Of a stretch of DNA of 23,830 bases, positions 1-23,830 are shown one piece after another. Both the position numbers and the translations under genes were made by a program. The DNA lies in contig BTUM01000108.1 of assembly GCA_045863235.1 (NCBI GenBank), positions 1 through 23,830 of the forward strand, read 5' to 3'. Position 1 is the first letter of the stretch. The number at the start of each line of letters is the position of its first letter. The notes beneath the pieces were generated by a model, which did no database searches, was not told where the DNA came from, and saw nothing but the letters and a program-made list of their open reading frames with translations. The stretch is from Candidatus Xenobia bacterium (lineage in GTDB: Bacteria > Vulcanimicrobiota > Xenobia > Xenobiales > QWHO01).

Positions 1-305
1 CAGGCTCAGGCTCGGGCGGAGCCACCGCTACCGGCTCAACCGCAGGCTCAGGCTCGGGCGGAGCCACCGCTACGGGCTCCACCACAGGCTCAGGCTCGGG
101 AGGAACCACCGCTACGGGCTCAACCGCAGGCTCTGGCTCGGGCGGAGCCACCGCCTCTACCGGCTCCACCACAGGCTCAGGCTCGGGCGGAGCCACCGCC
201 TCTACCGGCTCAACCGCAGGCTCGGGCTCGGGCGGAGCCACAGCCACCGGCTCAACCGCAGGCTCCGGCGGAGCCACCGCTACCGGCTCAACCGCTGGCT
301 CGGGA
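1..305. repeat. Coding tandem repeat, ~42-45 bp units (about 7 copies) encoding PEPEPAVEPVAVAP-like units
   Basis: caggctcaggctcgggcggagccaccgctaccggctcaaccg recurs with small changes at 1, 43, 85 and in slightly longer variants after that. Confidence 0.85.
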
Positions 306-2269
306 TGCGCCAGTGGAGCCAGCGGGGGCAGAGCGACAGGCGTCAGCCCGGGAGGCTCATCAGGGAACGCGCTGCCCTGCTCTCCCAGGGGCAAGACGGG
401 AAGCACCGGCAAGAGCAGGTCCCCCACCTCGGGTGCGGCTGGCCATTGAGGAAACGGCGAGGCAGACTCGACTCCTGGCGAAGTCTCAGGCGGTACCGGC
501 CAGCTTGGGAAAGGCGAGGCGGACGTAGCAGGAGATGGCGGGGCCGGCCATTGCGGAAATGGAGAGGCTGTGGCCGGAGGCTGAACCGCCGGGCGCTCTT
601 CGGACCCGGACCCGACTGGCCAGATAGGGAAAGGTGAGGCATCGGGTAGAGGAGGGGGAACCGGAGCGTCGAGCGGCTTCTCCTGAGCCCCCTTGACCTC
701 TGGAAGGGCCTGGTCGACCACTTCAGCGGAGGACTCGGAAGGTTGAACCGTACCCGCCCTGGGCACCGGTGGGGAGGGCTTTGGGCCTGGCCGGGTGGGA
801 GGAGCGGGACGAGCTGGAGTCTCGTCTGACGCACTCCGCTGTACCACCGCTGGCGATTTGGGGGGGCCTGGCTTGACGGGAGGGGCCGGCCGGGGGCCGG
901 TTGGCGCCGTCCCGGTTGGTTTTGGAGGGGGGGGCGAGGGCCTGGCCCCGGTCGGGGGAGCCGGCCGGGGACCAGGAGGCTGAGGCCGCCCCAGAGGAGG
1001 ACTCTTCGGGGGACCGGCAGAGCTCGGTCGCGGAGAAGCCGGCGGTGCGGGCCTGGCTGAAACAGGCGATGCGCTCTCGACCTGGTCCAGTACGGGCTCG
1101 GCAGGCAGGATCTCAGTCTGAACCGGAGCCGGAGTTGGCTCCTCGACCACCTGGGGAGCAGGCTCGACCACAACCGCCTGAGGAGCAGGCTCGACCCCAG
1201 CCGACGCGAGCTCGACCGCCGGAGGAGCAGGCTCGACCACAGCCGGCGCGGGCTCGACCGCCTGAGGCGCAGGCTCGACCCCAGCCGACGCGGGCTCGAC
1301 CGCCTGAGGAGCAGGCTCGACCACAGCCGACCCCGGCTCAGGCTCAGCCACCGGGGGAACAGCCACAGGCCCGGCCGCAGCGGGCTCAGCCACCGGGGAA
1401 GCCAGAGTCCCTGCCGCGACGGCCGGCTCGACTGGAGCGGGCGCAGGGATGGCTTCAACCGCCGCTGGCCCGGCAGACTCGACTGCGCCCGGTGCGGGTC
1501 TGACCGGGCCGGGCGGCCGAGGCGGAGCTGGAGCCACAGGACGGGAAGGCGGACCCGGTCGCGTGGGGGGGCGCGGCGCTGCAACTGGCGCCCTGGGTGG
1601 TTTGGCCGCAGGGGTAGCAGGTTTGGGAGGAGCCGTGCTGGCAACGGCGGTCTCGGACGACTCGCCTGGTTCACCGAAGATCAGGGGAGGTACCAATTCA
1701 AACCGATGCTGGCGGTTCTGCAGGGTCACATGGACCGTGTTGGCTCCGTTGGGTTGGTACTGGGGCTTCCACGTGGCAAAGAAGCGCTCCGAGGCGCGCA
1801 ACCAGGAAGCCAGCACGGCCACCCGGTCCTCGAGGTCCTCTCCACCCGACAGCGGGGGGGCAGAAAGACCCAGCCAACGGGTATGGCGACGAGGCACAGT
1901 CTTCCCTGTGGACAACTTGCTCACAGCAAAGAAAACTTCGGCCAGGTCTTTCTGGAAGGGATCTTCAGCCTTCTTGCTCCCTACCAGGTAAGCTCGCCGG
2001 AGCAAGTCGAGGCGCTGCTCGGGGCCAGGCTGGCTGCGAGCCAGGTTGGTCAACTCCGCGTCGGCAGTCCCAGCCCGAATCAGTGCACCGGCCGTTGCCC
2101 CCGCATAATAGTTGACCAGCAACCCGAGAGCCTCTTCCAGTCTCTCGCTGGCATTCTCCAGGTCGCCCTTTTGGAGAGACTCACTGAGGCTTTGCCAAAG
2201 CTGCAGCAGCCGGGGAGGAGCCTCGCTCGGCACAGCTGGCAACGGATATTTCAACAGCTCACTGACCAC
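1..2269 (-). CDS. Large hypothetical protein, partial (3' end beyond left edge): ~200-aa globular N-terminus followed by a long Pro/Ala/Glu/Val-rich repetitive region
   Basis: Hand translation from GTG at 2269 (in-frame stop upstream at 2306-2308) gives VVSELLKYPLPAVPSEAPPRLLQLWQSLSESLQKGDLENASERLEEALGLLVNYYAG...; spot checks at 1142 (AGVEPAPQAVVVEPAPQVVE) and 2-46 (PAVEPVAVAPPEPEP) are in the same frame. Not in the ORF track because no stop lies inside the window. Start codon uncertain (TTG 2278 possible). Confidence 0.8.
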   Translation of the reverse strand, partial: MVSELLKYPLPAVPSEAPPRLLQLWQSLSESLQKGDLENASERLEEALGLLVNYYAGATAGALIRAGTADAELTNLARSQPGPEQRLDLLRRAYLVGSKKAEDPFQKDLAEVFFAVSKLSTGKTVPRRHTRWLGLSAPPLSGGEDLEDRVAVLASWLRASERFFATWKPQYQPNGANTVHVTLQNRQHRFELVPPLIFGEPGESSETAVASTAPPKPATPAAKPPRAPVAAPRPPTRPGPPSRPVAPAPPRPPGPVRPAPGAVESAGPAAVEAIPAPAPVEPAVAAGTLASPVAEPAAAGPVAVPPVAEPEPGSAVVEPAPQAVEPASAGVEPAPQAVEPAPAVVEPAPPAVELASAGVEPAPQAVVVEPAPQVVEEPTPAPVQTEILPAEPVLDQVESASPVSARPAPPASPRPSSAGPPKSPPLGRPQPPGPRPAPPTGARPSPPPPKPTGTAPTGPRPAPPVKPGPPKSPAVVQRSASDETPARPAPPTRPGPKPSPPVPRAGTVQPSESSAEVVDQALPEVKGAQEKPLDAPVPPPLPDASPFPIWPVGSGSEERPAVQPPATASPFPQWPAPPSPATSASPFPSWPVPPETSPGVESASPFPQWPAAPEVGDLLLPVLPVLPLGEQGSAFPDEPPGLTPVALPPLAPLAHPEPAVEPVAVAPPEPAVEPVAVAPPEPEPAVEPVEAVAPPEPEPVVEPVEAVAPPEPEPAVEPVAVVPPEPEPVVEPVAVAPPEPEPAVEPVAVAPPEPEP
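1141..1400. repeat. Coding imperfect tandem repeat (VEPAPQA / VEPASAG-type units)
   Basis: Recurrent ggagcaggctcgacc and gggctcgaccgcc blocks inside the minus-strand Pro-rich ORF. Confidence 0.75.
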
Positions 2270-2411
2270 TGAATACAAAAACGAGCAGCCATCCTGCTCG
2301 CATCCTCAACCTCGCTGAGTCATCCCGAGTCACGGATGACACGTTTGCATTCCCCGCCTTGCGACGAGATCCTCTCCCCGCCGGGCCCTCGAACCCGTGC
2401 AAGAGACATAG

Positions 2412-2437
2412 AAAAAGGGGCAGCCGCAGCTGCCCCT
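2412..2437 (-). terminator. Rho-independent terminator of the HU gene
   Basis: Minus strand reads AGGGGCAGC-TGCG-GCTGCCCCT-TTTT (perfect 9-bp stem plus U tract), about 20 nt after the HU stop. Confidence 0.85.
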
Positions 2438-2456
2438 CTCGGTCGAACCGAAAAGT

Positions 2457-2768
2457 TTACTTCACGGCGTCGCGCAGGGCCTTGCCCGGGCGGAAAGCCG
2501 GAACCTTGCGGGCCTTGATGTTGATCTTCTCGCCGGTGCGCGGGTTGCGGCCGGTGCGGCCCTTGCGCTCACGAATCTCGAAGCTGCCGAAAGGAATCAG
2601 GCGGACGCCTTTGCCCTTCTTCAGGTTCTCCTGGATGGTATCGAGAACCACGTTCAAGGTCTCAGCCGCATCCTTCTTCGAACGATTGGTCTTGTCGGCA
2701 ATCGCCGCGATGAGATCGGACTTTCCGATGACCTTGGACTTGGACTTCGCCTTTGACTTGACCGCCAT
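2457..2768 (-). CDS. hup: Histone-like DNA-binding protein HU, with a short Lys/Ser-rich N-terminal extension
   Basis: KSDLIAAIA...PFGSFEIRERKGRTGRNPRTGEKINIKARKVPAFRPGKALRDAVK is the HU/IHF signature. ATG at 2768 is preceded by GGAGG. 103 aa. Confidence 0.97.
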   Translation of the reverse strand: MAVKSKAKSKSKVIGKSDLIAAIADKTNRSKKDAAETLNVVLDTIQENLKKGKGVRLIPFGSFEIRERKGRTGRNPRTGEKINIKARKVPAFRPGKALRDAVK

Positions 2769-2924
2769 TGACGTGACCTCCACTTGAGTTTTCTGCAATT
2801 TCTTGCGATGCTGCTGCTTTCTCTGTTCCCATGGGATCTCCTTCTTCCATCCCTGGTCCTGCCTGGATTTTTTTTGTGGGATTTTCGTGAGGCCTTGTTC
2901 TGTTTGCTTTTGAAGCCCAGGATT

Positions 2925-3150
2925 GACTGACAAAAAAAGACTTTAAGTGATATATTTTGCACTATAAAGGACGTAAAAAGTTCGCAAACTTGAGATCCCC
3001 GCTCGAACGCTGGAAAAGCGCCTGGAACCTGTTGAATCATCTTCAATGCTGGAGGAAAATGGCTTGAGGAAAATTCCAGAGAAGCAAACAAAAAGTTAAC
3101 ATCCGCAACAAAGCGGCCCGAGCCGTGTTCGGGTCCTTGTTTAACAATCA
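2925..3150. promoter_or_regulatory. AT-rich divergent promoter region between hup and the carboxypeptidase gene
   Basis: Markedly AT-rich in a GC-rich window. A candidate minus-strand TTGCGA (2987-2982) ... TATAGT (2966-2961) pair has only a 15-bp spacer, so the exact promoter is uncertain. Confidence 0.4.
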
Positions 3151-3232
3151 GTTCACCTCTTCGCACCTGCGGATGACTAGACTCGGCTGGGGGTTGATCC
3201 AGGTCAAGAAACCTGTGCGAAAGGTGGTCCCC

Positions 3233-4606
3233 ATGTCTCTAGCTCCACTCGGAATCTACAAAGGCATCGACCAGGGTAAGCCGTTCGACGTGCATGTCGA
3301 CCGCAGCGAGGAAGCCAGCCTGATCGACAGGGACCAGGACCAGGTTCTCTCCGATCAAGAGATCATTGACTACCTGACCGAGCGCGACGACATCCCTCAT
3401 CCTCATGAGGGAGCCAAGTGCGACGTTGACAAGGTCGTGCGCGACTTCAAGCATCATCTGCGCAAGGAGCCCCTGCCCCAGGCAGCAGGCTATCACACTT
3501 ACGCCGAGCTGGGCCGCGACCTTTCCGACCTGGAAGCCCGCTACCCCAACTTGGCCCAGAAGGTCAGCCTGGGTCAGACCCCTGAAGGCAGGGAGATCTG
3601 GGCCCTCAAGATCAGCAAGGGGGTGCGCTGCGAGGACACCTCCCAGCGCACGGGAGTCGTCCTGACCGGCTGCCATCACGCTCGTGAGTGGATGTCCATG
3701 GAGGCACCGCTGTTCGTGGCCCACCAGCTCCTCGAAGGCTATGCCAGCGATCCGGAGATGAAGCGGCGGGTCGACAACGCCGAGATCTGGGTGGTTCCCC
3801 TGGTCAATCCCGATGGCTATGAGTACAGCCGCACCGACGACAACTGGTGGCGCAAGAATCGCCGCGAGGTGACCGATACCGGGTGCGGACCGATCTCGGG
3901 GCGCAAGCCCATCGGCGTGGACCTCAATCGCAATTATGATGATGGCATCCCCGAGCATGCACATCTGTATCGGCCTCCCCATGACAAGCCTTGCCGCACC
4001 GACGATGATGGCCGAGCCACCAGCGACAATCCGCGCTCGGATACCTATCGCGGGCCTCGAGGCGCCTCCGAGATCGAGACCCAGCACATGCTCAACCTCG
4101 AGCTAGGACGCAAGAACATCAAAGGAATCCTGGATCACCATGGCTATGGCGAGATGATCCTCTACCCCTGGGGCGGCACCCGCCAACCGGTGGAAAACGT
4201 GGCCGACTACAGAGATGTGGGCCGTAAGATGAATCAAGCCATGGGCAACGATTTCCGGCTGATGCAGAGCATCGAGCTCTACCCCACCTCGGGAGGTTCG
4301 CACGACATCCACCACGCCAATGGCATCATGTCTTTTACCCTCGAGATCGGACGGAGCTTCCAGCCCGACGTGGAGGACATTGACCCGATCCGGCGTCAGG
4401 TGAGCGGGGCCAACATGACCTTCATCGACGAGATCCTGGCCCGCAATCCTCCCCCGCCGCCCCCGGCCCCACCCGAGCCCCCGCCGGCTCCTGAGCCGCC
4501 GGCACCTCCCGCACCGGAGCCCCCGGCGCCCGAGCCTCCTGCTCCCGAGCCTCCGGCCCCGGAGCCTCCCCAGGATTCGTGCTGGCTGTCGCGGTTCTTC
4601 CGGTAA
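3233..4606 (+). CDS. M14 family zinc carboxypeptidase (carboxypeptidase T-like) with a C-terminal Pro-rich tail
   Basis: Motifs GCHHAREW (HxxE zinc ligands), NPDG, WRKN, GVDLNRNY, DHHGYG (third ligand His) and FTLEI (catalytic Glu). Start placed at ATG 3233 after AAGGTGG. Confidence 0.93.
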   Translation: MSLAPLGIYKGIDQGKPFDVHVDRSEEASLIDRDQDQVLSDQEIIDYLTERDDIPHPHEGAKCDVDKVVRDFKHHLRKEPLPQAAGYHTYAELGRDLSDLEARYPNLAQKVSLGQTPEGREIWALKISKGVRCEDTSQRTGVVLTGCHHAREWMSMEAPLFVAHQLLEGYASDPEMKRRVDNAEIWVVPLVNPDGYEYSRTDDNWWRKNRREVTDTGCGPISGRKPIGVDLNRNYDDGIPEHAHLYRPPHDKPCRTDDDGRATSDNPRSDTYRGPRGASEIETQHMLNLELGRKNIKGILDHHGYGEMILYPWGGTRQPVENVADYRDVGRKMNQAMGNDFRLMQSIELYPTSGGSHDIHHANGIMSFTLEIGRSFQPDVEDIDPIRRQVSGANMTFIDEILARNPPPPPPAPPEPPPAPEPPAPPAPEPPAPEPPAPEPPAPEPPQDSCWLSRFFR

Positions 4607-4608
4607 TC

Positions 4609-4635
4609 AAAGAGGCCCCGTCAGGGGCCTCTTTT
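4609..4635. terminator. Bidirectional intrinsic terminator between convergent genes
   Basis: AAAGAGGCCCC-GTCA-GGGGCCTCTTT: 11-bp perfect stem with A/T tracts, between stops at 4606 (+) and 4635 (-). Confidence 0.85.
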
Positions 4636-4976
4636 CATTCTCCTCGGGGCAACAGGGCCACGAGCCGGTCACGCTCGGCATCAGGCATGTCCTTGAAGGC
4701 GACCCCCGAGATGTGACGGTTGCAGAAATCGAAATTGCGCGACTCCTGCCACACGACCCGGGCAGCGCAGCGCACGGTGGGTTGGTCGTCGCCCAGGTCG
4801 AGGCTCATATCGAAGACCTCGTCGGACGGCAGGGGCTTGTCGGTGATGACGCGCATTCCGGTCCCGCCGGCACTCAGGCCCACCACGTGGACGACCTCCA
4901 TCCCGGGGATGCGGCAGCGCACATCAGTATCCGGTCCGAACCGGACGTAGGTGCGCCTTTCTGGATCCTCGCTCAT
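4635..4976 (-). CDS. Stand-alone PilZ domain protein
   Basis: ERRTYVR (RxxxR), GLSAGG in place of DxSxxG, then ARVVW...SGVAF...ERDRL, the PilZ barrel pattern. Confidence 0.8.
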   Translation of the reverse strand: MSEDPERRTYVRFGPDTDVRCRIPGMEVVHVVGLSAGGTGMRVITDKPLPSDEVFDMSLDLGDDQPTVRCAARVVWQESRNFDFCNRHISGVAFKDMPDAERDRLVALLPRGE

Positions 4977-4998
4977 GGCTTCCCCCGGTGATTTATGT

Positions 4999-5838
4999 TC
5001 AGGAATTATTTTCCATGTCCGCGGGAGGATCCCCTTCCGCCTCGCGTTTTTCCACGATCATCCGGTAGGCGGTCTTGTGGCTCAAGCCGGCGAAGAGCTC
5101 CAGAATTCGGGCACTGACTCGCGAACCCAGCTTGAGCTCGAGGAGACCTTCCAGAGCCATCGGGTCGACCTCAGGGGCGACCTGCTCGGGGGCCTCCTCC
5201 ACCACAATGCAAAACTCCCCCTGCGCGCGCACGATGTCGGGATCGATCAGCGTCTCCTCGTGCAGTTTGGTCAGCTCACGGGAAACCGACAGGCGCCTGG
5301 CGGGGAAAGTCGCCCGCAGGTCGGCCAGCGACTCTTCGATGCGGTGAGGTGCCTCAAAGAAGACCAGCGCTCGCGATTCTGTCTGCAACGAGCGCAGCAG
5401 AGCGCGCCGCTCGGAGGACTTACGGGGCAGAAAGCCTTCGAAGGCGAAACGTCTGACCTTCAAGCCGGATACGGACAGAGCGGCGGTGACCGAGGAGGGT
5501 CCCGCCACCGCCCTCACCGGAATACCCGCCCGGTGGGCTCGATCCACCAGCTCGCGGCCCGGGTCGGAGATGGCGGGCGTCCCCCCGTCGCTGACCAGGG
5601 CCACCGACTCCCCCTGCTCCAGGGCCTCCAGGAGGCGCTGCGCAGACTGCTCGCGATTGCGCTCTTGATAGAGCACGAAACGCGGCCCCCGAATGCCGGC
5701 GGCCGAGAGAAGACGGAGCGTTGACTCCTGCGTCTCCCCCGCCACCAGCGCCACGCTGGAGAGCACCTCGCGAGCCCGGGGGCTCAGGTCTCCCAGATTG
5801 CCGATGGGCGTGGCCACCACGTACAGGGTTCCCGGCAT
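4999..5838 (-). CDS. rsmI: 16S rRNA (cytidine1402-2'-O)-methyltransferase RsmI
   Basis: GTLYVVATPIGNLGDLSPRA, ALVSDGGTPAISDPG, FEGFLPRK, FFEAPHRI, RELTKLHEE. Confidence 0.95.
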   Translation of the reverse strand: MPGTLYVVATPIGNLGDLSPRAREVLSSVALVAGETQESTLRLLSAAGIRGPRFVLYQERNREQSAQRLLEALEQGESVALVSDGGTPAISDPGRELVDRAHRAGIPVRAVAGPSSVTAALSVSGLKVRRFAFEGFLPRKSSERRALLRSLQTESRALVFFEAPHRIEESLADLRATFPARRLSVSRELTKLHEETLIDPDIVRAQGEFCIVVEEAPEQVAPEVDPMALEGLLELKLGSRVSARILELFAGLSHKTAYRMIVEKREAEGDPPADMENNS

Positions 5839-5892
5839 CTCGTCCTGGAGACGGGAAACGGGGACGCGCCCCGCTTCCCGTCGGATCGAGTC

Positions 5893-6384
5893 CTACAACC
5901 AGTCGGTGTGGGCCGGGTGGCCCGGCATCAGCTGGGACGGCTCGAAGAAGATGGGAATCTCACGGCTGGCGCTCTCGGGAGAATCAGAGCCGTGCACGAT
6001 GTTGCGATCCACGCGCTGGGCGAAGTCGCCCCGGATGGTCCCGGGATTGGCCTGGGCCGGATTGGTGGCTCCCAGCATGGTGCGGATGATGGAGATGGCC
6101 TCCACCCCTTCCCAGACCATGGCCACGATCGGACCGCTGGTCATGTACTCCACCAGCGGCGGGTAGAAGGGCTTGCCCACGTGGGGCTCGTACAGCTTCT
6201 CAGCCAGCTTGGCGTCCATCTGCAACAAGCGCAGGCCCATCATGGCCAGGCCCCGCTCCTCGAACCGGTTGATGATCTGGCCCACCAGGCCACGGTGGAC
6301 GGCGTCCGGCTTGGCCAGCACCAGGGTGCGCTGCAGGTTGGTCTTCTGGTCCGCTTTGGACTCAGACTTGGTCTTGGTTTCCAT
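5893..6384 (-). CDS. ndk: Nucleoside-diphosphate kinase
   Basis: RTLVLAKPDAV, GATNP, PGTIRGDF, NIVHGSDS (catalytic His); GGAG upstream of the ATG. Confidence 0.97.
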   Translation of the reverse strand: METKTKSESKADQKTNLQRTLVLAKPDAVHRGLVGQIINRFEERGLAMMGLRLLQMDAKLAEKLYEPHVGKPFYPPLVEYMTSGPIVAMVWEGVEAISIIRTMLGATNPAQANPGTIRGDFAQRVDRNIVHGSDSPESASREIPIFFEPSQLMPGHPAHTDWL

Positions 6385-6406
6385 CAGGTTTCTCCTTGCT
6401 CATGTT

Positions 6407-7705
6407 TCAGGATGTCAGCTCCACGCCTCGGATCGAGGCCACGAACTGCAGTTTACGAAAAAGCTCTTCGGTCACGATCTCCCACAGAAAGCTGGACGCG
6501 GTCAACTGGGCCCGGGCCCGCAGGTTGCCCACCGCCTCGGCGTCGGCCAGGATGCTCTTGATGTAGATGGTCACCTCGCGGGCATCCTCCGAGTCGATCA
6601 CCACGCAATTCACGAAGGATTGAGCGTAGTCTTCCCCGGTCGAGCCCACGAAGGCGATCCCGCCGGTGGCCATCACCTCCAGGCCCACCAGGCCGAAGGG
6701 CTCGTGCCCCGAGTTGGCCAGCACGGCGTCGACCGAAGCGTAGACACTCTTGAGGAAGTGCTCGGGCACAAAGAAGCTCAGCTCCAGGATGTCCGCTTCC
6801 TTGTGCTGAGCCAGCTCGGCCAGGATGCTGGCCGGGGTGGGGTCCTCCACCTTGACCTCGCTCCAGACCAGGCCTTGCTCCCAGGCCCGCTGGGTGATGG
6901 GCAACCGGTAGGGCTCGTTGGCCCCGCGGACCAACAGCTTGGGAGCCATTCCCAGACGCTTCATCTCCCCCACCGCGTCCAGCGCCATCAACCAGCGTTT
7001 GTCCGGGTGGTATCGGCCCACCTTGGCCAGCAACAACCCCGGAAAGACTTCCCGCAGGCTGTGTCCCACCGAGAGATCCGGGGGATCGAGCCAGCGCCGT
7101 GGGATTCCGTTGGGGATGACCAGCGGGTTCACTCCCAGCTCCCACATCCGGTGCTTCATGTAACGGCTGACGGTGGTGATGGCGCAGGCTTGGCGCAGCG
7201 CCTGCCAGTCGATGCGCTCGAAGCCGAAGATACTGTTGGCGTTCCAGAAAACCAGCAGGTGATTGCCCAGCCCCCGGCGGAATGCGGCCTGAGCTACCTG
7301 CGTGGCCGCCTGGGCGGTGTGCCAGTCCTCGGCCAACACCACGGTGGTCACGTTGCGCTCGGCATTGGGAATCAGCACGGTTTCTTCGATGTGGGTGGGA
7401 ACCGACTGAGAAAAATCGCTGACTTTGACCTCTTCGCCGTGATAGACCCCGTTGGGGTGATGGCTGGAGATCCACTGACACCATCGATGGTAGCTCAAAA
7501 GGCCGCCCTCGAGCTCTTCGTAGAACGGGCGCTGGGGGTCACCCACGAAATAGAGCCGGGTGCGATAGCCCAGACTGGCCAGATGGTGGGAAAGCTCGGT
7601 CACTCGTACGCCCAGCCCTCCCACGAAAGAGTACTGGTCGGGGCCTTCCAGGGAGAGCAGCACAAACTCAACCCGATCAAGCGACAGCGAGCTGAGTGGA
7701 TTCAT
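6407..7705 (-). CDS. Glycosyltransferase family 4 (GT-B fold)
   Basis: GGLGVRV near the N-terminus, EDWHT, TTVSRYM, VIPNGI, and HEPFGLVGLEVMATG (E-x7-E motif). Confidence 0.9.
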   Translation of the reverse strand: MNPLSSLSLDRVEFVLLSLEGPDQYSFVGGLGVRVTELSHHLASLGYRTRLYFVGDPQRPFYEELEGGLLSYHRWCQWISSHHPNGVYHGEEVKVSDFSQSVPTHIEETVLIPNAERNVTTVVLAEDWHTAQAATQVAQAAFRRGLGNHLLVFWNANSIFGFERIDWQALRQACAITTVSRYMKHRMWELGVNPLVIPNGIPRRWLDPPDLSVGHSLREVFPGLLLAKVGRYHPDKRWLMALDAVGEMKRLGMAPKLLVRGANEPYRLPITQRAWEQGLVWSEVKVEDPTPASILAELAQHKEADILELSFFVPEHFLKSVYASVDAVLANSGHEPFGLVGLEVMATGGIAFVGSTGEDYAQSFVNCVVIDSEDAREVTIYIKSILADAEAVGNLRARAQLTASSFLWEIVTEELFRKLQFVASIRGVELTS

Positions 7706-7800
7706 AAGCCTGCCCGGTTCTCGTCGGCTGAACGAAATCCTGTGTGTGGCCTGGATTACAGCGCTCGGTCCCAGGCTGATGCTATGCTGATTTTACCAGT

Positions 7801-9171
7801 ATGTCGAGAAGAACACGGAAGCTGCGCTACGCTGTCGCCCTGATCAGCATCGGGGTGGCCCTGGTGTTCGGGCACCAGCTGCTCCAGAGCGCCCTTCAGG
7901 AGAACTGGCGCACCAATCGCCTGATGGCCCTGGCGGCGCGCCAGTCCAGCCTGTGTCTGAAGCTCCGTCCCGACAGGCCCTGGGATCAGACCCATGAGGC
8001 CAGTTTCGTCGAGCTTCAGAAGGCGCGTGATGAGTGGGCCGAGCTCTCGCGCGATCCGACCTGGACCCTGCAGGCCTGGGTGAAGGAGTTGCGCCACTGG
8101 CGCTTCGGAGAGCCCCGCTCCCAGGCTTCCAGGGCCTGGCAGGCCTGTGCCACCGAGCTGAGTCGTCGCCAGAACGAGCTGTCTCTGCAGGCGGGCATCG
8201 AATCGCAACATCTTCACGAGATGCAGCAAAGCTGGCTGGTTGGCCTGACCGTGCTGGTTCTGGTGCAGGCCTTTCTGCTGCTTGGCCCGGGAAAGCCCCC
8301 CCGGCGGCGCGAGCGGCCGGCCACCCAGCAGCGGCTGGAGGCAAACCTTGAGGCGGCCGCGCGGGTGCAGCGCTCGCTCCTGCCCGAAGCCTCCCCGGTT
8401 CTCCCGGGCGTCGAATTTGCCTGGCAGTACCAGCCGTGCGAGAAGGTAGCCGGCGACATGTACGGAGTGCAGGTGCTCGACGAGAACCGGGTCGGGCTCT
8501 ACGTCCTGGACGTCAGCGGGCACGGGATTCCGGCGGCGCTCTTGTCGGTCAGCATTTCACGCGCCCTGTCGGACGTGGAAGGCCTGCTGCACCAGCGCTC
8601 TCCGTCGGAGGTAGCCCGCGAGTTGAATCGCCGTTTTCCGGTCATGGGCCAGTCGGACCAGTTCATCACCCTGCTCTACGGCGTGCTCGATCTCGAGCAG
8701 TCCACCTTCACCTATGTCAGGGCTGGCCACCCCGGACCGGCGTTGTGCCGCCCAACGGGGCTGATGGTACAGGAGGATGACCAGGCCAGTCCGCCCATCG
8801 GCATTCTCGAGGACGTGGAGTTCCACGACGAGGTATTGCAGTTGATGCCAGGAGATCGGGTGCTGCTCTACACCGATGGCATCACCGAAGCCCCCAACGA
8901 GGATGGGGAGATGTTCGGTAGCCAGCGGCTTGCCGAGGCTCTGGCTGAGATGCGCCAGGCCAGGCTGAAGATCGCCATGGACGGCCTGCTCGAGCGCGTC
9001 AACCAGTTCAGTGGCAGGCTGCGAGATGACCTGACGGTGCTGGCCTTCGAGCTGGCCATTCCAGCCTGCGAGCCGGTGCCTCGGGGCCGCTGGCGCCAGC
9101 AGATGGCCCCCGTGGCCCGCGACCTGGCCTGGTGCGCCCGAAATTTCACCGATCGTCGCTGCTGCTCCTGA
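7801..9171 (+). CDS. Membrane-anchored PP2C/SpoIIE (RsbU-like) serine phosphatase
   Basis: Two hydrophobic segments flank a short extracytoplasmic region. The catalytic domain has VAGDMY, DVSGHGIPAAL, RAGHP, LLYTDGITEA and DDLTVL. Confidence 0.92.
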   Translation: MSRRTRKLRYAVALISIGVALVFGHQLLQSALQENWRTNRLMALAARQSSLCLKLRPDRPWDQTHEASFVELQKARDEWAELSRDPTWTLQAWVKELRHWRFGEPRSQASRAWQACATELSRRQNELSLQAGIESQHLHEMQQSWLVGLTVLVLVQAFLLLGPGKPPRRRERPATQQRLEANLEAAARVQRSLLPEASPVLPGVEFAWQYQPCEKVAGDMYGVQVLDENRVGLYVLDVSGHGIPAALLSVSISRALSDVEGLLHQRSPSEVARELNRRFPVMGQSDQFITLLYGVLDLEQSTFTYVRAGHPGPALCRPTGLMVQEDDQASPPIGILEDVEFHDEVLQLMPGDRVLLYTDGITEAPNEDGEMFGSQRLAEALAEMRQARLKIAMDGLLERVNQFSGRLRDDLTVLAFELAIPACEPVPRGRWRQQMAPVARDLAWCARNFTDRRCCS

Positions 9172-9174
9172 ACG

Positions 9175-9183
9175 TGGTATACT
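9175..9183 (+). promoter_or_regulatory. Candidate extended -10 promoter (TGnTATACT)
   Basis: TGGTATACT just after the PP2C stop; it would start transcription near 9189-9190, upstream of the oxygenase gene. Confidence 0.45.
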
Positions 9184-9188
9184 GGCTC

Positions 9189-9273
9189 ATGTGCTCGCAC
9201 TCTGGTTTTGCACATGCGCACAATCTACGAACGGGCCCGATCTAAAGTCCAAGACCACAGGCCTTACACTCTA
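9189..9273 (+). repeat. Degenerate copy of a REPIN/MITE-like palindromic element (second copy at 21389-21491, opposite strand)
   Basis: atgtgctcgcactctggttttgcacatgcgcacaatctacgaacg...taaagtccaagaccacaggccttacactcta aligns with the reverse complement of 21389-21491, apart from a central deletion. Confidence 0.8.
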
Positions 9274-9275
9274 AA

Positions 9276-9956
9276 ATGCCGGTAGCCATCGCGCGCTACA
9301 AGACCTGGCCTGGCTTCTTTGACTGGACGCCTTTCGCCCTGGTGCGACCGGCCCTGCCCGCCGAGCAACTCGAGGCATTGCGCGAGTGCGTGCTCAGCTC
9401 CCCTTACCTGGCGGCCAACAACCTCAATCACCGCTTCTCGGGCACGCGCGGATTCTCGGTGGTCTTCACTGCGGAAGGTCGAGCCCGCGTGGCCCGCGAG
9501 TTCCCCCTGTTCGACCAGTACCTGAGCCAGATTCTGCACCCACGCTGCAACGCATTCTTCCTCAACCCCCTGGTGGTGGTCGGGGGCTCGCGGGTGGCTC
9601 CCCACGTGGATCGCAGCCTGCGCTCGTACACCCGGCCTGCAGAGCCCCCCAATCCGGTGCGCGTGGTCGTGCTCTATCTCCAGGTGCCGGAGAAGCTCAC
9701 GGGAGGGCACCTCATCCTGCACAGCAACCGGCCCCTGGTGGACATCGAGCCCGAGGTCAACAAGATGGTGTTCTTTCGAGGGGACCTGCGCCACGAGGTC
9801 ACCGAGCTCGAGGCCCAGGAAGGCCAGGAGCGGGTGAGCCTGGTCTGCGAGCAGTACCGGTTGCCGCCGGCTCTGCTAGAGAGCATCCCGAGCTTTGAGA
9901 TCCGCTCCAAGCGCCCCTTCGAGGACTTTCTGCAGGCCGAGCTCGACCGGACGTAA
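9276..9956 (+). CDS. 2OG-Fe(II) oxygenase superfamily protein
   Basis: HxD (PHVD), VVVLYL...GGHL strands, distal His (LRHEV) and RxS (ERVSLV) 2OG-binding motif. Confidence 0.85.
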   Translation: MPVAIARYKTWPGFFDWTPFALVRPALPAEQLEALRECVLSSPYLAANNLNHRFSGTRGFSVVFTAEGRARVAREFPLFDQYLSQILHPRCNAFFLNPLVVVGGSRVAPHVDRSLRSYTRPAEPPNPVRVVVLYLQVPEKLTGGHLILHSNRPLVDIEPEVNKMVFFRGDLRHEVTELEAQEGQERVSLVCEQYRLPPALLESIPSFEIRSKRPFEDFLQAELDRT

Positions 9957-10027
9957 ACACAGGTGTAACAAACTTTACCACCCCCGCGGGCTATAGTTGG
10001 AACGCAAATCGCCCAGCGGAGGAACCA

Positions 10028-11803
10028 ATGCAGATCAGCTCCCTGTCCCTGAACGCCGCGCGCCCCCAGTCGGCCTGCGGGTGCTCGCAGCCGCACACGC
10101 CCGGCGCCCCCGGCGACCGTTTCATTCGCAACGAGGAGCCCCCTGCTCCGCCGGTTCCCCCCACTCCTCCCGCGCCTGAGCCTCCGCCCGCGCCCGAGCC
10201 TCCGCCCGCTCCCGAGCCCCCGCCGGCTCCCGAGCCTCCGCCCGAGCCCTCCCCCAACGTACAGGTGAAGGTCTACCCGCAGGACCCCCGCGTCTCTCCG
10301 CCGGTGACCATCGACTTCGCCCGCGGCAACATCGGCGCCGAGCTCGGTGGCGATCGGGTCCGCATCGCCGACATCGGGCACGAGATCGCCCGTCCGGACG
10401 AGAACGGCAACTACCTCTTCGAGCCCAACACGCCTCAGTTCTCGCAGGTGAACGCCCACGCGGTGACCTACAACACGCTCGAGCTGATGCAGCAATACCA
10501 CGGCGGCGCCATCGAGTGGTCCTTCGGCGGCCCCACCCTGGAGGTCGTGCCCCACAAGCAGGAAGGCCGAAACGCCTACTACTCCCGCTGGGAAGGCTCC
10601 ACCAACTTCTTCTACTTCGACTCGCCCACTCAGGGCATCCACGTGAAGACCGCCAACTCGACCGACGTGGTCTCGCACGAGGCCGGCCACGCCATCCTCG
10701 ACGGCCTCAAGCCCGGCTACTTCAGCACCTGGGATGAGGAGACCGGTGGCTTCCACGAGGCCTTCGGCGACTGCGCCGCGATGCTGGTCAACCTCCAGAG
10801 CCCGGAAAACCGCTCCAAGATCATGGATCAGACCGGCGGCAACCTGCGCACGCCCAACATCCTGGCCGGCCTGGCCGAGGAGTTCGGGTTCTCCAACCGG
10901 GCCGACAACCAGAACCCGGCCGACGACGGCAAGGAGTACCTGCGCACCGCCCTGAACGGCTTCAAGTACAAACCGGCCAGCGAGTTCCCGCCGGGCAAGG
11001 GCACCGACGACACCATGACCCGCGAGGTGCACTCCTTCTCGCGCATCTTCTCGGCCGGCTTCTACGACGTCCTGGACGGCGTCTACCAGCAGGGCATCTT
11101 CGAAGAGAGGCAGTGCCCGGCCGATGCGCTGAAGTACGCCGCCGACGTGGTGGGACCGCTGTTCATGAAGAGCATCTCCATGGGCTCGGCCAACCAGGCC
11201 CGCTACAAGGACATCGCCCTGGGCATGATCCAGGCCGACCAGCAAAACAACAACGGCAAGTACTCCGACATCATCAAGAAGGCCTTCCTGGACCGCGAGA
11301 TCCTGACTCAGGAAGACCTGGCTCCCCCGCCGCCTCCTCCGACGCTGCAGCTCGACAAGCCGCTGGCCTCCAAGGAGGATGCGCTCGAGTTCGTAACCGC
11401 CAACGCCGACAAGCTCCAGGTTCCGGCCGAAGCCAACTACCAGGTTCAGAACGTGTACAAGAACGGCAAAGGCGAGACCTTCGTCAACGTGCTCATCCCG
11501 CAGGAGGTTCCCGTGCAGGGCGTGGCCGGCTACGAAGGCTTCACCACCGACATCAACGGCGGCCTGACCCTGGCCTTCGACGCCCAGGGCAAGCTGATGA
11601 ACTGCAAGTACACCCCCGTCACCGCTGAGAGCATCCAGCAGGAGATGGCCGGTATCGAGCAACTCAAGGATACCGGCAAGATCCAGGAGCGCGGCGTGTT
11701 CAACAGCACCAACCCGAACGGCAGCATCTTCAAGGGCTTCGTCAAGGGCCAGAAGCTGGTGCGCGTGCCGGTGGCCAACGGCTGCGCCGGGCACGACCAC
11801 TAA
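10028..11803 (+). CDS. Gluzincin metalloendopeptidase, M4 (thermolysin)/M36-like, with an N-terminal Pro-rich linker
   Basis: NAYY, DVVSHEAGHAILD (HExxH), GGFHEAFGD (third ligand Glu) and EVHSFS. GGAGG precedes the ATG; strong C/G-ending codon bias. Confidence 0.9.
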   Translation: MQISSLSLNAARPQSACGCSQPHTPGAPGDRFIRNEEPPAPPVPPTPPAPEPPPAPEPPPAPEPPPAPEPPPEPSPNVQVKVYPQDPRVSPPVTIDFARGNIGAELGGDRVRIADIGHEIARPDENGNYLFEPNTPQFSQVNAHAVTYNTLELMQQYHGGAIEWSFGGPTLEVVPHKQEGRNAYYSRWEGSTNFFYFDSPTQGIHVKTANSTDVVSHEAGHAILDGLKPGYFSTWDEETGGFHEAFGDCAAMLVNLQSPENRSKIMDQTGGNLRTPNILAGLAEEFGFSNRADNQNPADDGKEYLRTALNGFKYKPASEFPPGKGTDDTMTREVHSFSRIFSAGFYDVLDGVYQQGIFEERQCPADALKYAADVVGPLFMKSISMGSANQARYKDIALGMIQADQQNNNGKYSDIIKKAFLDREILTQEDLAPPPPPPTLQLDKPLASKEDALEFVTANADKLQVPAEANYQVQNVYKNGKGETFVNVLIPQEVPVQGVAGYEGFTTDINGGLTLAFDAQGKLMNCKYTPVTAESIQQEMAGIEQLKDTGKIQERGVFNSTNPNGSIFKGFVKGQKLVRVPVANGCAGHDH

Positions 11804-11807
11804 GACC

Positions 11808-11836
11808 TTGCATGCTCTGGGGGGCTCTGCTATACT
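11808..11836 (+). promoter_or_regulatory. Sigma70-type promoter of tRNA-Pro
   Basis: TTGCAT (11808-11813), 17-bp spacer ending in TGC, TATACT (11831-11836), 7 nt before the tRNA. Confidence 0.8.
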
Positions 11837-11843
11837 CCGCCTG

Positions 11844-11921
11844 CGGGGTGTAGCTCAGCCTGGATAGAGCACTAGCATGGGGCGCTAGGGGCCCGCGGTT
11901 CAAATCCGCGCACTCCGACCA
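11844..11921 (+). tRNA. tRNA-Pro (anticodon GGG)
   Basis: Acceptor stem CGGGGTG/CACTCCG, discriminator A and encoded CCA. D arm GCTC/GAGC, anticodon arm CTAGC-ATGGGGC-GCTAG, T arm CGCGG-TTCAAAT-CCGCG. Confidence 0.97.
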
Positions 11922-11956
11922 ACGGTCGTTAAACAGCGCGATACCCCACGCGCAAG

Positions 11957-11993
11957 AGAAGCCAGCTTGAAACTCAGGTTGGCTTCTTTCTTT
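11957..11993 (+). terminator. Intrinsic terminator downstream of tRNA-Pro
   Basis: AGAAGCCAGCTTGA-AAC-TCAGGTTGGCTTCT: 14-bp stem (two G-U pairs) followed by TTCTTT. Confidence 0.75.
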
Positions 11994-12086
11994 CATGTCA
12001 AGGGCGCGATACCCACCCGGCGGTGTCTGTGAGGTGCGCCGAATCGCATTCAGCTTAAGTTCAGACCCCAACGTTAACCTGATCGC

Positions 12087-12824
12087 GTGAGGGTCAATCC
12101 CGTAATTCTCCGGACTTCGCCGGCGCCCCAGAGACGCCCCCAATCTGTGGGCGAGGTGGATACCTTTGCCCAGTCGGTTCTCGGGCAGGTAGCCAACGGA
12201 CTCAGCATCGGCAGGGAAATGTCCCGATTCTTGAGTTTTCCGGCCGTTCTTTATGCCGGCGTTGTGGGCGCCGCCGCGCTCACCGAGAGCTTGTCCCAGG
12301 GGCTGACTCCCGGGCTCGCGGCAGCAACGGTCAACTATGGCCAGCCGCTCATCGGGAGTATCTTTGCCGGCGGTGCGGCGGGTAAGGCGTGCCTGGTCCT
12401 TGGAGCTCTGCCCGCTTTCGGGACCTGGTACAGGGGAGCCTCGACCCCTTCGCATCCCCACGCTCGCTGGACAGTCCGCACGATGGCCACAGTGGCCTCT
12501 ATTGTCCCGGGTGCGGGAGCGGCACTCCTGGCTCACTCGTTGGGAATGGGCATACCCGTCACCGCCGCGATGGGACTTCTGGGGGCGGGCGCAGGCGGGC
12601 TGGGAGCTTTGCACGGCATCTCGCAACTCTATCAGTTCGGACTCCATATGGCGATGAGATTGGGGCATGTCCCGGGCGACAAGAAGGTGACTGGTGCTCA
12701 GATCAAACAGCAGGTGGTGGCACTGAGCGAGCACCTGCGACCCCAGACGGCCACGCTGGTTGAGGAAACGGCTCGGGAGGTCTGTATCCGTGGGGTCCGG
12801 ATCAAGCGGCGAACCTCCGCTTAA
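12087..12824 (+). CDS. Hypothetical membrane protein (Gly/Ala-rich hydrophobic helices)
   Basis: 245-aa ORF with a GTG start and several Gly/Ala-rich hydrophobic segments; no family recognised. Confidence 0.6.
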   Translation: MRVNPVILRTSPAPQRRPQSVGEVDTFAQSVLGQVANGLSIGREMSRFLSFPAVLYAGVVGAAALTESLSQGLTPGLAAATVNYGQPLIGSIFAGGAAGKACLVLGALPAFGTWYRGASTPSHPHARWTVRTMATVASIVPGAGAALLAHSLGMGIPVTAAMGLLGAGAGGLGALHGISQLYQFGLHMAMRLGHVPGDKKVTGAQIKQQVVALSEHLRPQTATLVEETAREVCIRGVRIKRRTSA

Positions 12825-13153
12825 AAGTCAGGCGACGGCGACGCTTACGCCTGATTTGAGTTTATCCGAGAGGGGGCTCGAGCAGGCACCGAGTCCGATG
12901 CCGTTCATGGTATCGCCGCTTGTGGGCATCGGTCAGGAACTGGTTCGCAGAGAACGGTCTGGGACTGCCGATGTCTATCCCGCGCAGCATTATCTCATCC
13001 AGGATCCTATGGGGGAGAGGGACGAGACGTCGATGATGAGGCTCGACGCGATGCCTACTTACTGCGGGCGGCAACCGATCGTCGTCTGAAGCATCACCAA
13101 GAAAGGCGCGGTAGGCAGGCCCGATATTGGAGCGCAGGGAACTCCTCCAGTGA

Positions 13154-13687
13154 ATGCTCAATCCGCTCTACACATTGGAGGACCTGGAGTCGCTGGAAGG
13201 GGACTTCGAGCTGGATGAAGGAAGGCTCGTTCCGGCGACTCAGCCCAAGAGACGACACGGCAAGGTCTGCGCACGCTTGGCCATGCGCCTCGGCAACCAT
13301 TGTGAAGGTACCGGGCAGGGCGAAGTGCTTTCCAACGACACCGGATTCATCCTGCAGCGCGACCCGGACACTCTCCGCGGCCCGGACGTGGCGGTGATCC
13401 GAGCGGAACGTCTCAAAGACCTGTCCGAGGACTGCCACCCGGAGATGGCTCCTGACATCGCCGTGGAAGTGCACAGCCCATCCAACTCCGCGGGAGACCT
13501 GCAGCGCAAGGTGGGTCAGTACCTCAATGCCGGGGCTATCCTGGTTTGGGTCCTCTACCCGGAGCGACGCTCAGCGGCCGTTTACACCGGGGACGGCTTG
13601 GTCCAGCTCCTGTCGGAAGACCAGGACATTGCGGGGGAGCCGGTCCTACCAGGCTTCCGGTGCCCGTTGTCCGACCTCTTCCGCTGA
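13154..13687 (+). CDS. Uma2 family (DUF820) PD-(D/E)xK putative endonuclease
   Basis: FELDEGRLV, P..RHG, GPDVAV, PDIAVEVHSPS, KVGQYLNAG, LVWVLYP, PVLPGFRCPLSDLF. Confidence 0.93.
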   Translation: MLNPLYTLEDLESLEGDFELDEGRLVPATQPKRRHGKVCARLAMRLGNHCEGTGQGEVLSNDTGFILQRDPDTLRGPDVAVIRAERLKDLSEDCHPEMAPDIAVEVHSPSNSAGDLQRKVGQYLNAGAILVWVLYPERRSAAVYTGDGLVQLLSEDQDIAGEPVLPGFRCPLSDLFR

Positions 13688-13704
13688 CGAGAGTCCCGAC
13701 TCCA

Positions 13705-13754
13705 GGGAGGCTTCCACCCGAAGTCCACGGCACGGAAAGACTCAAATCCGCGCA
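13705..13754 (+). repeat. att-like 50-bp element, copy A (37-bp arm plus 13-bp tRNA-Pro core)
   Basis: gggaggcttccacccgaagtccacggcacggaaagactcaaatccgcgca; 45/50 identical to 17181-17230 by hand alignment. Confidence 0.9.
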
Positions 13755-13799
13755 TCGATTTGTCGGCCGAGAATCGTCACCATTCGCACTCGTCCCAGG

Positions 13800-16313
13800 T
13801 CAGGGCATGATAGTCCCCACTGTAAGCGGGGAGCCGACTTCAGGGAACGGTTGTGCCGGCACCGGATTCAGCAGCCCAGTATCCGGGTCGATTCGAAACG
13901 CCGAGGTGCTGTTCGAACCAGCGTTGGCCACGTAGAGGAAGCTCCCATCCGGGGTCACGGCGGCTTGCAGGGGAAGACTGCCGACCGCGACTGGGGACCC
14001 CAGGGGGGAGAGCGAGCCATCGGCCGCAATCGCCAGAGGAACCAGGACGTCCCCACCCGTGAATGTGAAGTCTGGTCGCAGCACGTACAGGAAACGTCCG
14101 TTGGGGTGTACCGTGGCGAAGCGCGGACCGGATCCGACCGTGAAGGGGGAGCCCGTGACGGGCGTAGGAACGCCCGTAGCCGGGTCAAGGCTCACCGCGA
14201 TCACCTGGCCTCCATTGTTGTTGGTCAGGCCGTAAAAGAACCGGCCGTCGGGTGTGGGGGTCCCGCCATTGCCCATGCCGAGGGCGAACGGCGAGCCCTG
14301 CACCGCGGTGGGGGTGCCGTCTGCCCCCAGTTGGTAGACCGAGAACGCATCCCGGGCCGCGCACAGGTATTCGCCCGAGGAGAGCCCCACCAGGCTGATC
14401 GTCCCCAGGCTGCCCGGTACCGCGAAGGGAGCGCCAGGCGTGAGCGAACCGGTGGCCGGGTCTCGTTGAAAGATCCGCGCGCTCGTGTTGTTCAGGACAG
14501 CCACCAGGCTACCGCTCGGAGAAACCGCCACAGGCCCTGGAGCAGCTCCCCCGGTCGAGTAGGGGGAGCCGGGGGAGGAAGTGAGCGTCCCATCCTCGCC
14601 GACATTGGTGGCCACGAGGATTCCGCCCGACTGGTTGGAGGTGTAGACGGTCGCGGCCCCGCCCAGGTGCGCAGGCACCGTGGCCAGGCCCAGCCCTCCG
14701 CCGACCTGAAGATTGCCGACCTTGTCGCCGAGGGCGCCGTCCGGCCCCATGGAACGACCATAGAGGAATCCTCCGGAGTCCGTTTCCAGCACGAACTGGG
14801 GACAGGGACGGACATGAATGGTCAGATCCTGCGTCAGGTTGACCAGACCCAGAAGTCCGTCCGAACCGTTGAGGGCCAGGTCCAAGAGACCGATCACTGG
14901 GCTCACGACGAACGTCCCGACGCTGATCGCATTGCCATGGATGTCCGAAGTCAGCCTGAATCTCGCTTTGAAGGTCTTTCCGCCGACCTCGGGATTGGGG
15001 GTCCAAGTAAAGACGTGTCCTCCGACCCGGGAGCGCTCGGCAGGTACGAATTTGGCCCGGGGAGGCAAAATCTCGGCCACGAGATTGTAGGGGTTGTGCG
15101 TCGGATAGACCCTCGTATTGACACTGTAGTATCCCCGCAAGGTCAGCGCCACCGTCGGTGAGCTGCGGTCCACCTGAACGCCGTAAACCGGGATCGATAC
15201 CGTCTCTCCACAGTCGATCGTAATCTCATCGACCGGCTTCGTGACCCGGAAGAGCTCGAGTGGAGTGGATACAGTGCCGCGTTGAAAACCGGTCAGGTTG
15301 GGCTTGCCGATCGACTGGTAGGCAGCTTCCATCAATCCGACGCAGCTGAATTCTCGGCCCTGAGTGATGGCTCCGTCCCCGGTTGCGCTGTAGTCCCTCC
15401 CGAGCTGGTCGAGCGCGAACTTGAGCACGGCTTCCCGTTCGCTTGCGCTCAAAGCGCCAGCCGGCCGCCTGGGCCCCATGTAGATGTGCCCGGGGAACAC
15501 GCGGAACAGATCCAGTCGGTCGGTTCGAACGCCGACGGTGGTTCCCTCGACGGAAGTGGACTCGACGAGGGCCCTGCTGTCGCCGCCGGGAATGGCTTTC
15601 CCCCCATACATCGCGACGTGGCCGGGCCGCCAGCGAGACCATCGAGTGTCCTGACCGGGAACAATGGCATCGGCGGTCAACGTGAACAAGAGATCTCCGG
15701 GCAGGAGAAACTTCTCCGGAATGTCCATGACCAGGTAAGAAAGTTCATCCACGGCATAAACACCGTAAATGACCGTGAAATGACTCAGAGCCAGGCTGAC
15801 TGTGCCCGCCTGCTCATCCACCCCGATGACGATGGCATCCCGCCAGTTTGTCCGCTCGGAGCCAAGATCTTCGATGGGATTGAGCTGGCTGGACTCGTAG
15901 AACTGGACGCGCGGGTCCTGGCCGTTGACACGCTGGACGGGGACCGTCAGCGTGACCGGCTGATTGAAGGTCAGACCATTGGGCTCCAGGAGATAGACCA
16001 GTTGTCGGCTATCGGGCCCCTGATTGTCTGGGATCGTTACAGTGATGGTCGTGTCAGCGCCGAGCGCCCCAGGCGGAAAATCCAGAAAGGCCCCATCGGG
16101 CAACGCCATACGTCCACCCGACGCGGCAGGGACCAGGGCGCTGGCGCCCAGACCCCGGTCCCCTGTCGGGGACGTGGTGACCACGAGCGCCGAATTGGCC
16201 GGGGCGGGGATGGGAAGCGGAGTGACAGGTAAACCATCGCCCGTGGCAAGGTCCGAGCCTGAGCAGCCCCAAAGCAAGGAAAGAATAACAACAAGACCAA
16301 TGAGCTTTCGCAT
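13800..16313 (-). CDS. Large lipoprotein: ZU5-like region, permuted NlpC/P60 (YiiX/YebB-like) papain-fold domain, and C-terminal lactonase-type beta-propeller
   Basis: Lipobox LWGC after MRK and a hydrophobic stretch. GGRMALPDGAFLDFPPGAL...LEPNGLTFNQPVTLTVP is ZU5-like. PGDLLF...GHVAMY...LGRDY...FSCVGLMEAAY has His before Cys (permuted NlpC/P60). Repeats of P..G.FLYV / GSPF mark the propeller. GGAGG upstream. Confidence 0.85.
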   Translation of the reverse strand: MRKLIGLVVILSLLWGCSGSDLATGDGLPVTPLPIPAPANSALVVTTSPTGDRGLGASALVPAASGGRMALPDGAFLDFPPGALGADTTITVTIPDNQGPDSRQLVYLLEPNGLTFNQPVTLTVPVQRVNGQDPRVQFYESSQLNPIEDLGSERTNWRDAIVIGVDEQAGTVSLALSHFTVIYGVYAVDELSYLVMDIPEKFLLPGDLLFTLTADAIVPGQDTRWSRWRPGHVAMYGGKAIPGGDSRALVESTSVEGTTVGVRTDRLDLFRVFPGHIYMGPRRPAGALSASEREAVLKFALDQLGRDYSATGDGAITQGREFSCVGLMEAAYQSIGKPNLTGFQRGTVSTPLELFRVTKPVDEITIDCGETVSIPVYGVQVDRSSPTVALTLRGYYSVNTRVYPTHNPYNLVAEILPPRAKFVPAERSRVGGHVFTWTPNPEVGGKTFKARFRLTSDIHGNAISVGTFVVSPVIGLLDLALNGSDGLLGLVNLTQDLTIHVRPCPQFVLETDSGGFLYGRSMGPDGALGDKVGNLQVGGGLGLATVPAHLGGAATVYTSNQSGGILVATNVGEDGTLTSSPGSPYSTGGAAPGPVAVSPSGSLVAVLNNTSARIFQRDPATGSLTPGAPFAVPGSLGTISLVGLSSGEYLCAARDAFSVYQLGADGTPTAVQGSPFALGMGNGGTPTPDGRFFYGLTNNNGGQVIAVSLDPATGVPTPVTGSPFTVGSGPRFATVHPNGRFLYVLRPDFTFTGGDVLVPLAIAADGSLSPLGSPVAVGSLPLQAAVTPDGSFLYVANAGSNSTSAFRIDPDTGLLNPVPAQPFPEVGSPLTVGTIMP

Positions 16314-16505
16314 TCCCCACCTCCACGAGCCTGTAGGCTTCGGTTCGAAGAGAGGTTCCCCTATGTGTCAGTTGTGCTCGAACGCCGAGTCGTTGAACGG
16401 CGCCCCTCCTCGGGCGTAGCCTCGTTGAGCGTATGGGTAACGTGCTCGCGCACCAGGGCCAAAGAGAACTGAACTGAACGGACCGGTCGGCTTCAAGCTG
16501 ACAAA

Positions 16506-16745
16506 TCATCCCCATCTCCTGAACGATGCCAGATCCTCGTTCTTCAGGGCCTGTAGCTTATCTTTAACCTCGGGAGTGCGCGGAAACATCTCTCTACGCT
16601 GCGGAAAAGGTCGAGAACCTCGTGAATGCCATTGCCGAGGATATCGCCCCGGTGGCATGCTCAGCATGGCCTCGATGCGCTCGATCCTGGTGACGAGGCG
16701 GGGATCGAGGCTCTTCAAAGTTTCCATGATCTCGGCCAGGGACAT
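16506..16745 (-). CDS. Possible small hypothetical protein or gene remnant
   Basis: 79-aa ORF with GAGGT upstream and an amphipathic-looking N-terminus; no family recognised; lies in a decayed part of the island. Confidence 0.3.
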   Translation of the reverse strand: MSLAEIMETLKSLDPRLVTRIERIEAMLSMPPGRYPRQWHSRGSRPFPQRREMFPRTPEVKDKLQALKNEDLASFRRWG

Positions 16746-16859
16746 TCATTCCGATACCTCATCAGCCAGCGCCAAGCGATCCAACTCGCCTCGACGCTGC
16801 TCCCTCCGTCCCAACTCAGTCGACCAGCAGACAGGTCGACCTCTTCTTTCTTCAGTCAG

Positions 16860-17171
16860 TTCCCGGAGCCGGAGACTTACGACCCGGAGGTCGGTCCCTG
16901 GCCCGACCTGGCCCTGGAGATCGAGGTGACCCGGAGCGCCCTGGATCGAATGGCCATCTATCGGGACCTCTCGATCCGCGAGGTCTGGCGCTACTCGCCC
17001 CGGCATGAGATCTGCATCGAGCGCCTCGGGCCGGACGGCTATTCCGCGTCCGAGACAAGCGTGGTCCTTCCCGGGCTGAAGGTATACGAGCTCCCGCGCT
17101 TCGTGCAACTGGGGTTTCAGGACGGGCCGCGGGCCATGTTGAAGGCCTTCAAAGCCTGGCTGTCCCTATGA
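16860..17171 (+). pseudogene. 5'-truncated Uma2 family gene (C-terminal half, different subfamily from 13154-13687)
   Basis: PDLALEIEVTRSALDRMAIYRDLSIREVWRY...GY...SVVLPGL matches the C-terminal half of Uma2 proteins. The upstream in-frame sequence lacks the N-terminal Uma2 motifs and a credible start. Left boundary approximate. Confidence 0.75.
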
Positions 17172-17180
17172 GCTTGCGGT

Positions 17181-17233
17181 GGAAGGCTTCCACCCGAGGT
17201 TCAGCGCACGGAAAGACTCAAATCCGCGCACTC
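17181..17233 (+). repeat. att-like element, copy B (37-bp arm plus 16-bp tRNA-Pro 3' core); probable distal island boundary
   Basis: ggaaggcttccacccgaggttcagcgcacggaaagactcaaatccgcgcactc; the last 16 nt are identical to tRNA 11900-11915. Confidence 0.9.
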
Positions 17234-17527
17234 GTAAAGAGCCCCCACGCGCAAGATCGGAGCCAGCCTGTCATCCAGGCTCGTCCTGCAGCCTCGGATA
17301 ATCGCCTCGTCTCCACCTTCCGAGGTTGGAGAGCTTGGGGGGCCGCGTTGACCAGGACGTCGAGATTACCCGGTAGACGGCCGGACCCCCACGTGCAGGC
17401 GCCGGACTGCTAGCACAATATGTCGGGCATCGCGCAGTCGAGTAGAAGCTTCGACCCTGCTCCGAGGGCGCGAGCTTTGCTCGCCGACAGGGAGGGACCG
17501 TGCCAGCCTTCCCAAGAAGACCAGCCG

Positions 17528-19396
17528 ATGAGCGAGGTGGAGCACCTCGAGCAGACCGTTCGCTGGCCTGGCCTGCTGGGCTGGTACCGGCGCCAGCGCG
17601 CCCTGGCGGCCCTCGAGCGACTGGCCGAGGGGGGGAGCGTCGATGCTGTGCTGGCACTCTGGCGGCTCTCCCAGGCAGGTCTGGCCCCGGTACTGGACCG
17701 TCAACGAGCCCTGCTCGAGCGAGCCTTCGCCGAGCCCGGTCGCGACGACCTGGTGGAGCTGGCTCGGGCTCTCAACCTGCCGGAAATGCAGCAGTTCCAG
17801 GCCCGGGTGCGCGTTGGGCGTCCCCCTCCCGTGGAGAACCTGGTTCACCTGGGTTGGCTCATCCAGATGCTGGAGGGCCCATTCCAGGCCGAGGCGGCCG
17901 CGCTGCTCAGCCAGCTTCCTCCTCAGGGCAGCCCGCCTACCCGGGCTGCTGCCCTGCTACTGGCTGGGAGGCACGATGAGCTACGCGACTTCGACCCGGA
18001 GGGCAACGAGCTCAACCTGGCTCTGGAGCGGGCTGGCGTCTTCCTGAAGACCCGCCTGCGGGCAGCCTTGCGCCAGACAGGTCAGGGCAGCGCCCCGGGC
18101 TCGAGCCTGCAGTGCGAGGCGACCTTCGCTCGCAGCCTCGAGGAACGATTGAACGAGGAGGATTGGACCTGGTTCTTGACCGGCCTGGAGCGCGAGCTTC
18201 CCGGGAGAGCCGCCCGCCTGCTGAGCGCTCTGCAGGCACGGGACAGGGCGCCGTACGAGCTGGCCTCCCTGCAACGACCGAAGGTCGGCCAGCCCCCCCT
18301 CACCACCCTCCAGGGGACCGATCCGGTCTGGGCGCCAGACGACTCCTGGTTGACCCTGCACCGGGGAGGCAACCGCTTTCTCCTGCTGCGACCCGATGGC
18401 AGCCAGTCTCGCCAGCTGACCGCCTGGGAAGAAGCGGCTCCCAAGGATGGCGCGGTTCTGGCCCCTTTGCGGGCCTTCTCGCAGACCGGCCAGTATCTGG
18501 CAGCCGTCTGGCGCGGCCAGGAATTCTGGGAGTCGTACGACCACATGTACTCAGGCTACGAAGACCTCTATGGTAAGGAGGTCTGCCTGTGGGATACCGT
18601 GCACTTCGGCGAGCGCAAGCGCCTACCGCTCCATGAGGACGTTCTCGACCTGTACCCGGGTTACGATGGCGTGCTGGCCAGAACCCGGGGCCGGCTGGTG
18701 GCCCTCCATCCCGATGGGGAGCGCTGGCGCGTGGCGGCCACATCCCCGCTGCGGGTGGACCAGGGGCGATATGTCCTGGAAGGGACCGAATTCTACCATC
18801 TGGAGCCCTGGAGGTCATTGGGCCAGGTGCCCGGACCCGCTCACCTGGTGGCTGACCGGCTGGTGATACAGGGGGAGCCCTGTTTGCTGCTGGACGTCCA
18901 CGAGCTGAACCGGCTGGCGAGCTTTCGCTCCAACTTTCGAAGTGCAGCGGGGCGGCCCGGTGGCCCCCTGGTCCTGTTGACCGGCGAGGAGATCGAGCTG
19001 CGCGACCGCGACACGGGCCGATTGCTGGACCGCCAGTGCTTGCCCGAAGGGGCCCTGCAGCTCCACCCGCGCGGCGAGCACATACTGAGCTGGCACCAGG
19101 GGCGTGCCCGGCTTACCTCGGTGCAGGAAGCCGAGCCCTGGGCCGAGTGGGAGGCGCCCGAAGAGCCCCAATTCTCGCCCAGGGGCAACTTCCTCTGGAG
19201 TCCTCACCGGGGACAGACCCTGGTGTGGCCCGTCCTGGCTTACAGGAGATTGGACGAGCTGGGCCTGGCCGACCTGACCCGTCTCCCGGTGGGCTGGGAG
19301 GAGTTCTTGAAAGCGCTGATCCAGCGGCGCTGGCGCCATGCAATCCAGTTGCAAGATGTCCCGCTGGCAAGCGGAACCGATATCGAGCTGGACTGA
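17528..19396 (+). CDS. Hypothetical protein: helical N-terminal half and WD40-like beta-propeller C-terminal half
   Basis: Long ORF (alternative start 17420). Blade-like motifs WAPDDSWL, AFSQTGQYLA, VCLWDT, LHPRGEHILS, FSPRGNFL; acidic tail DIELD. Confidence 0.7.
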   Translation: MSEVEHLEQTVRWPGLLGWYRRQRALAALERLAEGGSVDAVLALWRLSQAGLAPVLDRQRALLERAFAEPGRDDLVELARALNLPEMQQFQARVRVGRPPPVENLVHLGWLIQMLEGPFQAEAAALLSQLPPQGSPPTRAAALLLAGRHDELRDFDPEGNELNLALERAGVFLKTRLRAALRQTGQGSAPGSSLQCEATFARSLEERLNEEDWTWFLTGLERELPGRAARLLSALQARDRAPYELASLQRPKVGQPPLTTLQGTDPVWAPDDSWLTLHRGGNRFLLLRPDGSQSRQLTAWEEAAPKDGAVLAPLRAFSQTGQYLAAVWRGQEFWESYDHMYSGYEDLYGKEVCLWDTVHFGERKRLPLHEDVLDLYPGYDGVLARTRGRLVALHPDGERWRVAATSPLRVDQGRYVLEGTEFYHLEPWRSLGQVPGPAHLVADRLVIQGEPCLLLDVHELNRLASFRSNFRSAAGRPGGPLVLLTGEEIELRDRDTGRLLDRQCLPEGALQLHPRGEHILSWHQGRARLTSVQEAEPWAEWEAPEEPQFSPRGNFLWSPHRGQTLVWPVLAYRRLDELGLADLTRLPVGWEEFLKALIQRRWRHAIQLQDVPLASGTDIELD

Positions 19397-19479
19397 CGCG
19401 GGCTGGAAGTCCGGCCGCCCCCCCGAGGTCAAGCTCCAGCCCCGAAAGGATACTGGCTCTCTCCGGGGAACCCGCCGGG

Positions 19480-19905
19480 ATGAAACGCATCTTGACTCTC
19501 TGGCTGCTCCTGGCAGGGGTAGCTCTGGCCCAGTCCTGGTACACCCTCAAGGAAGAGGGCTTCCAGATCCAGTTTCCTTCCGAGCCGAAGAAGACAGAGG
19601 CGGCTGCCTGGGAGGTGGACCACGAGGCGAACTCCTACCGCATGAGCGTGGACGCCTGCGAGGGGACGCCGGATGAGGTGTTTGCCTCGGCCAAGGACGA
19701 GTTCTCCAAGTCCTTCACCTTTGTGAGCGAGAAGGCTCTGACCGTGGACGGCCATCAGGCAAAGCAATTCAAGTTCACTCTGCAAGGCACGCCCATCGAG
19801 TGCCTGATGGTCGTGAAGGGAAGCAAGCTGTACATGCTGATGATGATCGTGGCCGGGTCGGCTGACGAGGCCCAAAAGGTCATGTCCAGCCTGCACGTGA
19901 GCTAA
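19480..19905 (+). CDS. Secreted hypothetical protein, possibly PsbP/DUF1795-like fold
   Basis: Sec signal MKRILTLWLLLAGVALA. Pattern GFQIQFPSEP...VDGHQA...GSKLYML...SLHV. True start is internal to the 19036 ORF. Confidence 0.75.
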   Translation: MKRILTLWLLLAGVALAQSWYTLKEEGFQIQFPSEPKKTEAAAWEVDHEANSYRMSVDACEGTPDEVFASAKDEFSKSFTFVSEKALTVDGHQAKQFKFTLQGTPIECLMVVKGSKLYMLMMIVAGSADEAQKVMSSLHVS

Positions 19906-20074
19906 AGTGAAGCGCACCTGCGACCAGGAACTGTGCGCGTAACGTTCAAGCGATTTCTACAGGAGCGCACACCGTGCGCGCTCGTGGAGAAGTTCGGACT
20001 TCGAGCACAATGCCGGGCGTCGCGGAGCGAGTTTCCCGGCTGCGCTCCTGGCCTGGAAATCCGGCCGCAAGCCC

Positions 20075-20467
20075 TCAGCGCTTGCGCTTGCGCAGCTCGA
20101 GGAAGGCGGACAGTTGGGCCTCCTGCTCCGGGGTAGGCTGGAAGTCGATCTGGCCGCTAAGCCCTCCCGAGCCCTGGTGCAGCCACTGCACCGTGCCTAC
20201 CAGTTGCAGAACGGTATCGGCTCGGAGCAAGAACTTCATGGTGACCGCCTCGCCCACCTCGAAGGGGGTCCGGCCCCGGAAGAGCAGACCGCGCAGGCCC
20301 ACCTCCTGGGTAAAGATCTTCACCTCACCAGCGCGCACGACCTCGATCTGCAACACCCGGTCGAGCCACACCATGCTTTCCTGCGGGGGCTGAGCGGCGG
20401 GCTCGGGCGCCTTTCGGGTCAGGGCCCCCATCCCGAACCAGGTTAACGCCTTACGGGCTAATGTCAT
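20075..20467 (-). CDS. Degenerate PilZ-like domain protein
   Basis: TQEVGLRGLLF...PFEVGEAVTMKF...LVGTVQW...GQIDF...QLSAFL follows the PilZ barrel pattern, but RxxxR and DxSxxG are absent. Confidence 0.6.
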   Translation of the reverse strand: MTLARKALTWFGMGALTRKAPEPAAQPPQESMVWLDRVLQIEVVRAGEVKIFTQEVGLRGLLFRGRTPFEVGEAVTMKFLLRADTVLQLVGTVQWLHQGSGGLSGQIDFQPTPEQEAQLSAFLELRKRKR

Positions 20468-20529
20468 CTCGATTTCAACTCCTCCAGTCTGTAATCTCAG
20501 ACTACAAGAAGAGAACGCCAGTTCCACGC

Positions 20530-20566
20530 AGGGAAAACCCTCCTCGGAGGGTAGGGGAAACCCTAC
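20530..20566. promoter_or_regulatory. Pair of AGGG-N4-CCCT palindromes in a divergent intergenic region (candidate operator)
   Basis: AGGGAAAACCCT at 20530-20541 and AGGGGAAACCCT at 20553-20564. Confidence 0.4.
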
Positions 20567-20590
20567 CTCGACCCGGCGAATTCAGCCGCC

Positions 20591-21370
20591 ATGGATTTCC
20601 GGGAGTTGCGAGAAGACTGGTTCCCCGGGGCGGTAAGGAGCGAGGCGGTGCGGAGTCTGGTGGCGGTGGGCCAGCGCAAGACTCACGAGGAATATGCCGG
20701 GCCCTCATGCCTGACGGTCTATTTCGACCCTCAAGGCCGGTTGCTGGAAGCGACACTCTCCACGCACAAACGGCCCCTCTCGAGCCTGAGCTTGAGCTAC
20801 GAGGGCCAGAGCTTGCACGTGAGCCTGTCCAATGGAATCAGCCAGTGGTATCGTGATGGCGTCTCCACGGTGGCAACCCCCTATGACGGTGACTCACCGC
20901 CGGGGCAGAGACAAGCAACCTTTGATGAGGTCCTGGAGTTGGGACGCAGCGCCCTCTGCCAGCTGCAGCCACAACGCATCGAGTTCCTGACCGAATCCGA
21001 GGGGATCGAGCCTCCGGCCAACCTGGCCGCAAAGTGGCTCAAACACGGCTGGGCCGACCCCGGACAGGAGGGGCCGGTGGCCACTTTCAGCCCCGAGGGG
21101 CACCTGGTGACCTTCGGCACCCAACGCGGTGGCCGCTACACGGGTTGGTGGCTTGTGCTCGACCTGGAGAGCGAGGCGGGCCAGGTGTTCCACGCCGAGG
21201 GCTATCAGGACCGGCCCTTTGAGCGGGTCCAGGGAAGCTCCCGTTTCACCGATGGAGTGACAACACCCGACTACGTCTCATTCGAGACCTGGCTTTCGGG
21301 CTGGATCGGCCAGGTCTACGCCGAGGCGGGCTGGCCCCGTTCCCGTCCTGCGCATCGCGAGGATCACTGA
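20591..21370 (+). CDS. Hypothetical protein
   Basis: 259-aa ORF with globular composition filling the gap between neighbouring genes; no family recognised. Confidence 0.65.
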   Translation: MDFRELREDWFPGAVRSEAVRSLVAVGQRKTHEEYAGPSCLTVYFDPQGRLLEATLSTHKRPLSSLSLSYEGQSLHVSLSNGISQWYRDGVSTVATPYDGDSPPGQRQATFDEVLELGRSALCQLQPQRIEFLTESEGIEPPANLAAKWLKHGWADPGQEGPVATFSPEGHLVTFGTQRGGRYTGWWLVLDLESEAGQVFHAEGYQDRPFERVQGSSRFTDGVTTPDYVSFETWLSGWIGQVYAEAGWPRSRPAHREDH

Positions 21371-21388
21371 TCTCTTGCGGGGTGAATC

Positions 21389-21491
21389 TAAAGTGCAAGG
21401 CCTTTGGTCTTGCACTTTACAACGCGCTGGAACGCAGTTCCGGCGCGTTCGTCAGATTGTGCTAATGTGCAAAACCAAAGTGCGAGCACAT
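21389..21491 (-). repeat. REPIN/MITE-like palindromic element (more complete copy)
   Basis: Two TAA(A/T)GTGC-N15-GCAC(A/T)TTA units in inverted orientation around a central hairpin (AACGCGCTGGAAC-GCA-GTTCCGGCGCGTT); homologous to 9189-9273. Confidence 0.8.
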
Positions 21492-22408
21492 TAGACCAGG
21501 CCTTCCTCGAGCAGGTCGCACAAAGTGGCGGTGATCGGCTGCTCGGTGCGGTCTTCATACCAGCTGAACGCGGGGGACGGGTTGACCTCGAAGCAGCAGT
21601 ACTCGCCCTGCGGCGTGCGCCGCAGGTCCACGCCGGCCAGCACCATCCCCAGATTCCGGGCCACCTGGCGGCAGGCCTCGGCGATGTCGTGGGGCAGGTC
21701 GTGGGCCACCACCTCGGCCTTCTTGTCATAGCGGTAGTCGCTCTCCTCGGCCTGGATCAGGGAAGCGAAGGTGTGCTCCCCCACCACGTGGACCCGGATG
21801 TCCGTCCCCTCCACGCACTGCTGCAACTGAACGGGGCAGAAACGCAAGCGGTCGAGCCGCTCGAGGTCCTCGGGCTTCATGCGCTGGACGATGGAGCGCA
21901 CGTAGCTGATGGATTTGTAGATCACCTCGCCGCCCTGGGCGTGGTAGAACTCCTCGGCGGCGTCCGGCATGGTGGTCACCAGGGTGGCCGGAATCAGAAA
22001 GCCGAAGGGCTCCACCAGGGAAATCTGGCAGGGCTTGGAGGCGTTGCTGCCCGAGGCCACAGGTCGATTCACCACCCGGCCGGGCAGATGGTTGAGCAGA
22101 ACCGACAGGGCGGCCAGGCACTCGGCGCCCACGAAGCGGCTCTCCTCGTCGGAGTATCCCTGGTAGGTCTCGAACTCGCTGAAACCGAGACGCTGGTAGA
22201 CCGAATGGATCTCTTCCAGCCCCACCGTTCGCCCGTCCGAGAGCTTGAAGGCTCCCCCGGATCGATGATCTCCCAGCGAGAACGAGAACGAGACCGTGCC
22301 CGGGATGTCGTAGTTGGGCACCATCTCGACGGGTCGATCGCGGCGTTTGAGCTCGGAATAGACCCGGTCCACCATGGGCTCGCGCGGGTCACCGAGCACG
22401 AGGATCAC
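21491..22408 (-). CDS. ATP-grasp peptide ligase (RimK / graspetide-synthetase-like), catalytic motifs intact
   Basis: VVNRP...SKPCQ, IPATLVT, VIYKS, PVQLQQ, DIRVHVVG, SDYR, GVDL, FEVNPSP (E-x-N). The GTG start overlaps the upstream stop (GTGA, 22405-22408). Confidence 0.92.
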   Translation of the reverse strand: MILVLGDPREPMVDRVYSELKRRDRPVEMVPNYDIPGTVSFSFSLGDHRSGGAFKLSDGRTVGLEEIHSVYQRLGFSEFETYQGYSDEESRFVGAECLAALSVLLNHLPGRVVNRPVASGSNASKPCQISLVEPFGFLIPATLVTTMPDAAEEFYHAQGGEVIYKSISYVRSIVQRMKPEDLERLDRLRFCPVQLQQCVEGTDIRVHVVGEHTFASLIQAEESDYRYDKKAEVVAHDLPHDIAEACRQVARNLGMVLAGVDLRRTPQGEYCCFEVNPSPAFSWYEDRTEQPITATLCDLLEEGLV

Positions 22409-23292
22409 TCTGGCGATGGTCGTCCCTCCTCGAGAAAGTTCGAGACCGCCTCAGCCACCTGGGCGTCTTGCAGGGTATCGAAACCAGGGAAGGTGCGCAG
22501 GTCGGTGACGAGCCAGCCCCGCTCCTCCTCGCGCAGCACGACTTCGGCCAGAAAGAGGCCCAGCTCGTGGCAGGCGGCCATGGCTCGATGCACCAGCTCG
22601 ACCGGCACGGGGGCCTCGCGGGGCAGCACCACGGCCGAGGAGCCCACCACCACGGCCACCGCGGGCAGGCCGCGAGGGGACTCCTCGAAATGGATAGGAG
22701 CGCCCTTGAGCTCGTGCAGGCGTTCCAGGTCGGCTGCCTCCATGGCGCGGAAAGGCTGTTGGCGCCCCCCCACCGGGCGGTAGATGACCTGCCCCGCCTG
22801 CTCGTCAAAGAAAACCTGAGCCGCTTCGGGCTGGCTGGTGACCAGAACCCGCGGGACGGGGAGTCCGCGGGCCTGGAAGTAGGCCAGCACGCTCAGGCGT
22901 GAGTTGAGGTGCTCGCGCCAGAGCACGTGATTGGCCACCAGGCAACGGCGGCTCAGGCGATGGAAGAGGGCGATCAGGGTAGCCCAGCTCTCGACCTGGA
23001 GGTACTCGCGATCCTCGGGCGAGAGGGTCTCGCCCTGCTCGGGTGCGATGTAGTAGCCGTCGAGACAAACGCTCACCAGGTCGTCCAGGGCCACCGGCTG
23101 CTCCTCGGGAATGATGAACAGGCCGTCTTCGAACCCCGGGCCAAGCTCGAGGTAGAACTCGAGACCACTGGGGAAGGTCTCCAGTGGCAAGAAGACCACC
23201 CGTCGCCGGTCACGCCCCTTGAGGTGATTGTAGAGGGGGCCCAGAGACGGGTGGCTGGTGGAGCCAAAAAAGAGGATCGTGGGCGTGCTCAA
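22405..23292 (-). CDS. Degenerate ATP-grasp paralog (probable pseudo-enzyme)
   Basis: Colinear with the adjacent ligase (GLPVPRVLVTSQPEAAQVF, GQVIYRP, DLERL, VVG, ELGL), but the nucleotide/metal-binding residues are replaced. TTG start. Confidence 0.8.
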   Translation of the reverse strand: MSTPTILFFGSTSHPSLGPLYNHLKGRDRRRVVFLPLETFPSGLEFYLELGPGFEDGLFIIPEEQPVALDDLVSVCLDGYYIAPEQGETLSPEDREYLQVESWATLIALFHRLSRRCLVANHVLWREHLNSRLSVLAYFQARGLPVPRVLVTSQPEAAQVFFDEQAGQVIYRPVGGRQQPFRAMEAADLERLHELKGAPIHFEESPRGLPAVAVVVGSSAVVLPREAPVPVELVHRAMAACHELGLFLAEVVLREEERGWLVTDLRTFPGFDTLQDAQVAEAVSNFLEEGRPSPE

Positions 23293-23333
23293 GAAGAGCC
23301 CGCTTCACCGCGCGCTCTGCCTCGCCCTGCGGG

Positions 23334-23830
23334 TCACGGCTTGAAGAAGAAGCGGTCGGAGGGAACCGAGGAAACCCCGGTCGGAGAGCCCAGCGGGAGG
23401 ATCTCCAGATCCTTCTCGATGCAGCGCTTCTCACCGAACTTCTCGTCCTGCTTCTCGGCCCGGAGCTTCTCGACCGGGACCTTGTCGCCCAGCTTCTCAT
23501 CGTGGCCCTTCTCGACGGACATCTTCTCGACGGGGCCTTTCTCGGCGCCCTGCTTCTCGATGGGACCCTTCTCGATGGACAGCTTCTCGAACTGGCCCTT
23601 CTCGTTGGGGTTCTTCTCAGCCGGGCCCTTCTCGATGCAGCCCTTCTCGTCCGGGCCCTTCTCGATGGACAGCTTCTCGAACTGGCCTTTCTCGTTGGGG
23701 TTCTTCTCGGCCGGGCCCTTCTCGATGCAGCCCTTCTCGTCCGGGCCCTTCTCGATGGACAGCTTCTCGAACTGACCCTTCTCGTTGGGGTTCTTCTCAG
23801 CCGGGCCCTTTTCGATGCAGCCCTTCTCGT
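23334..23830 (-). CDS. xxxEK-repeat protein, partial (5' end beyond right edge); putative substrate/precursor of the ATP-grasp ligase
   Basis: The frame of the 62-aa track ORF stays open to the window edge (164 aa visible): EK-(GCIEK GPAEK NPNEK GQFEK LSIEK GPDEK)x2-GCIEK GPAEK NPNEK GQFEK LSIEK GPIEK QGAEK GPVEK MSVEK GHDEK LGDK VPVEK LRAEK QDEK FGEK RCIEK-DLEILPLGSPTGVSSVPSDRFFFKP*. Its stop is 41 nt upstream of the ATP-grasp pair. Confidence 0.85.
   Translation of the reverse strand, partial: EKGCIEKGPAEKNPNEKGQFEKLSIEKGPDEKGCIEKGPAEKNPNEKGQFEKLSIEKGPDEKGCIEKGPAEKNPNEKGQFEKLSIEKGPIEKQGAEKGPVEKMSVEKGHDEKLGDKVPVEKLRAEKQDEKFGEKRCIEKDLEILPLGSPTGVSSVPSDRFFFKP
23566..23830. repeat. Coding tandem repeat: 90-bp super-unit (copies at 23566, 23656, 23746) made of six 15-bp sub-units
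   Basis: cttctc(g) recurs every 15 nt; the three 90-bp copies differ at only 4 positions. Confidence 0.95.

Follow-up and report, generated by a model that had tools for sequence, protein, structure and literature searches.

Three co-oriented genes at the end of the window (the whole stretch of DNA analysed, 23,830 nucleotides) encode a protein built of Lys/acid repeats and two ATP-grasp proteins, and they raise the question of whether the repeat protein is the substrate of its neighbours and, if so, which bonds are formed in it. We consider it probable that the operon-encoded enzymes close K-x2-3-[E/D] units within one chain into a string of about 60 or more macrolactams.

The minus-strand genes run in the order repeat gene, partner, ligase, an operon conserved in relatives, and the tight spacing given in a preliminary description of this DNA, a 41-nt gap and then a GTGA overlap, is exact on both counts (Table 1). 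The window contig ends inside the repeat gene; the missing 5' part with its N-terminal motif, which the same description had proposed to look for past position 23830, was recovered on contig C10. The operon occurs a second time in this genome, on contig C45, and a related locus (L109) carries both ends of the repeat gene on a single contig. All three genes are under purifying selection as measured by dN/dS. Flanking genes vary from locus to locus, and a family scan of the nine window ORFs found no peptidase family, no 2OG-Fe(II) oxygenase, no beta-lactamase and no transglutaminase-fold neighbour.

Between positions 21300 and 23830 we found no sigma-70 promoter, and two terminator-like sites against 1.6 expected; no common motif was evident by eye across 14 upstream regions. 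An association with phage was rejected, with viral contigs holding one locus only. Contigs of four RNA runs reach parts of each of the three genes with low and flat depth, and this coverage may be DNA because a neighbouring gene is covered too.

Table 1. Coordinates of the operon and of the features discussed in the text.
Feature	Position	Strand	Remark
Repeat gene, 3' part (predicted substrate)	23334..23830	-	ORF 23334-23828, open at contig end
Full-length pseudo-ATP-grasp partner, 295 aa	22405..23292	-	
Predicted graspetide-type ATP-grasp ligase, 305 aa, GTG start	21491..22408	-	
D224-Y225-R226 loop of the ligase, counterpart of PsnB DFR233-235	21731..21739	-	alignment
Array of 29 head-to-tail K-x2-3-[E/D] units (predicted rings), last unit KDLE	23403..23825	-	
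C-terminal P-S-x-R-F-F motif of the repeat protein	23337..23363	-	conservation
Repeat gene, 5' part with FIxxE[FL]RP motif	G000:C10:1-704	-	

The ligase and its partner

Sequence comparison supports assigning the ligase to the graspetide-synthetase kind, as first described, rather than to RimK. Its best families are TIGR04187, 04185 and 04184, and it missed every curated graspetide cut-off; the TIGR04187 match itself, under the family cut-off, reached 177 bits (E 5e-52), as against 47 bits for the RimK-type model TIGR00768 (cut-off 143) and 25 bits for the LysX model (cut-off 276). PsnB is the closest solved structure by sequence (E 3e-25), and the six best solved relatives are all graspetide synthetases, followed by RimK at E 1e-5. 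In the alignment, R72, R213 and the DFR loop of PsnB correspond to R73, R205 and DYR of the ligase, the residues with which PsnB binds the ring-forming Glu are retained, and the PsnB pocket for the leader Phe aligns to Y164, R184, L185, L188, V193 and L195. The D-Y-R noticed earlier at the D[FW]R position, with Tyr in place of Phe/Trp, is invariant in 87/87 close homologues, as are R73, K125, K165, R205, D261, E274 and N276, and the ligase has a dN/dS of 0.04-0.08. A Pfam RimK match (E 1.5e-5) and the label alpha-L-glutamate ligase that some homologues bear in databases would suit the addition of a free amino acid or amine, in the manner of RimK or LysX, to Glu side chains or to the C-terminus of the repeat protein; we regard such a reaction as highly improbable given the family scores and solved relatives above, and it would leave the 1:1 pairing of Lys with acids unexplained.

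The partner is full length and 26% identical to the ligase, and its model (pLDDT 88) finds its best fold matches in MdnC, AMdnB and PsnB. Equivalents of the DYR loop, R73, D261, E274 and N276 are missing in 30/30 partners, in keeping with the degenerate ATP-grasp originally noted. That it might be a pseudogene was rejected on its dN/dS of 0.07 (range 0.07-0.08), and we take it to be a full-length, to all appearances catalytically dead ATP-grasp under purifying selection. A complex prediction for ligase, partner and 40-residue leader, run without folded controls, gave a score of 0.08 (mark 0.32).

The repeat protein and the register of its array

The 164 residues of the repeat protein that lie in the window hold 28 EK dipeptides, with 30 Lys, 29 Glu, 8 Ser, 4 Cys and a single Thr, which falls in the C-terminal tail outside the repeats; the count of 28 EK units and the observation that the repeats have no Thr and few Ser were both correct. 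The array is well above chance, as only 21 of 39,307 stop-to-stop frames of the genome (at least 100 aa) reach 9 Lys and 9 Asp/Glu within 40 residues, and three of these are repeat genes of this system. Unit counts are 29 in the window, 39 on C10 and 82 in the C45 paralogue, and the chain made up of the window and C10 parts would thus comprise about 60 or more units. At the N-terminus, F, I and R of the motif LFIxxE[FL]RP are invariant in 13/13 repeat proteins, and a search of the genome for this motif found only three frames, two of them repeat genes. At the other end, R and F of the P-S-x-R-F-F motif never vary among 10 full-length repeat proteins, in which P, S and the second F are at least 90% conserved; this motif is possibly a second docking or sorting signal.

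The protein is Gly/Pro-rich with very many potentially reactive sites, and the model, built on a shallow alignment of 10, predicts it to be disordered (pLDDT 47.5, pTM 0.15) and gives no support to a folded beta-solenoid. Graspetide precursors are disordered as a rule. Matches of the repeat to Pfam Extensin_1 and to histone H1-like families were set aside as compositional and below cut-offs, and ESM Atlas matches for the repeat part were hypothetical clusters only (0.80-0.81), with low recognition.

The repeat had been described as an EK pair every five residues (xxxEK). The repeat array stands, but its register was off by one: on sequence grounds K-x2-3-[E/D], repeated head to tail, describes the unit better, because the arrays of relatives open with an unpaired Lys (15/15) and close with an unpaired Glu/Asp (14/14 true ends). 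Lactams at these spacings are made by MyxF (KxxEKxxE) and CorB (KxxxD). Lys stands 3-4 residues ahead of the first acid in all 15 intact starts, and an acid 3-4 residues past the last Lys in all 16 ends, 14 of them true ends; the corresponding figures for control pairs, which came from other frames of the genome, are 20/103 at the start and 28/103 at the end. The boundary units vary in sequence, with 12 distinct first and 10 distinct last units. These boundary cases are kin and not independent, and duplication of repeat units could keep the ends without chemical selection. The sister locus L058 departs from this range of 3-4, with its first Lys 5 residues ahead of the first acid.

Spacings within the arrays were compared with shuffled sequence. 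The Lys-to-acid spacing +4 exceeds the shuffled mean in 13/15 close-clade tracts and 51/63 wider-family tracts and is the most consistent spacing common to the two sets, in both of which -5 and -1 are raised too. Because the strongest spacing is acid-then-Lys (-1) in the close clade (15/15) and Lys-then-acid (+1) in the wider family (61/63), spacing alone leaves the ring undefined. The basal members L014 and L016 have a KE-type tract in which back-to-back units take 8/55 and 7/43 Lys, respectively.

Lactams between adjacent Glu and Lys (i, i+1), or in another short register such as acid(i)-Lys(i+6), would agree with the enrichment of the -1, -5 and -6 spacings and with the median of 84% of array Lys that directly follow an acid. 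We nevertheless give them very little credence: the first Lys has no preceding acid and the last acid no following Lys, so that a conserved residue would be left unused at each array end, and adjacency in the wider family is mostly reversed (KE), with +4 kept. Intermolecular Lys-Glu cross-links, or a nested long-range lactam ladder, could build a gel, coat or fibre from a disordered, Gly/Pro-rich chain with so many reactive sites; in the wider family the tails are less regular, which would suit non-specific joining, and ThfB can be engineered to yield cross-linked protein dimers (PMC13003496). Links between chains need no arrays that begin with Lys and end with an acid at +3/+4, however, and the characterised Lys-lactam ligases work on short local motifs, and we judge cross-linking or a ladder to be unlikely. 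The preliminary description named the likely bond, a Glu-Lys isopeptide, but its ladder or intermolecular polymer finds no support as the main product, since the K...E register at the array ends fits intramolecular rings set head to tail.

Linkage in relatives and the proposed product

Homologues of the ligase consistently adjoin repeat genes, as had been anticipated. Of the close-clade clusters for which 3 kb or more of upstream sequence is available, 11/11 have a Lys/acid tract, and the ligase is present in 14/14 of the genomes, among 401 of the phylum, that match the repeat profile; these positive matches are partly circular because the profile was built from neighbours of ligases. In genome G052 the ligase is frameshifted, the partner is a remnant and the repeat gene was not found. 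Among 76 wider-family clusters with sufficient flank, 14 have no tract at the threshold used.

The repeat protein might instead be an unmodified polyampholyte or scaffold, with the ligase acting on a product encoded elsewhere. In a related lineage (L018) the FI..RP motif heads a PqqD adaptor, which is no substrate, and Makarova et al. proposed that substrates of branch 8 come from outside the locus (PMC8939145). Yet the PqqD loci adjoin small Lys/acid-rich peptides, the register is conserved and, as noted, two of only three motif-bearing frames in this genome are repeat genes, and we find a bystander role for the repeat protein very unlikely. Within the wider family, the docking motif naturally switches position between leader and follower, a switch that has been achieved by engineering for another graspetide ligase (PMC13003496).

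From the observed anatomy, linkage, register, residues and selection we infer a scheme of docking, bond formation, ring size, partner role and function in which the repeat protein is the substrate of the ligase. Its N-terminal LFIxxE[FL]RP motif would dock in the leader pocket, and the ligase with ATP would phosphorylate a Glu/Asp side chain, a step established for PsnB, whose residues are retained here. The Lys three or four residues upstream would then attack to close a K(i)-E/D(i+3 or i+4) macrolactam, and with one unit following directly on the next, a string of rings would result. Most probably the dead partner associates with the ligase and, without catalysing anything itself, serves as a subunit that holds on to the long substrate; more tentatively, it may grip the chain by the C-terminal RFF motif. 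Each ring would take away one positive and one negative charge, together with one trypsin and one GluC site, and the outcome is therefore likely to be a stiffened, protease-resistant chain that is left uncut by a dedicated protease, none being seen in the operon. As to function, our guess is that the chain acts on proteases as a multivalent decoy or inhibitor, or else forms a structural fibre.

A broader reading, possible but in our view doubtful, is that the ligase and pseudo-ligase pair makes an uncut polymer of 30-100 lactams as a material, and that the same chemistry operates family-wide with the motif relocating. The material would be a rigid, protease-proof fibre or tether, which is protein-scale modification rather than small-molecule biosynthesis. 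Family-wide, the same rings would form on Lys/Glu tails of proteases and DUF6519 proteins in many phyla, and a single docking motif would have moved among the N-terminus, the C-terminus and PqqD adaptors.

If the favoured ring string is real, contiguous lactams, dozens of them in one natural chain, would amount to a new architecture, and the ligase could serve directly as a tool for multiple i, i+3 / i+4 stapling. Because the arrays are regular, they permit a prediction at residue level for a ligase family that is widespread and that also offers a conserved pseudo-ATP-grasp and a natural docking-motif switch.

Known relatives and comparable systems

The preliminary description implied more novelty than the literature leaves: the wider family, according to the parts of the surveys covered, is already known as Makarova branch 8 and Carter groups 32 and 39, and lactams in tandem KxxE and in repeated KxxxD motifs have been published. 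Iyer et al. 2009 may also describe the wider family, because the Makarova table links branch-8 Sphingopyxis enzymes to sequences of that study by similarity (PMC8939145). As to the substrate, the passages of Makarova et al. on branch 8 predict no precursor (PMC8939145) and the Carter text on group 32 names only proteases (PMC13097080), while motif-bearing ORFs are listed in 12 of the 42 group-32 rows examined of the Carter table (PMC13097080). The Eremiobacterota repeat substrate was not found in the examined part of that table, where a close-clade enzyme (MCL4513324.1) stands without a group. Makarova Table S2 gave no match for the one strain looked up, 'ATP-grasp' is absent from the main text of Paoli 2022, and 'Eremiobacter' and 'KxxE' are both absent from PMC11626197. 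In the portions of the literature covered we found no characterised product for group 32 / branch 8 or for group 39, and the published graspetides compared carry a handful of rings each.

We built a 55-row tree that includes a hand-picked 50 of 139 family rows, leaving out the mis-cut row L079 (FastTree run). The wider family groups at 100/100 against microviridin-type outgroups, to which the genome's own microviridin-type ligases belong, and a clade of their own (98/98) unites the Eremiobacterota ligases. A separate clade (100/99) comprises the group-32-like rows together with L040 and the cluster that includes L043; L040 is assigned to branch 8 by strain name only, whereas organism and coordinates tie L043 to group 32. 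The group-39-like rows, with members L019 and L024, are not one clade, and the tree leaves the family base unsettled. As judged from this tree, the ligase clade is kin to Carter group 32 / Makarova branch 8 but falls outside it, and the tree does not separate it from group 39.

Group 32 / branch 8 shares with our system the wider enzyme family, an inactive ATP-grasp directly upstream and a Lys/acid tract with the FI..RP motif. There the motif is C-terminal, the partner measures about 240-270 aa, and the tract, which lacks regularity, is in many cases joined to S8 or M6 proteases, DUF6519 or Ig-like domains, whereas here the partner is full length, no peptidase is among the nine window ORFs scanned and the clade is separate. 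Group 39 has two ATP-grasps, a full-length partner and an N-terminal FI..RP on Lys/Asp/Glu-rich precursors, as here, but its tracts have a period of 3, or else it has short peptides alongside PqqD adaptors; it is described by a transglutaminase-fold neighbour, and the group 39 rows examined show no pentapeptide array and no C-terminal RFF motif.

Plesiocin (PsnB, group 2) resembles the system in catalytic arginines, DFR loop, multi-core precursor and LFI leader core, LFIEDL against LFIxxEFRP here (bioRxiv 10.1101/2021.03.09.434688), but carries Thr-Glu esters in TTxxxxEE cores, with four repeats and one enzyme. Corallotide (group 15) likewise has a large repeat precursor, Lys(i)-acid(i+4) rings, a TIGR04187-type ligase and partner dependence, CorB closing Lys9-Asp13 in five KxxxD repeats (PMC13097080). 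Its five motifs are spaced, hydroxylation by a 2OG oxygenase comes next, and a beta-lactamase-like protein is present too (PMC13097080), whereas here Glu prevails, the units are contiguous and neither enzyme is among the nine window ORFs.

A further parallel in chemistry would be the myxomiditides, class 3 microviridins in which MyxF closes Lys1-Glu4 and Lys5-Glu8 in KxxEKxxE, up to four tandem units (PMC12848669): their back-to-back K-x-x-E units have an EK junction and Lys-Glu lactams i, i+3, and cooperating ATP-grasp paralogues include one that is inactive alone (PMC12848669). The leader of the repeat protein differs from the microviridin N-terminal PFF leader, and the microviridin core TxKxPSDx[DE][DE] matches eight other frames of the genome and no repeat gene. 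MyxF acts on two natural units (four at most when engineered) with a TxKxPSD cage and a PFF leader, in contrast to the present system, with 27-95 units of mostly five residues, no cage, a different leader motif and a partner without catalytic residues.

Layout and conservation of the operon

The three co-oriented ORFs named in the preliminary description, which encode a Glu-Lys repeat protein, a partner (a pseudo-ATP-grasp) and a ligase (a graspetide-type ATP-grasp), were recovered as claimed; the gap of 41 nt and the overlap GTGA are both exact, and 28 EK dipeptides occur among the 164 residues in the window. The window is contig C108 in full, and the sequence sought beyond its end, the 5' part of the repeat gene, was found at the end of contig C10. 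A related metagenome locus (L109; 91-93% DNA identity) carries identical N- and C-terminal repeat-protein sequence on a single contig. On contig C45 the source genome carries another operon laid out alike, with a repeat protein of 466 aa and a partner and ligase 44% and 54% identical, respectively, to those of the window. Among named relatives, a Ca. Eremiobacterota genome (L001) is the nearest, its ligase being 97% identical, and the genes flanking the operon vary among loci.

Features of the window, of related loci (L) and of the source genome (G000)
Feature	Location	Strand	Description
Repeat gene	window 23334-23828	minus	ORF, 5' end cut by contig end
Partner	window 22405-23292	minus	ORF, 295 aa
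Ligase	window 21491-22408	minus	ORF, 305 aa
Intergenic element	window 21387-21494		108 bp, three long hairpins, immediately downstream of ligase
Propeller protein	window 13800-16313	minus	837 aa, lactonase-type beta-propeller match
Uma2-like protein	window 16626-17171	plus	
Repeat-protein variant	L013:3861-5135		about 190 extra residues between array and C-terminal motif
Repeat-protein variants	L014:4054-5025, L016:4100-4981		switch from EK to KE units, Met-rich terminal segment
Divergent ORF	L012:1-1149	minus	short GREK/GEEK-type array within a secreted-looking protein, without docking motif
PqqD protein	L018:6860-7414		starts with FI..RP motif
DUF6519 tail loci	L025, L032, L035, L054, L060, L065, L072, L117, L177, L181, L189		proteins of 436-1111 aa ending in a Lys/acid tract (some short) and FI..RP motif, adjoining a family ligase
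Microviridin-like multi-core ORF	G000:C33:24442-24804	minus	twin-arginine-like start, PFF motif before cores, second PF[FW] at C-terminal end
Microviridin-like multi-core ORF	G000:C93:28869-29276	minus	as for C33
Protein-size microviridin-type precursors	G000:C57:1-1014, C53:54584-55042, C84:28205-29380, C114:8866-9885, C156:2-1000		up to 15 cores per fragment

Clustering at 90% identity of the ligase left 142 clusters from 189 loci with related ligases. The expectation that homologues adjoin repeat ORFs held: a Lys/acid tract was present in all 11 close-clade clusters with at least 3 kb of upstream sequence and in 16 of 18 overall, the two without a tract having about 1 kb or less upstream. 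In the wider family, a tract is present in 62 of the 76 clusters with enough flanking sequence, and in 51 of these it comes with the FI..RP motif (FIxxE[FL]RP, N-terminal in the repeat proteins of the close clade); the genome background for Lys/acid-dense frames is 21/39,307. At L012 the tract lies on the opposite strand and lacks this motif, and the ORF is possibly another kind of substrate. In the reverse search, of 401 genomes in the phylum, 14 matched a repeat-protein profile, all 14 with the ligase; the profile was built from ligase neighbours, and its informative part is the absence of matches in ligase-free genomes. It missed two genomes with a KE-type tract. One operon is decayed (L221, G052:C68), with a frameshifted ligase and only a remnant of the partner, and no repeat gene was found. 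The three-gene system is real, conserved and under selection.

The 108-bp intergenic element has 83 matches in the source genome (35 of at least 100 bp, several identical) and is REP- or MITE-like. No connection to the operon was seen for the propeller or Uma2-like proteins.

Register of the repeat

Two readings of the repeat, xxxEK and KxxxE, are possible, and the array ends decide between them. The first acid of the array is preceded by Lys at 3 or 4 residues in 15/15 intact starts, and an acid follows the last Lys at the same distance in 16/16 ends, or 14/14 true ends once L014 and L016, whose ends lie inside a KE-type tract, are left out; these cases are kin and comprise 12 distinct start units and 10 distinct end units. 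Control pairs in other frames gave 20/103 for starts and 28/103 for ends. At a sister locus (L058) the end fits this register, whereas the start does not. The Glu-Lys repeats of the preliminary description stand, but in place of its xxxEK register they are better read as K-x2-3-[E/D] units, each a predicted lactam ring.

The window holds 29 contiguous units, the C10 part 39, L109 48 (for 52 Lys) and the C45 paralogue 82, within a range of 27-95 among 11 regular members. The final residue is Glu in 297 and Asp in 8 of the five-residue units, and Glu in 125 and Asp in 83 of the four-residue units. A +4 Lys-to-acid spacing is raised in 51 of 63 wider-family tracts, in a test that cannot alone fix the ring, since the spacing that stands out most is -1 for the close clade and +1 for the wider family. 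Adjacency in the wider family is mostly KE, in contrast to EK in the close clade.

Ligase, partner and predicted product

The ligase best matches family TIGR04187 (177 bits; cut-off 350), followed by MvdC and MvdD, and the RimK model scores 47 bits. By sequence search its closest solved structure is PsnB, the plesiocin ligase (E 3e-25), and its six best solved relatives are all graspetide synthetases. The PsnB study (bioRxiv 10.1101/2021.03.09.434688) reports that Arg213 binds the ring-forming Glu, that Arg72 is conserved, that the DFR loop is essential and that a hydrophobic pocket takes the Phe of the LFIEDL leader. In a sequence alignment with a 20-residue offset (construct tag), these correspond to R205, R73, D224-Y-R226 (DYR) and Y164/R184/L185/L188/V193/L195. 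R73, R184, R205 and DYR are invariant in 87/87 close homologues, and ligase dN/dS is 0.04-0.08 in two pairwise comparisons.

The partner is modelled as a whole ATP-grasp fold (pLDDT 88), with MdnC, AMdnB and PsnB as best matches. Its DYR loop is deleted in 30/30 sequences, none of which keeps the equivalent of R73, D261, E274 or N276; that of R205 is kept in 8/30, and the hydrophobic leader-pocket region, judged by eye, is retained. The partner shares the purifying selection seen for the ligase (dN/dS 0.07-0.08, two pairwise comparisons) and is therefore a pseudoenzyme and not a dying gene.

Two characterised ligases form rings whose spacings exactly equal the Lys-to-acid spacings of the array. 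MyxF closes Lys1-Glu4 and Lys5-Glu8 in KxxEKxxE, with up to four tandem units (PMC12848669). CorB, which is fully active only together with a partner protein, acts on a 22-kDa precursor with KxxxD repeats and closes Lys9-Asp13 (PMC13097080). We think it likely that the best explanation is a graspetide-type operon in which the repeat protein is the predicted substrate, closed into a macrolactam string. The ligase would dock on the N-terminal motif, whose F, I and R are invariant in 13/13 repeat proteins, and would close the units one by one into a string of rings; the partner is probably a non-catalytic subunit. The P-S-x-R-F-F motif conserved at the repeat-protein C-terminus may be the partner's handle or an export signal. 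With every ring, two charges and two protease sites would be lost from a chain predicted to be disordered when unmodified. No peptidase or transporter family was found among nine window ORFs scanned, and no signal peptide was seen by eye. The favoured product would be an uncut, protease-resistant chain serving as decoy, inhibitor or fibre. Graspetides are often protease inhibitors. Myxomiditide A has been shown to be one (PMC12848669).

Relationship to published graspetide groups

The source genome encodes further graspetide-like proteins. The C33 and C93 ORFs are possibly Tat-exported precursors with a follower motif, and the C57 precursor has an extra KIRADDD unit similar to the corallotide KxxxD motif. 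At L018, the PqqD protein adjoins short peptides whose leaders are lasso-like and whose cores are rich in Lys and acids; the FI..RP motif may there be a docking tag that is portable and carried by an adaptor.

We built a tree of 55 rows, comprising 50 hand-picked from 139 family rows and five microviridin-type ligases of the source genome. The family falls on one side at 100/100, with an Eremiobacterota clade at 98/98 and a C-terminal-motif clade at 100/99; the branching order at the base is not fixed, and a 144-row tree gives the same picture. The C-terminal-motif clade is branch 8 of Makarova (strain-name match, Sphingopyxis H073) and, in Carter's survey, group 32 (coordinate match, Roseovarius litorisediminis). 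For branch 8, the survey (PMC8939145) offers no precursor prediction and mentions peptidases along with an ATP-grasp that is truncated and inactive; the tract in this clade is often the tail of a protease (S8 or M6), a DUF6519 protein or an Ig-like protein. Carter's group 39 includes the lineages with an N-terminal motif or PqqD adaptor (PMC13097080). A graspetide leader can be functional at either end of the core (PMC13003496), which fits the natural switch between N- and C-terminal motifs in the family.

In the searched part of Carter's table (PMC13097080), 'IEKGP' and 'SDRFF' do not occur, and the five Vulcanimicrobiota rows and one Xenobia row give other precursors; one of these, MCL4513324.1, is without group, and the 'precursor' listed for it is the opening segment of a P0085-like ligase. 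A literature search covering listings and opening lines of abstracts, largely of papers outside subscription, found no account of this Eremiobacterota repeat substrate. By the features tested, the operon is outside group 32, group 15 and the microviridins; it would work like a graspetide pathway, and every class feature examined was found.
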